This document shows positions 1 to 64,000 of a stretch of DNA of 64,000 bases, piece by piece. The DNA lies in contig CADAKI010000001.1 in the NCBI GenBank assembly GCA_902788485.1, forward strand, positions 27,927 through 91,926. Reading direction: 5' to 3'. Every line of letters begins with the position of its first letter. Position 1 is the first letter of the stretch. Both the position numbers and the translations under genes were made by a program. A model generated the notes under the pieces. It was not told the origin of the DNA. It searched no databases and worked only from the letters and a program-made list of their open reading frames with translations. This DNA comes from an uncultured Pseudomonadota bacterium (GTDB lineage: Bacteria; Pseudomonadota; Alphaproteobacteria; Rs-D84).

Positions 1-680
1 GCACCGATTTTATTCATAACCGCCAAATCATTTACCGGCACCGAATATTTACGCGATAACGAATACAATGTATCACCCGCCACAACGGTAATTTCACGCA
101 CCGGCGCCCGCACAGGTTTTGACTCCGATTTTTCCGACGTTTTTTTCGTCGTTTTTACATCTGACGTTTTTATTGTTTCGGTTTGCTTTGGTTTTACATC
201 TGGTTTTTGAGATGTTTTTTCTTGGACATTTTCGCGTGGCGCAACCACCAAATCATCGGTTTTATAATCAGGTATCATCAAATCATCAATGTTATCATCC
301 GGCGCAAATCCATATTCATCCCGCCCTTGCGCCGGCGCATTTTCCGCCACCGCATTGTCCGTCACATCATCCGCCGGCATACCCACATCACGTGCATCAA
401 CATCGGTATCTTGGGCGGGCATCATATAATCATCGGCGGGCGAATACAAAACATAATCTGCATCGGTAATATCGCCATTTCCATATTCAGATGCCGACGC
501 ATACATGCCATAGTCCGCAACCGCGGTTTTATAAATCTCACTATCTGGTTCCGCCAACAATGTCGGATATCGTGATGAAATAAAATCACCAACATCGTCC
601 GGAATGGACGCAATCCGCGGCTGTAAATCACACGCAGACAAAAAACCAATAAATAAAAATGCACAAAAAATTTTCTTCAC
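1..680 (-). CDS. LysM-domain lipoprotein (partial; C-terminal part runs off the window start)
   Basis: Absent from the ATG-only ORF track. The minus-strand frame is open from 680 to 1 with a GTG start at 680 and an in-frame stop at 702-704 just upstream. N-terminus VKKIFCAFLFIGFLSAC is a signal peptide plus lipobox. ITVVAGDTLYSLSRKYSVPVNDLAVMNKI near position 1 is a LysM motif. It supersedes + strand ORFs 119..469 and 183..575, which are low-complexity H/P-rich antisense translations. Confidence 0.5.
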   Translation of the reverse strand, partial: MKKIFCAFLFIGFLSACDLQPRIASIPDDVGDFISSRYPTLLAEPDSEIYKTAVADYGMYASASEYGNGDITDADYVLYSPADDYMMPAQDTDVDARDVGMPADDVTDNAVAENAPAQGRDEYGFAPDDNIDDLMIPDYKTDDLVVAPRENVQEKTSQKPDVKPKQTETIKTSDVKTTKKTSEKSESKPVRAPVREITVVAGDTLYSLSRKYSVPVNDLAVMNKIG

Positions 681-701
681 AACGGAAATTATACCATATT
701 T

Positions 702-1412
702 TTAATCACGACGCATGAATAAAATACTCAATTCAAACAACCCCCACATTGGCACCGCCAACAAAATTTGCGACACGACATCCGGTGGGGTTAAAACCGC
801 GGCAACAACAACCAAAACAATAATCGCATACCGCCGCATTGCAATCACTTTGCCACGCGATAACACACCGATTCTGTTCAATAAAATCATCAATATTGGT
901 AATTGAAACGCGATACCAAAAACCCGCAACAACCGAATCGCAAAAGACAAATAATCACGCACCGCCGGCAAAAACACCGCCGGCACCGGGGTATTCTGAT
1001 TTAACTCAATAAAAAATCCAAACACAGACGGAAACAAAATATAAAACGCAAACGCCGCACCAATTAAAAATAAAATCGGTGACGCAATCAAAATTGGCCA
1101 AATAAAATTTTTTTCTTTTTGTTTTAATCCCGGGGCGACAAATGCCCATACATGCCACAATATAACCGGCAACGTAATCAATATTGCAATCGTTCCCGCC
1201 AAAGACAACCGTATCATCAAACCGTCGGTAATACCATTATACAATAAATTTCCATGCCAAATTTTCAACAATGGCGCACTTAGAAATTCTAATGCCCATG
1301 GCGCAACATACCATGCACACACAAACGCAATTAAAAAAATAAAAACACACCACAAGAATCGCCGACGCAATTCAGAAAAATGTTCCATCAAAGTCATGCG
1401 TTTATTTTTCAT
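702..1412 (-). CDS. tatC: Sec-independent protein translocase TatC
   Basis: 236-aa polytopic membrane protein with a TatC-like N-terminus (MEHFSELRRRFLWCVFIFLIAF...) and six predicted TM segments. It overlaps the tatB stop by 4 nt. Confidence 0.9.
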   Translation of the reverse strand: MKNKRMTLMEHFSELRRRFLWCVFIFLIAFVCAWYVAPWALEFLSAPLLKIWHGNLLYNGITDGLMIRLSLAGTIAILITLPVILWHVWAFVAPGLKQKEKNFIWPILIASPILFLIGAAFAFYILFPSVFGFFIELNQNTPVPAVFLPAVRDYLSFAIRLLRVFGIAFQLPILMILLNRIGVLSRGKVIAMRRYAIIVLVVVAAVLTPPDVVSQILLAVPMWGLFELSILFMRRD

Positions 1413-1690
1413 TTTTTAATTTTCTGGCGCCCCGCCCGTTTTGGTAATTTCACCGAAAAATCATCCAACATATCGCGCGTTGTTGTGTGAATAATTTCAT
1501 CAATCGGTTTTTCCAAATCAATCTGGGTTGTGATTTGTTCCGACGCATCCGTAATTTTCCATAAAACCCCGCGAATATATTTTACCGCGCGCGCACAAAA
1601 ACGTGCAACATCGGGCCAATATTTAACCGGCACAACCAAAATTGCGACCAAAACGATTACTAAAAATTCAGCCCCACTGATACCAAACAT
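1409..1690 (-). CDS. tatB: Tat translocase subunit TatB (TatA/B family)
   Basis: 93 aa. MFGISGAEFLVIVLVAILVVPVKYWP matches the TatB N-terminal TM plus hinge consensus (MFDIGFSELLLV...LVVLGPxRLP). It sits immediately upstream of tatC. Confidence 0.75.
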   Translation of the reverse strand: MFGISGAEFLVIVLVAILVVPVKYWPDVARFCARAVKYIRGVLWKITDASEQITTQIDLEKPIDEIIHTTTRDMLDDFSVKLPKRAGRQKIKK

Positions 1691-1692
1691 TT

Positions 1693-2307
1693 TTAATCAT
1701 AGAACGCGTCACCGCCAGAATTACTGACCGTTTTATGACGCGAAATTTGAAAATAATTTTTATCAAAATCTGTTTTTGTTTTTAAATTTTTGAACACGAC
1801 ATCCGTACTGGTCCCGGTGGCGTCGGTCACCGTCCAAGATTTTAATTTCACCGGCGATTTATCAAACACAACCGTCATGTGTCCCAACCCGCGATTATCA
1901 CGCATATACATATTTAACGCAAATGTCGATTTACCGTCAAAAGTATCAGATACCACGATATCAGAATTTTGCAAATCAATATTTTTACGCACCAAAATTC
2001 CGGCGGGCGTACTGGTCAATGGGACGGTTGTAATTTGGTCCAACGATTTATCAAAAAAATATAAATCCGTTCCATCAGAAATCAGTTGAACCGGCGAATT
2101 CGTATAATCCAAACGCACGCGTCCCGGACGCAACATCGAAAACACACCACGCGCCACACGACCATTTGATGTTTGTATAAAATCGCCCTGCATCCCCGTC
2201 ACAGAATTTAAATATTTTTCCGCAGACGTAACAAATTTTTTATCAACCGTGGCAAACGCCGGCATCATAAATACAGAACACAAAATAAAAACAAATAATT
2301 TTTTCAT
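1693..2307 (-). CDS. lolA: Outer-membrane lipoprotein carrier protein LolA
   Basis: 204 aa with a signal peptide. FIQTS...RGVFSMLRPGRVRLDYTNSPVQLISDGTDLYFFD aligns with E. coli LolA SFTQ...QGDLWVKRPNLFNWHMT...ILVSDGKTLWFYNP. Confidence 0.8.
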   Translation of the reverse strand: MKKLFVFILCSVFMMPAFATVDKKFVTSAEKYLNSVTGMQGDFIQTSNGRVARGVFSMLRPGRVRLDYTNSPVQLISDGTDLYFFDKSLDQITTVPLTSTPAGILVRKNIDLQNSDIVVSDTFDGKSTFALNMYMRDNRGLGHMTVVFDKSPVKLKSWTVTDATGTSTDVVFKNLKTKTDFDKNYFQISRHKTVSNSGGDAFYD

Positions 2308-2310
2308 CTC

Positions 2311-3261
2311 TCACATCCCTTGGAACATTTTTATAACTTTATTTTTAACATTTTCCAAACTGTCATACACGACGGCGCCCGCCGCACACATGTGACCACC
2401 ACCACCCAACTGTTCCGCGATTTTATTGATTGGCACATGTTTACTGCGCAAAGACACACCGATTTGATTTTCTTTTTGGTGTTTTAACATCGCGATAAAT
2501 TCGACACCCTTAATCTGGCCCAACAAAGACAATGCCGTTTCACCGCGACCATCCAAATGTTTATATGATTCTGCATCCACAACCGCAACCGCCAAACGAT
2601 TTTTGAAATAAAATTCTGCATCGGCAACGACACGTGCCTCGGTCTGGATTGTTTTGCGTGGTTTATTACTCAACAATTCTAATAATCTGTTTATCTCGAT
2701 ACCTTGGTCCACCAAATCACCCATAATACGCAACGAACGTCCATCCTTGGCATATTTGAAATTTCCGGTATCGGTCAAAATTGCCAACGCCAATAAATTT
2801 AAAACCTTGTCATCATATTCCCAATTTGCATCACGCATTATATCATATAACAAACATGCCGTTGCCGCCGCCGTATCATCATCAATACAGAAATTTCCAA
2901 TTCTGGAATCATTTTTATGGTGGTCAATTTCAATTAAATATTTTGCCGCATCCAACATTGGTCGCGTTCCACCGATATTATTTACCGTGCCATAATCCAA
3001 CAAAATTGCCAAATCAAATGGTTGTGATGCATCCACGTGTTCAAAATAATGCGCACGCCCCCGCAATGGCACATAACGCAGTGCCTCGGGCACATTGCCA
3101 TCATAAACACACACACATTCTTTGCCATAATTTAAATAAATCAACTGATACAATGCCAACACAGAACACAACGCATCGCCATCCATATTTTTATGCGCAG
3201 ACAGCAAAATCGTATTTGCCGATTTAATTTTTTCTATTAAAAATTGTGTTTCATTTTTCAT
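2311..3261 (-). CDS. nrnA: DHH/DHHA1-family phosphoesterase (NrnA-like oligoribonuclease / pAp phosphatase)
   Basis: 316 aa. DHH motif region (LLSAHKNMDGDALCS...IEIDHH) and C-terminal DHHA1 GGGH motif (EQLGGGGHMCAAGA). Confidence 0.75.
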   Translation of the reverse strand: MKNETQFLIEKIKSANTILLSAHKNMDGDALCSVLALYQLIYLNYGKECVCVYDGNVPEALRYVPLRGRAHYFEHVDASQPFDLAILLDYGTVNNIGGTRPMLDAAKYLIEIDHHKNDSRIGNFCIDDDTAAATACLLYDIMRDANWEYDDKVLNLLALAILTDTGNFKYAKDGRSLRIMGDLVDQGIEINRLLELLSNKPRKTIQTEARVVADAEFYFKNRLAVAVVDAESYKHLDGRGETALSLLGQIKGVEFIAMLKHQKENQIGVSLRSKHVPINKIAEQLGGGGHMCAAGAVVYDSLENVKNKVIKMFQGM

Positions 3262-5033
3262 TATTTACCAACCGCGATATCTTCCAGCATAAACTGGGCC
3301 GTGTGCCGTCCGTTATATTCGTTATCTTTTAATCGACCCAACATTGACATTGTAGTGTTTATATTTGCATCGTCCAGCAAAAAATCACCCACCGGTGTTC
3401 CAACCAAATTAAACCCGACAAAATTAACCGTTGTTCCCATTGATGTCCGCACCACCCCACGCAGATGTGCCCCATTTCCCATAACCGTTGCATATTGTAA
3501 TTTTGCGCCATTTAACACCAATTCTGGTTCGGGGTTACCCTGGCCAAACGGGGCCAACACAGATAATTTTTGCACCAAACTCATGGTGGCGCCACTGGCA
3601 TCCAACTCGGCATCGACAATAATTTCAGGCACACCGGGATTGTCGCCTAATTGTTGCGCCACAGATTTTTCCAAAAATTCGCAAAATTCTTCTTCTTTAT
3701 CCGCCATCAAAGAAAATCCTGCTGCCGCCGCGTGTCCCCCACCCTCGGTCACGATACCGCGCGCCAACGCGTCATGAATAATGCGTCCCAAATCAACATT
3801 TGCAACCGAACGTCCCGACCCATTTATAACACCATCAATACGCGTCGCAACACAAGACGGTCGATTATATCGGTCTTTCAATCGTCCGGCAATAATCCCC
3901 ATAACACCACCATGCCAATTATCGCCACATACGAACAAACTGCATTTTCCTTTTTTGCAACATTGTTCGGCTTGCTCGGTTGCACCCAACATAATTGCAT
4001 TTTGAATATCAATTCTGTCGCGATTCATTTGGTCTAATTTTTCCGCCAGCGCACGCGCCACCAACGGATTATCGGTCAACAATAATTCCAACGCAGGTCG
4101 CGCCGAATCCAAACGTCCCGCCGCATTTAACCGCGGTCCCAACACAAACCCCGCAACATAAACCGACGCATGTTTCACACCCGCAACATCCATCAACACA
4201 CGCAACCCCAGATTTTTACGCGCATCTAAAACCTTTAATCCGGTGGACACGAACGCGCGATTCAACCCCACCAATGGCATCGTGTCACAAATTGTCCCCA
4301 ACGCGACCAAATCCAAATAATCCATCAAATTTATTTTTGATAATAATTCATGTCGCACATCATTTTGTAATCTGTCGCGCAACTCGCGATTTAATGCAAC
4401 CAATGTTAAAAACGCAACACCAACACCCGCCAAATAATTCAACCCAGATGTATCATCCGCACGTTTTGGATTCACAATCGCCGCCGACGCAGCAGGTAAA
4501 ATTTCATCAGGCGAATGATGGTCGGTCACAACAACCTGTAATCCACGTGCCACCGCATGTTTGATTTCATCGACACAACTGATACCGCAATCAACCGTCA
4601 CCAAAACATCGGCACCATCATTTACAATTTCATCAACCGCCGCAATATTTAAACCATAGCCTTCGCCCTCACGGGTTGGAACATGCCAAATCGTATCAAC
4701 ACCCAACGCACGCAGATATTTTACAAATATCGCCGTTGATGTAATTCCATCGACATCATAATCGCCATAAACCGCAATTTTTTTATTCGCCACAACCGCA
4801 TCGGCAATAACATGCGACGCCACATCCATATCATGCAACACATACGGGTCAGGCATATATTCGCGCACCGTCGGTGCCAAAAAACGTTCTATATCTTCCC
4901 GTACAGACATACCCCGGCCAACCAAGATATTACGAATCAAATCTTCGCCAAAATCTGTTTTTGCCTCAAAATCTATACTATCCATCATCACCCATGATTG
5001 TCCCATCATGGATTTATCAACTAACTTTTTCAA
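3261..5033 (-). CDS. recJ: Single-stranded-DNA-specific exonuclease RecJ
   Basis: 590 aa with RecJ N-terminal DHH core (IAVYGDYDVDGITSTAIF...GEGYGLN), HH motif (VVTDHH) and DHHA1 (GGGHAAAAG). Confidence 0.9.
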   Translation of the reverse strand: MKKLVDKSMMGQSWVMMDSIDFEAKTDFGEDLIRNILVGRGMSVREDIERFLAPTVREYMPDPYVLHDMDVASHVIADAVVANKKIAVYGDYDVDGITSTAIFVKYLRALGVDTIWHVPTREGEGYGLNIAAVDEIVNDGADVLVTVDCGISCVDEIKHAVARGLQVVVTDHHSPDEILPAASAAIVNPKRADDTSGLNYLAGVGVAFLTLVALNRELRDRLQNDVRHELLSKINLMDYLDLVALGTICDTMPLVGLNRAFVSTGLKVLDARKNLGLRVLMDVAGVKHASVYVAGFVLGPRLNAAGRLDSARPALELLLTDNPLVARALAEKLDQMNRDRIDIQNAIMLGATEQAEQCCKKGKCSLFVCGDNWHGGVMGIIAGRLKDRYNRPSCVATRIDGVINGSGRSVANVDLGRIIHDALARGIVTEGGGHAAAAGFSLMADKEEEFCEFLEKSVAQQLGDNPGVPEIIVDAELDASGATMSLVQKLSVLAPFGQGNPEPELVLNGAKLQYATVMGNGAHLRGVVRTSMGTTVNFVGFNLVGTPVGDFLLDDANINTTMSMLGRLKDNEYNGRHTAQFMLEDIAVGK

Positions 5034-5072
5034 TTTATACTCTTTTCTTATCGAGTATATTATAACTGAAAA

Positions 5073-6689
5073 TTATTCAAATAGCAATGGCAGTATTCCA
5101 TCCAATATTTTTCCGGCCGTCGGCACAGAATTTTGTGATGCGGTTCGCCACCCACCGGTTTCCGCCAAACCTTGGGGTTCGTCCAACACAACCATAATAA
5201 TATATTGCGGTGCCTCGGCGGGGAAAATACCTACAAATGTTGTCATATTACGTTTTTTATCAATAACCCCGTTTATGCGTTTTTCCGCCGTTCCTGTCTT
5301 TCCACCAATATTTATCCCACTGATACGGGTTAATTTACCACTGGTTTCTTCGACAACACGCACCATATTATGACGCAACCGCGCCGATATTTCATCACTT
5401 AACACACGTGTCCCACGAACACGACCGACATCACGTTTTTGAATTGTTGGATACATATAAATTCCGCCATTTGTCACCGCATTTACCCCCAACATTAAAT
5501 GCATTGGGGTCACGGCCACCGTATGCCCAAAAGACGCCGTTGCAACATCGGTAATACGCCACTTTTTTGGAAATATCGGATATTCTGTTTTACCAAAATC
5601 TAAATCCAACTTTTCATCCAAATGCAACCGATGGAAAAATTCAGATTGCGCCCCATCTGGAAATTGCAGTGCGATTTGCACACTGCCCACATTACAAGAA
5701 TGAACCATAATTTCATCAACATTCATCCATGGCTGGTCATATTTAGACACATCATGAAATGTTGTCACATACCGACCACTTTTTGTGCGCAACACATATG
5801 GTTTTGCAACATAATATTTGCCACCAATATTATTTTCATACGCAATCGCCGTATTAAATATTTTGAACACAGACCCCATTTCCAACACATCACGCATTGG
5901 TTTAAACTTGCGATTTTCAACCGGATATGCCGACACATGTTCCGGATCAAAATCCGGCAAAGACACCATCGCCAACATTTCGCCCGTGCGCGAATTCATC
6001 AACAATCCCATTGCACCTTTGGCATGATATTTTTGCACGGCCTCGGACAATCTGGTATGGAATTGTTCCTGGATTCGTGCATCCAGCGACAATCGCAACG
6101 AATCATTATTTTCACGCAAATACGAATCGAATAATTTTTCTGCACCTTCTAATCCTTCGCCTTCTTTGCCGACAAAACCAACAACATGCGCAAACAGATT
6201 ATGTTTTGGATAACGGCGCATTTGTTTAACCTCGACCTCTAACCCTTCTAATTTAGCATCTTTGATTTGTTTGCGTTCGGCATCGGTTGCATATTGTTTT
6301 AAATACATAAACTTTTTATTTTTCAAAATATCATATGCCGCCGCGACCGAATATTTATACGGAAAAACCTCGTGAATTTTTTGCGCAACCGCATCCATAT
6401 CGCGAACCGCGCCAGGCCGCACCATAACATGCCCCGACACAACATTTTTCGCCAATTTTACACCGTTTCTATCTTCGATATCGGCACGAGTAATTGTCCA
6501 ATCTGTTCCTAATTTTGCCTTGCCTGATGTCCCCGTTCCCATACATCCGTAATATAATGTCTTGGCAAAAAACACGCAAAACAACACACAAATCCAAAAA
6601 TGCACAGACCGCAACCTGACGCGTTCAACATCGCGCCGTTTTGCGATGCGTCCACCAAATCTGTAAACATCTTTTCCTATTTCGAACAT
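5073..6689 (-). CDS. ftsI: Peptidoglycan D,D-transpeptidase (class B PBP, FtsI-like)
   Basis: 538 aa. N-terminal TM, then transpeptidase motifs SVFK (SxxK), SCN (SxN) and KTGT. Lies directly downstream of an FtsL-like gene. Confidence 0.75.
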   Translation of the reverse strand: MFEIGKDVYRFGGRIAKRRDVERVRLRSVHFWICVLFCVFFAKTLYYGCMGTGTSGKAKLGTDWTITRADIEDRNGVKLAKNVVSGHVMVRPGAVRDMDAVAQKIHEVFPYKYSVAAAYDILKNKKFMYLKQYATDAERKQIKDAKLEGLEVEVKQMRRYPKHNLFAHVVGFVGKEGEGLEGAEKLFDSYLRENNDSLRLSLDARIQEQFHTRLSEAVQKYHAKGAMGLLMNSRTGEMLAMVSLPDFDPEHVSAYPVENRKFKPMRDVLEMGSVFKIFNTAIAYENNIGGKYYVAKPYVLRTKSGRYVTTFHDVSKYDQPWMNVDEIMVHSCNVGSVQIALQFPDGAQSEFFHRLHLDEKLDLDFGKTEYPIFPKKWRITDVATASFGHTVAVTPMHLMLGVNAVTNGGIYMYPTIQKRDVGRVRGTRVLSDEISARLRHNMVRVVEETSGKLTRISGINIGGKTGTAEKRINGVIDKKRNMTTFVGIFPAEAPQYIIMVVLDEPQGLAETGGWRTASQNSVPTAGKILDGILPLLFE

Positions 6690-6692
6690 AAA

Positions 6693-6989
6693 CTACTTCC
6701 TTAATGGCAAATCATCAATTTCGACATATTTTCTAAAACCAATAATTTCGACATGCGGATTGACCGTCGTCAACATACCCAACAAATATTCTGAATTTGT
6801 CATTGATTCAAATTTTGCTTGTTCCACCGCAATTTGTTGTTGGGTTTTGACAATTTCATCATACGTGAATTTCAAAGATTTGTGTTGTGTGCGATAACAC
6901 ACTTGCAACCCAACAATTAAAAATATAACACCAACCAGTGAACAAACACCAATTTTAAACATTTTTTGTTCTTCGTTCATATCCGTCAT
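6693..6989 (-). CDS. ftsL: FtsL-like cell-division protein
   Basis: 98-aa bitopic protein with one TM (IGVCSLVGVIFLIVGLQV) followed by a coiled-coil-like region. Called from its position immediately upstream of ftsI. Confidence 0.45.
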   Translation of the reverse strand: MTDMNEEQKMFKIGVCSLVGVIFLIVGLQVCYRTQHKSLKFTYDEIVKTQQQIAVEQAKFESMTNSEYLLGMLTTVNPHVEIIGFRKYVEIDDLPLRK

Positions 6990-7013
6990 CCATACCTTTA
7001 CGGATATATTCTA

Positions 7014-7388
7014 TCATAAATTTTGTAAAAAACTAATCATAGAATTTAATCCAGAAAGTCTCCCCGCCCCCAAAGATAAATTCAACGAAGAAAATTCACC
7101 CAATAAATCCATTTTTTTTATTTCATCCGGTGTTTTTCCATCAACCATCGCAATCAATATTGCAACAATTCCACGAACCAATCCTGAATCTGCAACACCA
7201 TAAAAATTATTTTCCACCCGACAAATTTCAACATGCGACGAACAACCCATAATCTCGTGACAAGACGCGCCCGCCGGCACATTTTGCAAATGCATACCAA
7301 AATCCATCACGGCATCCAATTTATCCGCCGGATTTTCCAACATTGATAAAATATTTTTCATCTGAACATATGTCATAAAAATCACCAT
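7014..7388 (-). CDS. sufE: Cysteine desulfuration protein SufE
   Basis: 124 aa. HEIMGCSSHVEI matches the SufE active-site region (NSIQGCQSQVWI). GLVRGIVAILIAMVDGKTPDEI matches SufE [22 protein letters not shown]. Confidence 0.8.
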   Translation of the reverse strand: MVIFMTYVQMKNILSMLENPADKLDAVMDFGMHLQNVPAGASCHEIMGCSSHVEICRVENNFYGVADSGLVRGIVAILIAMVDGKTPDEIKKMDLLGEFSSLNLSLGAGRLSGLNSMISFLQNL

Positions 7389-7693
7389 CCATGTGATGTT
7401 AAATCCAACTCTATACGCGCTGCATCACTCATTCGTGACAAATCCCACGCAGGTTCCCACACCAATTTTACATCAACATTTTCCACATCCGCAACATGTG
7501 CCACGGCATCTTTGACCTGCATTACTAATTCATCCATCATGGGACATGTGGGACTGGTTAGCGTCATGGTAATCACAACATTTTTATCATCGATTTTTAT
7601 ATCATAAACCAACCCCATATCCCAAATATTCACAGGAATTTCCGGGTCAAAAACTGTTTTCAATGCATTTATAATATCATCACGATTTATCAT
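7382..7693 (-). CDS. sufT: Fe-S cluster assembly protein SufT (DUF59/MIP18 family)
   Basis: 103 aa. DPEIPVNIWDMGLVYDI...TLTSPTCPM is the DUF59 signature. Confidence 0.75.
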   Translation of the reverse strand: MINRDDIINALKTVFDPEIPVNIWDMGLVYDIKIDDKNVVITMTLTSPTCPMMDELVMQVKDAVAHVADVENVDVKLVWEPAWDLSRMSDAARIELDLTSHGW

Positions 7694-7697
7694 ATTT

Positions 7698-8810
7698 TTA
7701 TTTCACTATCTTATTCATAACCGACAAAAATTTATCTGCATCTTGACGCGTATTCCACGGCCCAACCGACACACGTATTGAACCATCAATACCCAATACC
7801 CGATGAACCCAAGACGCACACATATTTCCGACACGCACACATATGTTATTTGCACCCAACATCGCACCAACATCCAATGGATGCATATTATCCACAACAA
7901 ATGTCATCAATGCCGCATCACGCGACGATAAAATTTTTATACGCGGATTTTTTTTCAATTCATCATACATATACTTAATCAATTTTAAATCAGGGCGATG
8001 CGATTCCAATTCATCAATCGCAACCGACAACCCACAAATCTGGGTCAATGGTAATGTACCGGCCTCGAATCGGTCCGGCGAATTATTCCAAATTGCCATA
8101 TCACCATCAATGCGCAATACCATGCCACCACCCAATTTATCAGGCATATATTTATCCGCATCACGAATATACAAAATCCCAACGCCGGTATCCGCACCAA
8201 TTTTGTGTCCCGACGCCACCAAGAAATCACAATCCCATTTTTTAACATCTATTTTATGATGGACGATATATTGCGTTGCATCAACCACGGTAATCACATT
8301 TGGATTTTTTTTGCGTGCCGCGCGACAAATCGCCGCGACATCTTGGGACACGCCCAACACATTAGACATCGCCGTTATCACCAATACATCTGATTTTGGC
8401 ACAGAATCGATTTTAATATTAAAATTTTCATCCAATTCACATTTTTCAATTTTGCGAATTTTACCCATGTCCAACATTTCCGCCCACGGCAACCGTGCCG
8501 AATGATGATCCAAATCAGACACCGCAACCGAAAATCCCGCAATATCAAATCGACGTGCAATAATATTAACAATTCTGTTCAACCCATCGGTCGCATTTGC
8601 CGTGAAAACAATTTGGCGGCTATCCGCATTTATAAAATCCGCAACCCGACGCCGAACGGCCGCCACCATTTCATCAACGGCACCCGCACGCGCACAAACC
8701 CCCCGCCCAGCATTTGCATAGCGATTTTTTAAAAAATCCACCTCTGTGGTAATCACAGATTCCGGTTTCAAAAAACTGGCGGCGGCATCAAAATATACGA
8801 TATCTTTCAT
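7698..8810 (-). CDS. sufS: Cysteine desulfurase (SufS/CsdA-type, aminotransferase class V)
   Basis: True start re-assigned to ATG at 8810 (MKDIVYFDAAASFLKPE...). The track's 516-aa ORF reaching 9248 overlaps trxA on the other strand. Group-II desulfurase motifs: RGVCARAG, PLP region ASGHKIG and catalytic Cys in RVGNMCAS (compare RTGHHCA). Confidence 0.8.
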   Translation of the reverse strand: MKDIVYFDAAASFLKPESVITTEVDFLKNRYANAGRGVCARAGAVDEMVAAVRRRVADFINADSRQIVFTANATDGLNRIVNIIARRFDIAGFSVAVSDLDHHSARLPWAEMLDMGKIRKIEKCELDENFNIKIDSVPKSDVLVITAMSNVLGVSQDVAAICRAARKKNPNVITVVDATQYIVHHKIDVKKWDCDFLVASGHKIGADTGVGILYIRDADKYMPDKLGGGMVLRIDGDMAIWNNSPDRFEAGTLPLTQICGLSVAIDELESHRPDLKLIKYMYDELKKNPRIKILSSRDAALMTFVVDNMHPLDVGAMLGANNICVRVGNMCASWVHRVLGIDGSIRVSVGPWNTRQDADKFLSVMNKIVK

Positions 8811-8889
8811 ATTACAAAAAACCTTGCATTTCACCAATATTATAATACACTCAATCCGAATATCAACTATTCTATAAAGGAGAAAACTC

Positions 8890-9213
8890 ATGGCATTAAA
8901 ACATGCAACAGATGCAAATTTCAACGATACAATCGCAAATGGCTTGACATTGGTCGATTTTTGGGCAACATGGTGTGGACCATGCCGCATGTTTGGGCCG
9001 ATTTTCGAATCTGTATCGAATACGATTTCAGATGTCAATTTTGTAAAATTTGAAATTGACGAAACAAATCGTACAACCCCAACAAAATTTGGCATACGCA
9101 GCATCCCCAGTGTCCTGGCATTCCGCAACGGCGAATTGATTGAGGCACGCACAGGACTTATGGACGAAGAAACCGTTATTGCGTGGATACACGAATTACA
9201 ATCCGCCCAATAA
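8890..9213 (+). CDS. trxA: Thioredoxin
   Basis: 107 aa with a WCGPC active site and the full thioredoxin fold consensus. Good SD (AAGGAG) upstream. Confidence 0.9.
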   Translation: MALKHATDANFNDTIANGLTLVDFWATWCGPCRMFGPIFESVSNTISDVNFVKFEIDETNRTTPTKFGIRSIPSVLAFRNGELIEARTGLMDEETVIAWIHELQSAQ

Positions 9214-9246
9214 TTATTTACACCACATATCCCAAGGGAGGATAAC

Positions 9247-9675
9247 ATGGCAAAACAAGATTACAAAACACTGGAACTGGCGGCGAAATATGTTCCAAAA
9301 AAATCTGAACCATATATGTGTTTGGAACAACGGGCGTATTTTTATCAGATTTTAATGGCACAAAAACAGGAAATTACTGACGGCAATTCTGATGTATTAA
9401 ACGTTGTTCGCAACGGCGACAATGGCGACGCCGCGGGGGTTGGTGACGATGCCGACAACGCATCCGCATCCCAGGCACTAACAATGAACCTGCGCATGTC
9501 GGAACGCGACAACAATTTGTTAAAAAAGATAGATGCCGCATTGGAACGATTGGAAAACGGCAAATTCGGTTTCAGTGTTATATCCGGCGACCCAATCGGA
9601 ATTCCACGTCTTTTGGCACGTCCATTGGCAACAATGACGGTCGAAGAACAAGAAGAATACGAAGCAAACAAATAA
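9247..9675 (+). CDS. dksA: DksA/TraR-family RNA polymerase-binding regulator, cysteine-free variant
   Basis: 142 aa. C-terminus ERLENGKFGFSVISGDPIGIPRLLARPLATMTVEE aligns with E. coli DksA [29 protein letters not shown]. All four Zn-finger Cys are replaced (S, S, T, E). Confidence 0.7.
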   Translation: MAKQDYKTLELAAKYVPKKSEPYMCLEQRAYFYQILMAQKQEITDGNSDVLNVVRNGDNGDAAGVGDDADNASASQALTMNLRMSERDNNLLKKIDAALERLENGKFGFSVISGDPIGIPRLLARPLATMTVEEQEEYEANK

Positions 9676-9704
9676 TAATTCGCATCGTATGCAAAAAACC
9701 TAAA

Positions 9705-9732
9705 CTCGGGAAATTTATTGCCCGGGTTTTTT
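9705..9732. terminator. Rho-independent terminator between convergent genes, likely bidirectional
   Basis: ctcggg-aaatttattg-cccggg hairpin (one G-U pair) followed by TTTTTT at 9727-9732, with an A-run on the other side. Confidence 0.5.
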
Positions 9733-9772
9733 ATATATAAAAAAAGGAAACAGAACGCCCAAGGACGCGGAT

Positions 9773-10108
9773 TTATTCAATCCACATATCAACCAGTGGC
9801 GCATTTGCGGCCGTTCCTGATTTAACCTTGGATGTTCTGTTTGCATCTGTCCATCCAATAGTAGCCACCTCTTTCGCCCTTGTAGAGCCAGAAGGGATCA
9901 TACTAGTAGATGTTTGGGGATTTTGAGACAGAGTTGCAGGAGAATTAGCAGAGTTCTGAATTTCAACACCGTTACTATTGCGTTGAATTGATGCATCAAT
10001 ATACGCAACAGAAGCCAGCTTCGTATCCGCCGCATTGGCGACACCGCCAACACAACAAAACACGCAAGAAAACAACAAAAATTTGAGAATTGTTGCTCTC
10101 AGTCTCAT
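9773..10108 (-). CDS. Secreted hypothetical protein
   Basis: 111 aa with an N-terminal signal peptide (LKFLLFSCVFCCVGGVANAA). The mature part is low-complexity and S/T/N-rich. No recognisable domain. Confidence 0.4.
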   Translation of the reverse strand: MRLRATILKFLLFSCVFCCVGGVANAADTKLASVAYIDASIQRNSNGVEIQNSANSPATLSQNPQTSTSMIPSGSTRAKEVATIGWTDANRTSKVKSGTAANAPLVDMWIE

Positions 10109-10173
10109 AATCTACTTTTTCCCCTTACCATAAGGGTAGTAAAAATTATGAAACTGAATCAAGCACAAAAATG

Positions 10174-10404
10174 TTATTTTTGTGTTTTATTCTTGACTTT
10201 TCTATAACCTTTTGATTTTACAGGTGTTTTAGAAACCTTTTTCTTGACATCTGCACCATCTTTTTTGTCCGTATTTTTCAATTCTTTTTTAAAGATATTT
10301 ATCCCATCGGCGACATTTTTCATCATGCCCGGAATCGCCCGATGACCGAACAAAATAATCAACAAAATAACAATAACCAGTATTTCCATCCAACCCAATC
10401 TCAT
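10174..10404 (-). CDS. tatA: Tat translocase subunit TatA
   Basis: Start re-assigned to ATG at 10404 (MRLGWMEILVIVILLIILFGHRAIPGMMKNVADGINIFKKE...), preceded by SD AAGGGGG. TM + LFG + amphipathic-helix KxFKK pattern is typical of TatA/E. The ATG at 10440 would overlap the upstream SPOR gene. Confidence 0.7.
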   Translation of the reverse strand: MRLGWMEILVIVILLIILFGHRAIPGMMKNVADGINIFKKELKNTDKKDGADVKKKVSKTPVKSKGYRKVKNKTQK

Positions 10405-10421
10405 TTTATGCCCCCTTTTAA

Positions 10422-11237
10422 TTATTTGGCAACATAGCAATCCAAACCATCCGATTTGGCATTACGACAAAAACCATTTGCATCATTACTGTTATTAAAC
10501 GCAACACGCAACCGATATGTTGTCCGACCATCTTTTAACACTGAGGCCAAAACAACAAATTGTTTTCCGGCGAACAAACTGCTGTGCGCGGCACGAATTT
10601 TTACCCCGGCTGCATTTGCCGCGTCACGCGTTGCATATGAACCAAACTGAACATACCATGCGGCACCACCAGACGACTTTTCAACTTTCTTTGGTGCGGT
10701 TTTTGCCACCGGCTTTTTTGCCGTCTGGGCAGTCGTTTTTTGTACAGGTTTCACAACCGGTTTTGCAACTGGCTCTGATTCAACCTTGTTCGGATTAAAC
10801 ACGACATCGCGTCTATCTTCGATAACACGAACATTTGAATCAACATCCGCCCCAGGTTTAACATCCACTTTTTTCGGTTGTGGTTGTGGTTGAACCTGGA
10901 CCGGTGCAACCGGCGCAACATTTTGCGCAACCGCAACATCCGACGGCACATTTAATGGTTGTGGATTCACATCCGGTGTTGGCATTGGCGCCGGCATATC
11001 ACCACCATCAACAACCACAGACGGTTCGCCATCTAAATCAATCTCAACCGATGAAGACGAAGACCCCCCAACGGTGCGCACAATCACATATGTTGCCAAC
11101 GCAATCACAACCAAACCCACCCCTAACAACAACCACGGCTTTCTGGGACGTGGGGTTGCAAATGCAACCTCGGGTAAAGAATCCGATGTGTCACCATCTA
11201 AATCTAATAAATCCAAATTTGTGTTTTCGTCGTTCAT
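10422..11237 (-). CDS. SPOR-domain protein (FtsN/DedD-like; single TM, Pro-rich linker, C-terminal SPOR)
   Basis: 271 aa. TM LLLGVGLVVIALATYVIV, a P/V/Q/K-rich linker, and C-terminal WYVQFGSYATRDAANAAGVKIRAAH...YRLRVAFNNSNDANGFC...GLDCYV matching the SPOR fold consensus. Confidence 0.75.
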   Translation of the reverse strand: MNDENTNLDLLDLDGDTSDSLPEVAFATPRPRKPWLLLGVGLVVIALATYVIVRTVGGSSSSSVEIDLDGEPSVVVDGGDMPAPMPTPDVNPQPLNVPSDVAVAQNVAPVAPVQVQPQPQPKKVDVKPGADVDSNVRVIEDRRDVVFNPNKVESEPVAKPVVKPVQKTTAQTAKKPVAKTAPKKVEKSSGGAAWYVQFGSYATRDAANAAGVKIRAAHSSLFAGKQFVVLASVLKDGRTTYRLRVAFNNSNDANGFCRNAKSDGLDCYVAK

Positions 11238-11314
11238 AAAAAACTCCCTTGTAAATTGCTTACAAGGGATATTATATCACAAATAAATCATTATTCCAAA
11301 TCGCAACAGCATTT

Positions 11315-11455
11315 TTATTTTGGCATATTTCCAAAATTTGGTGGCACAATCAATTTGTGATTTTGTTCAACGATTGGTTCGACCTCGCAATTACAACACC
11401 CGGCCAGCGCACCAACCGTCACCACACATAATGTCCACAATAAAAATTTTCTCAT
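11315..11455 (-). CDS. Small predicted lipoprotein (46 aa)
   Basis: Below the ORF-track size cut-off. MRKFLLWTLCVVTVGALAGCCNCEVEPIVEQNHKLIVPPNFGNMPK, with a signal peptide and LAGC lipobox. No SD seen. Confidence 0.3.
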   Translation of the reverse strand: MRKFLLWTLCVVTVGALAGCCNCEVEPIVEQNHKLIVPPNFGNMPK

Positions 11456-11520
11456 TTCTTTTCCTTTTAATCTTGATTTAGAAAAAACAACAAGTAGATG
11501 TCCGTTATTTTCCTAAATTA

Positions 11521-11544
11521 TGCCCCAATTGATTGATTGGGGCA
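11521..11544 (-). terminator. Hairpin immediately downstream of thrS (candidate terminator)
   Basis: Perfect 8-bp stem gccccaat / attggggc with a 6-nt loop, 9 nt after the thrS stop. Only a weak U-tract follows on the minus strand. Confidence 0.35.
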
Positions 11545-11552
11545 ATATGTTT

Positions 11553-13280
11553 TTATAAAGGCATTTTGATTGCATCAATCATTTGACGAACAAAATCATT
11601 TAACGCCACAACTTCCTGGGATTCTACCCCCAATTTACGCAAAGTGACCGTTTTATCATTTTGTTCTTTTTCACCAACAACGGCAATGATTGGTGTTTTT
11701 GCCATCGACAATTCGCGAATCTTGTAATTAACCTTTTCGTCGCGCAAATCTGCACGTGCATAAACACCCGCGCCACGCAAATCGGCAACAACCTTTTCTG
11801 CATATTCGCGATATTTTTCCGACACAGGCACAACAACAACCGGTTCCGGCGACAGCCACAACGGCAAATTACCCGCATGGTTTTCCAACAATATGCCCAT
11901 AAACCGTTCAATCGATCCAAACAACGCACGATGCAACATCACCGGACGATGTTTTTCACCATCTTCACCGATATAAGAAATATCGAATCTTTCCGGTAAA
12001 TTCATATCGACCTGGATTGTTCCACATTGCCATTCGCGACCAATTGCATCACGCAAAATAAATTCCAACTTGGGTCCATAAAACGCACCCTCGCCCGGAT
12101 TTATTTCAAACGCGTATCCATGCGCCGTCAACGCATTTGCCAACGATTTTTCGCACAAATCCCAAATTTCATCCGAACCAATACGTTTTTCCGGCCGCGT
12201 GGACAGATAAATTTTAACATCCGTAAATCCAAATGTTTTATAAATATCCAAAATCAGTTTTAATGTATCGATGCATTCTGCCTCCATCTGTTCTGGGGCA
12301 CAGAAAATATGCGCATCATCCTGGGTAAACTCACGCACACGCATCAATCCCATCAACGAACCCGATGCCTCGTAACGATTAACCTTGCCAAATTCAGCCA
12401 TACGCAACGGCAAATCGCGATAAGAACGCAATTCATTACGATAAATCAATACACCACCCGGACAATTCATCGGTTTAATACAGAACATACGTCCATCTTC
12501 GGTTTTGCCCGAATAATTATGTGCACCATATTTTTCCCAATGTCCGGATGTTTCCCACAAAGACCGATCCATAACACCGGGGGTGCAAACCTCGACATAA
12601 CCGGCGCGGTCCTGACGGGCACGCATATATTCAATCAAACGACGATAAATTTTATAACCCTTGTCATGCCAAAACACCGCACCCGGCGCAAATTCCGGTT
12701 CAAAATGGAACAAATCCATTTCGCGCCCCAATTTACGATTATCGCGTTTGGCGGCCTCTTCCTGCATCTTCAAAAACGCATCCAATTCATCTTTGCTGGC
12801 AAATGCATCAACATAAATTCTTTGCAGCATTTTGTTTTTAGAATCCCCCCGCCAATACGCACCGGCAACCGCGCGAATTTTGAACCCATCGCGTGGCAAA
12901 TCCTTACTTGATTCCACATGCGGCCCACGGCACAAATCCGTAAAATCACGGAAAGTATAAATCGACAACTTTTCGCCATTGGCATCATATTCATTCAACC
13001 ATTCCATTTTATACGGCTGGTCCGCAAAGATTTGTTTTGCTTCATCTAAACTGACAATTCTTTGTTCGAATCGACCATTTGATTTAATCAGTTCACGCAT
13101 TTCCCGTTCGATTTTTTCAAAATCTTCTTCGGAAAATCTGTAATCTGTATCGAAATCATAATAAAATCCATTTTCGATTGCCGGTCCACCCGCAAATTTA
13201 ATTTCCGGATGTAATTTTTTAACCGCCGCCGCCATAACGTGAGCCAACGAATGACGAACCGTTTCAATTGGATAAGACAT
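11553..13280 (-). CDS. thrS: Threonine--tRNA ligase lacking the N-terminal TGS domain
   Basis: 575 aa. Starts at RHSLAHVMAAAVKKL...GFYYDFD, equivalent to about residue 70 of E. coli ThrRS. Class-II motifs present (FRDFTDLCRGPHV; CIKPMNCPG; RMAEFG...QDDAHIFC). An in-frame stop lies 6 codons upstream of the ATG, so no TGS domain in this frame. Confidence 0.9.
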   Translation of the reverse strand: MSYPIETVRHSLAHVMAAAVKKLHPEIKFAGGPAIENGFYYDFDTDYRFSEEDFEKIEREMRELIKSNGRFEQRIVSLDEAKQIFADQPYKMEWLNEYDANGEKLSIYTFRDFTDLCRGPHVESSKDLPRDGFKIRAVAGAYWRGDSKNKMLQRIYVDAFASKDELDAFLKMQEEAAKRDNRKLGREMDLFHFEPEFAPGAVFWHDKGYKIYRRLIEYMRARQDRAGYVEVCTPGVMDRSLWETSGHWEKYGAHNYSGKTEDGRMFCIKPMNCPGGVLIYRNELRSYRDLPLRMAEFGKVNRYEASGSLMGLMRVREFTQDDAHIFCAPEQMEAECIDTLKLILDIYKTFGFTDVKIYLSTRPEKRIGSDEIWDLCEKSLANALTAHGYAFEINPGEGAFYGPKLEFILRDAIGREWQCGTIQVDMNLPERFDISYIGEDGEKHRPVMLHRALFGSIERFMGILLENHAGNLPLWLSPEPVVVVPVSEKYREYAEKVVADLRGAGVYARADLRDEKVNYKIRELSMAKTPIIAVVGEKEQNDKTVTLRKLGVESQEVVALNDFVRQMIDAIKMPL

Positions 13281-13538
13281 AATAACTAACCTTTTTTATC
13301 TGTATTTGTTTTTTTAATTTGAAATTGTTTTGAATTATAATACGCACAAAACATATGTGCAAATAAAATTACCGCACCCCCACAGGGGTTGTGGTTGTCA
13401 ATGTCGTAAAGATGAATTTATTTAAAAACATGCAAATATAATAAAACAAAAACCGCCAAAAGTCAACACATCACGCTTTCAATTTTGAAAACACATTAAA
13501 ATATGATAAAATATCTCAGAAAACATTATGGAGAGATT

Positions 13539-14378
13539 ATGAAAAAATTATTATTTATTATTCCAATCATATTTGGCACATTTTGTATTATACCCGCACA
13601 CTGTGCATGCGCCCCCGGCGATACAAATTGTACAACCAAACGCGATGGCACATATTCTGCTGAATGCCAAGAAGATGGTGCCGATTGTTCTAAAACAGGC
13701 GCCAAAATCGCAAAATGCAAACCGATTGACGGCACATTACGATGCACCGCACACGAATGCGATAATGATTATTATCTGTGGTTTTATAACGGAAATTCTA
13801 TGGGTGTATGTTATACAACAACAATGGCTGAAAATTATTGCCGCAATCCAAAATATTGTGTCGAAAAAAATTGCGAACCAAAATTTGAGACAAAAACACA
13901 CTATGGAAAAACAATCAATGCATTTACCGGATGTGTAAAAGAACAAATACAATCAACACCACCGACGGCCCCGGATAACGAATCGTCCACCCCAACAACA
14001 CCACAAGAAACACCCGCGGACGAACAAAAACCGGATGCATCGGCACCAGAAAACAAATCAGACACAACCGTCAATGTCACATGCACAGAAAAACGCAAGT
14101 GCAAAACATTAACTATATTTGAACGAATTGATGATGAAATAAAATACCTGAACGACCAAAAATTATCCGTGTGGCGCGATGCCAACGGCGATTTCAACAC
14201 GGCGCGTTTGGCATCTGATTCAATCGCGGGTGTGGTATTGGGCACCGCCGGTGGCGTCATCACCAGCAAAATTGTCAAAAAGAATCAAATTAAAAACGGA
14301 TTTGAAGATTTGAAATGCACAATCGGTGGCCAGGTTGTCGCAACATACGGCGACGAATTCACCGTCGGTATAAATTAA
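13539..14378 (+). CDS. Secreted cysteine-rich protein (hypothetical)
   Basis: Start taken at MKKLLFIIPIIFGTFCIIPAHC (signal peptide; GGAG 4 nt upstream). The track's ATG at 13503 is also possible. About 16 Cys in the first 130 mature residues, then a P/T/E-rich linker and a C-terminal ~110-aa domain. No recognisable family. Confidence 0.5.
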   Translation: MKKLLFIIPIIFGTFCIIPAHCACAPGDTNCTTKRDGTYSAECQEDGADCSKTGAKIAKCKPIDGTLRCTAHECDNDYYLWFYNGNSMGVCYTTTMAENYCRNPKYCVEKNCEPKFETKTHYGKTINAFTGCVKEQIQSTPPTAPDNESSTPTTPQETPADEQKPDASAPENKSDTTVNVTCTEKRKCKTLTIFERIDDEIKYLNDQKLSVWRDANGDFNTARLASDSIAGVVLGTAGGVITSKIVKKNQIKNGFEDLKCTIGGQVVATYGDEFTVGIN

Positions 14379-14382
14379 AAAA

Positions 14383-14407
14383 ACGGGCAATGCCCGCTTT
14401 TTTTTAA
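14383..14407. terminator. Rho-independent terminator, bidirectional between convergent genes
   Basis: cgggc-aat-gcccg hairpin flanked by AAAAAAA upstream and TTTTTTTT downstream. Confidence 0.55.
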
Positions 14408-15183
14408 ATCAAACAAATTGGCTTTGGAAAATCCAAAATACTGCCAAACAACACGGCAAAGAAAAAACACACCGTTCCACCAATCACAAACAAATGCCAC
14501 AACGCATGTGAAAAACGCATTTTCCGCCACAGGTAAAATATCACACCAAACGAATACGACAAACCACCCGCCAAAATAAACCACATACCACGCGCAGATA
14601 TCGTTTCAATCATGGCGGGCAAAATCCAAACCAATGCCCAACCCATAATCAAATATAACGCAACCATCCATTTGGGTTGTCTTTTTGGGCTTTTTATTTT
14701 CATAATCGCACCAAAAATAACAATCGCCCACAACACACCAAACATAGACCACCCCAACGCCGTGTGACCACATCGATTTAAATTCACCAACAAAAACGGC
14801 GTATATGTTCCGGCAATCAATGCATAAATTGCGATACTATCCCAAACCTCGAAAAACGCCTCGCACCGGTCACCAATCGTTGCATGGCACATTGTTGAGC
14901 CAAAATACAATGTGAACATTGTTGCGCCAAATATCGCACACGACACAATCGCCCACACATTGTGATACAGCACCGCATACGCAACCAACATTGCCAATCC
15001 TGCAATCGCCAAACCCATGCCAATACCGTGCGTCAAAATATTAAAAAATTCTTCCGTTTTGGTTGATGGCCTCTCCCACCGGAACAATCCCGTTGATTGC
15101 AAGAAACGCAGCATTCGCGACGCCTCTTTATTTTTTCTAACGGCTTTTAATTTTGTTCTGACTTCTCGTCTTGATTTTTTCAT
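14404..15183 (-). CDS. Hemolysin-III / PAQR family membrane protein
   Basis: 259 aa. Seven TMs with family motifs FNILTHGIG, IYALIAGTYTPF and SHALWHLFV. An internal start at MLRFLQ (236 aa) is possible. Confidence 0.8.
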   Translation of the reverse strand: MKKSRREVRTKLKAVRKNKEASRMLRFLQSTGLFRWERPSTKTEEFFNILTHGIGMGLAIAGLAMLVAYAVLYHNVWAIVSCAIFGATMFTLYFGSTMCHATIGDRCEAFFEVWDSIAIYALIAGTYTPFLLVNLNRCGHTALGWSMFGVLWAIVIFGAIMKIKSPKRQPKWMVALYLIMGWALVWILPAMIETISARGMWFILAGGLSYSFGVIFYLWRKMRFSHALWHLFVIGGTVCFFFAVLFGSILDFPKPICLI

Positions 15184-15184
15184 A

Positions 15185-16762
15185 TTATTTCAATGCCCCC
15201 TGCACTCTTGATACAACCCTGTTCTCTCCCATAACTTGCATAATCGAATATAAATCTGGTGTATTGGTCCGACCGGTCAGCGCGACACGCAAATTCATCG
15301 CCACATCACCATTTTTGACACCCGCCGCATTTGCAATCGCAACGATTTTATTCCACCAAGTATCTTTATCATCACGAATATCAAATGTTGCCAAAAATTC
15401 ATTTAACAAATCACGATTAAATTCAAATTCTGTATTCGGCGCAAAAAAATCATCCCAGAAATACGCAACCTCGGAAAGTGTTTGCCGCCATGTAATAAAA
15501 TCTTTTCTGATTCGTTTTGGATTATCGCGTTCAATCGATAAAACCGAACGCAAATAATCAACATCGCGAATCTGCGCTATATGCATGGAATCCGCGTATT
15601 TTTCCGCCCACGCGACAACATTTTGCACCAATTCATCAACCGACATTTGTGCAATATTTTCCTTGGCCCACCACTCTAACTTTTTCATATCGAACAACGC
15701 ACCAGACATCGGTATCTTTTTTGGACGAAATTCGTATTCCCAAACAGATTTCACCGCACCCTTTAATTTTGCTTCTTCATATCCAGACGCGATAATATTA
15801 AACAAATATTCCAACACCGCATTGGTTGGCCAACCCGCCGCCAATAAATTTGCAACATTAGATTCCGGGTCATGCCGTTTGGACAACTTGCGTTGCTTAC
15901 CGGTGTCCGCATCGATTGTATCCAATGTCGATGTGTGAATATACAACGGCGGTGTCCACCCCATCATACGAAATAATTGATAATGCAACGGCAATGACGA
16001 CAACCATTCGGCACCACGAACGACATGTGTTGTCCGCATAAAATGGTCATCACATAAATGCGCAAAATGATACGTTGGCAAACCGTCATTTGATTTAATC
16101 AATACTAAATCTTCATTATTTTCTGGGAAAGATATTGAACCACGCACCGCATCTTTACAGAAAATGCGCTGTTCCGGATTACCGGTTGAATACAAACGAA
16201 TCGACGGAACCTCGCCTTTATCCAAATGCGCAACAATCTCGGATTCTGTTAAATCACGGTCACGTGCAAATTCACCATAAATACCGGTTGGAAAACCCGC
16301 CGCCGATTGTTTTGCGCGTATTTCTTCCATATCAGAGGCCGTTAAAAAACAAGGATACGCCAAACCGCGCGCCAATAAATCCGCCGCCACCGAATGGTAA
16401 ATATCTTTGCGTTGTGATTGATAATACGGCCCATATTTTTCATCGTTATTATATTGCAAACCAAATGCCGCCAAAGAATCGACAATAATTTGCACCGCGT
16501 CTTTAACCTCGCGCTTGGTATCTGTATCTTCGATACGCAACATGAAAACACCATGCGATTGTTGTGCCAATTTAGAATTAATTAAAACCTGGTACAAACC
16601 ACCAATATGCATAAAACCGGTCGGACTGGGTGCGAATCGGGTGACAAATGCCCCATCGGGTAAATCGCGTTCCGGGAATTTTTCCTCTAACTCTGCAACA
16701 GTATATTTTGGTTTTACGCCCAAAACTCGTTCAATTAAATCAGGTTTCAATCCATTTCGCAT
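15185..16762 (-). CDS. gltX: Glutamate--tRNA ligase
   Basis: 525 aa. RFAPSPTGFMHIGG (HIGH), KLSKR (KMSKS) and a GluRS-type (not GlnRS) HIGH context. About 40-aa N-terminal extension. Confidence 0.85.
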   Translation of the reverse strand: MRNGLKPDLIERVLGVKPKYTVAELEEKFPERDLPDGAFVTRFAPSPTGFMHIGGLYQVLINSKLAQQSHGVFMLRIEDTDTKREVKDAVQIIVDSLAAFGLQYNNDEKYGPYYQSQRKDIYHSVAADLLARGLAYPCFLTASDMEEIRAKQSAAGFPTGIYGEFARDRDLTESEIVAHLDKGEVPSIRLYSTGNPEQRIFCKDAVRGSISFPENNEDLVLIKSNDGLPTYHFAHLCDDHFMRTTHVVRGAEWLSSLPLHYQLFRMMGWTPPLYIHTSTLDTIDADTGKQRKLSKRHDPESNVANLLAAGWPTNAVLEYLFNIIASGYEEAKLKGAVKSVWEYEFRPKKIPMSGALFDMKKLEWWAKENIAQMSVDELVQNVVAWAEKYADSMHIAQIRDVDYLRSVLSIERDNPKRIRKDFITWRQTLSEVAYFWDDFFAPNTEFEFNRDLLNEFLATFDIRDDKDTWWNKIVAIANAAGVKNGDVAMNLRVALTGRTNTPDLYSIMQVMGENRVVSRVQGALK

Positions 16763-16808
16763 TTTCGTTTTCCTTGTGTTTAGAACAAACCGATTCTATA
16801 CTAATTAT

Positions 16809-17465
16809 ATGGAAAAACAAGAAATAAGAACATTTGGTCGCCGACACGGTAAAAAATTATCGCCACGAAAACAATCGTTATTGGCGAATATTTTGCCGGC
16901 CATTTTGCCAAAAAACATCAAAAACACCGGGAATTTAATTCTGGAAATTGGTTTTGGCAATGGCGAACATGTTCGCGATTTGGCGATTCGCAATCCACAA
17001 TCAATTATTATTGGCGCCGAACCATTTATGAACGGTGTTGCGGCATTATTATCCGCCATCACACACGAATCGAATAATCAAATTATGGACGAATTTAAAA
17101 ACATCTATATTTGGCCGGACGATGTTCGAAAACTTTTACATGAAACAAATCTAGAATTTAACGAAATTTGGGTTTTGCACCCAGACCCCTGGCCCAAGGC
17201 AAAACATGAAAAACGCAGGTTATTAAATTCTGAATTTTTAAATCTAATTGGCGAACATTTAACCGCGGATGGCCAAATCATCATCGGCACCGACCATTGG
17301 GAATATTTCGATTGGATATCACAACAGGTTAAAAAAACCGCGCTATGTGCATCATTTCCGCCAAAATCTAAAATTCATACACGATACGCTGAAAAAAATA
17401 TGGCGGGAACAACCGAACCAAAATATATGATTTTAACAAAATCAATAATTGACCCAAAAATGTAA
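16809..17465 (+). CDS. trmB: tRNA (guanine46-N7)-methyltransferase
   Basis: Start re-assigned to ATG at 16809 (MEKQEIRTFGRRHGKKLSPRKQ...). The 316-aa track ORF overlaps gltX. TrmB motifs LEIGFGNGEH, IGAEPF and HPDPWPKAKHEKRRL. Confidence 0.85.
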   Translation: MEKQEIRTFGRRHGKKLSPRKQSLLANILPAILPKNIKNTGNLILEIGFGNGEHVRDLAIRNPQSIIIGAEPFMNGVAALLSAITHESNNQIMDEFKNIYIWPDDVRKLLHETNLEFNEIWVLHPDPWPKAKHEKRRLLNSEFLNLIGEHLTADGQIIIGTDHWEYFDWISQQVKKTALCASFPPKSKIHTRYAEKNMAGTTEPKYMILTKSIIDPKM

Positions 17466-18116
17466 TTTATCTAATAACTCTGGACGCATTTTCGCAACCA
17501 AACGATATACTTGCTCGGCACGGTCAAAACTGTTGCCTAACATGATATGCAATTCCATATTTTGGTCTGCATCCCATGCATCCAACGCGGCATAGATGCG
17601 CCCAGTAAAATCCGATTTATCCCCCGCATCATTTGTTAACATCAATAACATCGATGTCGCACGCAATTTTTTTAAATTTGTAAAAACATTTTCCCAATCC
17701 AACGGCCAAATTTCAGATATATCAAACCCAACCGAAAAATCTTTATTAAAAAACAAATCATCACGCACCGGCAACATCAAATCTGCGAATCGGTCCAAAT
17801 CATTTAATTTAACAATTACATGCGCACCATCCGCACCATGTTTAAACCCAGATTTTATATCCACCGACATTTTTGCAACCACATCCACCCCGATTGTCGC
17901 CAGATAAAATCGCGGCATGATTTTAACATGAAATTTTTCCACCCACGGCCACAAAATCGGCACATTTTTTGGCACAACCGATAACGCCAAAACATGCGCA
18001 CTCAATGCATTTTCCGCCGCCCCCGCCAATTCAGTCGTATCAACATTATCATCCAACCACCACGACACTTTATCGGCGACATCTTTATTTTCAAAAATAT
18101 CTGTTATATTTATCAT
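17442..18116 (-). CDS. Hypothetical protein (224 aa)
   Basis: Clean ORF convergent with trmB. No motif I can assign with confidence. Confidence 0.35.
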   Translation of the reverse strand: MINITDIFENKDVADKVSWWLDDNVDTTELAGAAENALSAHVLALSVVPKNVPILWPWVEKFHVKIMPRFYLATIGVDVVAKMSVDIKSGFKHGADGAHVIVKLNDLDRFADLMLPVRDDLFFNKDFSVGFDISEIWPLDWENVFTNLKKLRATSMLLMLTNDAGDKSDFTGRIYAALDAWDADQNMELHIMLGNSFDRAEQVYRLVAKMRPELLDKLHFWVNY

Positions 18117-18158
18117 TGTCCTTTTTACTTTATCACAAATATGATATAATTAAAACAA

Positions 18159-19049
18159 ATGAAATTACACGAACGCATAAATTATATTTTATTAGGAACA
18201 CTGTGGTGCATGGCCATGGTGCTGGGGTTGGATTTTTGCCTGAACACGGTATATAACTTTAACATGTTTTCATCCGCGCATTGGGCATATATCGCCAATG
18301 CCCAGGCACAAAACCAACAAATTGCAACCGGATTCTATATTGCGATTACATTGGCAATTACATTGGGCATATTTGGACTGTATATGTTATTCCGCCCGCG
18401 TTTCAGAAAAATAATTTTAACAAAATCGGAACCGACCCCCATGCCCGCGCCCGATATTACACCACCCGCACAAGACGCCGTTTCACAAACACCAACAACA
18501 CCACAAACAATAAACGACCCGGTAATTCAACGCCCACCGCGACTGCACATACAATTACAAAACAACACACATACCACACCGCAAAAAACACCACAACAAA
18601 ACACAAACCAAACAAAAAACACCGAACAACAAAAACCGCGCTATATGCATGAAATCCGGGACATTTTTGAAAAAAACAATTATATCGTTTTGAATCCTAA
18701 AAAAATATCAAACACCGAAATTTCATTGATTGCATTGGGGTCAAACGAAACATTATGGTTGGGCGCATGCGACATATCGCACGAACAAATGGCCGATATA
18801 ATCTTGGCATTCAAATCTGTATTTGGCGAAACATTACAAGATATTGAAATTGATATAAATGCATTTATAATAAACCCGACCGACAACGAACACGTCGATG
18901 CCATTTTAGATTTCACATCTTTGGATGAATTATCAGATGCAATAAATGAAACCCCAAACGATGAACCCGACAATGACAATGAATCTGAAAACATGGACGC
19001 ATTTCGTGGATACATTGAAACGGTTATAACATACCTGGGAAATAAATAA
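18159..19049 (+). CDS. Membrane protein: two N-terminal TMs, Pro/Thr/Gln-rich linker, acidic C-terminal domain (hypothetical)
   Basis: 296 aa. TMs at about 10-30 and 57-79. Linker EPTPMPAPDITPPAQ...TPQKTPQQNTNQTKNTEQQ. C-terminal ~130-aa domain of unknown family. First gene of a four-gene cassette. Confidence 0.45.
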   Translation: MKLHERINYILLGTLWCMAMVLGLDFCLNTVYNFNMFSSAHWAYIANAQAQNQQIATGFYIAITLAITLGIFGLYMLFRPRFRKIILTKSEPTPMPAPDITPPAQDAVSQTPTTPQTINDPVIQRPPRLHIQLQNNTHTTPQKTPQQNTNQTKNTEQQKPRYMHEIRDIFEKNNYIVLNPKKISNTEISLIALGSNETLWLGACDISHEQMADIILAFKSVFGETLQDIEIDINAFIINPTDNEHVDAILDFTSLDELSDAINETPNDEPDNDNESENMDAFRGYIETVITYLGNK

Positions 19050-19555
19050 TGAAAATATCTGAAACGGCGGCAATTGCAAGAATATCAGAACTGGGGATGG
19101 ACGACATGCCACTGGTTGAATATACGCCACACGCAACAAAATTACCACCCGATTGGTTTCATAAATATCATGAATTGGTACACAAATTTATGGAAACATT
19201 GACCGATTGCGCCACAGAATTGGCATTTATGAATTTATCACAAAACGAATTTATGGCATTGGTGACTGGACGCGCATTGCCGCGCAACACTTCAATTCGG
19301 TGGCGCATACCAATCACAATGGGCGGCGAACTATCCATAGATAATATGTTTTTATGCCGAACATTTCCACACTCACACAGATTGGACAGATTTTTAATCG
19401 AACAATCTGGGAACGAAACAATATGGTTACCAAACCCGGCACACGCCATATACATCACCACACACACCGCGGGTGGTGGTGCGGGCGGAAACGCAACATC
19501 GGACCGATTGGCCCAAATGGCCAGTCAGATTGCCAACGATAACTCTTTGGGATAA
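19049..19555 (+). CDS. Hypothetical protein with a colicin-DNase/HNH-like motif
   Basis: 168 aa. Start overlaps the upstream stop (TAATG). RIPITMGGELSIDNMFLCRTFPHSHRLD resembles the colicin E9 DNase HNH core [27 protein letters not shown]. The HH doublet that precedes the motif is W-R here. Confidence 0.4.
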   Translation: MKISETAAIARISELGMDDMPLVEYTPHATKLPPDWFHKYHELVHKFMETLTDCATELAFMNLSQNEFMALVTGRALPRNTSIRWRIPITMGGELSIDNMFLCRTFPHSHRLDRFLIEQSGNETIWLPNPAHAIYITTHTAGGGAGGNATSDRLAQMASQIANDNSLG

Positions 19556-19557
19556 AC

Positions 19558-19992
19558 ATGAACATAGACGAATTTTTATCAAACATAAAAACAAAAGGCG
19601 CACTTGTATGGGGGCCATCAAACGCCCGCGCCATTGAATTTGCAAATTCAAATCTGCAACAAAAAAAATGCGCAATGTTGCCAAATCAGATTATCAGTTT
19701 ATACATGAAAACCGCCGGAATAAACCTGGGTACCGGATACATGTTTGGCCCAAGCGAATTACAAAACGGCGCCAACTTTCCGATACCATCTATTGTACAA
19801 ATCAATGAAGAATTACGCAATATACCGGCATTAAAAAACAAGACATTATTTGCAAGAAATGATTTATTTTGGTTTGCATTTGATGCATTTGGCACATATT
19901 ACATGCTAAATAATTTGAACGGCAATATTTTACGACAATACGACGACGCATACCGCGCATTATACGATTGCATGATGGGAGGAAAATTATAA
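19558..19992 (+). CDS. SUKH (SMI1/KNR4)-like protein, tentative immunity-type protein
   Basis: 144 aa, 2 nt after the previous stop. AIEFANSNLQQKKCAMLPNQIISLYMKTAGINLG fits the SMI1_KNR4 N-terminal signature (ieele..lg..LP..Y..fl...nGg). LFWFAFDAFGTYYMLNNLNGNI fits the central a.d..G..y.ld segment. Confidence 0.4.
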   Translation: MNIDEFLSNIKTKGALVWGPSNARAIEFANSNLQQKKCAMLPNQIISLYMKTAGINLGTGYMFGPSELQNGANFPIPSIVQINEELRNIPALKNKTLFARNDLFWFAFDAFGTYYMLNNLNGNILRQYDDAYRALYDCMMGGKL

Positions 19993-20196
19993 ATGAAAAA
20001 GTTATCTGTATCTTTATCCGGTCACCAAACCAGTATATCACTAGAACCAGAATTTATCGCAGAATTACAGCACATAGCGCGATTTCAAAACAAATCTATT
20101 GCTTCCATAATATCTGATATAGACCAAGCACGCGCACCCAACACAAACCTGTCATCGGCAATACGCGTTTGGATATTAAAAACCGTTCATAAATAA
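19993..20196 (+). CDS. Ribbon-helix-helix (RHH_4 family) protein
   Basis: 67 aa. KKLSVSLSGHQTSISLEPEFIAELQHIARFQNKSIASIISDID matches the RHH_4 consensus (SLSGHxTSxSLEPxFW..L..IA...g.S...LI..ID). Starts immediately after the previous stop. Confidence 0.55.
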   Translation: MKKLSVSLSGHQTSISLEPEFIAELQHIARFQNKSIASIISDIDQARAPNTNLSSAIRVWILKTVHK

Positions 20197-20204
20197 TTTT
20201 TTGA

Positions 20205-22136
20205 TTATTCTTTATCCGCCCTATATGCAATAAATCCGGCAAAAAACGCAATCAAGAAAATTATAAACATCCACGCATCACGTCCCAACATACGATACAG
20301 TGTCATATGCGCACCACGAACCGTTCCATCCAGCACACCAATTTCACCCACCGGTAATTGCGATATAATCGCACCATCGGCGCCGACAAACGCACTGATA
20401 CCGGAATAATTCGCGCGTATAACCGGCACACCCGATTCTATGGCGGCACGACGCACCATATCCAGGTGTTGATATGTCCCCGGCGTTTTTCCAAACCAAG
20501 TATCATTTGTAATATTAATAATCGCGTCAACACCCGACTGTTTTACAACAGCATCAGAAAAAATAATTTCATAACATACCGCCGGCGCAAAAACAAAATC
20601 ACGCCCTGCCTTGCCATCTATGGACAACAATCGTGCACCATCGCCAGCCGTTAAATTTGCCGGTGCAGGCACAAATTTAATCGGTCCATATTCACCAAAT
20701 GGAACCAAATGCGATTTATGATACACATCCGATATCGCACCATCCGCACCCGCCACAACCAAAGAATTAAACACATTACCCGCATCATAAAATGTCGCAC
20801 CAACCGCCACATTTTTATTTAATTCCAACGCCATTGGCAAAACATCATCGCGCAACAACACAAACGGATACGATGTTTCCGGATACACAACAAAATCAAT
20901 ATTTGATACATCACCCGCCAATTCCGTTAAATATTGAACTCTATTTTTTGCCTGATTCAATGCATCCACACGCGATAAAGAAATCTTTTTTTGTTGCGTT
21001 GTTGCGGGCTGAACAATTCGCACATTGATATTACCATCACCCAAACCAGACAATTTTATATTATTATATCCACCAATAATTCCACCCAAACCCAACAACA
21101 CAAAAAACAATATTACCCAACGCAGAACACGATTTTGTCGATTACAAAAATACTGTGCCACAGAGGCAGTTAAACCAATAATAACAAAAGTCAACCCCAA
21201 CGCACCAAACACCGACATAGAATTTGCGATAACCGGATACGGCAACATAATATTCGCGATTGGATTCCACGGAAACCCGGTAAACAACCATTCACGCAAC
21301 CACAAAACAGATGTCCAGGCACCTGCAAACAAAATCGGTTTTGCCCCAGATTTTATGTATATACACGATGTCAATACAAACGGAATTGTAAATATGACTG
21401 CACCGACAATACCGATACCAATCAACCCCGGCACCGTCCATATTGCAAATTGACGCGCCAATTCTGGCACAACATAAATAGAATGCAACGTCCACCAAAA
21501 CATCGATATTGCATACATCGCCCCAAATGGCACCGCACGCCACCACGCACGCCAAAAACCAATTCGTTCCACCCCGGAACACAACAACCAATACGCGGCA
21601 CCGATTGATAATATCGCCAACCACCACAAATTAAACGGTGCAAAACCAAACGCCGCAACACCACCAAACAATGCCCCCAGCGCATATTTCCACCACGGAA
21701 AAGCAACCTCGTCTGCATATGGATTTTTTATCCCCAGTTTTTTTAAAACCTTAATCTCTTTACCTTCCATTACGCGCGCATCTTTATCGGTCAAATGGTC
21801 ATACCCCAACAAATGAAACATACCATGCACAACCATATGTGTGGTATGTTCCGCCACAGAAATATTTGCATCTGCCGCCTGGGCCGCGACCGTATCCAAC
21901 GATATATAAATATCACCCAACAAAATATCGTCATCCAATTCGAACGATAAAACATTTGTCGGTTTATCAATATTGCGATACATCTTGTTCAACGCATGAA
22001 TTTCGTCATCATTGGTCAAGATAATTGAAACCTCGGCATCAGACAATTTTTTACCAACGACCATATTTGCGATTTTTTCAAAATCGATATTATATTTTTT
22101 CCACCGTTTATCGTTATAATTCACACACACTTTCAT
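20205..22136 (-). CDS. YbeY endoribonuclease fused in-frame to apolipoprotein N-acyltransferase Lnt
   Basis: 643-aa single ORF. Residues 1-143 are YbeY (HTTHMVVHGMFHLLGYDH...LKKLGIKNPYADE). About 144 onward is Lnt: 6-7 TMs, then a CN-hydrolase domain with E (YPETSYPF), K (HKSHLVPFGEY) and C (VCYEIIF). The junction codons AAT CCA TAT GCA GAC GAG GTT GCT TTT CCG TGG TGG have no stop. Confidence 0.8.
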   Translation of the reverse strand: MKVCVNYNDKRWKKYNIDFEKIANMVVGKKLSDAEVSIILTNDDEIHALNKMYRNIDKPTNVLSFELDDDILLGDIYISLDTVAAQAADANISVAEHTTHMVVHGMFHLLGYDHLTDKDARVMEGKEIKVLKKLGIKNPYADEVAFPWWKYALGALFGGVAAFGFAPFNLWWLAILSIGAAYWLLCSGVERIGFWRAWWRAVPFGAMYAISMFWWTLHSIYVVPELARQFAIWTVPGLIGIGIVGAVIFTIPFVLTSCIYIKSGAKPILFAGAWTSVLWLREWLFTGFPWNPIANIMLPYPVIANSMSVFGALGLTFVIIGLTASVAQYFCNRQNRVLRWVILFFVLLGLGGIIGGYNNIKLSGLGDGNINVRIVQPATTQQKKISLSRVDALNQAKNRVQYLTELAGDVSNIDFVVYPETSYPFVLLRDDVLPMALELNKNVAVGATFYDAGNVFNSLVVAGADGAISDVYHKSHLVPFGEYGPIKFVPAPANLTAGDGARLLSIDGKAGRDFVFAPAVCYEIIFSDAVVKQSGVDAIINITNDTWFGKTPGTYQHLDMVRRAAIESGVPVIRANYSGISAFVGADGAIISQLPVGEIGVLDGTVRGAHMTLYRMLGRDAWMFIIFLIAFFAGFIAYRADKE

Positions 22137-22154
22137 GTTTACATACCCTAAAAT

Positions 22155-23963
22155 TTAATCTTTATTTCGTCCAAACAAACTTTTAGCAAACCTAGATGTT
22201 TTTGTATTTTTTTGTTGAACCATTTTTGTTGCGTTTTGTAATATTTCGCGCCCACGATTATTCAATTTATTCAATCTTGATTGTGCCACAGCATTTCCTA
22301 ATTGGACTGCTTTTTTATAACTCTTTTTTGCCTTGGCAAATTTACCCATATTTTCATACGCCAACCCCATATTAAAATAAGATGCAGACATCGTTTCATT
22401 ATCACCAATTTCCACCGCCCGTTCAGACATCTCAACAGATTTTTCATAATCACCATAATGGATATACGTAATTGCCAAATCATTAAACAAACTAGGACTG
22501 ACACCTTCTAATTCTATAACCTTGTTAAATCCAGCCAATGCAGAATCCCATTTTTCTTGCTTATAATCCACCAATGCGGCCTCGTAAATTTTTTGACGAC
22601 GATTGGCACCATACAAAAACAAATCCACATCCGCACAATACGCAAATACATCATCGCGATATTTATCAGATTTTTGAACAACCTGGCACACGGTCATACC
22701 ATTTGCCACAACACCATTACAAATAACACTTTTCGCACGTTTCAAAGTAGATTTAGAAAAATCATGTTTCAACTTATCAAAATAGTTATTTGCATACGAC
22801 ACCGCCCCAGATCGCTTGCAATCAATTTGAACACCAAACATGTCATTACAATAATTATCAATATCCAACAACAGCAATATTTCATGCACACGGCGCGCTT
22901 TCAACCCTGGAAAATTTTTCAACCGTTTTACATCGACATCGTCATCAACATTTAATAAATATTTTGCCCACGCCGTTCTGCTATTTGGGTGCGCAACAAT
23001 ATATTCACAAAATTTCTTGCAACACTGTGGTGAATTAAATAATACAGACGCAATCACCGTTAAATCACGCGGGGTCAATTCGATATTTGTTTCCGCCAAA
23101 ACATCACACATATATTTATTAAACGCGCGCCCACCATCCATATAAAAAAACCAACCTGCGATTCCATCATAAACCTCGTTATCGGTTAACGGACGCGGCA
23201 CACCCGATTTCGTTTTGGGATATTTTTTATACATAACGGACGCCTTGGCCCACGATGTTGATGTAAAATCGTACGGATGTTTGGCATCTGGCACATAATA
23301 TAAACCAACAGCCAATGTATTTTTATCGCCATTTATATAATCACAAAACCAATCCGTTCTGTAATTTTCGGTTGAAAACAAAACCGCCTGGGTGTATGCA
23401 AAATTATCCATCACCGCCTGCTTTACAGATTTCCTGTCGGTCATTTTTATTTTTTTACCCAGATTATTTTTGATTTGTTTTCTTTTATCCACAACATCAA
23501 AAGACACTGTATTACCATCTGCAACTGGGCGTGATTTTATATTCACCTGTTGTTGCCGACCGGTTGATATAATATCCTTATCAGATTTTTTATTACCAAC
23601 AATCGCCGACCCGCCACCAATCAGCATTCCCAACATCGCCCACCAAATTGCAACCGCCGACATATTTGGATTTCGTTTTACAAAAGATTGAAATTTTTTT
23701 TCATTACCGTCTTTGTCACGACCAACCTGGATTTCAGATAATTTTTTTTCTAACCGTCGCATCAGTTTATTATCCAATGCCACAACACGCCCAATTTGCA
23801 TCATAAACTCTGTCAGTCCCATACCGACCAACGCCGAACCCTTTAAAATCTTTTTTGTTTTCGTTGGCGCATCCATATCGGCAACATGTTTTATTTTTTC
23901 GTGTACAAATTTAATTGGCTTTTTAACCGCATTACGATATTTTTCTGCCATAATTTCCCCCAT
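22155..23963 (-). CDS. Large membrane-anchored protein with C-terminal TPR repeats (hypothetical)
   Basis: 602 aa. One TM (MSAVAIWWAMLGMLIGGGSAIV), a central ~350-aa Cys-rich domain of unknown family, and at least two C-terminal TPR-like repeats (WDSALAGFNKVIELEG...; YFNMGLAYENMGKFAKAKKSYKKAVQLGN). Confidence 0.5.
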   Translation of the reverse strand: MGEIMAEKYRNAVKKPIKFVHEKIKHVADMDAPTKTKKILKGSALVGMGLTEFMMQIGRVVALDNKLMRRLEKKLSEIQVGRDKDGNEKKFQSFVKRNPNMSAVAIWWAMLGMLIGGGSAIVGNKKSDKDIISTGRQQQVNIKSRPVADGNTVSFDVVDKRKQIKNNLGKKIKMTDRKSVKQAVMDNFAYTQAVLFSTENYRTDWFCDYINGDKNTLAVGLYYVPDAKHPYDFTSTSWAKASVMYKKYPKTKSGVPRPLTDNEVYDGIAGWFFYMDGGRAFNKYMCDVLAETNIELTPRDLTVIASVLFNSPQCCKKFCEYIVAHPNSRTAWAKYLLNVDDDVDVKRLKNFPGLKARRVHEILLLLDIDNYCNDMFGVQIDCKRSGAVSYANNYFDKLKHDFSKSTLKRAKSVICNGVVANGMTVCQVVQKSDKYRDDVFAYCADVDLFLYGANRRQKIYEAALVDYKQEKWDSALAGFNKVIELEGVSPSLFNDLAITYIHYGDYEKSVEMSERAVEIGDNETMSASYFNMGLAYENMGKFAKAKKSYKKAVQLGNAVAQSRLNKLNNRGREILQNATKMVQQKNTKTSRFAKSLFGRNKD

Positions 23964-23966
23964 AAA

Positions 23967-24332
23967 TTATTTATGTCCCAACCCAGATTTTTTTGCGATT
24001 TTCGACCGCACACGTGCATAGTTCGGCGCAACAAACGGATAATCATCCGGCAAGCCCCATTTTGCACAATATTGTGCCGGCGTCATATTAAAACGCCGTT
24101 TTATATACCGTCGCAACATCACATGCCATGTACCATCTTCTAAACATTGAATTTTATCTGGCCGCACAGAATCCGCGATTTGTTGGGGCGACACAGATGT
24201 TCCACGCAAAGTTGCCCGCGCGGCATTTACCGCATCCGTCATTGATAAATTCGGATTATTCGCCATTGCCGCCGCCGCTAGATTCGCAACCGCCAATGTC
24301 CACTCACTATCATTTTTTATACTATTTACCAT
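23967..24332 (-). CDS. mucR: MucR/Ros-family transcriptional regulator, zinc-ligand-deficient variant
   Basis: 121 aa. KIQCLEDGTWHVMLRRYIKRRFNMTPAQYCAKWGLPDDYPFVAPNYARVRSKIAKKSGLG aligns with Ros/MucR [50 protein letters not shown]. Only the first of the C2H2 ligands is kept (C, then D, Y, R). Confidence 0.8.
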   Translation of the reverse strand: MVNSIKNDSEWTLAVANLAAAAMANNPNLSMTDAVNAARATLRGTSVSPQQIADSVRPDKIQCLEDGTWHVMLRRYIKRRFNMTPAQYCAKWGLPDDYPFVAPNYARVRSKIAKKSGLGHK

Positions 24333-24406
24333 TTGCCAAAAAACCTTTTATTTACTACAATTATACCACAAATAAATAACAAGTAAAATTAAAGTAAAAT
24401 AAAACA

Positions 24407-25684
24407 ATGAAAAACGAAACACGCCCTTTGGCCGACCAAATGCGCCCTGAAACGATTGATGAAATCGTTGGGCAATCAAATTTATTGGGCGAAAATGGAA
24501 TTATTCGTCGCATGGTTGATAATCAAAAACTATCAAACATAATCCTGTGGGGGCCACCGGGGTGCGGCAAAACAACAATCGCCCGCGCATTGGCACATAC
24601 CGTTGACATGGACTTTGTTCCGATGTCCGCCGTATTTTCCGGCTCATCCGACATAAAAAAAGCAATGGATGCCGCCCGCATGAATCGCGACATTGGCCGT
24701 GGGACACTGTTATTCATCGACGAAATTCACCGGTTTAACAAAACCCAACAGGATACATTATTACCATACTTGGAAGACGGTACGGTTGTATTCATCGGCG
24801 CAACCACCGAAAACCCCAGTTTTAATTTAAATAACGCGTTGCTGTCCCGTTGCCACATTGGCGTTTTGTCGGCATTGGGCACGGACGATTTAATGGTTTT
24901 AATCGAACGCGCTGAAAAATTTTTAGGCAAAAAATTACCATTGACCCGCGACGCAAAAATCCATCTGGCACAAATGGCGGACGGCGATGCACGATTTTTA
25001 TTAAACACCATTGAATATATCAGTAACGCAAATTTCAAAGTCGACCTGGACAACGACGCATTGGACAATGCAATACAAAAGCGTCCACCATTGTCGGACA
25101 AAACCGGTGACGAACATTATAATTTGATATCTGCGGTGCATAAATCATTACGCGCATCCGACACCGACGCGGCATTATATTGGGTTGCCCGCATGATGAC
25201 ATCGGGCCAGGACGCAAAATACATTTTCCGCCGCCTTACCCGATTTGCAATGGAGGATATTGGCCTGGCGGACCCGAATGCATTATCTGTCGCAATCGCC
25301 GCATGGAACGCATACGAACGGTTGGGCAGTCCCGAAGGCGACATCGCCCTGACCGAATTAGTTGTGTATTTGGGTACCGCCCCAAAAAGTAATGCATGCG
25401 ACCGCGCAATTCACGCATCATATAAATCTGCGCGTGACACGGGCAGTTTGCCCCCACCAAAAAACATTTTGAACGCCCCAACAAAAATGATGAAAAACAT
25501 GGGATACGGCGCCGGATATATTTATGAACCCGACACCGCATTGGGTTTTTCGGGTCAAAATTGTTTTCCTGAAAAAATGTCGCGCACACGTTTTTATACC
25601 CCTGTCGAACGCGGATTTGAACGCGAAATAAAAAAGCGCATCGAATATTGGGACGGATTACGTGAAAAATTAAACAAAAAATAA
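24407..25684 (+). CDS. rarA: Replication-associated recombination protein A (AAA+ ATPase RarA/MgsA)
   Basis: 425 aa. Walker A GPPGCGKTT, Walker B LFIDEIHRFNK, sensor region, and the RarA C-terminal MgsA domain. Confidence 0.9.
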   Translation: MKNETRPLADQMRPETIDEIVGQSNLLGENGIIRRMVDNQKLSNIILWGPPGCGKTTIARALAHTVDMDFVPMSAVFSGSSDIKKAMDAARMNRDIGRGTLLFIDEIHRFNKTQQDTLLPYLEDGTVVFIGATTENPSFNLNNALLSRCHIGVLSALGTDDLMVLIERAEKFLGKKLPLTRDAKIHLAQMADGDARFLLNTIEYISNANFKVDLDNDALDNAIQKRPPLSDKTGDEHYNLISAVHKSLRASDTDAALYWVARMMTSGQDAKYIFRRLTRFAMEDIGLADPNALSVAIAAWNAYERLGSPEGDIALTELVVYLGTAPKSNACDRAIHASYKSARDTGSLPPPKNILNAPTKMMKNMGYGAGYIYEPDTALGFSGQNCFPEKMSRTRFYTPVERGFEREIKKRIEYWDGLREKLNKK

Positions 25685-25685
25685 A

Positions 25686-25710
25686 AAGTGCCAAATGGCA
25701 CTTTTTTTTA
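25686..25710. terminator. Bidirectional rho-independent terminator
   Basis: agtgcca-aa-tggcact hairpin flanked by AAAAA and TTTTTTTT, between convergent rarA and an OMP gene. Confidence 0.55.
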
Positions 25711-26433
25711 AAACAAAATGTTCAAATACAATCCAACGGTTGATTCTGACTTTTCCCACTCGTACGCGTATGTTGCGCCATATTGCGTGCGACCAAATTG
25801 TTTAATCAATTTCAATTTCAACCATTCGCGGTCAAAATCATCATTTGTTGCAACACGTGCGGTAAATTCCGCCCCGGCGCGCCAACCTTCAATCATGCGG
25901 AAATAAACTTCCGGAGTAAAATCGATATACGACATACCACGCGCGTCATCAAACACCCATGTTGATTTAACCGTTCCGGCCAAAGTCACACCCGCCCATT
26001 GGCGTCCCACACGCAGTCCGGCAAAATAACTGGATTTTGCAAAGTCAGGTTCACGCACATGACGATTTCCGGCAAATCGCGCACCAAACAAAACATCCGT
26101 TGACACATGCGCCGAATTATCATCCGCCAGTCCCGCGCGATATATACCCCCCAATTCAATACTGGAAAAACCGCGTTCTTTGCGTGCACGCACAAAATCA
26201 AATTGATAATGCACATTTGCATTTGCCATCAACCGATTATTCAGACCATACGAAAACGATTGTCCCAAACGCAATAAATCATTTCCATATGTCACGTCCG
26301 TCGTTGACAACAAATGTTCAATTTCCGGCATATACAACGGGTCCGATGTATCAACCGATATCATTTCGCCCGCATCTGCATACGCGGCATTGCACATCAA
26401 CACCGCGCCAAACGCACCATATAACCATTTCAT
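25708..26433 (-). CDS. Outer-membrane beta-barrel protein (hypothetical)
   Basis: 241 aa. Signal peptide, alternating amphipathic beta-strand pattern, aromatic-rich, C-terminal ...YLNILF ending in Phe. Confidence 0.5.
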   Translation of the reverse strand: MKWLYGAFGAVLMCNAAYADAGEMISVDTSDPLYMPEIEHLLSTTDVTYGNDLLRLGQSFSYGLNNRLMANANVHYQFDFVRARKERGFSSIELGGIYRAGLADDNSAHVSTDVLFGARFAGNRHVREPDFAKSSYFAGLRVGRQWAGVTLAGTVKSTWVFDDARGMSYIDFTPEVYFRMIEGWRAGAEFTARVATNDDFDREWLKLKLIKQFGRTQYGATYAYEWEKSESTVGLYLNILF

Positions 26434-26452
26434 ACTTTATTACCCCAATGCA

Positions 26453-27610
26453 TTAAAATTGAAATATAACCTGGGCACCCACAGACCACTCGTGCGGACT
26501 TGCAATTTCAACCACAGACGTTGATGCCGCATTCCAATTATCCGCCGTCAGTGGCAAATTACCCCAATACAAATCTAAATTTTTACCTTTGGCACTGTCG
26601 TAAATTGATGTTTTCGCATACAGGTTCAACGCAAACCAATCATTTGGTTGCCAACCGAACGCACCCTTGATTGATGCCTGGTTATGCCAATCATAAAAAC
26701 CATACATACCCTCGACATTTAATGTCCAATCTTCGGCGAGTACGGTCCACACGCCCATGCCCAATTCGCCCATGAACAATGTTTTATCTGCATCACCGTA
26801 TTTCAACATGCCCCACTGCATTAATTCTGGAACTTCCATATAATCGCCATAGATGTCACCTTCCATATCGACAATCCATGCGCGTCCCAAACCATAAATT
26901 GTGGATGTTGCAACCTTGTACCCGACCTTTAAATCACCGATAAAGTAATCAACACCATGTTTTTGATGTTCGTAATATCCGGACAAAGTAGAAATCCAAT
27001 CATTTGTATCAACGATACGACCCTGGATACCCAGGCCATACAAATTCAAATCATCGTTTTTGTATTTATCTTGGTCACCGGTTGAATTTGTCCATGTCAA
27101 TTTATCCCAGTTATATTTTGCCATACCCTGGATTGCGATACGGTCGGTCAGACCAAAACTGATATCTTCTTTGACAGACCATTCAGACAATTTTCTGTTC
27201 ACATCGGCAAATTTATATTTACCCTGCATATATTCAACGGTTGTGACCGAACCAAATTGACCCTGTAATGGTTGATAAAACGGATTTGCCAAGAAATATT
27301 TGCGTTTCGCCGATTTATATGTTTCACCCGGTACATATGTGCGTTTAGATGTCATCACCGGTGCCGGTTTGACATAACCCGATTCCATATTATCATACAT
27401 ACCCGCACGCGACACACCGTGATGCGCCACCGCACGACCATTACCATCAGAATAAGAATCATACGCACTGCGATTTATTTTGATTGTATCACCATCTGCA
27501 TTACGCATATCAATACTGGAATACATTGAACTGCGTGATGATGCCGCCGACGCATCCAACGCCGCAACACATCCCAAAACTGCGCAAATACCAAACAAAT
27601 TTTTTTTCAT
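26453..27610 (-). CDS. Outer-membrane beta-barrel protein (hypothetical)
   Basis: 385 aa. Signal peptide (AVLGCVAALDASA), many Y/W/G-rich amphipathic strands, C-terminal ...GAQVIFQF. Confidence 0.5.
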   Translation of the reverse strand: MKKNLFGICAVLGCVAALDASAASSRSSMYSSIDMRNADGDTIKINRSAYDSYSDGNGRAVAHHGVSRAGMYDNMESGYVKPAPVMTSKRTYVPGETYKSAKRKYFLANPFYQPLQGQFGSVTTVEYMQGKYKFADVNRKLSEWSVKEDISFGLTDRIAIQGMAKYNWDKLTWTNSTGDQDKYKNDDLNLYGLGIQGRIVDTNDWISTLSGYYEHQKHGVDYFIGDLKVGYKVATSTIYGLGRAWIVDMEGDIYGDYMEVPELMQWGMLKYGDADKTLFMGELGMGVWTVLAEDWTLNVEGMYGFYDWHNQASIKGAFGWQPNDWFALNLYAKTSIYDSAKGKNLDLYWGNLPLTADNWNAASTSVVEIASPHEWSVGAQVIFQF

Positions 27611-27780
27611 TTAAAACTCCTTTTCTATCCGGATTATAACACAATTTAATAATCTATAAAAGCCCAAAATTACAATTTTACAAAATGATTAAAATACGCA
27701 AAACCGCACAAATTCTGTTCCGAAGATTATAACGACGAGAAATAAAATAATATTTCCACAACTGAACTCTGTAAACTGTA

Positions 27781-27924
27781 AAAATAGTTATATGTAAAAT
27801 AGTTATAATGGTATAGATGCGCCGTTGTTTGCGAGTGCAGTGTACAAAACGTACATAAACGAGCAAACAACAAGCAGATATGCCATTATAACTATTTTAC
27901 AATATTTGCCGTTTGTTATTTGCG
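27781..27924. repeat. Nested inverted-repeat (MITE-like) element abutting the ftsK stop
   Basis: aaaatagttata at 27781-27792 is repeated directly in aaaatagttataatgg at 27797-27812, which forms a 16-bp inverted repeat with ccattataactatttt at 27883-27898. The 70-nt loop contains inner palindromes (gttgtttgc...gcaaacaac; tgtac-aaaac-gtaca). gccgttgtttgcg at 27820-27832 duplicates the ftsK 3'-terminal gccgtttgttatttgcg at 27908-27924. Confidence 0.5.
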
Positions 27925-30104
27925 TCAGGGGCACTCACCACACCTTCTTGTTCCATGCGTTCCATAAAACCGGCGGCCTTGTTATAACCAATACCCAAAC
28001 GCCGTTGAATGTATGAAATCGTTGGCTTTTTATCACGAATAACAATCTCTTTGGCCTGGGTATATAAATCGCCATCTTTGGTGGCCTTTAATTCTGCGGG
28101 CGACGACGCCGCGGACATTGCCCCGCCCTCTTCATCCGCCATATCGGTGACGCCGGACGCATATTCGGGTTCCGCCATATTACGCAAGAAATCACCAATC
28201 CGCGTCAATTCTTCATCGGAAATAAACGCCGCATGAATTCGCACGGGGACCCTGCCCGCCTCACTAAATAACATATCACCCATTGCCAACAACTGTTCTG
28301 CGCCCTTTTCACCCAATGTGGTCATTGAATCAATCACACTGCGCGCCTGGAAAGAAACACGCGTCGGGAAATTCGCCTTGATAACGCCGGTAATTGTTGT
28401 GGCATCCGGCCGCTGTGTCGCCATAACCAGGTGTATTCCCGCCGCACGCGCCTTTTGCGCAATGCGTTGAACACACGCCTCGACTTCTTTGCGTGCCAAA
28501 GACATCAGGTCTGCAACCTCGTCAATAATTATCACGATATACGGCATATCAGACAAATCGACCTCTTGCGTTTCAAACAACAATTCACCGGTCTCTTCGT
28601 CCGTTCCAACCGCAACCTGTTGAGTAATTTTTTCACCCGCCTCGCGCTTGGCGGCAACAATTTCATTATAACTTTCGATATTGCGTGCATTCACAATTTG
28701 TAATTGTTTATAACGTTCCTCCATTTCGCGCACCGCCCATTTCAATGCATTTACAGCCGCCGCCGGGTCTAATTTAACAATCGGCGTAATCAAATGTGGT
28801 ATGTCGTCCCAGAATCCAAAATCAACACCTTTTGGGTCAATAATAATCAGTTTGCATTTATCCGGCGTAAAATGATAAACGATGGATGTAATAATCGTTT
28901 GCACGAACACAGATTTACCAGACCCCGTGCGTCCGGCAATCAACATATGTGGCATTTTTGCCAAATCAAAATACATTGGATTTCCACCAATATCCACACC
29001 CAACGCCAATGGAATTTTATACCGCGAATTTACAAATATATCGTTTTCAATCAGACCCCGAAACCGCACCGTTTGCCGTTTCAAATTTACCATTTCCACA
29101 CCAATCAGTTGTGTTGATGGAATATGCGCAATACGAATATTTTCCGTCGCCATGGCACGCGTCATATCTTTCACTGTTTTTGTCACATCGGCGATTTTCG
29201 TTCCATCATCCGGCATAAATTCATACAGTGTCACAATCGGACCGGGACGAATACCGGTGACGGTTCCATGCACATTATATTGTGCAAAATGCACCTCCAT
29301 TGCTTCGGCATTGCGTTTCAATTCCGGCGTCACAATATTTTTACCAAACACAGATTTTTCCAAAAATGCCGGATCCGGCAATTCATATTCAACAACCGCA
29401 TCGGCACGTGCCACACGACGCACAGTGCGTTTTTTCTTGGGCTTTTCTGCTTCGACGGGTTCTTCTTCTGCCTCTTCTGTTTCTTCTTCGGGTTCTTCTT
29501 CTATATCTTCACGCATTGGCAAAATATGAAATGCCGACAATACCCATCGAATTGTTCCCCACGCGATTTTTGCCACACGCACAACATAAGACAATTTAAT
29601 ATTTAACAATACACCCGCCATCCATAAAAAACCAACCAATGACAAAACCCCAAACACAATTTGCCAATTACCAACCAACGCACCAACATCCGCCGACACA
29701 ATCGCACCCAACATACCACCGAACGACGAATTTGGTACCAACATACCAAACCCCATACACCCCAACCCCAGTGCAATAAAACCACGCAAAATATTATATT
29801 CAGGGGTGGCATCGTCACTTCGTCCACCGATAAAATACACACCACCACGCATTAAACATAAAAACAAAAACATCATTGGAATAAAACCAAAAACATATCG
29901 CATAAATGCGATAAAATTACCCATTATTCCATGATGACCAAATGTACTGGCGGTCGCCCACCCATCCAAATATGGGTTATGAAACAACGCCGCCAAAACA
30001 GCAACCGCCCCAAACAAAAACATCAACCCGCCCAACAAACGCCAGGCCAAGTCCTTTAATGCCCCAGATAATTTTTCCGGTAAAAATCTTGATTTTTCAC
30101 TCAT
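27897..30104 (-). CDS. ftsK: DNA translocase FtsK
   Basis: 735 aa. N-terminal 4-5 TMs, a Glu-rich linker (EEEPEEETEEAEEEPVEAEKPKKKR), the motor domain with Walker A GRTGSGKSV and DEVADLM, and a C-terminal gamma winged-helix domain. Confidence 0.9.
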   Translation of the reverse strand: MSEKSRFLPEKLSGALKDLAWRLLGGLMFLFGAVAVLAALFHNPYLDGWATASTFGHHGIMGNFIAFMRYVFGFIPMMFLFLCLMRGGVYFIGGRSDDATPEYNILRGFIALGLGCMGFGMLVPNSSFGGMLGAIVSADVGALVGNWQIVFGVLSLVGFLWMAGVLLNIKLSYVVRVAKIAWGTIRWVLSAFHILPMREDIEEEPEEETEEAEEEPVEAEKPKKKRTVRRVARADAVVEYELPDPAFLEKSVFGKNIVTPELKRNAEAMEVHFAQYNVHGTVTGIRPGPIVTLYEFMPDDGTKIADVTKTVKDMTRAMATENIRIAHIPSTQLIGVEMVNLKRQTVRFRGLIENDIFVNSRYKIPLALGVDIGGNPMYFDLAKMPHMLIAGRTGSGKSVFVQTIITSIVYHFTPDKCKLIIIDPKGVDFGFWDDIPHLITPIVKLDPAAAVNALKWAVREMEERYKQLQIVNARNIESYNEIVAAKREAGEKITQQVAVGTDEETGELLFETQEVDLSDMPYIVIIIDEVADLMSLARKEVEACVQRIAQKARAAGIHLVMATQRPDATTITGVIKANFPTRVSFQARSVIDSMTTLGEKGAEQLLAMGDMLFSEAGRVPVRIHAAFISDEELTRIGDFLRNMAEPEYASGVTDMADEEGGAMSAASSPAELKATKDGDLYTQAKEIVIRDKKPTISYIQRRLGIGYNKAAGFMERMEQEGVVSAPDANNKRQIL

Positions 30105-30158
30105 ACCCCGATTATACCATAAAAAATCCTAAAATAAAAGACAGGTTTCAAAATAAAA

Positions 30159-30185
30159 ACCGACGGTTTTCCGTCGGTTTTTTAT
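30159..30185 (-). terminator. Rho-independent terminator downstream of the PAP2 gene
   Basis: accgacgg-tttt-ccgtcggt hairpin with T-runs on both sides. Confidence 0.5.
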
Positions 30186-30869
30186 TTATTTAATCCGTCG
30201 CACAACCGCCAAAACAACATCGGCGGCAACCATACCAATAAATGCGCCCAACAACACATCTGTTGGCCAATGGGCACCAATCGCCACACGCGACACCGCA
30301 ATCGCAATCGCCAAAGACCAAGTTAAAATTTTGAACCGCGGCATCAACATCCCCAACATAACCAAACCGGCAAACGACAACGCCGTATGTCCCGATGGCA
30401 TGGAATTAAATGCCCACTCAAACGTTCCCGGGAAAAATCCAACAATCCCAAATTCATCAAAAAATATCGGACGCGCACGACCAATTATAACCTTTAATAT
30501 TTCAACAACGATGCCCGACAAAATCAACGAACAAAACACCAAAAACGCATTACTGTTTTTTAATTTTGCATACGCATCCCGTGTCAGAAATTTTATATTA
30601 AACCAATGCATATGTGTCGTCGGGTCGTTTCGTAAATCATATGTTTTTTTCAAATACATCACGATTGTTGCCAAACCAAACACAATAATCCAAACCTTGG
30701 CATCGAAAATATTTGCAAACCAACGCCACGCAACATAATTATATTGCCCCATAAATAAATACAGTGGAATATCATACCACATAACCCCCAACACGACCGC
30801 CACAACAACAACCAATGTTGCCGCAATCAAAAGTTTCCATCTGATATTATTTTGTTTTGAAATAAACAT
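30186..30869 (-). CDS. PAP2-family membrane phosphatase (PgpB/LpxE-like)
   Basis: 227 aa. Acid-phosphatase signature KVIIGRARP ... PSGH ... SRVAIGAHWPTD (KxxxxxxRP / PSGH / SRxxxxxHxxxD). Confidence 0.8.
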   Translation of the reverse strand: MFISKQNNIRWKLLIAATLVVVVAVVLGVMWYDIPLYLFMGQYNYVAWRWFANIFDAKVWIIVFGLATIVMYLKKTYDLRNDPTTHMHWFNIKFLTRDAYAKLKNSNAFLVFCSLILSGIVVEILKVIIGRARPIFFDEFGIVGFFPGTFEWAFNSMPSGHTALSFAGLVMLGMLMPRFKILTWSLAIAIAVSRVAIGAHWPTDVLLGAFIGMVAADVVLAVVRRIK

Positions 30870-30878
30870 GAAAAATCC

Positions 30879-32366
30879 TTATTCTGCAATCAATCTATTA
30901 TATATAACTTTATCTGTTAAAATTTTTGTTGCAACCGCAGACGCCATCATATCTTCATCATCACCACTGGAAAACATTGGGCAACCGCGACGCACGGCGG
31001 CAACATCAACATTTTTATTTTTATTAAAATCTTGAATATTAAAATCATTGTTTATCACATTTACAAAGAACGCATTTTGCTGGCGATTTGAACGAATATT
31101 CGACAAACACACAATCGGGAAAACACCACGTGCATCCAAATCAATACCCGCCCCAGATTTAATAGATTTATTCAATAATTCCAATGCGCCACCATTTGAT
31201 AAATCAATCCGTGTTGCGATACGCGCCGAACCCGCCGTCGGTGTTCCAACCAACACACCACGATTATTTTCATAAATCGATGATGCGATTGCCTCGGGCG
31301 TGCCACGTGTTGTATTCGACATCAATACAACCAACATCGCATCCGTCGCGGCATTGCCACCCGGAACATATTCAACATCTTCGCCGGCGGTCTGACTGAC
31401 CCGCATTACGGGTTTTGCACCCAAAAACAACCCCGCCAATTTTGTCGCAGATTTCGCATCCACACCCGATGCCGCACGCAAATCTAAAATTATACCCGTT
31501 GCATTTTGATATTTTGATAACGCCTCGTTCACGATATTTACGGCATTATCAGACACATTATTTACGATAATTTCCAAAATACCACCTTTATCAATCGGTC
31601 TGAAAATAATATCCGCATCCGTCAAAACAATCGTCGCACGACGCAAAACAACACTGCGATTACCAGACGGCGTCAATAAATGTAATTTTGCCGTCCCACT
31701 GTTTAACCCTTGGAATACTGCATTTAATTCTGCATCCGTCATATCACGCACATTTTTTCCATTTATCATATCAATCAAATCATGTTGATTGATTCCGGCC
31801 GCATCCGCCGGCGAACCACCGATAACCGACCCAACACGAAAATTTCCCCGTTCATCGCGCCAACCTGATATACCGACACTGGTTAAAATACGATTATCAT
31901 AATTTGTCAGTAAATTTTTTTTCGGAATATATTTACCACTTTCATCAATACCCTGCATTAATGCATCAAACGCGCGTTCGTAAATTTCATCCATACTCAT
32001 CGCCGCCAAAGAATCATCCCTATCGCGCATTTTATCAATCAACGCAGTTGTGATTTTTCCATACCCCATCCAATCACCATCACGTGGTTGGGCAAAATTA
32101 CCAACAATAGAATCGCGCCAAACCAAAATAATACGGTCATCTGTCGCCGCCAGGTGCGCATGCGGACTCAAATTTTCTAAACTTTCAATCGCAACAGCAA
32201 TATTTTTTCCACCCCATTGCACAGAATCTAATTTTTCATAAATTTCCGCAAAAGTATTAACCGCCGCGTCACCCACATCGGCACGCGCGACACATACGGT
32301 CAATGCAATTAGCCCTGAACAAATTATTGTTGATATTTTCATCATGCCCTCCTTTGCATCGACCAA
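30879..32366 (-). CDS. ctpA: C-terminal processing peptidase (S41 family, PDZ-containing)
   Basis: 495 aa. Signal peptide, PDZ (GSVIGGSPADAAGINQHDLIDMINGKNV) and S41 catalytic region (GIILDLRAASG...LMSNTTRGTPEAIASSIYENNRGVLVGTPTAGSA). Confidence 0.75.
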   Translation of the reverse strand: MVDAKEGMMKISTIICSGLIALTVCVARADVGDAAVNTFAEIYEKLDSVQWGGKNIAVAIESLENLSPHAHLAATDDRIILVWRDSIVGNFAQPRDGDWMGYGKITTALIDKMRDRDDSLAAMSMDEIYERAFDALMQGIDESGKYIPKKNLLTNYDNRILTSVGISGWRDERGNFRVGSVIGGSPADAAGINQHDLIDMINGKNVRDMTDAELNAVFQGLNSGTAKLHLLTPSGNRSVVLRRATIVLTDADIIFRPIDKGGILEIIVNNVSDNAVNIVNEALSKYQNATGIILDLRAASGVDAKSATKLAGLFLGAKPVMRVSQTAGEDVEYVPGGNAATDAMLVVLMSNTTRGTPEAIASSIYENNRGVLVGTPTAGSARIATRIDLSNGGALELLNKSIKSGAGIDLDARGVFPIVCLSNIRSNRQQNAFFVNVINNDFNIQDFNKNKNVDVAAVRRGCPMFSSGDDEDMMASAVATKILTDKVIYNRLIAE

Positions 32367-32372
32367 TGCTGT

Positions 32373-33245
32373 TTAATATTTTGTTTCGCGTAAATTAAAG
32401 TGATACAAAATAACATTAGAAATATAAATCGATGTCAATGTTCCCATCACAACCGAAAAAGTCATTGCGATTGCAAAATCACGCAACATCAATCCACCAA
32501 ACGCATATAACCCGACCATTGCCAAAATCGTAGAAATACTGGTCATCAATGTTCTGCGCATCATTTCGTTCACCGACAAATCAATCAAATCGTCCATTGG
32601 CATTTTGTGATATTTGTTTATATTTTCATCAATCCGGTCATAGTTTACAACCTTGTCATTGATAGAATAACCAATACCCATCAAAATAACCGCAATCGCC
32701 GTTTGATTAAATTCCAATCCGGTAATCGAAAAGAAACCGAACATTAAAATAAAATCCAATACCAATGACACAAAAGATCCAACCGCATAACCACCACGAT
32801 AACGAATCCAAATATAAACACTCATCAACACAAACGAAACCAACACTGCCAAAATACCGCCGCGAATCAATTCACCGCCAATTTTTGGACCAACAATTTG
32901 CACCTGGGAATATGAAACATTATCGCCCAAAATGTTTTTTATTTGCGCCACGCGTTGATTTTGTTGTATGTCCGTTGAACCTTTTGGCAAACCGACACGC
33001 ACCAAAATTGCCCCACCATCCACAGATTGCAATTCGGGTTTAAATTCCGCCAACGCCACACGCATTTTATCAATGGTGTAATCTGCGGCAACGGGTTTAA
33101 CCTCCATCGATATACCACCAGAAAAGTCAATTCCATAATTCAACCCACGAAATATTAAACACAAAACCGACAATACAACCAATGCACCCGATATCCAATA
33201 CGATAACTTGCGATATTTCATAAAGTGTAAATTCATCAGTCCCAC
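32373..33245 (-). CDS. secF: Protein translocase subunit SecF
   Basis: 290 aa. SecF N-terminus (GLNYGIDFSGGISMEV) and six TMs. Downstream of secD. Confidence 0.9.
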   Translation of the reverse strand: MGLMNLHFMKYRKLSYWISGALVVLSVLCLIFRGLNYGIDFSGGISMEVKPVAADYTIDKMRVALAEFKPELQSVDGGAILVRVGLPKGSTDIQQNQRVAQIKNILGDNVSYSQVQIVGPKIGGELIRGGILAVLVSFVLMSVYIWIRYRGGYAVGSFVSLVLDFILMFGFFSITGLEFNQTAIAVILMGIGYSINDKVVNYDRIDENINKYHKMPMDDLIDLSVNEMMRRTLMTSISTILAMVGLYAFGGLMLRDFAIAMTFSVVMGTLTSIYISNVILYHFNLRETKY

Positions 33246-33248
33246 CTT

Positions 33249-34838
33249 TTACTTATTTTTAATAAAACCAATTTTTTTATTTTTGCCATGCATGTACCAA
33301 TCAATCAACACACGTGACAACACCAGGCACGTAAACAATGTTGTCATCACACCAATTGATAAAGTGACCGCAAAACCACGAATCGGACCCGCACCAAATT
33401 CAAACAAAATCAGTGAACAAATCAAATTCGTCAAATTACCATCCATAACCGTTTTAACCGAACGATTGAATCCCATATCAACCGCACGCAAAGTCGGAAC
33501 ACCGGCGCGTACCTCGTCCCGGATGCGTTCATATGGTAAAATATTTGCGTCCACCGCCATACCCAATGTCAAAACGATACCCGCAATCCCCGGCAACGTC
33601 AGTGTCGCACCAAACAATGCCGACACACCAATAATCATTGCCAAATTTACCAACAACACCACATCGGCAATAACCCCGAACATACCGTATGTCAGTATCA
33701 TAAACAACACAATAAACAACACACCAACCGCCGAACCAATTTTACCAGATACGATTGTATCCGCACCCAATCCGGCCCCAACCGTGCGTTCTTCTATCAC
33801 CGTCAACGGCGCCGGCAATGCGCCACTGCGTAACAACACCGCCAAATCTTTGGCACCCTGTAATGTGAATCCACCAGAAATTTGACCACGCCCCCCGGGA
33901 ATCGGTTCACGAATATTTGGCGCAGACAAAACCCGTCCATCCAAAACAATCGCAAATCGTTCGTTCACATGTTCTGTCGTTAATTTTGCAAACCGACGCG
34001 CCCCCGACGCATCAAAAACCGTCGTCACAACCGGCATATTATTTTGGTCAAAATCCGCCTGGGAATCCGTCAAAGATTCACCCGACACTTCGACGCGTGA
34101 ATACACCGGCACCATTTGTGTCGGATTTTCCATATACGGCAAAAACATTGTGCCGGCCGGTGCACGTCCCGACGCCATTTGTTCCGGACCAACATTTTCA
34201 TTTACCAAATGAAAAGTCATTTTTGCAGTTTGCCCAATCAACTCTTTGATACGTTCAGGATTATCAACACCCGGTAATTGCACCAATATATATTTACCAC
34301 CCTGGGATTGAATAGACGGCTCTTTGGTTCCCAACGCATCAATACGACGACGCACAATTTCAATACTACGCGCCAATGCATCATTTATCATTTCTTGTTT
34401 TTGTTTATCCGTGTACGCAATGCGAACAACACTGCCCGATGAAGAAATATCCACCGCACCCCCCAGGACACTTTTCAACCGTCCCTTGGCACGGGAAATT
34501 TCATCTGTATCACGAACATTTAATGTAATAACACCATCCGCATTACGCAAATTAGAAAACCGAATAATACCACGCGACCGGTCAACCAATGCGGCACGAA
34601 CCTCGTCATACAACTGAACCGATTTATCATGGAACATTTGGTCGGTATCGACCTCTAATAATAATTGCGCACCACCCTTTAAATCCAAACCCAAATTTAT
34701 CGGATGCACCCACGACGGGAAATAACGCGTCGTATTTGGAAACATTGTTGGCACCGCCAACAAAACACCGAACACTGCAACAAAAACAATTGCCAGTTTT
34801 TTTAACATAACAACCCCACCTTTACTTTGATTCAACAC
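33249..34838 (-). CDS. secD: Protein translocase subunit SecD
   Basis: 529 aa. INLGLDLKGGAQLLLEVD, a large periplasmic domain, and a C-terminal six-TM SecD/F core. Confidence 0.9.
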   Translation of the reverse strand: MLNQSKGGVVMLKKLAIVFVAVFGVLLAVPTMFPNTTRYFPSWVHPINLGLDLKGGAQLLLEVDTDQMFHDKSVQLYDEVRAALVDRSRGIIRFSNLRNADGVITLNVRDTDEISRAKGRLKSVLGGAVDISSSGSVVRIAYTDKQKQEMINDALARSIEIVRRRIDALGTKEPSIQSQGGKYILVQLPGVDNPERIKELIGQTAKMTFHLVNENVGPEQMASGRAPAGTMFLPYMENPTQMVPVYSRVEVSGESLTDSQADFDQNNMPVVTTVFDASGARRFAKLTTEHVNERFAIVLDGRVLSAPNIREPIPGGRGQISGGFTLQGAKDLAVLLRSGALPAPLTVIEERTVGAGLGADTIVSGKIGSAVGVLFIVLFMILTYGMFGVIADVVLLVNLAMIIGVSALFGATLTLPGIAGIVLTLGMAVDANILPYERIRDEVRAGVPTLRAVDMGFNRSVKTVMDGNLTNLICSLILFEFGAGPIRGFAVTLSIGVMTTLFTCLVLSRVLIDWYMHGKNKKIGFIKNK

Positions 34839-35139
34839 CCGCCACAGCGTTTTTGTTCACCGTCACAACAACACCATGCGCAATTTCCAATTCAACAGTT
34901 TTTTCATTTATAGATTTAATTGTTCCATAAATACCACCCGCCAAAACGCGATTACCAACCTTTAATGAATCAATCATTTTTTGATATTCCGCCATACGTT
35001 TTTTTGCCGGACGCACCATAACAAAATAAATAATGCCGAACACAACCGCACAGTACAACAACATACCAAACCAGCCACCCGATTGCGCCGCCGCCACATC
35101 ATTTACCACAACATTTGCCGTATCAACTGTATTTTCCAT
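34822..35139 (-). CDS. yajC: Preprotein translocase subunit YajC
   Basis: 105 aa. One TM then MVRPAKKRMAEYQKMIDSLKVGNRVLAGGIYGTIKSINEKTVELEIAHGVVV, the YajC consensus. Confidence 0.85.
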   Translation of the reverse strand: MENTVDTANVVVNDVAAAQSGGWFGMLLYCAVVFGIIYFVMVRPAKKRMAEYQKMIDSLKVGNRVLAGGIYGTIKSINEKTVELEIAHGVVVTVNKNAVAGVESK

Positions 35140-35221
35140 TAATTTCTCCTTTTAATCATGTGTGAAACATAGACAAAAAACCCAAAAAAGTAAAGAAAAA
35201 ATTGCCAAAACCCCATAAAAC

Positions 35222-35257
35222 ATAAAATAAAAAATTCGGCACAAAATTCGTGCCGAA
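35222..35257 (-). terminator. Rho-independent terminator for the gene at 35282-35800
   Basis: Perfect 8-bp stem ttcggcac / gtgccgaa (35235-35257), followed on the minus strand by a U-rich tract (rc of ataaaataaaaaa). Confidence 0.55.
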
Positions 35258-35281
35258 CAAATCCAATAATTTATCACCAGA

Positions 35282-35800
35282 TTAATTGCCCGATGGTAAA
35301 TTTCCATAATACGTGTTACCATTAACCGTTGCACCCTCAATCTTTAACCACACATGATTTGTTGTATCGTTCGTATGTGCCCCCGTTGATACATAACCAC
35401 ATGGCACACCCGACGTACAATTACCCGTCCCCGGCGTCACCAATTTATCACGTTTTAACACCGCAATATTTGCCGTGTTCGCCGTAATTGTTTCCGTTGG
35501 CGTCCCCGAATATCCCGTCGACCCAGTTGGTGCCGCCGTTGCCGCCGCGGCCAAATACCCAACCGTCACAGAATCCACATTCGAACCTGTATTTCCACGC
35601 GCAGTATTTAATTCATTTGTTTGCGGAATAACACCCTTGCGGTAATTGCGTCCATCCAAATCATTTGTTGCGCCATAATTAATATTAAAAACCTTGTTAC
35701 GCACCGTGTTTGTTGTTGCCGCACGAATTGCGGTCTCGTCCGCGTTTGCACCGGCAATTACCAACAACGCACAAAACAATCCGCCAAGAATTTTTTTCAT
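35282..35800 (-). CDS. Secreted hypothetical protein (T/G/N-rich)
   Basis: 172 aa. Signal peptide (LFCALLVIAGANA). The mature part is threonine/glycine-rich and low-complexity. Possibly a surface protein. Confidence 0.45.
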   Translation of the reverse strand: MKKILGGLFCALLVIAGANADETAIRAATTNTVRNKVFNINYGATNDLDGRNYRKGVIPQTNELNTARGNTGSNVDSVTVGYLAAAATAAPTGSTGYSGTPTETITANTANIAVLKRDKLVTPGTGNCTSGVPCGYVSTGAHTNDTTNHVWLKIEGATVNGNTYYGNLPSGN

Positions 35801-35870
35801 AATCCCTTCCTTTTTTTATAATCTTACACAAAATGATAACACATTTTTATATTTACCACAATTAAAAAAT

Positions 35871-37646
35871 TTAACTGCGTTCAAAAATTATATCCAAATC
35901 AGAAATTGGAATAATTTTATACACCGGTCGTCCATGATTACATTGACCACCACGCGTAGTATTTTCAATATCACGCAATAACGCGTTCATTTGGGATACA
36001 TCTAATTTTTGTCCCGCGCGTACCGAATGATGACACGCCCAATTTGCCAATTTCAAATGCAACCGTTCATTTAATTGCACCGAATGCCCATTGGCACGAA
36101 CCTCGTCCGCGATATCATGTAATAAATTTGCCCAATTCAAATCCCAATCGGCGGGCTTTTCAAATATCGCAATCGCATCATCACCAAACGCATCCACGAC
36201 CAATCCCGATGATTTTAATTCATCCGAAACATCCAACACCGCCGCAACATCCTCTGCCCTCAGATTTATAACAATCGGTGTCAATAAAGGTTGTCTTTTA
36301 ATTTCATGTTGCCGCACGCGTTCGTATGTAATGCGTTCATGCGCCGCATGTTGGTCAACAATAATCAAATTATTTTCCCGCGTCGCCAATATATATTTAT
36401 CACCAATCTGACCAATCGCACGCCCCAATGGCATTTCCGAAAACGCATCATCAACCGTTGTTTGCGCAACATCATGCGACGCCAATTTATTCACCACAAA
36501 ATCAGATGTCCCACGCGGTGCAAAAAATCGTGTGTTATCCACATGGGGTGCCGATACATGAAACACACCCGCCGATGACGCACCACCCACACAATCACGA
36601 ACAATATTATTTGCCGGTATGTTCATCTGTTTTGGCACCACATCATCATGCGCCACAATATTATGCGCAACATTTGCCAAGGTTTCAGACAATTTTTCAC
36701 GCAAAGTTTTTATTATAAACGCACGAACATGCGCGGGTTCCAGAAAATGTACCTCGGTCTTGGCGGGTGATACATTTACATCCACATGCGACGGATTTAA
36801 TTCTAAAAACAATGCACACAATGGGAATTCCCGGGCATGCATAACATCCATATATGCCGCACGCAACGCACCAACGACAACTTTATCCTTAATCGGACGA
36901 CCGTTTACAAATAAATATTGGTCAACAGATGACGCCCGCCGCAATGTCGGCACCGATATAAAACCCGTCAATTTCATATCACTCGATTCGGATTTTGCAT
37001 TAACTTCCAACATACGCCCCATAATGTCATCGCCCATCACCGATGCCATGCGTTCCATTAAATCTTGACCTTTTGGGAAAAACCATTTGTTATTCAAAAC
37101 AAAACCAACATCCCGACGCGCCATCGCCAACCGTTTAATAACATCCAACACAGACATTGTTTCCGCCCGGTCACCACGCAAAAACTTTAACCGTGCCGGT
37201 GTGCGTGAAAATAAATTTTTCACACGAATACGCGTACCACTGTCCCATGCCGCGGGTCGTATTTCGCCCGTTGTTGCATCCAAAGACCAACCATTTGGCG
37301 CACCCGCCGCAAATGTATCAATCGTCATATCGGAAACCGACGCGATTGATGGTAATGCCTCGCCCCGGAAACCCATGTATGTAATATTTGTTAAATCGTC
37401 ATCTGGTAATTTTGATGTTGCATGCCGTAAAATCGCGCGCGACAAATCATCCCTGTCCATGCCACGACCATTATCAACAACCGAAATCGATGTCCGCCCA
37501 CCATCAACAATATCAACAACAATTTGGTCTGCCCCCGCATCCAGCGCATTTTCCACCAATTCTTTAACCACACTGGCGGGATTTTCAACAACCTCGCCGG
37601 CGGCAATTTGGTTCACCAAAAAATCGGGCAACACACGCACAGACAT
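35871..37646 (-). CDS. mutL: DNA mismatch repair protein MutL
   Basis: 591 aa. GHKL ATPase motifs (IAAGEVVENPASVVKELVENALDAG; DNGRGM; GFRGEAL) and a C-terminal dimerisation domain. Confidence 0.9.
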   Translation of the reverse strand: MSVRVLPDFLVNQIAAGEVVENPASVVKELVENALDAGADQIVVDIVDGGRTSISVVDNGRGMDRDDLSRAILRHATSKLPDDDLTNITYMGFRGEALPSIASVSDMTIDTFAAGAPNGWSLDATTGEIRPAAWDSGTRIRVKNLFSRTPARLKFLRGDRAETMSVLDVIKRLAMARRDVGFVLNNKWFFPKGQDLMERMASVMGDDIMGRMLEVNAKSESSDMKLTGFISVPTLRRASSVDQYLFVNGRPIKDKVVVGALRAAYMDVMHAREFPLCALFLELNPSHVDVNVSPAKTEVHFLEPAHVRAFIIKTLREKLSETLANVAHNIVAHDDVVPKQMNIPANNIVRDCVGGASSAGVFHVSAPHVDNTRFFAPRGTSDFVVNKLASHDVAQTTVDDAFSEMPLGRAIGQIGDKYILATRENNLIIVDQHAAHERITYERVRQHEIKRQPLLTPIVINLRAEDVAAVLDVSDELKSSGLVVDAFGDDAIAIFEKPADWDLNWANLLHDIADEVRANGHSVQLNERLHLKLANWACHHSVRAGQKLDVSQMNALLRDIENTTRGGQCNHGRPVYKIIPISDLDIIFERS

Positions 37647-37680
37647 CGAACATCCTTACCTTTCTTTTATAAATTTGAAA

Positions 37681-38151
37681 TCAATCTTTGAATTTAACCT
37701 CGATAATTTCAAATTCTTTTTCACCCGACGGCAATTTCACCGTGCAGCAATCCCCCACACATTTTCCAATCATCGCACGCCCCACCGGCGAAGTACATGA
37801 AATTATTTGCCGACCATCCGATTCCACATCAGACAAAATCCGGCATTGCATACGATTACCATCTTCATCTTCGGCAATAACACGTGCACCAAACACAACA
37901 CGATTTCCCGACAAAGAATCCACATCAATCACATTGGCATTTGACACAATACTTTCAATATATTGAATCCGTTTATCAATCTGGCGCTGTTTTTCACGCG
38001 CCGCACTGTAATCGGCATTTTCCGACAAATCACCCAATGACCGCGCCCATTGAACAACACGCAAAATTTCGGGGCGCTGGACCTCTTTTAAATCTTTCAA
38101 TTCTTTTAACAATGCCTCGAACCCGGCACGCGAAATTGGTTTCTTTTCCAT
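37681..38151 (-). CDS. greA: Transcription elongation factor GreA
   Basis: 156 aa. N-terminal coiled-coil with acidic DLSENADY, and a C-terminal FKBP-like domain. Confidence 0.9.
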   Translation of the reverse strand: MEKKPISRAGFEALLKELKDLKEVQRPEILRVVQWARSLGDLSENADYSAAREKQRQIDKRIQYIESIVSNANVIDVDSLSGNRVVFGARVIAEDEDGNRMQCRILSDVESDGRQIISCTSPVGRAMIGKCVGDCCTVKLPSGEKEFEIIEVKFKD

Positions 38152-38244
38152 TTATTTCATCCCATTTTATAAATATAATGCGGAATTATACAACTTCATT
38201 TTAATTTTGCAATTATCAAATATTCGGGTTATAATTCGGAAATA

Positions 38245-39306
38245 ATGCATATTAAATCAAATATTTTATTCAGATTTTTATTACGCCGATTTTTCGGTGG
38301 CACGGGTTTAATATTACTGATTGTATGTGGTATAATTTATGCCATCACATTTGTTGAACGATTGCCATCCAACCCGGACACAATTACCGCAATCATGGAC
38401 GCATGGATACGATTGTTGGAATACATCCCGATGTTTTTACCGTTGGCGGTATTTATGGGAACATTATTGGCGATGTATAATATGACCAAATCATCTGAAT
38501 TAATTATTATATCCAGTTCGGGCATGTCACCATATCAAATTGCACGACCGTTTTTGGTTGGCGCGGCAATAATTGGTATATTTGCAACCACGGTTATAAA
38601 CCCATACTTTGTGAACATCAGTGCGAAAAACCTGAACAATCATGATTTACAATTGGTTGATAACACCATCTGGTTACGCGAAGATGCAACCGACCATTTT
38701 TTAACCATGGCGGCACGCGACATGAAAAAACAAAATTCAGATTTAGTATTTATCGACGCAAAAATATTTGTCCAAGATAAAAATTTCAAATTACAAAATC
38801 GTATTGAATCACAACACGCCACATTATCAAAAAACGGCATATCATGCACAGACGCCACAATTTGGGATGCGCGCGGAAATACAACACATGGTAAATGGGA
38901 AATCAAAACAAAGACAACACCACAAACCGTTCTGGACCGATATTTGCAACCGAATCAAATTTCTTTTTGGGAATTGCCGCGGTTTATACAAAAAATGTCA
39001 TCAATCGGCGCACCGGTTCGCGGACACCTGGTTCAATTTTGGACATTGTTATTTTTACCATTAACGATGATTGCCATGACAACAATGGGCATCGCATTTT
39101 CCCAAACCCGTCAGCGTCGAAATTTTAATTTCGGATTGAAATTCAGTGCCGCAATCGTCACATGCTTTTTAATGTATTTTTTAATCAATACATTTAACGC
39201 CCTGGGGGCGACGGGTGCCCTGCCCCCAATATTGGCAATTATTGCACCACCAATTATAATTATCGCGATATCTGGCGCATTTATTGAACATTTTGATACG
39301 ATATAA
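38245..39306 (+). CDS. LPS export ABC transporter permease (LptF/LptG family, YjgP/YjgQ)
   Basis: 353 aa. ILFRFLLRRFFGGTGLILLIVCGIIYAITFVE N-terminus, a periplasmic beta-jellyroll region, and six TMs. Confidence 0.75.
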   Translation: MHIKSNILFRFLLRRFFGGTGLILLIVCGIIYAITFVERLPSNPDTITAIMDAWIRLLEYIPMFLPLAVFMGTLLAMYNMTKSSELIIISSSGMSPYQIARPFLVGAAIIGIFATTVINPYFVNISAKNLNNHDLQLVDNTIWLREDATDHFLTMAARDMKKQNSDLVFIDAKIFVQDKNFKLQNRIESQHATLSKNGISCTDATIWDARGNTTHGKWEIKTKTTPQTVLDRYLQPNQISFWELPRFIQKMSSIGAPVRGHLVQFWTLLFLPLTMIAMTTMGIAFSQTRQRRNFNFGLKFSAAIVTCFLMYFLINTFNALGATGALPPILAIIAPPIIIIAISGAFIEHFDTI

Positions 39307-39323
39307 ATTATGGGGAAAATACA

Positions 39324-39452
39324 ATGCCATTAAAAAAGAAAACAAATACGAAAAAGATTTTAATTTGGATGCTTATCATCATATTGATTGCATTTATGAT
39401 TATGTATTTTGCGCCCACACAAACAACAATTGAATTGGAATTGTATCCATGA
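39324..39452 (+). CDS. Possible small membrane protein (42 aa)
   Basis: MPLKKKTNTKKILIWMLIIILIAFMIMYFAPTQTTIELELYP. Its stop overlaps the xerD start (ATGA). Below the ORF-track cut-off. No SD. Confidence 0.25.
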   Translation: MPLKKKTNTKKILIWMLIIILIAFMIMYFAPTQTTIELELYP

Positions 39453-40321
39453 ATTATATCGACATATTTCTTGAATCATTGGTTGCAGAACGTGGTCGCA
39501 GTGAAAAAACAATTCAAAGTTATGCGTCTGACCTGAACGCGGCAAACGATGCATTACCACACGGATTGATTGGCGCGACACCGGACGAAATACAAAATTA
39601 TTTATCCGGGCTTTCCGAACGCGCATCATCTATTGCCCGCAAGGCAAGTTCCCTGCGCGGATTTTACAAATTTTTAATGTTGGAAAAAATAATAACAACC
39701 AACCCAACAAAAAACATCGAATTACCAAAGCGCGCACGTCCATTACCAAAATTATTATCGGTTGATGAAATAGAATTATTAATATCATCGGCGGGCGACA
39801 CAAAAAATTCCACCCGACTGCGTGCGATGTTGGAATTGGTATACGCATCCGGACTGCGCGTATCTGAATTATGCGAATTACCCATGACATCAATCTTGGG
39901 GGACCATTTATTAATTCATGGCAAGGGCGCCAAAGAACGCATGGTTCCAATGCACGCGGGCGCAATTGATGCATTAAACAAATGGTTGGCACAACGCGAC
40001 GACACCGATTCGAAATATGTATTTCCCGGTTCTGGCAAAACCGGCCACATAACGCGCGACGGATTTTTCAAAATATTAAAAAAATGCGCGATACTGGCGG
40101 GCATCGCCCCCGAACATGTATCACCACATGTTTTGCGTCACTCATTCGCATCACATTTATTATCACACGGTGCAAACTTGCGCGCGATACAAACAATGTT
40201 GGGACACGAAGACATTTCAACAACACAAATTTACACCCATGTTTTGCCTGAACAATTACGCGAAACAATGGAAAATTACCATCCATTATCAAATAACAAG
40301 CATAAGGCAACACAACAATGA
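39449..40321 (+). CDS. xerD: Site-specific tyrosine recombinase XerD/XerC
   Basis: 290 aa. SAM-like N-domain (ERGRSEKTIQSYASDL), catalytic R...HVLRHSFASHLL...LGHEDISTTQIYTHV with Tyr. Confidence 0.85.
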   Translation: MNYIDIFLESLVAERGRSEKTIQSYASDLNAANDALPHGLIGATPDEIQNYLSGLSERASSIARKASSLRGFYKFLMLEKIITTNPTKNIELPKRARPLPKLLSVDEIELLISSAGDTKNSTRLRAMLELVYASGLRVSELCELPMTSILGDHLLIHGKGAKERMVPMHAGAIDALNKWLAQRDDTDSKYVFPGSGKTGHITRDGFFKILKKCAILAGIAPEHVSPHVLRHSFASHLLSHGANLRAIQTMLGHEDISTTQIYTHVLPEQLRETMENYHPLSNNKHKATQQ

Positions 40322-40818
40322 TAACAAAATGTGACCATCCCGGATGCACCAAGGCCGGCACATGCCGTGCACCAAAAAATCGTAATCTGAACGATTATTG
40401 GCACTTTTGTACCACGCACGCGGCCGAATACAATAAAAATTGGAATTATTACGCCGACATGACCCCCGAAGAGATAGAGGCCGATTGGGAACGCGAAACA
40501 TTTGGCGCCCCATTACAGGAAAAGGCGCGTGCCAATGCCGACACGGCAGATTACATAAAATTTCTGAACGATTTTTTATCAGGCCGCGGCACATTTGACC
40601 ACACACCACCAAAAAGCAAATTACCCACCGGGGTCAGTGGCGCATTAAAAACATTGGGATTACCGCCCACCGCAACATGGCGTGATGTTGGTACAAAATA
40701 CCGACAACTGGCAAAAAAATACCACCCCGATACCGCGGCCGACAAATCGTCCGCCACGGCCGAATTTACCAAGATAACCACCGCATACAACACATTAAAA
40801 AAACATTTTAACAAATAA
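40318..40818 (+). CDS. J-domain protein with N-terminal Cys-rich (zinc-ribbon-like) segment
   Basis: 166 aa. C-terminal J domain (WRDVGTKYRQLAKKYHPD with HPD). N-terminus CDHPGCTKAGTCRAP...HFCTTH. Overlaps the xerD stop by 4 nt. Confidence 0.7.
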   Translation: MITKCDHPGCTKAGTCRAPKNRNLNDYWHFCTTHAAEYNKNWNYYADMTPEEIEADWERETFGAPLQEKARANADTADYIKFLNDFLSGRGTFDHTPPKSKLPTGVSGALKTLGLPPTATWRDVGTKYRQLAKKYHPDTAADKSSATAEFTKITTAYNTLKKHFNK

Positions 40819-40822
40819 AAAC

Positions 40823-41737
40823 CTATTGGTATTTACTAACACACCGATCATAAGAACCTGATAATCTCCCCGGCACACGTAATGCACGTTCTTTTGCCGA
40901 ACCAGTACGTTTTTTTGCGCGTTTATTTGATATTTCACGATAAAATTCATCCACAGTATGCGTTTCTAAATATTTATTCGTCGCATCCACAACACAATCC
41001 GTCACAACCGATGTCACGCTACAATTTGCGCCAACCGTTTCACGCAACTCGACAGCAACGGTACCAATACCACCCACAGAAAATTGCATAACCGCCGCCA
41101 AAACTTGGGGTGGCAACTTATAATATTTATATTTGTAATAATGCCGTGTCCAATACGCCAACTTTGCATCTGCAACACTCATTTTTCTGATACATTCGAC
41201 CGACAATCCCGATGCACATGTGGTAATACCATATTTTGTTGCGCCCAATAAATATTTACCATCTGTACCCTTTATCGGTTTACCGTCTGGTCCGCATATA
41301 CGATTTCCCGGGTCAGATGGTGTTTGTTGAAAACCTTTTTCATAACTTAATGCAAAATCTATGGCATCATCAAAAATACATTTTTGAATTTTTTGTTCAA
41401 CCGTTTGTGGGTTAGTATATAAATGCTTTCCGGCACTGTATGCATACACGCATTTTGACACCACATTATTCACAAAATTTGAACATTTTTCGGCACCATC
41501 TGCGGTTGCAACATTATACCCACCAACATAGCAAACATTATTCATCCCGACTTCGTCTATTTCACCATTTGTCGGATTCATTTGTGCCATATATTCATTT
41601 GCAACATCCGCCCAAATATTTTGTGGAAATTCTTGTTGTATTGCCTCGGTCAATGCATCGGCATAAAAATATGCCGCCCATGCATTTGATGCATTTGCAA
41701 AAAACATTACACAAAAAATCAACAACAACTTTTTCAT
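40823..41737 (-). CDS. Secreted protein with GH108-like (putative muramidase) domain
   Basis: 304 aa. Signal peptide. LSYEKGFQQTPSDPGN...ATKYGIT...YW...LPPQVLAAVMQFSVGGIGTVAVEL follows the GH108 consensus EGGyvndpkDPGGaTkyGIt...YW...LP..la..vFD.aVN.G. The assignment is weak. Confidence 0.4.
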   Translation of the reverse strand: MKKLLLIFCVMFFANASNAWAAYFYADALTEAIQQEFPQNIWADVANEYMAQMNPTNGEIDEVGMNNVCYVGGYNVATADGAEKCSNFVNNVVSKCVYAYSAGKHLYTNPQTVEQKIQKCIFDDAIDFALSYEKGFQQTPSDPGNRICGPDGKPIKGTDGKYLLGATKYGITTCASGLSVECIRKMSVADAKLAYWTRHYYKYKYYKLPPQVLAAVMQFSVGGIGTVAVELRETVGANCSVTSVVTDCVVDATNKYLETHTVDEFYREISNKRAKKRTGSAKERALRVPGRLSGSYDRCVSKYQ

Positions 41738-42585
41738 TTCAAAACTTTCTCACAATTTTGCGCCACATCGGCAACTTTTTTAATTGCCGATATTTGTGTT
41801 GCATTAAACACCGTTGCCGCCCCCGATAACGCCGTTGCGCCACCCGCCAATACATTTGCCGCCGTATCTATTTTTTCGGCATTATTTTGGTCAGAATTAT
41901 TGGCAATATGGCTGGAAACAATGCCCGCGCCACCAACGACACCGCCTGCAACCGACGAAATTTGGGCGCCACGACCACGTTTTTTAATTTTAGATAAATC
42001 GACATATTTATATTCAGAACATGCATCATAAATTTTTTGTGCCTCGGTCACATCAACACCATTTGCGCGCGCCTGGATTATAATATTTTGCAAATCGTTC
42101 ACCGCCGATATACACGCCCCAACCCGCGTATTTAATTCATCATCAGACGATGTATTTTTCGTTGCCAAAATTGCACCTGCAACATTTGCCGCGGTGTTTG
42201 CCGCCAATAATCCCGTGCGCCAATTTCCCAAATTCTTAGATTTTTTTGATTTTATGTTTGGTTTAAAATCCGGCTGTTGTTTGATATCCAACAACACATT
42301 ACCCGAACCAGAAAAATTTTCCTTTGCTTCTAAATCACGCAAATCGCCAAACAATTCATCATGATTTTTAATTCCAACAACAACCGCACCCGCGCCCGCC
42401 GCCGTTCCGACACCAGTGACACCTGTATTTATCCCGGCAATTTTTTTCATATTCCCCAACAAATCATCAATACCCATACACGACATGTATGTCTTTTGTA
42501 ATCCAGAATTTAACATCGCCACCCCATCTGCATGTGCAACAATGGGTAAAAACAACGCAACAAACATCAAAAGCCGGTAAATCAT
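41734..42585 (-). CDS. Secreted Gly/Ala-rich hypothetical protein
   Basis: Start taken at internal ATG 42585 (MIYRLLMFVALFLPIVAHA signal peptide). The track's longer ORF to 42705 overlaps the trxB start. G/A/V-rich repeats (GVTGVGTAAGAGAVVVGI; VAGGVVGGAGIVSS). 4-nt overlap with the downstream GH108-like gene. Confidence 0.4.
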   Translation of the reverse strand: MIYRLLMFVALFLPIVAHADGVAMLNSGLQKTYMSCMGIDDLLGNMKKIAGINTGVTGVGTAAGAGAVVVGIKNHDELFGDLRDLEAKENFSGSGNVLLDIKQQPDFKPNIKSKKSKNLGNWRTGLLAANTAANVAGAILATKNTSSDDELNTRVGACISAVNDLQNIIIQARANGVDVTEAQKIYDACSEYKYVDLSKIKKRGRGAQISSVAGGVVGGAGIVSSHIANNSDQNNAEKIDTAANVLAGGATALSGAATVFNATQISAIKKVADVAQNCEKVLK

Positions 42586-42694
42586 ACATAAAATTATATC
42601 ACAAAAACCTGCACCAACCAAACCAAAATAAATAAATTGACCCCGTGGGGACGCTATGCTATGCTGAACACGCGAATAAATATAGGAATAAAAA

Positions 42695-43594
42695 ATGTAT
42701 GACATAATAATTTTGGGTTCGGGTCCGGCCGGCCTGACCGCCGCGATATATGCGGCACGCGCAAATAAAAAAACATTGATAATCGCGGGCGATACATTGG
42801 GCGGTCAAACATCGGAAATCGCAAATTTGGAAAATTTTCCGGGATACACCGGGTCCGGGATGGATTGGATTCAAAATACTTTGAAACAGGCCACCGGTTT
42901 CGGTGCCGAAATCACATACGCATCGGCAACCGACATCAAATGGGACGGAAATTTCACATACACGGTTAAATGCGACAACGGTAAAACATTTACTGCACCG
43001 GCGGTAATCATGGCAACGGGCGCACGCGCACGTCGATTGGAAATCGATGGCGCACGCGAATTGTTGGGTCACGGCGTTTCATATTGTGCAACATGCGATG
43101 GTTTTTTCTATTCTGGGAAACGCGTTTTGGTTATCGGTGGCGGAAACAGTGCATTAAACGATGCCCTGTATTTGGCGGATTTGGCGTCCGAGGTTCAAAT
43201 TATTTATCGCAAACCATCGTTCACCCGGGCCGAGGCGATTGTTCGTGACCGTGTTGCGGCACGCGAAAACATCAAACCTGTATTCAATACAGAATTGAAA
43301 TCTATTCGCAAACAGAACGATTCGGATGAATTGATTGCAACAACCACAGACGGTCGCGAAATTATATGCGACGGAATTTTTGTTGCCATCGGACACGAGG
43401 CCAACACGGATTATTTAAGCGAAGAAATTAAACGCGACAACATGGGACGCGTAATGGCGGACAACCTGCCCCGCGGCATGTTTGTTGCAGGCGACGAAAA
43501 AAGCGGTATAAAAATGCAGGTTGCAACCGCCGTCGGCACCGGATGCGGTGCCGCCATGGATGCGATTGCATACCTAAACACAAAGGATAATTAA
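42695..43594 (+). CDS. trxB: Thioredoxin-disulfide reductase
   Basis: 299 aa. FAD motif GSGPAGLTAAIYAARA, redox CATC, NADPH motif GGGNSALNDALYLA. Confidence 0.85.
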   Translation: MYDIIILGSGPAGLTAAIYAARANKKTLIIAGDTLGGQTSEIANLENFPGYTGSGMDWIQNTLKQATGFGAEITYASATDIKWDGNFTYTVKCDNGKTFTAPAVIMATGARARRLEIDGARELLGHGVSYCATCDGFFYSGKRVLVIGGGNSALNDALYLADLASEVQIIYRKPSFTRAEAIVRDRVAARENIKPVFNTELKSIRKQNDSDELIATTTDGREIICDGIFVAIGHEANTDYLSEEIKRDNMGRVMADNLPRGMFVAGDEKSGIKMQVATAVGTGCGAAMDAIAYLNTKDN

Positions 43595-43595
43595 A

Positions 43596-44876
43596 ATGTT
43601 GGATATAAAATTTATTCGTGAAAATCCAGACATCGTTCGCAACGCATGCCGTGTTAAAAATTTTCCCGATGTCGTTGATGAATTATTAATGACGGACGCG
43701 CGCGTACGCGAATTAAAAACAATTACACAAACCATGACGGCGGAAAAAAATAAAATTTCACGCGAAATTCCAACCGCATCTGACAAGGCATCATTGATTC
43801 AACGCAGCAAGGAAATTTCCGACGAAATCGCCAATGATGCATATGAATTAGCAACCGAAGAACAAAAATTAAACGATTTAATGCACCGCATTCCACAAAT
43901 CCCAGATGCATCTGCACCGATTGGTATGGATGACACGGCAAACACGGTTGTCAAAACCGTTGGCACCCCGCGCAAATTTGATTTCACACCGCGCGCCCAA
44001 TGGGACTTGTTGGATATGAATAATTGGTGGATGCCGGAAAAAATTGCAAACACATGCGGCACGCGCGTATATGCATTATGTGGCGAATTGGCGGAACTGG
44101 AATTGGCGGTTCAAACATATGTTATTCAAAAATTGATTGGCAAAGGTTTTAAATACATTGATTGCCCATCAATCACAAAGCCCCAGACAATATTCAACGC
44201 CGGACATTTTATCGGTTCCGACATGTCGGTTATGAATAACGATGTATTTATGCTGACAGACACCGACCGTTGCCTGGCGGGAACATCTGAAATTGTGATG
44301 AATTCATTATTTGCGGGTGAAATTTTACCGGAATCCGAATTACCATTAAAATTCGCCGGATTTTCACCATGCTTTCGACGCGAGGCCGGCGCCGCCGGTC
44401 GCGACACACGGGGTCTGGTTCGCGTTCATCAATTCAAAAAGGTTGAACAATTTATATTCTGTAAACCAGAAGACAGCGACGAAATGCACGAATTATTGTT
44501 AAATAATTTATGCGATATCATGGCGGACTTTGAATTACCATACAGAGTCATTGCAAACTCAACCGGCGACATGGGATTTAACAAGGTCAAAATGAACGAT
44601 GTCGAGGCATGGATTCCATCAGAGGGAACATACCGCGAATTGGGTTCTTGTTCGTCAATCGGCACTTTCCAGGCGCGCCGCACGAATACACGCTATCGCG
44701 AAAATGGCACGAACGATGTTAAATTTGTTGCAACATTAAATAATACCGGAATTGCCCTGCCCCGCGCATTGGTGCCAATTATCGAAAACCACCAAAACGC
44801 GGATGGCTCGGTGAACATACCAAAATGCTTGCAACCATTAATGGGCGGCCGCACCAAAATTGGTGGCAAACACTAA
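43596..44876 (+). CDS. serS: Serine--tRNA ligase
   Basis: 426 aa. N-terminal coiled-coil arm and class-II motifs (FRREAG; GSCSSIGTFQARR). Confidence 0.9.
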   Translation: MLDIKFIRENPDIVRNACRVKNFPDVVDELLMTDARVRELKTITQTMTAEKNKISREIPTASDKASLIQRSKEISDEIANDAYELATEEQKLNDLMHRIPQIPDASAPIGMDDTANTVVKTVGTPRKFDFTPRAQWDLLDMNNWWMPEKIANTCGTRVYALCGELAELELAVQTYVIQKLIGKGFKYIDCPSITKPQTIFNAGHFIGSDMSVMNNDVFMLTDTDRCLAGTSEIVMNSLFAGEILPESELPLKFAGFSPCFRREAGAAGRDTRGLVRVHQFKKVEQFIFCKPEDSDEMHELLLNNLCDIMADFELPYRVIANSTGDMGFNKVKMNDVEAWIPSEGTYRELGSCSSIGTFQARRTNTRYRENGTNDVKFVATLNNTGIALPRALVPIIENHQNADGSVNIPKCLQPLMGGRTKIGGKH

Positions 44877-45015
44877 AACACACCGCCCAATCGCGCCATA
44901 GCATTGTTCGTAATTACAAAACAAACTTTACAATTATCGGCGAAGGCGGATGGGTGGCAGAACCAAAATTGGCGGAAAACACTAAACTTTATCCACCCAA
45001 TCGCACCATAATAAA
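44851..45015. repeat. Degenerate direct repeat duplicating the serS 3' end
   Basis: Copy A at 44851-44905 is accaaaattggtggcaaacactaaaacacaccgcccaatcgcgccata and includes the serS stop. Copy B at 44958-45012 is accaaaattggcggaaaacactaaactttatccacccaatcgcaccata. About 80% identity over roughly 50 bp, period 107 bp. Confidence 0.55.
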
Positions 45016-45018
45016 AAA

Positions 45019-45045
45019 ATGCCCAAACGGGCATTTCTTTTGTTT
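45019..45045 (+). terminator. Rho-independent terminator downstream of serS
   Basis: atgccc-aaac-gggcat hairpin followed by ttcttttgttt. Confidence 0.5.
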
Positions 45046-45046
45046 A

Positions 45047-45075
45047 TTGTTGATTTTACAAAAATATAGTATAAT
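45047..45075 (+). promoter_or_regulatory. Candidate sigma70-type promoter for typA
   Basis: TTGTTG-N17-TATAAT (the -10 at 45070-45075), 37 nt upstream of the typA ATG. AGGA SD lies in between. Confidence 0.35.
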
Positions 45076-45111
45076 CTATACACTTATTACGAAAAAAATA
45101 GGAATAATGTT

Positions 45112-46959
45112 ATGAAAATTCGCAACATTGCAATTATTGCACACGTGGACCATGGGAAAACAACCTTGGTCGATAATATGTTAAAACAGGCGGGAACTTT
45201 CCGCGAAAATGAACGCGTCGAAGACCGCGTCATGGACAGCGGCGACATCGAACGCGAACGCGGAATCACCATTTCTGCAAAGCCGACATCTATCCAATGG
45301 GGCGAATATAAAATTAATATCGTGGACACACCGGGCCACGCCGATTTCGGGGGCGAGGTTGAACGTATTTTATCCATGGTTGACGGCGTTGTGTTGTTGG
45401 TCGACAGTGCCGAAGGCCCACTGCCCCAAACAAAATTCGTGTTATCCAAGGCATTAAAACTGGGGCTGCGCCCGATTGTATGTATCAACAAAATTGACCG
45501 TGGCGATGCCCGTCCCGAAGAAGTTTTAACCGAAACATTTGATTTGTTCGACAAACTGGGTGCCACCGATGCACAACTGGATTTCCCATACCTGTACGCG
45601 GTTGGTCGTGACGGTTGGGCGGTTCGTGACCTGGCGGACATCAATAACCCAAACAAAGATTTAAAACCATTATTCCAACTGATTGTGGACCATGTACCGG
45701 CACCTGATTGCAACGGCACACGTTGCCAATTGGACGCACCATTTAAAATGTTGGCCACAACATTAGAGGCCGACCCATATGTCGGACGTATTTTAACCGG
45801 TAAAATCGAATCCGGCACTGTCCGCGTTGGCCAAACGGTCAAGGCAATCAACATGGCGGGGGATTTGGTTGAAACCGCCAAAATCACAAAAATTATTGAA
45901 CACGCCGGCGTGCAAAAAGTATCACGCGATTCTGCATCGGCGGGCGACATTGTGGTTGTGGCTGGATTTACACGTGCAACCGTGGCGGACACATTGTGTG
46001 ATCCATCTGTCACCGAACCGATTCCGGCAATTCCAATTGACCCACCAACCCTGACGATGACATTTTTCGTGAACACATCCCCGTTGGCGGGCAAATCCGG
46101 CAAAAAATTGACATCGCGTATGATTGGCGAACGGTTGTTTCGCGAGGCCGAAACAAACATCGCCCTGCGCGTCACACAAAGTGCCAACAACGAATCTTTC
46201 GAGGTTTCCGGTCGTGGCGAATTACAACTGGGGATTTTGATTGAAACAATGCGCCGCGAAGGATTCGAATTATCGGTGTCGCGTCCACGCGTTATCATGC
46301 ACCAAAACGAAAACGGCGAAAAAATGGAACCAATCGAAGAAGTCGTTATCGATGTGGACGATGAATTCAGCGGTGTCGTCATCGAAAAAATGACAAAGCG
46401 CAAGGCAACCATTGTTGACATGAAACCATCCGGCATTGGCAAAACCCGCATCGTGTTTTCGGCACCATCACGCGGATTGATTGGATATCTGTCTGAATTC
46501 CGCACCGACACACGTGGCACCGGAATTATGAACCGTGTATTTGATAAATACGATTTATATCGCGGTCCAATCACACAATACCGCCCCGGCGTTTTGGTAT
46601 CAATGGAGGCAGGACAAACAACAACATACGCCCTGCACAATTTGGAACCACGTGGCGTTCTGTTCGTTGGCCCACAGACCGAGGTTTATTCCGGTATGAT
46701 TGTCGGCGAACACAGCAAAGAAAACGATATCGAGGTCAACCCGGTTCGTGGCAAACAATTAACAAACGTTCGTTCGGTGACCGCCGATGAAAAATTGTTC
46801 TTGGCGCCACCGCGCAAGATTTCATTAGAAGAAGCCCTGTCATATATCCAAGACGATGAATTGGTAGAGGTCACACCCGCAACAATCCGTCTGCGTAAAA
46901 AAGAACTGGACAGTGGCAAACGCAAAAAAGCATATCGTTTCGCGGAATCCGCAGATTAA
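45112..46959 (+). CDS. typA: Ribosome-associated translational GTPase TypA/BipA
   Basis: 615 aa. NIAIIAHVDHGKTTLVD, DTPGHADF, NKID, and the BipA C-terminal domain. The 517-aa antisense ORF 45087..46640 is a shadow. Confidence 0.9.
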   Translation: MKIRNIAIIAHVDHGKTTLVDNMLKQAGTFRENERVEDRVMDSGDIERERGITISAKPTSIQWGEYKINIVDTPGHADFGGEVERILSMVDGVVLLVDSAEGPLPQTKFVLSKALKLGLRPIVCINKIDRGDARPEEVLTETFDLFDKLGATDAQLDFPYLYAVGRDGWAVRDLADINNPNKDLKPLFQLIVDHVPAPDCNGTRCQLDAPFKMLATTLEADPYVGRILTGKIESGTVRVGQTVKAINMAGDLVETAKITKIIEHAGVQKVSRDSASAGDIVVVAGFTRATVADTLCDPSVTEPIPAIPIDPPTLTMTFFVNTSPLAGKSGKKLTSRMIGERLFREAETNIALRVTQSANNESFEVSGRGELQLGILIETMRREGFELSVSRPRVIMHQNENGEKMEPIEEVVIDVDDEFSGVVIEKMTKRKATIVDMKPSGIGKTRIVFSAPSRGLIGYLSEFRTDTRGTGIMNRVFDKYDLYRGPITQYRPGVLVSMEAGQTTTYALHNLEPRGVLFVGPQTEVYSGMIVGEHSKENDIEVNPVRGKQLTNVRSVTADEKLFLAPPRKISLEEALSYIQDDELVEVTPATIRLRKKELDSGKRKKAYRFAESAD

Positions 46960-46992
46960 AATTTTCCCGGAAACAATGCACTTAGCACAAAA

Positions 46993-47022
46993 AACGCCAG
47001 ATAAAAATCCGGCGTTTTTTTT
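46993..47022. terminator. Terminator between convergent typA and a glycosyltransferase gene
   Basis: aacgcc-N12-ggcgtt hairpin followed by TTTTTTTT. Confidence 0.45.
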
Positions 47023-47024
47023 AA

Positions 47025-48227
47025 CTAGCCCTCGTAATTTAATTTTCGTTTTAACCATCGACGGAAATTCCCGCGTCTTTCGCGCCCCGGCACAAAACAT
47101 GATGACCAATGAATAATAAAATGTTTAACATTGTTTAAACCAACACCGCCATATTTTTTATTGTATTCCGCCAATGCCGCATCATATTCCGCCAAATCTT
47201 TTTTATTCGGCACCACATCACGCGCCGTATATTTAAAACCAAACGCGTCAAAGAAATCACGCATATGCTGATTTACACCAATAATTTGTGGCACACTTGA
47301 ACAATGGTCTGTGGGCTTATTCTCGACCGATCCCGATATAAACACACCATTTAACCCCTTGGTATCATTGATTAAATTTTGAATATCCGCATTACACTTC
47401 GCCTGTCTGTTGCGTTTAATTTGCACAACCGTGCCACCCGATTTCATAAACAATGCCAAATGCAACGCCGTCCCCGCACAGCCCGCCAAAACACGCGCAT
47501 TTTTCACCAATCCTATTTGCTGGGTCAAAGGCAATTTTTCCGGCCAAATAATTTTATATCCATTTTTTTCAAATATTTTTTGCACCACCCCTTCGCCATA
47601 TGTGCGCCGTGTTTGCATTGCGGTTCGTGACACATAAATTTTTTCATATTTTTCGCGTGGCGTTTTTACATTTTTCGCAATCGCATCATACATTTTTCCA
47701 AACGCCGTGGATGAATACACCGGAATATTAAACCCTTGGTCCGGGACATACACACGACGAAACCGTGTTGTTTCGTTCAATATCAAAATATTTTCGCGTT
47801 TCACCCCCACCAGTTCCAACAATTCAAACATATAATTTGGTACCGGATTGATATCTTTGTTATTTACCAAAACAAATTTAGCATTTTTGTATTTTTTATC
47901 CAATGCCGCATACGCCCTGTTCATGTGTTCCAATAAAAAATGTCCAAATTGCGGAAACACATTTCCCACGAACACCGCATCCACATCCATATACGGAATA
48001 TTTTTATGATTAAATTTTGGTATAAATTGCCCATTGTTTTTTCGCATCTGGCGTGAAGATTTCACAAAACGGAATTTATCATCAAACACACCAAAACCAT
48101 GCCGATGTTCATTTACAATAATGCCATTTTCATATTCTTGGACATGCACATCACGCATATATTGGCGCGAAATTGATTTTTCAAAATATTTTTCAAAGTC
48201 GCTATCTGCAAACAACTTATACCACAT
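47025..48227 (-). CDS. Glycosyltransferase, GT61/DUF563-like
   Basis: 400 aa. VFPQFGHFLLEHMNRAY matches the DUF563/GT61 GHFLxE signature. Confidence 0.5.
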   Translation of the reverse strand: MWYKLFADSDFEKYFEKSISRQYMRDVHVQEYENGIIVNEHRHGFGVFDDKFRFVKSSRQMRKNNGQFIPKFNHKNIPYMDVDAVFVGNVFPQFGHFLLEHMNRAYAALDKKYKNAKFVLVNNKDINPVPNYMFELLELVGVKRENILILNETTRFRRVYVPDQGFNIPVYSSTAFGKMYDAIAKNVKTPREKYEKIYVSRTAMQTRRTYGEGVVQKIFEKNGYKIIWPEKLPLTQQIGLVKNARVLAGCAGTALHLALFMKSGGTVVQIKRNRQAKCNADIQNLINDTKGLNGVFISGSVENKPTDHCSSVPQIIGVNQHMRDFFDAFGFKYTARDVVPNKKDLAEYDAALAEYNKKYGGVGLNNVKHFIIHWSSCFVPGRERRGNFRRWLKRKLNYEG

Positions 48228-48290
48228 AAAAAATCCTTATGGTTGCAAAAATCTGATAAAACATGTATATTATAACCATATGGTAGAAAT

Positions 48291-49136
48291 ATGTCCAATA
48301 ATAAACGACTTTTTTTATTTGCCGCATATGATGCAAATGGCATAATTGATGACGCATTGATGTTTTATATACAAAAACTGTCTGAATGCGGCGACATCAT
48401 TTTTTGCATGGATGCCGATTGCAAGGGCACTGAATTAAACCGCATAAAAAAATACACAATTGCGCGTATGGGTCGTCGTCACGGCGAATACGATTTTGGG
48501 TCATATAAACGCGCATACGAATATGCCAAGAAAAATAAATTATTAAAAAAATACGATTTTGTGTACATGGTCAACGATTCTGTGTTTGGACCATTGCATG
48601 ATTTGGAACCTGTATTAAAACAAATGGAATCAAAAAACACCGACGCATTCGGCATGGTGGAAAGTCGCCACACCCATTACCGTCATATTCAATCATGGTT
48701 TATCGGTATGCGCAAAAGTGTTTTTTTGTCCACCTGGTTTGATAAATTTATAATGGATGTAAAACAACAACCACATAAATTTTTAATTACCGTTTTATAC
48801 GAAAATAAATTTACCGATATTTTGGAAGAACATAACGGCACATGGTATTGCCCATTTGTTTGCCGCGGACGCAGTGTTTATAACAATCCAACCCGATTGT
48901 TCAAATTGGGATGTCCGTTTATTAAAAAAATGTCGTTCACGCGCCATAATGGTGCCATCGGCCACAGGTTATATTATGTATTATCACATTGTGATAAAAA
49001 TGCACGCGATGCGGTGCTATCTGGCGCAAATCATGCATATACACAAAAATATATATCTTGGCTGTTGACCCCAAATCCATTTACATACATTGTTCGCGGG
49101 GCAAAATACGCAATTAAAAAACTAAGGGAAAAGTAA
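48291..49136 (+). CDS. RgpF-like (rhamnan-synthesis-protein-F family) polysaccharide glycosyltransferase
   Basis: 281 aa. LFLFAAYDANGIIDDALMFYIQKLSECGDIIFCMDAD resembles the RgpF-family N-terminal signature FAHYDKDGIIDDYVIYYL. Confidence 0.45.
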   Translation: MSNNKRLFLFAAYDANGIIDDALMFYIQKLSECGDIIFCMDADCKGTELNRIKKYTIARMGRRHGEYDFGSYKRAYEYAKKNKLLKKYDFVYMVNDSVFGPLHDLEPVLKQMESKNTDAFGMVESRHTHYRHIQSWFIGMRKSVFLSTWFDKFIMDVKQQPHKFLITVLYENKFTDILEEHNGTWYCPFVCRGRSVYNNPTRLFKLGCPFIKKMSFTRHNGAIGHRLYYVLSHCDKNARDAVLSGANHAYTQKYISWLLTPNPFTYIVRGAKYAIKKLREK

Positions 49137-49138
49137 AC

Positions 49139-49975
49139 ATGAAAAAGACAAAAAAGATTGCCGCAATAACAATGGCACGTGACGATGAATTTTTCTTGTC
49201 CCGTTGGATTGCGTATTACGGCAAACAATTTGGCACGGAAAATTTATATATTATATTGGACGGCATCGACCAAAAAACACCAAAAAACGCCGGCAACGCA
49301 CATATAACAAAATTAGAACATGAAACCATGTCACGCGCCGCGGGCGATAAATACCGAATCGGAAAATTATCAGAATTGGCAACCAAATTATTAAAAACAT
49401 ACGACATTGTTATCGGTTGTGATACGGATGAATTTTTAATTGTTGACCCAAACACGAACCTGAATTTATCTGAATATTTATCCAACAAGAAAATTAAAAC
49501 CACGCTTTCCGGATTGGGATTGGATGTCGGTCAAAATTTAAATTGCGAATCCGAATTGGATGCACATGCCCCATTTTTGGAACAGCGCGAATACGCCCTG
49601 CTGTCCACGCGTTATACCAAACCCGTGGTCAAAACCATCGCCGCCCCCTGGGGCAGTGGTTTCCACAGTATCCGTCATCACAATTTCCATATTGATAAAA
49701 ATTTATACTTACTGCACTTTGGCGCGATTGATTTAAAAATGTTGGAACGCAAAGCTGCCGCCCGTGGCGCCGATTGGTTAAACCACCTGCGCCGGCGCGG
49801 AAACGGCACAATAAATGCGGTCACAAATTCAAAAATAAAATCATCCAAATGGTTGCGTATCGCACGCATTTTACAAACATACATGCGCCCAATTTACGCA
49901 TTACGCAAACCCGCAATGTTGGGATTAAAACCGGTTATAGAAATACCAACGCGTTTTAAAAAATCAGGGATTTAA
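49139..49975 (+). CDS. GT-A fold glycosyltransferase (Glyco_tranf_2_4-like)
   Basis: 278 aa. AAITMARDDEFFLSRWIAYYGKQFGTENLYIILDG plus DTDEF (DxD) fits the family consensus vkNEadyl.ewl.hh..lGvdhfyiyDn ... DaDEf. Confidence 0.45.
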   Translation: MKKTKKIAAITMARDDEFFLSRWIAYYGKQFGTENLYIILDGIDQKTPKNAGNAHITKLEHETMSRAAGDKYRIGKLSELATKLLKTYDIVIGCDTDEFLIVDPNTNLNLSEYLSNKKIKTTLSGLGLDVGQNLNCESELDAHAPFLEQREYALLSTRYTKPVVKTIAAPWGSGFHSIRHHNFHIDKNLYLLHFGAIDLKMLERKAAARGADWLNHLRRRGNGTINAVTNSKIKSSKWLRIARILQTYMRPIYALRKPAMLGLKPVIEIPTRFKKSGI

Positions 49976-51083
49976 TTTGTTTTATAACCACGTCTGGCGC
50001 GAATCGTTTTAATTCGCGCGTTGATACATTTATCATCTTACGCACATCCACCGTGTTTTCATATACATCACTCATTAATTTTGCCAACGCATTTACATCA
50101 CCCGGCACAAACAACAACCCACCCGCACCATCTAATAAAATTTCACGCGGCCCATATTTACAGTTCGATGCAATATTTAACACACCCAATGCCGCCGCCT
50201 CTATCAATACCGTGGGCAAACCTTCGCCACGACTGGACAATATATGTGCAACGGCACCCGCAACATATGGATATGGATTTTTCTGGCTGCCAGTAAAGAT
50301 AATATTTTTGTGCGACATCAAACCGTCAGCATGCTTTTCAAACACATCGCGTTTATCACCACCACCAACCAAAACCAATTTAACATTTTTATGATTTTTC
50401 CAAAACAAATCAAACGCATCCAACAGTGTCCAAATATCTTTATCATAACTCATCCGCGCCACAGAACAAAAATATTTGCCACGCACATCACATTTTTCAC
50501 TAGCCCGCGCCCGCACAGATTCAATATCAATCGGATTATAAATTCTGATAAATTTATTTGCATATGCCGGACACAAATTTTTCATATCGTTTACACAATC
50601 ATCCGTCAAAACAACAACATTGTCGTATATGCACAGTTTCCGGGAAAATTTGCGTTTTTGAAACACAGAAATCGAACTGTGAAACCATGCAATTTTTTTT
50701 GCATTTTTTATATCTTTAAACTCATGCGAAAAACCAAAATCGTGATAATCAATAAATACATCAAAACCCGATAATAATTTTTTTACAACATGCACCCGGC
50801 GACAAAAACGATACACATCGCGCGCAAAATGTTTCACAACCCGCCACAGAAAAAATCGCGGCATACGTGTTCCCAACACGCGCGACGGATATAACACAAC
50901 ACGTTTAACATTTTTATGTTTACGAAACCAATCAACCCACACCGGCTCGGTCACATCAACAAATGTCACAACCGTTATATCCAGTTTTTTATCCGTGCTT
51001 AAAAGTTCCAATGTGCGAATCAATACAGATTCCACACCACCCAACTGCATATCACGCAAACAAAATGCAACACGCACAGACAT
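49956..51083 (-). CDS. Glycosyltransferase family 4 (GT-B)
   Basis: 375 aa. MQLGGVESVLIRT N-terminal region and C-terminal SRGEGLPTVLIEAAALGVLNIASN (the GT4 EGFGxxxLEAMAxG motif). Confidence 0.8.
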   Translation of the reverse strand: MSVRVAFCLRDMQLGGVESVLIRTLELLSTDKKLDITVVTFVDVTEPVWVDWFRKHKNVKRVVLYPSRVLGTRMPRFFLWRVVKHFARDVYRFCRRVHVVKKLLSGFDVFIDYHDFGFSHEFKDIKNAKKIAWFHSSISVFQKRKFSRKLCIYDNVVVLTDDCVNDMKNLCPAYANKFIRIYNPIDIESVRARASEKCDVRGKYFCSVARMSYDKDIWTLLDAFDLFWKNHKNVKLVLVGGGDKRDVFEKHADGLMSHKNIIFTGSQKNPYPYVAGAVAHILSSRGEGLPTVLIEAAALGVLNIASNCKYGPREILLDGAGGLLFVPGDVNALAKLMSDVYENTVDVRKMINVSTRELKRFAPDVVIKQIKSLIF

Positions 51084-51086
51084 CGA

Positions 51087-52112
51087 TTATTTCCCAATAA
51101 AATTCAAAATTTTTAACGCCAATTTCCGACGATTTTTCGGCACACGTTCAAACACCCCCAAATTATATAAATCGGTAAATTCTTGGCGGGCAATTGCCAA
51201 CTCTTCATCGGTTTTCAAATATTTAATTTTGCGAAACGCCCAATTAACAAAGAACCATAAAAAGTTTTCGCCCCATAATTGCATTTGATGCGCAGATGCC
51301 TGGTCACGATACAAAACGAACGCATCTTTGATACCCGCAATCAAACTTTGCATAATGCGCAACTGTTTCGCACTCAATACAATTCCGCCAAAATTTGGAA
51401 TATAATAATACAACGGCAATGGCGCAATCGTGACACGCGGATTTCGCAGCATAACACGCGACCACCACGGAAAATCTTCGAACAAAATACCCTTGATAAA
51501 TGGGATATCCGCAATTAAATCACGACGATACATATTTTTCCAAACCTGGCAATGTTTAATCAACCACTTGCGATTTTTGCGGAACGCATTATGCGCACTG
51601 TCGGTTGCATATTCATAAACATCCGACACGGTTTTAGATTTTATTTTATTGATATCATACCGTTTTTTTATACCCCGTGGGACAACATTATCCGTCCCCA
51701 TACCCAATTTATAATACACCATCAGTTGCGGCCGATAAAACCGGTCATATGTGAACGACACAATATCAGAATTATTTTCTTGCGCCAACGAATACGCGAT
51801 TTCCATCGTTTGCGGATGAATAAAATCATCACTGTCCAAAAACATAATGTATTCACCATTTGCGTATGGCATACCCGCATTTCGCGCATCAGACAACCCA
51901 CCATTTTCTTTATGCACAACAACGAATCGTTTATCACGCGCGGCGTAACTTTCGGCAATTTCGCCCGATTTATCAGGCGACCCGTCATCAACCAAAATTG
52001 CCTGCCAATCGGTAAAAGTTTGCGACAACACCGAATCCAGGCATCGCGGCAAATATTTTTCCACACCATACATTGGAATAATAATAGAAATTTTTGGTTT
52101 TTTATTTGGCAT
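51087..52112 (-). CDS. Glycosyltransferase family 2
   Basis: 341 aa. ISIIIPMYGVEKYLPRCLDSVLSQTFTDWQAILVDDGSPD ... LSDARNAG ... FLDSDDF (DxD). Confidence 0.85.
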   Translation of the reverse strand: MPNKKPKISIIIPMYGVEKYLPRCLDSVLSQTFTDWQAILVDDGSPDKSGEIAESYAARDKRFVVVHKENGGLSDARNAGMPYANGEYIMFLDSDDFIHPQTMEIAYSLAQENNSDIVSFTYDRFYRPQLMVYYKLGMGTDNVVPRGIKKRYDINKIKSKTVSDVYEYATDSAHNAFRKNRKWLIKHCQVWKNMYRRDLIADIPFIKGILFEDFPWWSRVMLRNPRVTIAPLPLYYYIPNFGGIVLSAKQLRIMQSLIAGIKDAFVLYRDQASAHQMQLWGENFLWFFVNWAFRKIKYLKTDEELAIARQEFTDLYNLGVFERVPKNRRKLALKILNFIGK

Positions 52113-52121
52113 AAAAATCTC

Positions 52122-53069
52122 CTACATTTTATTTATCATTTCATCCGCAAAAGACCCCGGTATCGGATTTTCCGACCCACGATATGTTGTTTTTTGGAAA
52201 AACGCACCCGATGTCAATTTATCAAACAACTTTTTATCAAACGGTTTATCATTATATGCCCACCACAAAACATGGGTTGGGTCTTGGGCGACATGCGGCA
52301 TTTTTGCGAAATACTTTTTCGCCCTTTCGTCATTTTCAACCAAAGTTTTGAATAATAATTGATGCATAAAATAATCAAAGGTGTGATTTTCATGCATCCA
52401 ATAATCCAAAATCATCGCCCGCCATGCCGCCAGCAAAAACGCCCCCCGACGCGCGCGAATAAAACAGTTTTGGCAAAAACTATACGGACTGCCCCCGATA
52501 TTGTAATTGTCACCCGTTAAATACATAAAATAATCTTGTTTTTCAATCCAATCTGGGATTGGTGCGGTCACAAATCCGGTTGAATCCAACCAATACCCAC
52601 CATACCGATACAACAATTCCACACGGCAAATATCCGCAAAATGCGCATGCCCAATTTTACCGTCCCGATATTTTTGAACTATTTCATCTGGCAAAGATAT
52701 ATAATCAAAAACCGTTTTTGCATCCAATACGACCAATTCTTGTTTGCAATGCCGACGCACACTGCGGAAACATGCGCGCACTAACGCGGGTGCGTTTTCT
52801 TCGCCCTGCAACCACAATGTCCAAATTTTATCGTGTGCATCATCAACAACGACATCCTCCTCGGGCACAGAATTCACCGCCGGCAAATACCGTTTGAAAT
52901 AATTTGATACGATTTTCGCCGTTGCATCCGTCCGCACCCGACGACGCGCGACACGGTCAAAAAAATGCCAATTCAAAATATGCCCAACCAAAACCAATTT
53001 AGATGTTGCGATAAACCTTGCGAAATTCATCCAATCACTCCTTTTAATTATAAACATCAGGCGACACAA
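52122..53069 (-). CDS. Capsular-polysaccharide-synthesis-type glycosyltransferase (Caps_synth/GT32-like, DxD sugar-binding region)
   Basis: 315 aa. IWTLWLQGEENAPALVRACFRSVRRHC resembles the Caps_synth N-terminal signature IWqfWdqGednaP. The real start is probably internal, at MNFARF. Confidence 0.45.
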   Translation of the reverse strand: MCRLMFIIKRSDWMNFARFIATSKLVLVGHILNWHFFDRVARRRVRTDATAKIVSNYFKRYLPAVNSVPEEDVVVDDAHDKIWTLWLQGEENAPALVRACFRSVRRHCKQELVVLDAKTVFDYISLPDEIVQKYRDGKIGHAHFADICRVELLYRYGGYWLDSTGFVTAPIPDWIEKQDYFMYLTGDNYNIGGSPYSFCQNCFIRARRGAFLLAAWRAMILDYWMHENHTFDYFMHQLLFKTLVENDERAKKYFAKMPHVAQDPTHVLWWAYNDKPFDKKLFDKLTSGAFFQKTTYRGSENPIPGSFADEMINKM

Positions 53070-53089
53070 ATTTGCGCCGCCCGAAATTT

Positions 53090-54169
53090 TTATTCACCCA
53101 TATCACCTGACGCATTGTCGTCATCATCCACAGGCCCCGTTGTCATCTCTTCTGCGATACCATTGGCCTGGGCCATGATTTTATCCAACAATTCTTGCTG
53201 GACATCCGGATGGTCTTTTATCCATTGGCGCGCATTCGCCTCGCCCTGACCCATGCGTTCATTATTGTATGAATAAAAAGAACCCGCCTTTTCGATGATA
53301 TTGTATTTCACACCCATATCCAAAATTTCAGATATGCGGGAAATACCTTCGCCATACATGATTTTGAAATCGACCGTCCGGAACGGTGGCGCAACCTTGT
53401 TTTTAACAATTTTGACACGCGTTTCATTACCGATAACATTTTCTTTATCTTTGATTGCACCGGTCCGACGAATATCCAAACGAACCGAGGCATAGAATTT
53501 CAATGCATTACCACCCGATGTTGTTTCCGGATTACCAAACATAACACCGATTTTCATACGGATTTGATTGATGAAAATCAATAATGTATTACTGCGCGAT
53601 ACAGACCCCGCCAATTTTTTCAGCGATTGCGACATCAAACGCGCGGTCGTTCCAACAAAAGAATCACCGATATTACCCTCTAATTCTGCGCGAGGTACCA
53701 ATGCCGCAACCGAATCGATAACCACAACATCAACCGCACCCGATTTAATCAAAGTATCGGCAATTTCCAACGCCTGTTCCCCAGAATCCGGTTGTGAAAT
53801 AATCAATTCTGAAACATTACAACCCAATTTTTTTGCATAACTCGGGTCCAGCGCATTTTCCGCATCAATATATGCACATGTGCCACCTTTCTTTTGTGCC
53901 TCGGCCACGGCATGCAGTGCCAATGTTGTTTTACCCGAACTTTCCGGTCCGTAAATTTCAACAATACGACCACGCGGATACCCACCGATACCCAACGCAA
54001 TATCCAACCCCAAAGACCCAGATGATATCGCCTCGATATTTTGTTGCGAACCATCACCCATTTTCATAATGGCTTCTTTGCCGAATTGTTTTTGGATTTG
54101 TGCCAACGCAGATTCCAACGCCGGATTTTTGGCCGGTGTGGCGGATGCATCTTTTTCTTTCTTTGCCAT
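53090..54169 (-). CDS. recA: Recombinase RecA
   Basis: Start re-assigned to ATG at 54169 ([39 protein letters not shown]...). Walker [14 protein letters not shown] and the full RecA core follow. Confidence 0.9.
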
Positions 54170-54238
54170 AAATATTCCCCTTTGTTTTTCTATCCAGATG
54201 ATACTAGGAAAAACCCCTATTTGCAAGCCCGATAATAA

Positions 54239-55462
54239 TTATTTTTTAGACCACAAAACAAACAAAGTTATCACACTCACCGCAATCGAAACCGCCCACA
54301 CGGCCGATGTCATCCCGGTCAATGCGATACACAACGCGCCCAAAATCGGGGCAATAACCTTGGGCAAATATACCGTTGTCCGAAACACCCCATAAAACCG
54401 GGATTGTTCACTTTTATGGGTATTGTCAAAGAAAAACAAATCATGCACCGGTTCCATAAACGCCCCCGATATCTGCCACAGGACAAATACCGCCAACAAT
54501 GGAAAACCATGCAAAAACATTGCCAATGTTGCGAACACTGCGAACGATGCCATACCAATAATCATCAAAACACGCGCGCCAACCCGTCGCACCAGATTTC
54601 CAATAAACAAATCAAAAACAATGTATGGCAAAATTCCCATTGTCAAAACCCACCCCAATACATTTGCAGAAAACCCCTGCTCTATCACAATAATTGGGAC
54701 ATACAAAACACGCATCGCCGACAATGCATAAAAACCAAAATTCACGGCATACGCGCGCGGCATACCACTGCGTCTGAAAAAGACCAAAGTATTTATCCAC
54801 AAAGATTTTAATGTGCGACGCGGATTTACATTTTTAATTTCTTTATCCATTTGCACAATACCAAACCGTTTAAAAAACAGCAATCCACCCGCATAAATCA
54901 TCGCCGATGCCAAAAACGGGATACGATAATTACTGAACCACGCCGCCATATTTAACGCAAACAACGGCGCCACCAACGCACCAATATTCACCCACAAATA
55001 ATACCGCGCATTTAATTTTGCCATCCCGATATTTTTAGAAAAATCCGCCATAAATAACGGAATTAAAATTCCAATAATTGTGGACCCAATACCCGACACC
55101 CAATCCAATGTCACAAAAGTCATGGGCTTAATTGAAAAACTCATCATTGCATAGCAAACAATAACAAATAAAAACGCGGCATATAATAAACGAGCCTTGG
55201 AAAACCATCGCAACAATTCTTTGGAAAACACACCAACAATCATACAAAATACAGAATACATCGCGACATAAACACCAACCACCGACGACGCCAGATTTTC
55301 ATTTCCCAAAATACCGGTAAAAATTCCCAATATAACCAAAGAATAAACCGCATTATAAACACCCGACGCAAACCCTGTAAACAGCCCCAGGTTTGCAAAT
55401 GAATACCCATCAACATTTTCATTTATCGCGATGTATTTGTCTTTGGCCAAAACTCTCTCCAC
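54239..55462 (-). CDS. MFS-type transporter
   Basis: 407 aa, about 12 TMs in a 6+6 arrangement with a central loop. Confidence 0.65.
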   Translation of the reverse strand: MERVLAKDKYIAINENVDGYSFANLGLFTGFASGVYNAVYSLVILGIFTGILGNENLASSVVGVYVAMYSVFCMIVGVFSKELLRWFSKARLLYAAFLFVIVCYAMMSFSIKPMTFVTLDWVSGIGSTIIGILIPLFMADFSKNIGMAKLNARYYLWVNIGALVAPLFALNMAAWFSNYRIPFLASAMIYAGGLLFFKRFGIVQMDKEIKNVNPRRTLKSLWINTLVFFRRSGMPRAYAVNFGFYALSAMRVLYVPIIVIEQGFSANVLGWVLTMGILPYIVFDLFIGNLVRRVGARVLMIIGMASFAVFATLAMFLHGFPLLAVFVLWQISGAFMEPVHDLFFFDNTHKSEQSRFYGVFRTTVYLPKVIAPILGALCIALTGMTSAVWAVSIAVSVITLFVLWSKK

Positions 55463-55509
55463 TATTTGCCAAAATATTATATCACAGTTTTACCGATAAC
55501 ACAAACCGC

Positions 55510-55542
55510 ACAAAAAAATTTATCCCCCATAAAATGGGGGAT
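55510..55542 (-). terminator. Rho-independent terminator of secB
   Basis: Perfect 9-bp stem atcccccat / atgggggat with a 3-nt loop (55522-55542), followed on the minus strand by aaaTTTTTTTg. Confidence 0.7.
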
Positions 55543-55587
55543 GGGACTTCTAACCATTAACAAAAAACATCCAACCAAAAAAATTTT

Positions 55588-56040
55588 TTATTGATTGGCG
55601 GGCTTATTTTGTTGTGCCGCATTTTTTCTCTGTTCGTATAACGCTTCGAAATCAACGGGTTGCATCACAAATGCCGGGAATCCAGATTCCGCCGTCAAAC
55701 GCGTCACCAATGCGCGAACCGATGGGAACAACAAATGTGGCACATCAATCAGCAAAGTGCGGCGTTTGGCTTCTTCATCTTTTTCTTCTTCCATTTGAAC
55801 CAAACCAGAATATGTTGTTTCAATCAAGAATATGGATTTATTATCTTTATCCAATTTAGAATGCACCTTGGTCAACAAATCAACCATAAACACATTATTT
55901 TCGGCGCCCTTGATTTGAATATCGATATTTATTTCGATTTTTGCCTGACCATTATCCTGGTTAAAGAACAATTCCGGGACATTTGGGCTTTCAAAAGAAA
56001 TGTCTTTCAAGAACTGCGAAATAATTTTGAACTGTGACAT
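55588..56040 (-). CDS. secB: Protein-export chaperone SecB
   Basis: 150 aa. Acidic SecB consensus. N-terminal FKIISQFLKDISFESPNVPE matches the SecB start. Confidence 0.85.
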   Translation of the reverse strand: MSQFKIISQFLKDISFESPNVPELFFNQDNGQAKIEINIDIQIKGAENNVFMVDLLTKVHSKLDKDNKSIFLIETTYSGLVQMEEEKDEEAKRRTLLIDVPHLLFPSVRALVTRLTAESGFPAFVMQPVDFEALYEQRKNAAQQNKPANQ

Positions 56041-56122
56041 GCGATTGCTCCTTTTTTTTTAGTCGCTTTTATGATAATATAACAAATGAAAAATATTTTA
56101 CAAGTGTCGGGGGGATAAAAAA

Positions 56123-57220
56123 ATGATTATTTTCAAAACAACAAAAATTATCGGTATTTTCAGTGCGATATTCATATGTTTTGCATTAACATCGTGCGAC
56201 ATGTCAACACCAACACGCACCGATAATGATGCGGTTGTGCCAACATCCAACCTGCACGCGGTACCGTTTTCATCACTGCCGGGGTGGGAAAATGACGATG
56301 TCAGATATGCACTCCAAGCATTTCGTAACACATGCAATGCAAAATTACAATACACCGGCCGTGTAATCCCGGACGCGGCATTGGTTCGTGAAAAATGCAA
56401 TATGTTGCCGTCTGCAAACGCCGATACAAAAACCGTCCGCAAATGGTTTGAATCACATTTTCAACCCTACCGCATATATGACGATGCGGGACGCAAGACC
56501 GGCACATACACCGGATATTATTCACCAACAATTCCGGCGTGTCGCAAAAAGACATCCCAATGCAACGAACCATTGATGGCGGTCCCCACCGATGGTAAAC
56601 AATATAAAAATGTTCCCAAAAAGAAAATCGTTGAAAATCGCATTGGTCGCGTTTTGTATTGGGCAAACATCGTCGATGTCCAAAACATACAAATCCAAGG
56701 CAGTGGTCTGTTAAAACTGGAAGATGGCGAATTGGTAAAATTAAATTTTGGCGCAACGAACGACATGCAATTTAAATCTATCGGCGAACAATTACGCACC
56801 CGTGGCATAAAACCTGATGGCGGATACAGTGCCGACGCCGTATGGAAATATTTGAAAAAACACCCCACCCTTGCACGCGAGGTAATTTACAACAACCCAC
56901 GCTATGTTTATTTCCGCGAGGCCGATTCCAAAAAAGTTATCGGCAAATTGGGAACACCATTATCAAAAATACGCAGTATCGCCGTCGATGATTCCATTTA
57001 CACCGTCGGCATGCCGGTATATATAAACACAAATTTATCAGACGGTCGCAAATTCCAACGATTGATGATTGCCCAAGACACCGGCAGTGCCATTCGTGGT
57101 TGGATACGCGCAGACATATTCTTTGGTTCGGGGGACGCGGCATATAAATATGCACACGGCCAACACAGCACCGGTGAAATGTACATATTACTGCCACGGG
57201 TTTACACAAATGCAAAATAA
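56123..57220 (+). CDS. mltA: Membrane-bound lytic murein transglycosylase A (lipoprotein)
   Basis: 365 aa. Lipobox LTSC, MltA domain (TGYYSPT..., LYWANIVDVQNIQIQGSG), and C-terminal 3D domain (IAVDDSIY...AQDTGSAIRG...ADIFFG). Confidence 0.85.
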   Translation: MIIFKTTKIIGIFSAIFICFALTSCDMSTPTRTDNDAVVPTSNLHAVPFSSLPGWENDDVRYALQAFRNTCNAKLQYTGRVIPDAALVREKCNMLPSANADTKTVRKWFESHFQPYRIYDDAGRKTGTYTGYYSPTIPACRKKTSQCNEPLMAVPTDGKQYKNVPKKKIVENRIGRVLYWANIVDVQNIQIQGSGLLKLEDGELVKLNFGATNDMQFKSIGEQLRTRGIKPDGGYSADAVWKYLKKHPTLAREVIYNNPRYVYFREADSKKVIGKLGTPLSKIRSIAVDDSIYTVGMPVYINTNLSDGRKFQRLMIAQDTGSAIRGWIRADIFFGSGDAAYKYAHGQHSTGEMYILLPRVYTNAK

Positions 57221-57545
57221 TAAATATGACAAAAAATTAGATGTCCGTATCACGCGCCCAACATTTATATCGGGCGTGTTTGGTAATTTATTTCAAACAT
57301 TTCATCGACCTGCATCCGTTGATGATTTAACCACACGATGGGACGAAATCATGGGCCCCGACATTGCACCAATTGCGAAATTAGTTGCAATAAAAAAAAC
57401 ACGCGATAACAAATTCAGTGTTGTAATAAAACCCGCCAACACCGCATTGGCATTACAATTATCATATGCAAACGACGAAATATTGCGCCGCATAAATAAA
57501 TATTTCGGATATCCTGCCATTTCCAAAATCACATATCGAAAATAA
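57209..57545 (+). CDS. DUF721 (DciA-like) protein
   Basis: 112 aa, from ATG 57209 overlapping the mltA 3' end. RWDEIMGPDIAPIAKLVAIKKTRDNKFSVVIKPANTALALQLSYANDEILRRINKYFGYPAISKITY follows the DUF721 pattern W..i.G..ia.h..p..l..g.L.v.v.s.a.a.eL.....il.rlN..lG. Confidence 0.5.
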
Positions 57546-57563
57546 CACACGAACTCGGACATT

Positions 57564-57660
57564 CCCCTTCTTTATGAAAGAAGGGGTGGATGACGAGCAA
57601 TGCGAGTCAGACGGGGCAGTTGTGAAACAGATAAAATTTATTTCTTTTATTTAATCATAA
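57564..57660 (+). repeat. Hairpin-containing ~100-bp repeat, copy A (upstream of the 748-aa gene)
   Basis: Perfect 10-bp stem ccccttcttt-ATG-aaagaagggg at 57564-57586, followed by tggatgacgagcaatgcgagtcagacggggcagttgtgaaacag and an AT-rich tail. About 85% identical to copy B. Confidence 0.6.
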
Positions 57661-57676
57661 AATATGATAAAATTAT

Positions 57677-59923
57677 ATGACGAAAGAGATTGAATTGAGA
57701 ACGTTCTTTAAAATTTTATCGGCTTTATTTTTGTGCACACCGGCGGCGGTGGCGGCACCCATTTCGCAACCCGCGGGCAGTAATCTGACCCAATACAACG
57801 GTTCAATGGGATCCATCGTTGGCAATCAATGGAACAACGCAATCAACCCGCGCAATAATACCGGAACCACAAAGGCCACGGCCGATTTTGGAAATTGTAA
57901 TTCGTTAATTTTGCGTTGTGCATCACCCAAATGTTCGGGTGGCGGTTGTGCAAATATGGATATTGCGAAACCGATTGTTGCGGGCTGTGTAAATTCTAAT
58001 TCTGCATGTAAAAAGCATGGTGACGATTTAATAAACGCAATCGCGGCACAATTAGTATCCGATTCAATCGCGGCACAAAACAAACAATCGGCAAACGCCG
58101 CCGCTGCGGCTGCCGCGGCGCAACAAAACAATACGGCATTGCAACAACAATTACAATCGATGCAGCAACAAATGGCATCTATGCAACAACAAAATAGTGA
58201 ACAAATAAATTCATTACAACAACAGTTGGCGGAATCACAGCGCGAAACACAAAACGCGGTCGCGTCGGTCGCGGAAAATGCATCGCGTGCGGCAACGGCG
58301 ACAAATAGCGACACGGGCCTGACCCCGGTGCAAGAGGCGGCGGCAAAATCGGGTGTATCGGATGATGTAATTGCACGCGCCACAATTACCGGACAAATTT
58401 TAACCAGTATGGAAGGCGTCGACCAAAGTTTGAATAATTTAAAAACAACAATGCGTGACGCGTTCCGCTATGCCAAATGTAACGAGGTCAATGGAAATAA
58501 TTGCAGTGCCCCAAAACGCGTTGCAAAATTCCGCGAATTGGCAAACAAATTTATGGAACCATACGACGCATTGGCGGACAACCTGGACGATGCATTATTC
58601 ACCGCGCAATCGGTCGGTGTTGATTTGGGTAATATTTATATGTTTTTCAGTGGCTCTTGCAACCGTTGGGCGGAATACGTTTGCCGTGGTGATTATGCTG
58701 AAAAATGCACTGGCGAAGGAGAAAGCAGAAAATGTGAATCCGGTTTACCAACATATAAATATGGAGATAATTGCATAAAAGATACACATAAATCCAGCAA
58801 AAATAACGGCATCACTCGTGGAGGACACGATTGTTATGAAGGAAATGTTATTCCACCCGAAGATTTAATTGCATGCACGCCGAATAAATACCTGGACCCA
58901 AGCGATGGCCCAATCCAAGAAAAAATCTTAAATCCCGACGCAACATCCACGGGTTCGGTGCGTATCGGTTGCGCCAGTGACAGTATAAACAACAGCATTA
59001 TCCGCCGTCGCCGCAGCAGCAGTAAAAACAAATCCGGCATCGATATTGATTTATTGGAAATATTACTGAATCAAAATGAAGCAAGTAGTAAATTTAGCAA
59101 AACATTTGATAAATGTGATTCCGATACGAAATCTGCATGTTATTGCGGTTTGGGAAAAAACAATAACGACAGCGAGCTATCTGTTAGCATAAACAAAGCA
59201 ATAACTCAATTAAAGACCGCAACCGTATCAAAAACTTTGGGCAAAAACGCATGTATAGAATCATTTAGTTCCGCGGCAGCGACAACCAAAATGGTTGACT
59301 GTTATGATTTAGACCAAGATGTCTCTTATGTTGACCCGATATTTGCGCTGTGTGATACACATGCATGGAACGCGGGAATTGAATCAAATGACGACATTAA
59401 CGGTTCTGGCAAATCTGAAAACCGCGAAAAAATGAACGAAATTATCGCACTGAAAACAACCGTGATTGCACAACAAATGTATAAACAATACGCGACATTG
59501 GAACAAATGATTAAACAATTAAAAGTTATGTTGGAAAAAGAAGTGTTAAAGGCATCTGTCCAGGTTGCCGGCGGCACATCGTCCGACGACGATACATCCA
59601 CAGACAAGGTAGAGTTTTCATCTTGTTCCGCATTTGACGATGAAGAAGCATTAAGTTGCTTGCGCGACAATTACGCAAAATTACAACCGATTGTTGAAAA
59701 AGGCAGATTAAATAACAATTACAGAGACCAACTGAGCAAAGATTGCGCAGTAACCAAGGCATTACAGGTTGTAACAAGTTGTGATAAATGTTCTTCTATA
59801 AATAGCAAACAAAAAATGAAAGATTGTTTAGAAGTTATTGCCGGCGGTATGAATGCATTAAACAGGCGAATCAAAGACGACAAAGCAAAAAATAATAGTG
59901 TATCATATCGATTGATTCAATAA
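57677..59923 (+). CDS. Large secreted cysteine-rich protein with Ala/Gln coiled-coil segment (hypothetical)
   Basis: 748 aa. Signal peptide LSALFLCTPAAVAAP, about 40 Cys, a poly-Ala/Gln coiled-coil (AAAAAAAAQQNNTALQQQLQSMQQQMASMQQQ), and RRRRSSS. No recognisable catalytic domain. Flanked by repeat copies A and B. Confidence 0.5.
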   Translation: MTKEIELRTFFKILSALFLCTPAAVAAPISQPAGSNLTQYNGSMGSIVGNQWNNAINPRNNTGTTKATADFGNCNSLILRCASPKCSGGGCANMDIAKPIVAGCVNSNSACKKHGDDLINAIAAQLVSDSIAAQNKQSANAAAAAAAAQQNNTALQQQLQSMQQQMASMQQQNSEQINSLQQQLAESQRETQNAVASVAENASRAATATNSDTGLTPVQEAAAKSGVSDDVIARATITGQILTSMEGVDQSLNNLKTTMRDAFRYAKCNEVNGNNCSAPKRVAKFRELANKFMEPYDALADNLDDALFTAQSVGVDLGNIYMFFSGSCNRWAEYVCRGDYAEKCTGEGESRKCESGLPTYKYGDNCIKDTHKSSKNNGITRGGHDCYEGNVIPPEDLIACTPNKYLDPSDGPIQEKILNPDATSTGSVRIGCASDSINNSIIRRRRSSSKNKSGIDIDLLEILLNQNEASSKFSKTFDKCDSDTKSACYCGLGKNNNDSELSVSINKAITQLKTATVSKTLGKNACIESFSSAAATTKMVDCYDLDQDVSYVDPIFALCDTHAWNAGIESNDDINGSGKSENREKMNEIIALKTTVIAQQMYKQYATLEQMIKQLKVMLEKEVLKASVQVAGGTSSDDDTSTDKVEFSSCSAFDDEEALSCLRDNYAKLQPIVEKGRLNNNYRDQLSKDCAVTKALQVVTSCDKCSSINSKQKMKDCLEVIAGGMNALNRRIKDDKAKNNSVSYRLIQ

Positions 59924-59928
59924 TTTTC

Positions 59929-59954
59929 ATCTGGGTTTTCACCCAGATTTTTTT
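59929..59954 (+). terminator. Rho-independent terminator of the 748-aa gene
   Basis: atctgggt-tttc-acccagat hairpin followed by TTTTTTT, 6 nt after the stop. Confidence 0.65.
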
Positions 59955-59971
59955 ACCCGCCACGTCACCGT

Positions 59972-60090
59972 CCCCTTCTTTATGAAAGAAGGGGTGGATT
60001 GCAAGCGAAGCGAGCAAGACGGGGTAATTGTGCACGGCGACGACAGTCGCCATAAAAAATTTTATTATTCTTTCATTTATAATTATTATT
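59972..60090 (+). repeat. Hairpin-containing ~100-bp repeat, copy B (downstream of the 748-aa gene)
   Basis: ccccttctttatgaaagaaggggtggattgcaagcgaagcgagcaagacggggtaattgtg... with an extra ggcgacgacagtcgcc palindrome. Confidence 0.6.
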
Positions 60091-60099
60091 TTACACCAG

Positions 60100-60170
60100 T
60101 TAAAACAAACATTTCACAATTACCTCCCCCGCTAATGCGGGTACTCCTTCTTTCATAAAGAAAGAGACAG
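60100..60170 (-). repeat. Inverted, partial copy C of the same repeat
   Basis: ctccttcttt-cat-aaagaaagag at 60145-60167 is the reverse-oriented hairpin with one mismatch. The adjacent cacaattacctcccccgc is the reverse complement of the gacgggg..ttgtgaaa segment in copies A and B. Confidence 0.5.
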
Positions 60171-60200
60171 TGCGCAAACACACTGAAAACAATAATTCAT

Positions 60201-60680
60201 CTATTGCACATTAAATCGTGCCATATTCGCGTGTGTCATGGCGATTGCGATTGCGTCACTTTCATCCGCCGTTTTAGGTTTTGCCGCCGGCAATAATATT
60301 TTCAGCATTTTATAAATCTGTTCTTTGTCCGCATGCCCTGCCCCGGTCAACGCCTTTTTGATAATATTTGGTTCATATTCAAAAACCGGGATATTATTAT
60401 GCGCAACACTAACAATCGCCGCCGCACGCGCATGCCCCAATAACAAAGTTGTCTTTGGATTTTTATTAGAAAATATAATCTCGATACTACACACATCAGG
60501 TTTGAATTTTTCACATAACTCTGACACACCACGAAAAATAAAATCCAACCGTTCCGGCAACGGCAATTTTGTTGGTGGCAAAATCACACCACTGGCAACA
60601 TATGTACGCGACGACCCGGCAACATCAATTATCGCCCAACCTGTATGCAATAAACCCGGATCAATTCCAATAATTCTCAT
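60201..60680 (-). CDS. ruvC: Holliday-junction resolvase RuvC
   Basis: 159 aa. MRIIGIDPGLLHTGWAII; the catalytic D, E, D, D are positioned as in RuvC. Confidence 0.9.
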   Translation of the reverse strand: MRIIGIDPGLLHTGWAIIDVAGSSRTYVASGVILPPTKLPLPERLDFIFRGVSELCEKFKPDVCSIEIIFSNKNPKTTLLLGHARAAAIVSVAHNNIPVFEYEPNIIKKALTGAGHADKEQIYKMLKILLPAAKPKTADESDAIAIAMTHANMARFNVQ

Positions 60681-60785
60681 GATTTGATTATAACATCTGT
60701 TTCACAAAAAAAATAATAAAAAAGTTGTCGGCTTTGCCGACACATTAACTGAACTTTGAACTTTGCACTCTGAACACTAAAAAAA

Positions 60786-60808
60786 AGCCCATCAGGGCTT
60801 TTTTTTAA
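60786..60808 (-). terminator. Rho-independent terminator downstream of yebC
   Basis: agccc-atca-gggct hairpin flanked by A8 and T8. Confidence 0.5.
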
Positions 60809-61521
60809 AGTGCAGCAGTGAATACCTTCTGCACATCATCATTGTCATCCAGCGCATCAACCAATTTTTCTAATTTTGCATACGCCTCGTCATCTAAATC
60901 AACCGGCATATTCGGGACCCAAGTCAATTCCGCACTTTCCGGTTCACCCAATTTATCAGACAAAAATTTCTGCACAGTGATAAAATCATCAGGTTTGGTT
61001 GTGATGATAAACCCTTCCTCTGACGATTCCATATTTTCAACCGCAGTTTCCATAATGATTTCCATCATTTCATCTTCGGTTTTGCCGATGGACGCCGGAT
61101 ACATAATTTGACCCGCGTGTGTGAACATAAACACGACCGAGCCCTCTTCCCCCATATTACCGCCATTTTTGGCAAAAATATTACGGATTTCCGGCACAGT
61201 CCGACGCGGATTATCGGTCAATGCCTCGACAATAACGGGGACCGCATTTGGGCCATACCCTTCGTACCGGACGGCAACAAAATTTTCCGTATTTGCACCG
61301 GACGCCTTGTCAATCGCGCGTTTGATATTATCGTTCGGCATAGAATTTTTGCGTGCCTGCAAAATTGCCAGGCGCAACCGCGGGTTATTATCCGGGTTTT
61401 TATCGCCCATTTTGGCCGCCATTGTTATTTCACGCGCCAACTTGGTAAACAGTCCGCTGCGTGCCGCATCAACCAAACCTTTTTTATGTTGGATGTTGTG
61501 CCATTTACTGTGTCCACTCAT
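60805..61521 (-). CDS. yebC: YebC/PmpR-family transcriptional regulator
   Basis: 238 aa. MSGHSKWHNIQHKKG...AKNGGNMGE consensus. Confidence 0.9.
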   Translation of the reverse strand: MSGHSKWHNIQHKKGLVDAARSGLFTKLAREITMAAKMGDKNPDNNPRLRLAILQARKNSMPNDNIKRAIDKASGANTENFVAVRYEGYGPNAVPVIVEALTDNPRRTVPEIRNIFAKNGGNMGEEGSVVFMFTHAGQIMYPASIGKTEDEMMEIIMETAVENMESSEEGFIITTKPDDFITVQKFLSDKLGEPESAELTWVPNMPVDLDDEAYAKLEKLVDALDDNDDVQKVFTAAL

Positions 61522-61571
61522 ATTTGACCTTTTGATTTAATTGGTTTAAAATACTTTCCAAAGGATAACAA

Positions 61572-62150
61572 ATGATTGGCAAATTGCAAGGAATTGTTGA
61601 TTATATCGGTGACGGGTTTGTCATTTTAATGGCGGGTCCCGTCGGATATAAAGTTTACACACCAAATTACCTGACATTAAAATCAACGGTGGCACTATGG
61701 ATTGAAACCATCGTCCGCGAAGATTCAATCCGCCTATTTGGGTTTTTATCATTAAATGAACAGAACCTGTTTAACAATTTAACATCTGTATCGGGCGTCG
61801 GGCCCAAGGTTGCATTGGGCATAATGTCATCAATCAAAACCGATACATTAATGTCGGCAATTGCCACAGGCGACGCAAAAACAATCGCGACCGCCCCGGG
61901 GGTTGGCAAAAAAGTTGCCGAAAAAATCATTGTCGAATTAAAAAATAAAATGGGCGGCGCATCATTTGATTTGGGCAACACCGGTGGAAACGCATCTGCA
62001 TTACCTGATTTGTTATCTGCATTGGAAAGTTTGGGTTATCGTCGTATTGATATTGTTGATATGGCACAAAAATTGGTATCCGAAAACCCGGAAATCGATG
62101 TTGCCAAATTGGTTCCAATGGCATTAAAAATTATAAGCAATGGTAAATAA
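61572..62150 (+). CDS. ruvA: Holliday-junction branch-migration protein RuvA
   Basis: 192 aa. MIGKLQG N-terminal OB domain and two HhH motifs (LTSVSGVGPKVALGI; IATAPGVGKKVAEKI). Confidence 0.9.
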   Translation: MIGKLQGIVDYIGDGFVILMAGPVGYKVYTPNYLTLKSTVALWIETIVREDSIRLFGFLSLNEQNLFNNLTSVSGVGPKVALGIMSSIKTDTLMSAIATGDAKTIATAPGVGKKVAEKIIVELKNKMGGASFDLGNTGGNASALPDLLSALESLGYRRIDIVDMAQKLVSENPEIDVAKLVPMALKIISNGK

Positions 62151-62151
62151 A

Positions 62152-63453
62152 ATGAATAACGATACTATATTTGCTTTATCGTCCGGGTTTGGAAAATCCG
62201 GTATTGCGGTAATTCGCATATCCGGCGATAATTTACAAGAATTTGCAACACACATTATTGGCAAAAAAAATCAAGAACTGAAATCTCGCCACGCTTATTT
62301 TTGCAATCTGCGCGATGACGCGGGTGATTTAATCGACCAATGCGTTGTGATTTATTTTGCGGCACCGGCGTCCTTTACCGGCACAGATGTCATTGAAATC
62401 CACACACACGGCGCAACGGCGGTAATCAACAAAATATTTGAATTTTTATCCCGCCACAACATGCGCATGGCCATACCCGGCGAATTTTCCCGTCGTGCAT
62501 TTATGAACAACAAAATGGATTTAACCGATGTCGATGGATTGGCGGCGTTATTGGACGCACAAACAGACCGCCAACGCCAATTTGCATTAAAATCTATGCT
62601 GGGGGGGGATGGCGAAATTTACAACGCATGGCGCGAACAAATGGTTGAAATCGCCGCGTATGCCGCCGCAATTTTGGATTATGACGCGGACGATTTACCA
62701 CAAAACATCGATGAAAAAATTTTGGCTAAAACCCGCGCATTACACCAAGAAATCAAAACAACACTTTCACATTATAATATATCGCGCGCAATCACACATG
62801 GATTTAATATCGCGTTATGCGGCGAAACCAATGTTGGCAAGTCGTCATTGTTTAATAAATTGGTTGGCACAAACCGCGCGATTGTATCCGATATCGCCGG
62901 CACAACACGGGACGTTATATCTGCACAAATTGATATCGACGGGTATTTGGTAAATTTATCTGATACGGCGGGCATGCGCGAAACCGGTGACGAAATTGAA
63001 AAAATGGGAATCGATAAAACAAAATCAGAAATCAATTCCGCCGATTTGGTCTTGCATGTATTCGCCGACGACAATGTCGTCACACCAACGGACAAAGAAA
63101 TCATTGTTATAAACAAATGCGACAAAATCAAAACCCATAATAACAAAAATGCGATTTATACATCTGTAAAAAATGATTCAGGCATTGACGAATTGGTATC
63201 CGCAATTCGCAAAAAAATGCACAACATATTGGACGGCGCCGAAAACAATTTGATAATAAATGCCCGCACACATAAATTATTGTCGGATACAGAACACGAA
63301 TTAAATTCTGCCCTGACAAAATTTGACGGCAATTATGATATATTCGCCGAACATGTGCGTCGTGCCGCCGACAACATCGGAAAAATATTGGGAACAATCA
63401 CGGCAACGGACGTTATGGACGCAACATTTTCACAATTATGCCTGGGAAAATAA
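62152..63453 (+). CDS. mnmE: tRNA modification GTPase MnmE
   Basis: Start taken at MNNDTIFALSSGFGKSGIAVIRISG (aligns to E. coli MSDNDTIVAQAT...). The ATG at 62140 is also possible. G-domain GETNVGKSSLFN, DTAG, and C-terminal CLGK. Confidence 0.9.
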   Translation: MNNDTIFALSSGFGKSGIAVIRISGDNLQEFATHIIGKKNQELKSRHAYFCNLRDDAGDLIDQCVVIYFAAPASFTGTDVIEIHTHGATAVINKIFEFLSRHNMRMAIPGEFSRRAFMNNKMDLTDVDGLAALLDAQTDRQRQFALKSMLGGDGEIYNAWREQMVEIAAYAAAILDYDADDLPQNIDEKILAKTRALHQEIKTTLSHYNISRAITHGFNIALCGETNVGKSSLFNKLVGTNRAIVSDIAGTTRDVISAQIDIDGYLVNLSDTAGMRETGDEIEKMGIDKTKSEINSADLVLHVFADDNVVTPTDKEIIVINKCDKIKTHNNKNAIYTSVKNDSGIDELVSAIRKKMHNILDGAENNLIINARTHKLLSDTEHELNSALTKFDGNYDIFAEHVRRAADNIGKILGTITATDVMDATFSQLCLGK

Positions 63454-63490
63454 ATGTATTTATTATGCCCGCAAAGACGGGTAAAAAAAC

Positions 63491-63513
63491 CGCCCAACCG
63501 GGCGATTTTTTTT
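63491..63513. terminator. Bidirectional terminator between convergent mnmE and an acyl-CoA ligase gene
   Basis: cgccc-aacc-gggcg hairpin flanked by A7 and T8. Confidence 0.5.
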
Positions 63514-64000
63514 ATTCTTTTCTGTCCGGATATTTACCATCTAACAAATTTTTACGAACCTCATGATGTTTAATTTTTTGTGTAGATGTCATTGGCAAAT
63601 CATCCGTTGTCATTGCAAAATGTGTCACCCATTTATACGATGCCACCTTTTTATTTGCCGCCACCACCGCCGCAGACAGTTTTTCCATCGTCATACCGGG
63701 TTCAACCTGGAACACACCATAGGCAACGGTTTTACCACCAACAACATGTTCAAACACCGCGACATTTTTAACACCAGGAATATCTGAAAACAACGCCTCT
63801 AATTCATCCGGATAAACATTTTTACCAGAATCCAAAACAATTACTTGCTTTTTACGACCGGCAAAATGCAATTCGCCATTTTTATCCATAAACACCAAAT
63901 CCCCGGTTTTGAAAAATCCACGTTCGTCAAAAGATTCCGCATTGGCCTCATCGTTATTCATGTATCCACCAAAAACCTGATGTCCACGCACCCACAGCAT
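63512..64000 (-). CDS. AMP-dependent synthetase/ligase (acyl-CoA synthetase), C-terminal part; gene continues beyond the window end
   Basis: MLWVRGHQVFGGYMNNDEANAESFDERGFFKTGDLVFMDKNGELHFAGRKKQVIVLDSGKNVYPDELE is the AMP-binding enzyme C-terminal region (GDL hinge, VYP). Confidence 0.7.
   Translation of the reverse strand: MLWVRGHQVFGGYMNNDEANAESFDERGFFKTGDLVFMDKNGELHFAGRKKQVIVLDSGKNVYPDELEALFSDIPGVKNVAVFEHVVGGKTVAYGVFQVEPGMTMEKLSAAVVAANKKVASYKWVTHFAMTTDDLPMTSTQKIKHHEVRKNLLDGKYPDRKE

What the first reader, a model, noticed from the sequence alone, without database searches (positions are those of the whole stretch)
27781..27924. MITE-like nested palindromic element immediately 3' of ftsK that duplicates the ftsK 3' end
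A 16-bp inverted repeat (aaaatagttataatgg / ccattataactatttt) encloses 70 nt that contain two further palindromes. The right arm overlaps the ftsK stop codon. A 12-bp direct repeat of the left arm lies just outside. An imperfect copy of the last ~17 nt of the ftsK coding sequence (gccgtt(t)gtt(at)ttgcg) sits inside the element. Together these suggest an insertion that targeted the gene's 3' end and regenerated it, or a structured 3'-UTR RNA element that doubles as the ftsK terminator and the OMP-gene promoter region.
Basis: seen in the sequence. Interest (0 to 1): 0.5.

Follow-up and report, generated by a model that had tools for sequence, protein, structure and literature searches.

The report
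Conserved hairpin repeat abutting stop codons
The palindrome after ftsK is one copy of an apparently undescribed ~110-base hairpin repeat that uncultured gut Alphaproteobacteria place at the stop codons of housekeeping genes, in the slot where ordinary transcription terminators sit; its structure is strongly conserved, but its function is inferred only.

Summary
The nested palindrome is real: a 109-nt hairpin at 27793-27901, folding z = -6 to -8, with the ftsK stop codon inside its gene-proximal arm. It is the only copy in the 64-kb window, but it is not unique. A pattern scan and a covariance model found 26 distinct units in related metagenomic contigs, behind ten different genes: ftsK, rpsR, yebC, rbfA, dnaN, dnaA, efp, an MFS gene, an AMP-binding enzyme gene and one unknown gene.

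Every unit has the same orientation as the upstream gene. The stop codon lies inside, or at most 15 nt before, a conserved TATAAYGG box. Inner and outer stems covary: 21 pairs show double changes and 89.5% of cells are paired, against 30-53% in slid controls. In orthologous loci the core is 72-99% identical while four-fold sites are 36-68%.

Copy number at the ftsK slot runs from 0 to 3 among close relatives. The window itself lacks the unit at three sites that relatives fill, and two of those carry ordinary terminators.

Best reading: a REP/ERIC/Correia-like structured repeat in the terminator slot, acting as a 3'-end RNA hairpin. Functional strand, mobility mechanism and function remain unproven. 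The supposed internal copy of the ftsK 3' end is at chance level, and the next gene's promoter lies outside the element.

The parts
27897..30104 (-). ftsK coding sequence (735 aa). The TAA stop is at 27897-27899.
   Evidence: ORF list and translation. Pfam FtsK_alpha, FtsK_SpoIIIE and FtsK_gamma.
27789..27906 (-). One full unit of the hairpin repeat family, as matched by the covariance model.
   Evidence: cmsearch 128 bits, E = 3.7e-28, model positions 1-117.
27892..27901 (-). Gene-proximal (5') outer arm, TGTAAAATAG. It contains the ftsK stop codon and the last two bases of the Leu codon. This arm is context-specific.
   Evidence: Outer arms differ and covary between contexts.
27883..27891 (-). 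Conserved 5' box, TTATAATGG (family consensus TATAAYGG).
   Evidence: At least 90% conserved columns that were not part of the search pattern. In 8 units the upstream gene's TAA is the TAA inside this box.
27872..27882 (-). 5' side of the conserved internal-loop region, CATATCTGCTT. It includes the C.A mismatch and the UC/UC 2x2 loop.
27863..27871 (-). Inner stem, 5' half, GTTGTTTGC.
   Evidence: I7. Compensatory swaps to GATTCCGGC, GTTGTTGGC, GTTGTTACC and others in other units.
27833..27862 (-). Conserved apical region, TCGTTTATGTACGTTTTGTACACTGCACTC. It includes TTGTACACT at 27839-27847.
   Evidence: TTGTACAC was part of the search pattern, but ATGTA and the flanking CTCG/CTC were not.
27824..27832 (-). 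Inner stem, 3' half, GCAAACAAC.
27812..27823 (-). 3' side of the conserved internal-loop region, GGCGCATCTATA.
27803..27811 (-). Conserved 3' box, CCATTATAA (family consensus CCRTTMTA).
   Evidence: Pair 30/113 is a T.C mismatch in 13 of 22 units.
27793..27802 (-). Distal (3') outer arm, CTATTTTACA, complementary to the ftsK end.
27777..27792 (-). Tandem duplicate of the distal arm, TATAACTATTTTTACA.
   Evidence: D2. Absent in L004.
27687..27776 (-). About 90-nt tail of the inserted block. It is shared with L004 and L007 and absent from empty-site relatives. Function unknown. It begins with heptamer-like repeats (CAGAGTTCAG).
27664..27686 (-). Relic copy of the ftsK end plus arm, ATTTTGTAAAATTGTAATTTTGG. 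It sits at the distal junction of the inserted block and resembles a target-site duplication.
   Evidence: D1, 78% to 27883-27905. The junction matches the empty sites ATTGTAATTTAGGGC of L008, L010 and L013.
27633..27660 (-). Promoter-like site of the downstream gene (TTTATA, 16 nt, TG-n-TATAAT). It lies outside the repeat unit.
   Evidence: Conserved in filled and empty relatives.
26453..27610 (-). Downstream gene, 385 aa, signal-peptide-like N terminus, no Pfam family. It is not part of the element.

Best explanation
The feature is one member of a lineage-specific family of ~110-nt hairpin repeats in uncultured gut Alphaproteobacteria (relatives of MAG UBA3635).

Anatomy of a unit, read in the sense of the upstream gene:
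- an A-rich, context-specific arm that contains or directly follows the gene's stop codon;
- a conserved TATAAYGG box;
- a conserved region of small pyrimidine internal loops;
- a 9-bp stem of variable sequence;
- a conserved ~30-nt apical region;
- the mirror-image 3' half, ending in a T-rich context-specific arm.

The unit sits in the slot where this genome normally places intrinsic terminators, 1-8 nt after the stop codon.

Shown: the family exists, the fold is under selection, orientation and position are fixed relative to the upstream gene, and units are gained, lost and duplicated.

Inferred: the unit is transcribed as the 3' end of the upstream mRNA (here ftsK). There it would act as a large 3' stem-loop that ends or pauses transcription and shields the message from 3' exonucleases. 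Because the stop codon is buried in the stem, it may also slow translation termination, as shown for E. coli REPs within 15 nt of a stop codon.

Also inferred: the conserved loops and apex are the recognition site of an unidentified trans-acting factor, either a nuclease or RNA-binding protein or the enzyme that spreads the element. The context-specific outer arms are most simply explained by selection for pairing, perhaps helped by template-switch 'perfection' of the palindrome.
For: Family:
- A metagenome scan gave 19 loci with true 67- or 68-nt matches. cmsearch found 26 distinct sense units at 43-128 bits. These include three full-length units that do not match the search pattern.

Structure:
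- 89.5% of cells are paired, against 30-53% with slid partners. 21 pairs carry double changes. 0 of 500 shuffles reach the observed values.
- Per-unit folds all give the same long hairpin.
- Orthologous rpsR units show a compensatory C-G to T-A change in the outer stem.

Position and orientation:
- Wherever an upstream ORF could be called, it is on the same strand, and its stop codon lies from inside the TATAAY box to 15 nt before it in 22 of 22 units.
- This holds for ten different upstream genes.
- The downstream gene is 12-250 nt away and is convergent in two contexts.

Constraint:
- Unit cores are 72-99% identical in orthologous loci, where four-fold degenerate sites are only 36-68% identical.

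Terminator slot:
- Canonical terminator hairpins in the window start 1-8 nt after stop codons.
- At yebC and at the AMP-binding gene, the window has a canonical terminator where relatives have a unit.
- With filters off, the model's outer stem weakly matches the window's ordinary terminators.
- Most units are followed by T-runs.

Strand:
- G.U outnumbers A.C in stems on the gene-sense strand, 33 to 12 column-by-context combinations.

Precedent:
- REPs fewer than 16 nt from a stop codon down-regulate translation by stalling ribosomes (PMC12306157, citing Liang et al. 2015).
Against: - No expression data exist, so transcription, 3' ends and any effect on ftsK are untested.
- The predicted RNA fold of the opposite strand is more stable in 21 of 25 units (mean -39.0 versus -32.8 kcal/mol). 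The conserved UC/UC loops read as tandem G.A on that strand.
- The G.U excess could partly reflect leading-strand C-to-T mutation bias. All units lie on the G-rich strand.
- Transcription direction and replication direction are confounded. About 32% of window ORFs are on the other strand, yet 0 of 10 contexts are.
- The base of the stem is A/U-rich, unlike efficient intrinsic terminators.
- The rpsR-rplI units lack a T-run. In the L037 yebC locus a separate canonical terminator follows the units. The unit is therefore not simply a terminator.
- Conservation estimates are inflated by ascertainment, because 23 core positions were fixed by the search pattern.
- The rapid gain, loss and tandem duplication seen at ftsK also fits a selfish element.
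Confidence: 0.55

Rival explanations
1. A selfish, non-autonomous mobile DNA element (REPIN/REP-like or ERIC/Correia-like MITE) that acts as a single-stranded DNA hairpin. A host-encoded transposase would recognise the conserved core, for example an HUH/RAYT enzyme working on the lagging-strand template or a TA-targeting DDE enzyme. Core conservation would then reflect transposase recognition and homogenisation between copies, not a service to the host. Stop-codon adjacency would reflect target choice plus purging of harmful insertions. This overlaps with the best explanation, since a mobile origin and an RNA-level effect can both be true.
For: - Presence is patchy on the FtsK tree. L025 has 2 units, L013, L010 and L008 are empty, L009 has 1, L007 has 3, L011 has half a unit although its FtsK is 99% identical to L007's, and window and L004 have 1.
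- The window is empty at three sites that relatives fill.
- Tandem, chimeric and internally deleted units occur.
- The same discrete inner-stem types are shared between unrelated loci.
- The ftsK end is duplicated at the distal junction of the inserted block.
- The conserved core begins and ends with TA, as in ERIC/RU elements with TA target duplication (PMC2759123).
- All units lie on the G-rich (leading) strand.
- RAYT cleaves single-stranded REP DNA (PMC3733652).
Against: - The hairpin tips are not conserved terminal repeats. They differ in each context and covary, including between orthologues.
- The rpsR-rplI unit is kept at the same site in five genomes whose synonymous sites are near saturation.
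- No transposase gene was identified. Pfam was run on only 14 proteins flanking units, so the held sequence was not systematically screened.
- No per-unit target-site duplication could be defined.
- Target preference alone does not explain 22 of 22 units touching a stop codon in one orientation.
Confidence: 0.3
2. An independent small-RNA gene. Either a sense RNA starts from the conserved TATAAT box, or an RNA is made from the opposite strand, whose fold is predicted to be more stable and carries tandem G.A motifs. Its conserved loops would act in trans or bind a protein.
For: - The TATAAY box is more conserved than pairing requires. T3 faces C in 13 of 22 units.
- The opposite-strand fold is more stable in 21 of 25 units.
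- The apex and loops are strongly conserved.
Against: - No -35-like hexamer is conserved 16-18 nt upstream of the box (median 2 of 6 matches across 13 contexts), and there is no extended -10.
- A transcript starting after the box would lack the partner of the 3' arm, yet that arm covaries with it.
- The second UC/UC loop is not kept as G.A/A.G on the opposite strand in the rpsR and yebC units.
- Stem wobble pairs favour the gene-sense strand.
Confidence: 0.07
3. A double-stranded or cruciform DNA site for a chromosomal protein, such as a nucleoid, replication or recombination factor, unrelated to RNA.
For: - Constant orientation with respect to the G-rich strand.
- Conserved, asymmetric internal mismatches.
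- Several host genes are replication or repair genes: dnaA, dnaN, ftsK, and loci next to ruvC and recA.
Against: - A duplex-DNA site would not need compensatory changes along ~40 pairs or tolerate G.T preferentially.
- Strict contact with stop codons is unexplained.
- Copy number varies from 0 to 3 between near-identical strains.
Confidence: 0.05
4. A one-off long intrinsic terminator of ftsK, or a chance palindrome with no relatives.
For: - Only one copy is present in the 64-kb window.
- Short T-runs follow the hairpin.
Against: - 26 distinct related units lie behind ten different genes.
- None of 200 shuffles folds as well.
- There is covariation.
Confidence: 0.01

Closest known systems
REP / BIME and REPIN elements of Gammaproteobacteria
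   Same: - Repeated extragenic palindromes lying mostly downstream of coding regions, between co-directional or convergent genes, and plausibly transcribed as RNA hairpins (PMC3733652).
- They often occur in clusters.
- REPs within 15 nt of a stop codon affect translation of the upstream gene (PMC12306157, citing Liang et al. 2015).
- Copy number varies between strains.
   Different: - REPs are 20-40 nt with a GTAG or CGTC head, and their whole sequence is the conserved part. Here the unit is ~110 nt, and the hairpin tips are context-specific while the interior is conserved.
- Every unit seen here touches a stop codon in one orientation, against about 11% of E. coli REPs (PMC12306157).
- No RAYT gene has been linked to this family.
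ERIC / RU-1 (127-bp enterobacterial intergenic repeats) and related RU elements
   Same: - Similar size.
- A stable stem-loop, with TA at both ends of the conserved part.
- Location in transcribed intergenic regions.
- Occasional fusion with a gene's 3' end so that the element supplies the stop codon (PMC2759123).
   Different: - ERIC has conserved terminal inverted repeats and a TA target duplication, and is found in both orientations (orientation from my own knowledge).
- No sequence similarity.
- Here the orientation is fixed and extra context-specific stems extend the hairpin.
Correia repeat-enclosed elements (CREE/NEMIS) of Neisseria
   Same: - A 100-150-bp hairpin-forming repeat with a conserved core.
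- Can bind RNase III, which either cleaves it or protects it.
- Ends that resemble -10 boxes.
- Presence/absence differences between strains that alter regulation (PMC2649163).
- CREE starts TATAGYGG (from my own knowledge), which resembles TATAAYGG here.
   Different: - CREE has 26-bp conserved terminal repeats, occurs in both orientations, is often 5' of genes, and has more than 100 copies per genome.
- Here there is one copy in 64 kb, always 3' of a gene, with variable tips.
- The resemblance of the first 8 nt was not tested for significance.
Intrinsic (Rho-independent) terminators, including bidirectional A-tract/T-tract terminators
   Same: - Same slot directly after the stop codon.
- An A-rich 5' flank and a T-rich 3' flank that pair.
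- Canonical terminators occupy the orthologous slot where the unit is absent.
   Different: - About 90 nt of conserved, non-GC-rich sequence replaces the short GC-rich stem-loop.
- Some units lack a T-run or are followed by a separate canonical terminator.

Membership tests
MITE (non-autonomous DNA transposon) | Conserved terminal inverted repeats at the very ends of the element | tested here: not met
   The outermost 9-12 bp of each hairpin differ in every context and covary. Only the internal TATAAYGG...CCRTTMTA and what lies between are conserved.
MITE (non-autonomous DNA transposon) | Target-site duplication flanking each copy | tested here: inconclusive
   A 7-23-nt duplicate of the ftsK end flanks the whole ~230-nt block at the ftsK locus. 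No duplication could be defined around individual units, or at the yebC, MFS and AMP-binding loci.
MITE (non-autonomous DNA transposon) | Multiple dispersed copies and insertion polymorphism between relatives | tested here: met
   Ten gene contexts. Filled versus empty orthologous sites at four loci. There is only one copy in this 64-kb window.
MITE (non-autonomous DNA transposon) | A related autonomous element whose transposase recognises the same ends | not testable with these tools
   No complete genome of the lineage could be scanned.
REP / REPIN | A 20-40-nt imperfect palindrome tagged at one end by GTAG or CGTC | tested here: not met
   The unit is ~110 nt. GTAG occurs only inside the apical region of some units (ATGTAGC), not at an end. 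Definition from PMC3733652.
REP / REPIN | Associated RAYT (HUH tyrosine transposase) gene in the genome | not tested
   Only 64 kb of this genome and about 290 kb of related contigs were available. Pfam was run on five window proteins and nine proteins flanking units in relatives, and none was a transposase.
Intrinsic terminator | A GC-rich stem immediately followed by a U-tract | tested here: inconclusive
   T-runs follow most units but not the rpsR-rplI ones. The stem base is A/U-rich. The consensus scan did not call a terminator on the ftsK-sense strand at this site. A separate canonical terminator follows the units in L037.
Any Rfam 15 family | A score at or above the family's gathering threshold | tested here: not met
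   No match in the whole window at gathering thresholds. At E <= 10 on 27600-28000 there were only generic long-hairpin matches to plant miRNA precursors, at 22 bits against thresholds of 140-200.
Structured cis-acting RNA element (generic) | A secondary structure supported by compensatory changes beyond controls | tested here: met
   21 pairs with double changes and a covariation score of 0.283, against 0.046-0.084 for slid controls and 0.116 for shuffles (0 of 500 reach it).
Structured cis-acting RNA element (generic) | Evidence that the folded strand is transcribed | not testable with these tools
   No transcriptome data. Indirect evidence is split. Position, orientation and G.U counts favour the gene-sense strand. 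Predicted stability favours the other strand.

The most novel reading that the evidence does not exclude
The units may be a host-maintained 'designer terminator' module. A conserved structured RNA would replace the simple stem-loop of intrinsic terminators behind selected essential genes (ftsK, dnaA, dnaN, rpsR, efp, rbfA, yebC). Because the stop codon is locked into its stem and its loops are read by a dedicated protein, it would couple translation termination of the upstream gene to mRNA 3'-end formation or decay. This would be a lineage-wide post-transcriptional control layer that spreads by swapping into terminator slots.
Probability: 0.15. Interest if true: 0.75.

Novelty: new variant of a known kind. 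Interest (0 to 1): 0.55.

Why it matters
Repeated palindromes such as REP, ERIC and Correia elements are known to shape mRNA stability, termination and translation, but they are described almost entirely from cultured Gamma- and Betaproteobacteria.

This family comes from uncultured gut Alphaproteobacteria and combines three unusual properties. Every unit seen touches a stop codon in one fixed orientation. The interior is conserved while the closing stems are context-specific and covary. It alternates with ordinary terminators in the same slot between close relatives.

That makes it a clean natural system for two questions. First, does a structured 3' hairpin that buries the stop codon tune expression of essential genes? 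Second, how does such an element reach terminator slots?

For annotation, the covariance model gives a specific marker, so these regions need not be mislabelled as generic terminators or miRNA-like hairpins.

Tried and rejected
- Rfam at gathering thresholds (whole window) and at E <= 10 (27600-28000): nothing real.
- tRNA and tmRNA scan: none.
- Other copies in the window: none by BLASTN-short, motif scans with 2 mismatches, or cmsearch with filters off.
- Exact 19-mer arm scan of one genome per species: four loci. Only L004 (Alphaproteobacteria UBA3635) is the orthologous site. L003, L005 and L006 are single-arm matches with no model hit, so they are chance.
- Viral contig scan with the unit pattern: five matches, all of 69-72 nt rather than the 67-68 nt of true units. 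I judged them to be chance matches and did not test them with the model.
- Small peptide inside the unit. The 17-codon ORF in the window copy (ATGTAC...TAA) is interrupted in most units (ATG TAG), and the opposite-strand 13-codon ORF is not kept in the GATTCCGGC-type units. This was read directly and rejected.
- Own sigma-70 promoter using the TATAAT box: no conserved -35.
- The unit as the promoter of the downstream gene: the promoter-like site lies outside it and is present in empty-site relatives.
- Internal duplicate of the ftsK 3' end: chance level.
- Integron attC site, considered from my own knowledge of attC. The ends do not fit RYYYAAC/GTTRRRY and the flanking genes are core genes, so it was rejected.
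- DNA-uptake-sequence pair in a terminator: the conserved motifs do not occur singly elsewhere in the window, so it was rejected.
- Separating transcription orientation from replication orientation by GC skew: failed, because all ten contexts lie on the G-rich strand.
Full report
**1. What is in the window**

ftsK lies on the minus strand at 27897-30104. It encodes 735 aa with Pfam FtsK alpha, motor and gamma domains. The next gene on the same strand is 26453-27610 (385 aa, no Pfam family). That leaves a 286-nt, 25-32% G+C spacer.

The spacer starts with a long nested palindrome:
- Arms 27793-27820 and 27874-27901, 28 nt at 89% complementarity, of which the outer 19 bp are perfect.
- An inner 9-bp stem, 27824-27832 with 27863-27871.
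- An apical TGTAC/GTACA pair.

The region folds as a single 109-nt hairpin. MFE is -47.3 kcal/mol (z = -6.2) on the ftsK-sense strand and -62.3 kcal/mol (z = -8.3) on the other strand. No shuffle folds as well.

The ftsK TAA stop (27897-27899) lies inside the gene-proximal arm. It is a window-lineage tandem duplication of the distal arm and is missing from the closest relative.

The alleged internal copy of the ftsK 3' end is a 10-nt match with one mismatch. 5.5% of other ftsK 17-mers match the interior equally well. The segment is also the family-wide inner stem (section 3). I therefore treat it as chance.

**2. Nothing else like it in the window, and nothing in the libraries**

- BLASTN-short, motif scans and a covariance-model search with all filters off find no second copy in the 64 kb.
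- Rfam 15 has no match at gathering scores. At E <= 10 it gives only generic long-hairpin matches to plant miRNA precursors, far below threshold.
- There are no tRNA or tmRNA genes.

**3. Relatives show it is a family**

The exact FtsK protein occurs on metagenome contigs that are identical across the 400 nt around the ftsK end. An exact scan for the arm 19-mer in one genome per species recovered the orthologous locus in 'Alphaproteobacteria bacterium UBA3635' (L004). That places the organism among uncultured Alphaproteobacteria.

FtsK homologues at 99% down to 68% identity exist. Fetching their contigs shows that the ftsK slot holds very different contents:

| Locus | Content of the ftsK slot |
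|---|---|
| L004 | one unit |
| L007 | three tandem units |
| L009 | one unit plus a degenerate one |
| L011 | half a unit (FtsK 99% identical to L007's) |
| L008, L010, L013 | nothing; the stop codon is followed within ~60 nt by the next gene |

The tandem units of L007 differ in the inner stem by a full compensatory swap, GTTGTTTGC/GCAAACAAC versus GATTCCGGC/GCTGGAATC.

I then scanned the JGI metagenome collection with a pattern made from three blocks invariant in the six units known at that point. It returned 30 loci. Nineteen carry matches of 67 nt (68 nt in L021), like the window copy. The other eleven have different spans and no model hit, so they are chance. The same pattern in viral contigs gave only matches of 69-72 nt, which I judge to be chance; they were not run through the model.

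**4. Anatomy and covariation**

The 22 distinct units were aligned. I mapped the window's fold onto the alignment and counted pairs:

| Measure | Observed | Controls |
|---|---|---|
| Cells forming a standard pair | 89.5% | 30-53% with the 3' partner slid by 1-3 columns |
| Pairs with changes on both sides | 21 of 41 (96 cells) | 11-15 in slid versions |
| Covariation score | 0.283 | 0.046-0.084 slid; 0.116 shuffled (0 of 500 reach it) |

Each unit on its own folds into the same long hairpin.

A covariance model (R1) searched over the window and 41 loci found 26 distinct sense-strand units. Three are full-length and diverged, and do not satisfy the search pattern: L026:229-346, L037:5418-5534 and L025:3447-3564. 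In these, the previously 'invariant' UGC/GCA helix has become UAC/GUA, and AUA/UAU has become GCA/UGC. These are further compensatory changes.

The unit, in the sense of the upstream gene, reads:
1. a context-specific A-rich arm;
2. TATAAYGG;
3. C-AUA-UC-UGC-UU;
4. a 9-bp variable stem;
5. CUCGYUYAUGUA - loop - UACACURCRCUY;
6. the 3' half of the stem;
7. N-GCR-UC-UAU-A-CCRUUMUA;
8. a context-specific T-rich arm.

The outermost 9-12 bp are unrelated in sequence between contexts, yet they pair. Examples are AAAAAACAA/TTGTTTTTT behind dnaA, TAAATTGGC/ACCAATTTA behind rpsR and TATCGAAA/TTTCGATA behind the MFS gene. Between orthologous rpsR units they differ by a compensatory C-G to T-A change. 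This is the opposite of a MITE, whose tips are its conserved part.

**5. Position and orientation**

For every unit where an upstream ORF could be called, that ORF is on the same strand and its stop codon overlaps the 5' end of the model match. A direct measurement gives the stop codon between -5 nt and +15 nt before the TATAAY box in 22 of 22 units. A value of -5 means the TAA is the TAA inside the box, which holds in 8 units by my reading (the script's frame choice for L029 and L035 was corrected by eye).

The upstream genes are ftsK, rpsR (followed by rplI), yebC (followed by ruvC), rbfA, dnaN, dnaA, efp, an MFS transporter gene (followed by recA), an AMP-binding enzyme gene and an unknown secreted protein gene. 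rplI, ruvC and recA were identified by reading the proteins; they were not run through Pfam. Downstream genes start 12-250 nt after the unit and are convergent in two contexts.

**6. Constraint in orthologous loci**

| Locus set | Unit core identity | Four-fold degenerate sites of the adjacent gene |
|---|---|---|
| rpsR-rplI (4 genomes compared) | 86-99% | 41-55% |
| ftsK (5 genomes compared) | 72-98% | 36-68% |

The lowest ftsK values come from stem-type swaps.

Twenty-three core positions were fixed by the search pattern, which inflates the unit figures. Removing them still leaves about 83% against 55% for the most divergent rpsR pair (my arithmetic). The units are therefore under purifying selection, or are being homogenised against a conserved family sequence.

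**7. Turnover**

On an FtsK neighbour-joining tree, filled and empty ftsK slots alternate. L025 (most distant) has two units. L013 and L010 are empty. L009 has one. L008 is empty. L007 has three, L011 has half a unit, and window and L004 have one.

All filled loci keep, just before the conserved promoter of the next gene, a relic resembling the ftsK end. In the window this is ATTTTGTAAAATTGTAA-TTTTGGGC at 27664-27686. The empty sites read ATATTGTAA-TTTAGGGC. The inserted block is therefore flanked by a short direct repeat.

The window contains orthologues of three other unit-bearing loci and is empty at all three:
- yebC-ruvC: the window has a canonical terminator in the slot, AAAAAAGCCC-TGAT-GGGCTTTTTTTT.
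- AMP-binding gene: the window has a canonical terminator in the slot, AAAAAATCGCCC-GGTT-GGGCGGTTTTTTT.
- MFS-recA: the window has neither a unit nor a terminator.

Tandem duplicates that include the 3' flank (L025), chimeric units (L007c) and internally deleted units (L036, L037) also occur.

**8. The terminator slot**

In this genome, canonical terminator-like hairpins begin 1-8 nt after the stop codon at eight or more genes. Examples are 14379-14401, 25683-25706, 30157-30180, 46993-47016, 60782-60803 and 63489-63506.

With filters off, the weak model matches in the window are these terminators, aligned to the model's outer A/T stem with the core deleted. So the unit occupies the position of the terminator stem-loop, between an A-rich and a T-rich flank.

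It is not simply a terminator, however. The rpsR-rplI units are followed by an A-run and a ribosome-binding site rather than a T-run. In L037 a separate GC-rich terminator follows the units. The consensus scan calls no terminator on the ftsK-sense strand at the window's unit.

**9. Which strand folds? This is unresolved**

Evidence for the gene-sense strand:
- In the stems, G.U pairs outnumber A.C mismatches on that strand, 72 to 14 cells.
- After dropping two doubtful U.G columns and collapsing by context, the count is 33 to 12 (binomial p about 0.002).
- The fixed position at the stop codon points the same way.

Evidence against, or confounding:
- The nearest-neighbour energy of the opposite strand is lower in 21 of 25 units. 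The conserved UC/UC loops become tandem G.A and the C.A mismatch becomes G.U on that strand.
- All ten contexts lie on the G-rich, presumably leading, strand, although about a third of the window's ORFs are on the other strand. Transcription and replication orientation therefore cannot be separated, and a leading-strand C-to-T bias could inflate the G.U count.
- Against the opposite strand being the functional one: its second G.A/A.G loop is not kept in the rpsR and yebC units, and the G.U at the first mismatch is replaced by a bulge in the 'GGATATC' unit type.

**10. Interpretation**

The best-supported reading is a lineage-specific structured repeat, functionally closest to REP, ERIC and Correia elements. 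It sits in the terminator slot and is co-transcribed with the upstream gene as a large 3' stem-loop.

Published work on the analogues shows three relevant things. REPs lie mostly downstream of genes and probably act as RNA hairpins (PMC3733652). REPs fewer than 16 nt from a stop codon down-regulate translation by stalling ribosomes (PMC12306157, citing Liang et al. 2015). Correia elements can bind RNase III, which either cleaves or protects them, and they differ between strains (PMC2649163).

The conserved loops and apex imply a sequence-specific reader that I could not identify. The rapid gain, loss and duplication, the shared discrete stem types, and the TA...TA ends of the conserved core (compare ERIC/RU, PMC2759123) keep a selfish single-stranded-DNA element as a serious rival that partly overlaps with this reading.

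How the context-specific outer arms arise is inference only. It could be selection for pairing, possibly accelerated by template-switch correction of quasi-palindromes (from my own knowledge).

**11. Limits**

- All relatives are metagenomic contigs and there are no expression data.
- One genome-collection scan and one metagenome scan were available, and both used exact patterns. Family size, host range and copy number per genome are therefore unknown.
- Alignment A4 was fitted to the model, and model E-values are rough.

Noticed in passing
window 59955-60185 (minus strand); partial copies at window 57563-57624, L016 8348-8482, L026 4271-4405 and L029 4821-4950: A second, unrelated, strongly structured ~230-nt region lies between the end of ruvC and the convergent 748-aa gene. 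It has 30-nt inverted arms (59966-59995 / 60143-60172), MFE -95.8 kcal/mol and z = -9.45. It has no Rfam match at gathering thresholds. Partial copies elsewhere suggest another repeat family.
   Followed up: partly
window 27755-27778 and 60749-60772: Short heptamer-like repeats (CAGAGTTCAG / AGTGCAA / AGTTCAA) follow both the ftsK unit and the yebC terminator. A longer version follows the units in L007. Three matches against 0.25 expected.
   Followed up: partly
window 14379-14401, 25683-25706, 30157-30180, 46993-47016, 60782-60803, 63489-63506: Canonical terminator hairpins in this genome start only 1-8 nt after stop codons, often with the stop inside the A-tract. The one at 25683-25706 serves two convergent genes. 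3' UTRs are therefore extremely compact.
   Followed up: yes
window 60681-60810, 54170-54244 and just downstream of 63530: The window's yebC-ruvC, MFS-recA and AMP-binding-gene slots lack the repeat unit, while the orthologous slots in L037, L016, L026 and L027 carry one.
   Followed up: yes
whole window: There is a strong and steady GC skew, about -0.1 to -0.4 on the plus strand. It remains negative even over the plus-strand gene at 24407-25684, which indicates a marked replication-strand asymmetry.
   Followed up: partly
L012 12257-13126: In one relative, an extra 289-aa ORF with no Pfam family lies on the opposite strand between ftsK and the downstream gene. Directly after the ftsK stop there is a short hairpin, AAACCATTATAAATATATGGTTT, that contains the unit's CCATTATAA box. 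It may be a footprint of a lost unit.
   Followed up: no
L004 4775-4813: The closest relative has a ~39-nt insertion with a GC-rich hairpin (CTCGCC-AAAA-GGCGAG, no T-run) just after the unit. It lies where the window instead has the 15-16-bp arm duplication.
   Followed up: no
window 26453-27610 and 25708-26433: The two genes downstream of ftsK (385 aa with a signal-peptide-like N terminus, and 241 aa) have no Pfam family. They are conserved in synteny in the relatives whose downstream flank was held.
   Followed up: no

What the first reader, a model, noticed from the sequence alone, without database searches (positions are those of the whole stretch)
57556..60175. Gene for a 748-aa cysteine-rich secreted protein bracketed by ~100-bp direct repeats containing a perfect ATG-loop hairpin, plus an inverted third copy
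Copy A (57564-57660) and copy B (59972-60090) share ccccttctttATGaaagaaggggtggat..agc.a.gcgag..agacgggg.a.ttgtg and an AT-rich tail, at about 85% identity. They lie 50 bp upstream and 50 bp downstream of a single gene, just beyond its own terminator. A reverse-oriented partial copy at 60100-60170 abuts copy B, giving a DR-gene-DR-IR arrangement next to ruvC. I saw no other copies in the 64 kb. The enclosed protein has a signal peptide, about 40 Cys, a poly-Ala/Gln coiled-coil and no recognisable domain. This looks like a repeat-mobilised or recombination-delimited cassette (RPE/MITE-like or att-like sites) carrying a candidate surface or effector protein.
Basis: seen in the sequence. Interest (0 to 1): 0.7.

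Follow-up and report, generated by a model that had tools for sequence, protein, structure and literature searches.

The report
Hairpin repeats linked to DUF559 nuclease
The repeats around this gene are real, but they do not mark a mobile gene cassette: they are gene-less copies of a small hairpin-ended DNA element whose full version carries a DUF559 nuclease, and that pairing was not described in any paper I could search.

Summary
Two 62-nt direct copies (85% identical) bracket the 748-aa gene, and a third, inverted module abuts copy B. Nothing else like them occurs in the 64 kb.

The cassette reading fails. The gene is a conserved resident of the dciA-ruvC locus in every relative examined (48-80% protein identity). 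That includes relatives whose downstream site is empty. Its G+C matches the window.

The repeats belong to a modular palindromic family. The module is ATT, a CCCCTTCTTT-ATG-AAAGAAGGGG hairpin, a variable second hairpin, then GGGGTARTTGTG. It is scattered in intergenic DNA of Candidatus Enterousia (order Rs-D84, genomes under 1 Mb) at 2-20 exact cores per genome. Copies B and C form one inverted pair, like a REPIN or MITE, and that pair recurs as a unit at another locus.

The only gene consistently flanked by these modules is a ~125-aa DUF559 nuclease (Vsr/EDxHD-like), seen at 11 loci. In one group of relatives it lies between ruvC and this very gene, and its 3' module is colinear with copy A. 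DUF559 homologues from unrelated metagenomes carry the same module layout as terminal inverted repeats (57 of 69 loci). Some are in-frame insertions in QueA, FumC and HsdR.

Mobilisation by DUF559 is inferred, not shown.

The parts
57210..57545 (+). dciA (DUF721/DciA), the upstream neighbour
   Evidence: Pfam PF05258, E 1e-13. Gene call in L001.
57561..57624 (+). Copy A, a solo type-1 module: ATT terminus, hairpin 1 (57564-57586, 10-bp stem, ATG loop), variable stem-loop 2 (57587-57612), tail GGGGCAGTTGTG (57613-57624)
   Evidence: nhmmer E 4e-12. It is positionally colinear with the module 3' of the DUF559 gene in L174. Stem-loop 2 differs completely from the copies at the same site in L083 and L082.
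57625..57694 (+). Native AT-rich upstream region and ribosome-binding site of gene X; not part of the repeat
   Evidence: Conserved in L004, L006, L082, L083 and L174 whatever lies upstream of it.
57677..59923 (+). Gene X: conserved secreted, Cys-rich, mostly helical protein of unknown function (748 aa from the ATG; probably 742 aa from TTG 57695)
   Evidence: More than 700 homologues. 18 of its 29 Cys are invariant in 35 homologues. No Pfam domain above cut-off. AlphaFold model has mean pLDDT 68 and no PDB fold match. Synteny is conserved.
59929..59955 (+). Intrinsic terminator of gene X. In relatives with the empty site it also lies only 10 nt from the ruvC stop.
59971..60032 (+). Copy B: type-1 module, left arm of the B-C inverted pair
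   Evidence: E 3e-14. Conserved at 88-91% in L004, L083 and L020.
60033..60114 (.). Centre of the B-C pair: hairpin GGCGAC-GACA-GTCGCC (60036-60051), then ATAAAAAA and an AT-rich spacer
   Evidence: The same centre is found in pairs at other loci, e.g. L016.
60115..60167 (-). Copy C: type-2 module, right arm of the B-C pair (hairpin 1 at 60144-60166; stem-loop CCCGC-ATTA-GCGGG; tail GGGGGAGGTAATTGTG)
   Evidence: E 2e-13 to the type-2 profile. The B-C stretch folds as one long hairpin: -44 kcal/mol as single-stranded DNA, z = -7.3.
60168..60185 (-). Outer GC hairpin CAGTGTGTTTGCGCACTG. It is followed by the T-rich arm of copy C, which makes a terminator-like site for ruvC.
   Evidence: GC hairpins of differing sequence abut hairpin 1 in many copies.
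60201..60680 (-). ruvC, the downstream neighbour
   Evidence: Pfam PF02075, E 2e-42.

Best explanation
The three repeats are gene-less members of a modular family of palindromic DNA elements that populates intergenic spacers of Candidatus Enterousia and its relatives. Copy A is a solo end. Copies B and C form one inverted pair of about 200 bp, like a MITE or REPIN.

Each module has four parts: an ATT terminus, an invariant perfect hairpin (CCCCTTCTTT-ATG-AAAGAAGGGG), a second hairpin whose sequence varies but which remains a hairpin, and a conserved tail (GGGGTARTTGTG).

The modules are the ends of a small element whose complete form carries one gene, a ~125-aa DUF559 nuclease of the Vsr/EDxHD branch of PD-(D/E)XK enzymes. 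The 748-aa gene is an ordinary, vertically inherited resident of the ruvC locus that has collected these elements in its flanking spacers. In some relatives the DUF559 gene itself lies in the ruvC-X spacer.

Proposed mechanism (inferred, not shown): the DUF559 nuclease recognises the palindromic hairpin-1 sequence, either as a duplex bound by a dimer or as an extruded hairpin or cruciform. It nicks or cuts there, and repair or recombination then copies, moves or rearranges the module-bounded DNA. Gene-less pairs and solo ends would spread and persist in trans, as REPINs are thought to do with RAYT.

Recombination between oppositely oriented modules could also explain why the 748-aa gene has different orientations in different lineages.
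For: Shown by tool results:
1. Dispersed family. An exact 19-mer scan of 185,579 species genomes gave 90 cores in 55 loci of 12 related MAGs (2-20 per genome) plus about 19 single chance hits in other phyla.
2. Intergenic location. 75 of 90 cores lie outside any ORF of at least 120 aa, although such ORFs cover 79% of those loci.
3. Modular anatomy. There are two module types, and more than 25 convergent pairs spaced 109-196 bp. Stem-loop 2 has 55 distinct sequences among 58 unique modules and still folds (mean -4.2 against -1.45 kcal/mol for shuffles).
4. The pair is a unit. L016, next to gyrB, carries an 85%-identical copy of the whole B-C composite. Copies 97-99% identical sit at different loci within single genomes.
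5. Presence/absence. The B-C pair and the ATG-hairpin form of copy A are each present in some relatives and absent in others, while the gene is always present.
6. DUF559 is flanked by modules. All 11 distinct loci of the Enterousia DUF559 clade have a module on both sides wherever flanking sequence exists. Spacing is 11-139 bp in ten loci; in L174 the 3' module overlaps the last codons of the gene. Only the left flank of L072 is too short to test. Five of these loci were fetched by protein alone. They span at least five gene neighbourhoods.
7. Unbiased checks. Clustering of ORFs near elements finds DUF559 as the only recurrent small gene. Pfam on 118 ORFs within 1.2 kb of elements puts DUF559 first and lists no transposase; for the 61 closest the family list is complete.
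8. L174-L176 read ruvC > [module] DUF559 > [module] X. The 3' module is colinear with copy A.
9. Generality. Of 69 DUF559 loci from unrelated metagenomes, 57 have a CCCC..GGGG palindrome on both sides, at 4.5 per kb near the gene against 0.14 per kb elsewhere. The layout is the same: ATT-CCCCTCC-NNN-GGAGGGG-TG-stem-loop-GACGGGGTGGT. 22 are clean TIR-gene-TIR and 1 is divergent.
10. Catalytic residues (E, D, H, D) are invariant or nearly so in the clade.

From the literature: Vsr-like EDxHD enzymes include proven homing endonucleases (PMC3239194, PMC3384342).
Against: - No cleavage, binding or transposition has been shown.
- DUF559 is not a known transposase family.
- No target-site duplication could be defined.
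- Six of the 12 repeat-bearing MAGs showed no DUF559 in the loci held, including RUG13827, which has the most copies. This is weak evidence, because the gene often sits on contigs under 2 kb that binning discards.
- In Enterousia most DUF559 genes lie between outward-pointing modules rather than inside a pair, so a simple TIR-gene-TIR parent does not fit all cases.
- A profile built only from metagenome modules hits window copy A weakly (E 0.05, hairpin part only). The link between the Enterousia module and the general module therefore rests on shared layout and on the shared DUF559 partner.
- The window's own genome beyond these 64 kb was not searched.
Confidence: 0.6

Rival explanations
1. 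DUF559 is a homing-type selfish gene that targets pre-existing hairpin repeats. On this reading the repeats are host or independent elements that serve as its landing sites, and they are not produced or moved by it.
For: - EDxHD/Vsr-like enzymes are homing endonucleases (PMC3239194, PMC3384342).
- In Enterousia the gene usually lies between two outward-facing modules or between two complete pairs.
- Its location varies while it is always next to hairpin 1.
- No target-site duplications were seen, as expected for copying by break repair.
Against: - Outside Enterousia the modules are arranged as terminal inverted repeats pointing at the gene, and they travel with it into unrelated coding sequences (QueA, FumC, HsdR). 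Those genes would not have held a pre-existing repeat.
- Hairpin palindromes are 32-fold enriched next to the gene and rare elsewhere in those loci.
Confidence: 0.2
2. The modules are host-serving structural or regulatory DNA or RNA, such as terminators, mRNA stabilisers or protein-binding sites as proposed for REP/BIME. They are immobile, and the link to DUF559 is regulatory or incidental.
For: - The outer GC hairpin followed by the T-rich arm of hairpin 1 scores as a terminator for ruvC.
- The elements are intergenic.
- The B-C pair is conserved at 88-91% across four species, about as well as the flanking genes.
Against: - Sites are patchily occupied among close relatives.
- Copies 97-99% identical lie at unrelated loci within one genome.
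- Tandem arrays occur (L090).
- Gene X already has its own terminator upstream of copy B.
- Copy A lies upstream of the conserved promoter region.
- No Rfam family matches.
- The association with DUF559 is far too strong to be chance.
Confidence: 0.12
3. One reading: copies A and B are att-like or recombination sites delimiting a mobile cassette that carries the 748-aa surface or effector gene.
For: Direct repeats sit about 50 bp from either end of a single gene.
Against: - The gene is present at the same locus in all relatives examined, down to 48% identity, with or without the repeats.
- Gene G+C equals the background.
- No recombinase is nearby.
- The same repeats flank many unrelated genes.
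Confidence: 0.02
4. These are classical REPINs mobilised by a RAYT (Y1/HUH transposase) that was simply not sampled.
For: - Inverted doublets form long hairpins.
- The elements are intergenic.
- They look vertically persistent.
- A CGTC tetranucleotide adjoins stem-loop 2 on the complementary strand of type-1 modules, as in CGTC-tagged REPs (PMC3733652).
Against: - No PF01797 or any other transposase was listed among 118 ORFs within 1.2 kb of elements. For the 61 closest the family list was complete.
- RAYTs are defined by being flanked by their REPs, and here the flanked gene is DUF559.
Confidence: 0.04

Closest known systems
REPIN-RAYT systems (REP doublets plus a REP-associated tyrosine transposase; PMC3116915, PMC3337134)
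   Same: - Short palindromic repeats in intergenic DNA.
- Frequent inverted doublets that fold into one long hairpin.
- A small partner gene flanked by the repeats on both sides, found once per genome wherever it was seen here.
- Apparently long vertical persistence, with within-genome populations of near-identical copies.
   Different: - The flanked gene is a DUF559 (Vsr/EDxHD-like PD-(D/E)XK) nuclease, not a Y1/HUH transposase.
- Each module has two hairpins plus a conserved 12-nt tail.
- Copy number is tens per genome, not hundreds.
- The invariant part is a perfect 23-nt palindrome.
BIMEs and other intergenic mosaic elements (E. coli BIME, rhizobial RIME); recalled from my own knowledge
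   Same: Mosaics of two palindromic unit types in alternating orientation, separated by a few conserved linker motifs, and located between genes or after terminators.
   Different: - No sequence relationship.
- No nuclease partner is known for BIME or RIME.
- The element here extends to units that carry a gene.
MITEs derived from insertion sequences (e.g. the Neisseria Correia element); recalled from my own knowledge
   Same: - Non-coding units of about 130-200 bp with terminal inverted repeats.
- The ends are shared with a longer gene-carrying version (L086, L090 and 22 metagenome loci).
   Different: - No target-site duplication was seen.
- The gene of the long version is not a DDE, serine or tyrosine transposase.
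Rickettsia palindromic elements (RPE); recalled from my own knowledge
   Same: - Palindromic selfish DNA in a reduced alphaproteobacterial genome.
- The wider DUF559-hairpin family inserts in frame into protein-coding genes (QueA, FumC, HsdR, methylases), the property RPEs are known for.
   Different: - The three window copies and 75 of the 90 Enterousia cores counted lie outside long ORFs.
- RPEs have no associated enzyme.
- Sequence similarity to RPEs was not tested.
EDxHD/Vsr-like homing endonucleases (I-Bth0305I, PMC3239194; DUF559 structure PDB 3hrl)
   Same: - The same nuclease fold and catalytic residues (E64, D66 and H70 invariant, D71 nearly so).
- 3hrl is the only solved homologue, E 3e-27.
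- A selfish, site-invading lifestyle, including residence inside host genes.
   Different: - Known members reside in group I introns or inteins, or are free-standing genes.
- Here the gene is bounded by about 45-60-nt hairpin modules that also exist without it in many copies.
- The flanks are too short to be an intron or an intein, and they are read through in frame.

Membership tests
REPIN-RAYT | Short palindromic repeats dispersed in extragenic DNA | tested here: met
   90 exact cores in 12 related genomes. 75 of 90 lie outside ORFs of at least 120 aa, which cover 79% of the loci.
REPIN-RAYT | Two repeats in inverted orientation with a short spacer, folding into one hairpin | tested here: met
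   More than 25 convergent pairs spaced 109-196 bp. The window B-C pair folds at -44 kcal/mol, z = -7.3.
REPIN-RAYT | A cognate RAYT gene (Y1/HUH transposase, PF01797) flanked by the repeats | tested here: not met
   No PF01797 hit was listed among 118 ORFs within 1.2 kb of elements, and the family list was complete for the 61 closest. The flanked gene is DUF559. Whole genomes could not be scanned.
REPIN-RAYT | A GTAG or CGTC tetranucleotide at the 5' end of the palindrome (PMC3733652) | tested here: inconclusive
   CGTC adjoins stem-loop 2 on the complementary strand of type-1 modules, and GTAG occurs in some tails. The conserved palindrome (hairpin 1) carries neither.
MITE | A small non-coding unit with terminal inverted repeats | tested here: met
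   The B-C pair at 59971-60167; pairs listed.
MITE | Target-site duplication | tested here: inconclusive
   Comparison of filled and empty sites (window against L082 and L006) gives at best a weak TCAYC. No consistent duplication appears across 26 pairs.
MITE | An autonomous parent with the same ends that encodes a transposase | tested here: inconclusive
   TIR-DUF559-TIR units exist (L086, L090 and 22 metagenome loci), but DUF559 is not an established transposase.
   The gene is present in L006 and L082 (empty downstream site) and in L084 and L085 (no module detected).
   The neighbours are mltA, dciA, ruvC and yebC. Gene G+C is 42.5% against 41.8% for the window.
EDxHD/Vsr-like homing endonuclease element | A nuclease with conserved E, D, H, D catalytic residues of the Vsr-like fold | tested here: met
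   PF04480, E 1e-29 to 1e-32. E64, D66 and H70 are invariant and D71 nearly so. PDB 3hrl, E 3e-27. This applies to the partner gene in relatives; the window itself holds no DUF559.
EDxHD/Vsr-like homing endonuclease element | Residence in a self-splicing intron or an intein | tested here: not met
   The flanks are about 45-60-nt hairpin modules. No intron family matches in Rfam. The in-frame flanks of about 30-45 aa lack intein-sized splicing domains.
EDxHD/Vsr-like homing endonuclease element | Cleavage of the empty target allele | not testable with these tools
   Needs biochemistry.
Rickettsia palindromic elements | In-frame insertion inside protein-coding genes | tested here: not met
   Window copies A, B and C are intergenic. 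The property does hold for DUF559-bearing relatives in other bacteria: about 17 of 80 loci.

The most novel reading that the evidence does not exclude
DUF559 nucleases together with their conserved two-hairpin terminal modules form a widespread, so far undescribed class of bacterial mobile element. The class uses a Vsr/EDxHD-type nuclease rather than a DDE, tyrosine or serine enzyme. It can sit in frame inside host proteins. In Enterousia it has spawned a population of gene-less pairs and solo ends, like REPINs or MITEs, and the three window repeats are members of that population.
Probability: 0.35. Interest if true: 0.85.

Novelty: new variant of a known kind. Interest (0 to 1): 0.6.

Why it matters
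For this window the result is deflationary. The 748-aa protein is a native, conserved gene, not cargo. The repeats are small selfish or structural elements in its spacers.

The wider point is more interesting. REP/REPIN-type repeats have so far been tied to one enzyme family, RAYT. Here a comparable repeat population is tied to a DUF559 nuclease, a very common 'domain of unknown function'. The same hairpin modules bound DUF559 genes across unrelated bacteria, including in-frame insertions into QueA, FumC and restriction-modification proteins.

If the nuclease does act on these hairpins, three things follow:
- It would give DUF559 a function.
- It would explain why DUF559 genes were flagged among genes flanked by inverted repeats (PMC9881135).
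- It would explain many multi-domain 'DUF559 fusions' and add a new mechanism class to small bacterial mobile DNA.

There is also a practical consequence. These repeats break metagenome assemblies, so the DUF559 gene is often stranded on contigs under 2 kb.

Tried and rejected
- **Cassette or att-site model.** Rejected on synteny and composition.
- **Known RNA family.** Rfam at gathering thresholds on the whole window found nothing. E-value mode on the region and on five related loci gave only chance-level hits. No tRNA or tmRNA that could serve as an integration site.
- **Phage origin.** No exact match of the hairpin core in IMG/VR viral contigs.
- **RAYT or another transposase near the repeats.** None listed.
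- **Target-site duplications.** None convincing.
- **Covariation in stem-loop 2.** RNAalifold failed because the stems sit in different registers. I replaced it with per-sequence folding against shuffles.
- **E. coli ycjD (DUF559).** It is not flanked by comparable modules; there is only a 17-bp perfect inverted repeat at its start.
- **Function of the 748-aa protein.**
  - Pfam hits are below cut-off.
  - The AlphaFold model has mean pLDDT 68, and Foldseek against the PDB found nothing with E below 1.
  - The afdb50 library was unavailable.
- **Metagenome-only module profile against the window.** Only a marginal hit, E 0.05.
- **Literature.** Searches for DUF559, PF04480, YcjD and EDxHD found no description of these flanking hairpins.


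Full report

Yes. The region reads as follows:
- dciA (57210-57545, +).
- Copy A (57563-57624, +).
- A 748-aa ORF (57677-59923, +) with its own intrinsic terminator (59929-59948 plus a T-run).
- Copy B (59971-60032, +), then an AT-rich stretch.
- An inverted module, copy C (60115-60167, -).
- A GC hairpin (60168-60185), then ruvC (60201-60680, -).

Copies A and B are 85% identical over 62 nt without gaps. All three copies hold the 10-bp-stem, ATG-loop hairpin, with one mismatch in C. A 19-nt core search allowing three mismatches finds only these sites in 64 kb, against 0.02 expected by chance. Profile searches find no further copies.

Four corrections are needed:
- The repeat is about 62-64 nt long, not 100.
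- The AT-rich 'tail' of copy A is the gene's own conserved upstream region.
- Copy C is a complete module of a sister type, not a partial copy.
- The protein has 29 Cys, not about 40.

**2. The gene is not cargo.**

The ORF has more than 700 full-length homologues in uncultured Alphaproteobacteria. 18 of its 29 Cys are invariant across 35 homologues down to 35% identity. Its G+C is 42.5%, against 41.8% for the window.

Its neighbourhood (recA, MFS, secB, mltA, dciA, X, ruvC, yebC, ruvA, mnmE) is kept in L004, L006, L082 and L083, which share 72-80% protein identity with it. In more distant relatives the gene stays at the ruvC locus but in other orientations:
- L085 and L174: dciA > ruvC > X.
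- L084 and RUG13870: X directly downstream of ruvC on the same strand.

Occupancy by the repeats is patchy:
- The window, L083 and L020 have A, B and C.
- L004 has B and C, but a different GC-rich insert upstream.
- L082 has a divergent module at the copy A site and a clean empty site downstream, with 10 nt between the terminator and the ruvC stop.
- L006 has the same empty downstream site. Upstream it has only a remnant: a centre-type hairpin, CACAACTG and one heptad.
- L084 and L085 have none.

**3. What the repeats are.**

An exact scan of one genome per species (GTDB) with the 19-nt hairpin core returned 74 loci. 55 of them, holding 90 cores, come from 12 related rumen or gut MAGs. These include Candidatus Enterousia onthequi and another Enterousia species. 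The remaining loci are single chance hits in other phyla. Enterousia belongs to the uncultured order Rs-D84 and has genomes below 1 Mb (PMC12306168). The window is 82-92% identical in DNA to these relatives, so it comes from a further species of the genus.

The cores are intergenic. 75 of 90 lie outside any ORF of at least 120 aa, although such ORFs cover 79% of the loci. The other 15 lie in short frames that run across the repeats; the two I checked (L008, L041) are spurious 5' extensions of real genes.

Listing all copies shows a modular unit:
- Either GGAYATT or a GC hairpin ending in CCGT.
- Hairpin 1, C(C/T)CCTTCTTT-ATG-AAAGAAGG(G/A)G.
- A second stem-loop.
- The tail GGGG(AGG)TA(A/G)TTGTG.

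There are two module types. Copies A and B are type 1 and copy C is type 2. The two types usually occur as a convergent pair 109-196 bp apart, around a centre that often holds a third hairpin followed by ATAAAAA.

The window B-C pair is one such unit. It folds as a single long hairpin (-44 kcal/mol as single-stranded DNA, z = -7.3). An 85%-identical copy of the whole 220-bp composite lies next to gyrB in RUG13827. Within single genomes, copies at different loci are 97-99% identical.

Hairpin 1 is invariant. Stem-loop 2 has 55 different sequences among 58 unique modules, yet it remains a hairpin. At the orthologous copy A site it differs completely between the window, L083 and L082. That points to conversion or replacement rather than point mutation.

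**4. The partner gene.**

Two divergent module pairs about 500 bp apart led to a ~125-aa ORF that is a confident DUF559 (PF04480, E 1e-29 to 1e-32).
- In loci chosen only for the repeat, unbiased clustering of ORFs near elements finds DUF559 as the only recurrent small gene, in six genomes.
- Pfam scans of 118 ORFs within 1.2 kb of elements rank DUF559 first and list no RAYT or other transposase. For the 61 closest ORFs the family list was complete.
- I then fetched contexts by protein alone. All 11 distinct loci of this clade carry a module on both sides wherever flanking sequence exists. The spacing is 11-139 bp in ten loci; in L174 the 3' module overlaps the last codons of the gene. Only the left flank of L072 is too short to test.
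- They lie in at least five neighbourhoods: recO/rplI, the lpxI region, a VTT-domain gene next to a surface-protein gene, rpmE, and ruvC/X.
- Many clade members sit on contigs under 2 kb, as expected if flanking repeats break assemblies.
- A 48%-identical paralogue in L090 is flanked by a different GC-rich hairpin family. That same family forms the insert upstream of gene X in L004.

**5. The direct link to this locus.**

In L174-L176 the order is mltA > dciA > ruvC > [module, -] DUF559 > [module, +] X. The module 3' of DUF559 aligns colinearly with window copy A and with the conserved upstream region of X. The DUF559 reading frame ends at the TGA formed by the hairpin's ATG loop and the base after it.

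Copy A is therefore the positional counterpart of a DUF559 flank. The ruvC-X spacer, which holds the gene-less B-C pair in the window, holds the complete gene in these relatives. Inverted modules lie at both borders of X and X has different orientations in different lineages. Module-mediated inversion is therefore plausible, but it is an inference.

**6. Generality.**

A metagenome scan with the clade alignment returned 80 DUF559 loci only 40-57% identical, from sediments, lakes, guts and bioreactors.
- Of 69 with enough flank, 57 have a perfect CCCC..GGGG palindrome on both sides, 11 on one side and 1 on neither.
- The density is 4.5 per kb near the gene against 0.14 per kb farther away.
- The consensus module has the same layout as the Enterousia module: (A/T)ATT-CCCCTCC-NNN-GGAGGGG-TG-[stem-loop]-(GAC)GGGGTGGT. 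Some second stem-loops are nearly identical.
- By a strict oriented pattern, 22 loci are TIR-gene-TIR and one is divergent.
- In about 17 of 80 loci the whole unit is an in-frame insertion in a host ORF: HsdR twice, QueA twice at the same site, FumC, Eco57I/ISP-type and N6/N4 methylases, and HsdS.
- Paired examples are 72-73% identical over the entire fusion, so these insertions are old and tolerated.

**7. Comparison with what is known.**

- DUF559 belongs with Vsr and with the EDxHD homing endonucleases (PMC3424549, PMC3239194, PMC3384342; one genome paper assigns a DUF559 gene to that family, PMC9403480).
- The catalytic residues E64, D66 and H70 are invariant in the clade, and D71 nearly so.
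- The only solved homologue is PDB 3hrl.
- DUF559 genes were statistically enriched among genes flanked by inverted repeats in a survey of programmed inversions (PMC9881135). The hairpin modules explain that enrichment.
- I found no paper describing these modules or their gene-less copies.
- Rfam has no matching family.

By behaviour the closest system is REPIN-RAYT, but its defining enzyme is absent. BIME-type mosaics, MITEs and RPEs each share some traits.

**8. Mechanism and confidence.**

Shown:
- The family exists.
- It is modular, intergenic and multi-copy.
- Sites are polymorphic between relatives.
- DUF559 is tightly flanked by modules on both sides.
- The window copies belong to this family.

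Inferred:
- DUF559 acts on hairpin 1. A perfect 23-bp palindrome suits a dimeric PD-(D/E)XK enzyme or an extruded hairpin.
- Break repair or recombination then spreads or rearranges module-bounded DNA, with gene-less pairs riding in trans.

The main rival is that DUF559 homes into pre-existing repeats. The in-frame insertions argue against this, because there the modules arrive together with the gene.

Weak points:
- No target-site duplication.
- DUF559 was not seen in six of the twelve MAGs. This is uninformative, because binning discards short contigs.
- The gene sits between outward-facing modules in most Enterousia loci.
- The direct profile match between the general and the Enterousia modules is only marginal.
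- The rest of the window's genome was not searched.

**9. The 748-aa protein.**

It has an N-terminal signal-like segment (FFKILSALFLCTPAAVAAP) and a mostly helical predicted structure (mean pLDDT 68). It matched no PDB fold by Foldseek and no Pfam domain above cut-off. It is a clade-specific extracytoplasmic protein of unknown function. Nothing links that function to the repeats.

**10. Verdict.**

The finding as written, a repeat-delimited cassette, is wrong. The repeats are genuine and turn out to be the local, gene-less face of a DUF559-associated hairpin element that appears not to have been described.

Noticed in passing
window 60752-60772; also L083 2929-2965, L060 4286-4350, L067 5650-5720: Tandem heptads (A/T/C)ACT(T/C)TG with copy number varying from 1 to at least 8. 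They usually follow CA(A/C)CTG, which is the reverse complement of the module tail, and sit next to terminators or promoters. They are present just upstream of the gene X promoter in L082, L083, L004 and L006 but absent there in the window.
   Followed up: partly
L095, L110 (HsdR); L158, L103 (QueA); L128 (FumC); L111, L166, L173, L130 (methylases/ISP); L148 (HsdS): DUF559 together with both hairpin modules is inserted in frame, without stop codons, inside host proteins. The hairpins are translated as peptides such as SPPxEG. Paired cases are 72-73% identical over the whole fusion, so the insertions are old.
   Followed up: partly
L090/L091 312-659 (-) and its flanks; L004 3790-3880: A second DUF559 paralogue (48% identity) is bounded by a different GC-rich hairpin family: ATTCCGCCCC..GGGG.GGGGGACC-stem-loop-GGTGG.GGGGGTTA. 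A copy of that family replaces copy A upstream of gene X in L004. This suggests cognate nuclease-repeat pairs.
   Followed up: partly
14 of the 55 repeat-selected loci, e.g. L037 2085-3998, L012 6064-7755: A paralogous family of secreted proteins lies next to the elements unusually often. Its recurring motifs are LPxGYTELEYIxSTGTQ and VGMYDTV..FYTNAGTGTF.AG, and the one member tested had no Pfam hit.
   Followed up: partly
L084, L085, L174, L025/L073 compared with window 57677-60680: The orientation of gene X, and of the ruvC-X block, differs between lineages at the same locus. Modules or contig breaks lie at the borders, which is compatible with inversions mediated by the repeats.
   Followed up: partly
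window 57677 and 57695: The annotated ATG at 57677 is AAG in L174, and most homologues begin at the position of TTG 57695, which is preceded by GAAAGAG. The real protein is therefore probably 742 aa.
   Followed up: partly
L004 6979-7674, L006 6769-7464, L083 5989-6705: An extra gene of 231-238 aa with no Pfam hit lies between ruvC and yebC in three relatives. It is absent from the window.
   Followed up: no
L174 2366-2399: The DUF559 reading frame runs into the downstream hairpin and stops at the TGA formed by the ATG loop and the base after it (TTA-TGA).
   Followed up: no
L090/L091 1998-2362: Three type-1 modules lie in tandem with a 157-bp period, interleaved with the second hairpin family, directly upstream of the DUF559 gene.
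   Followed up: no
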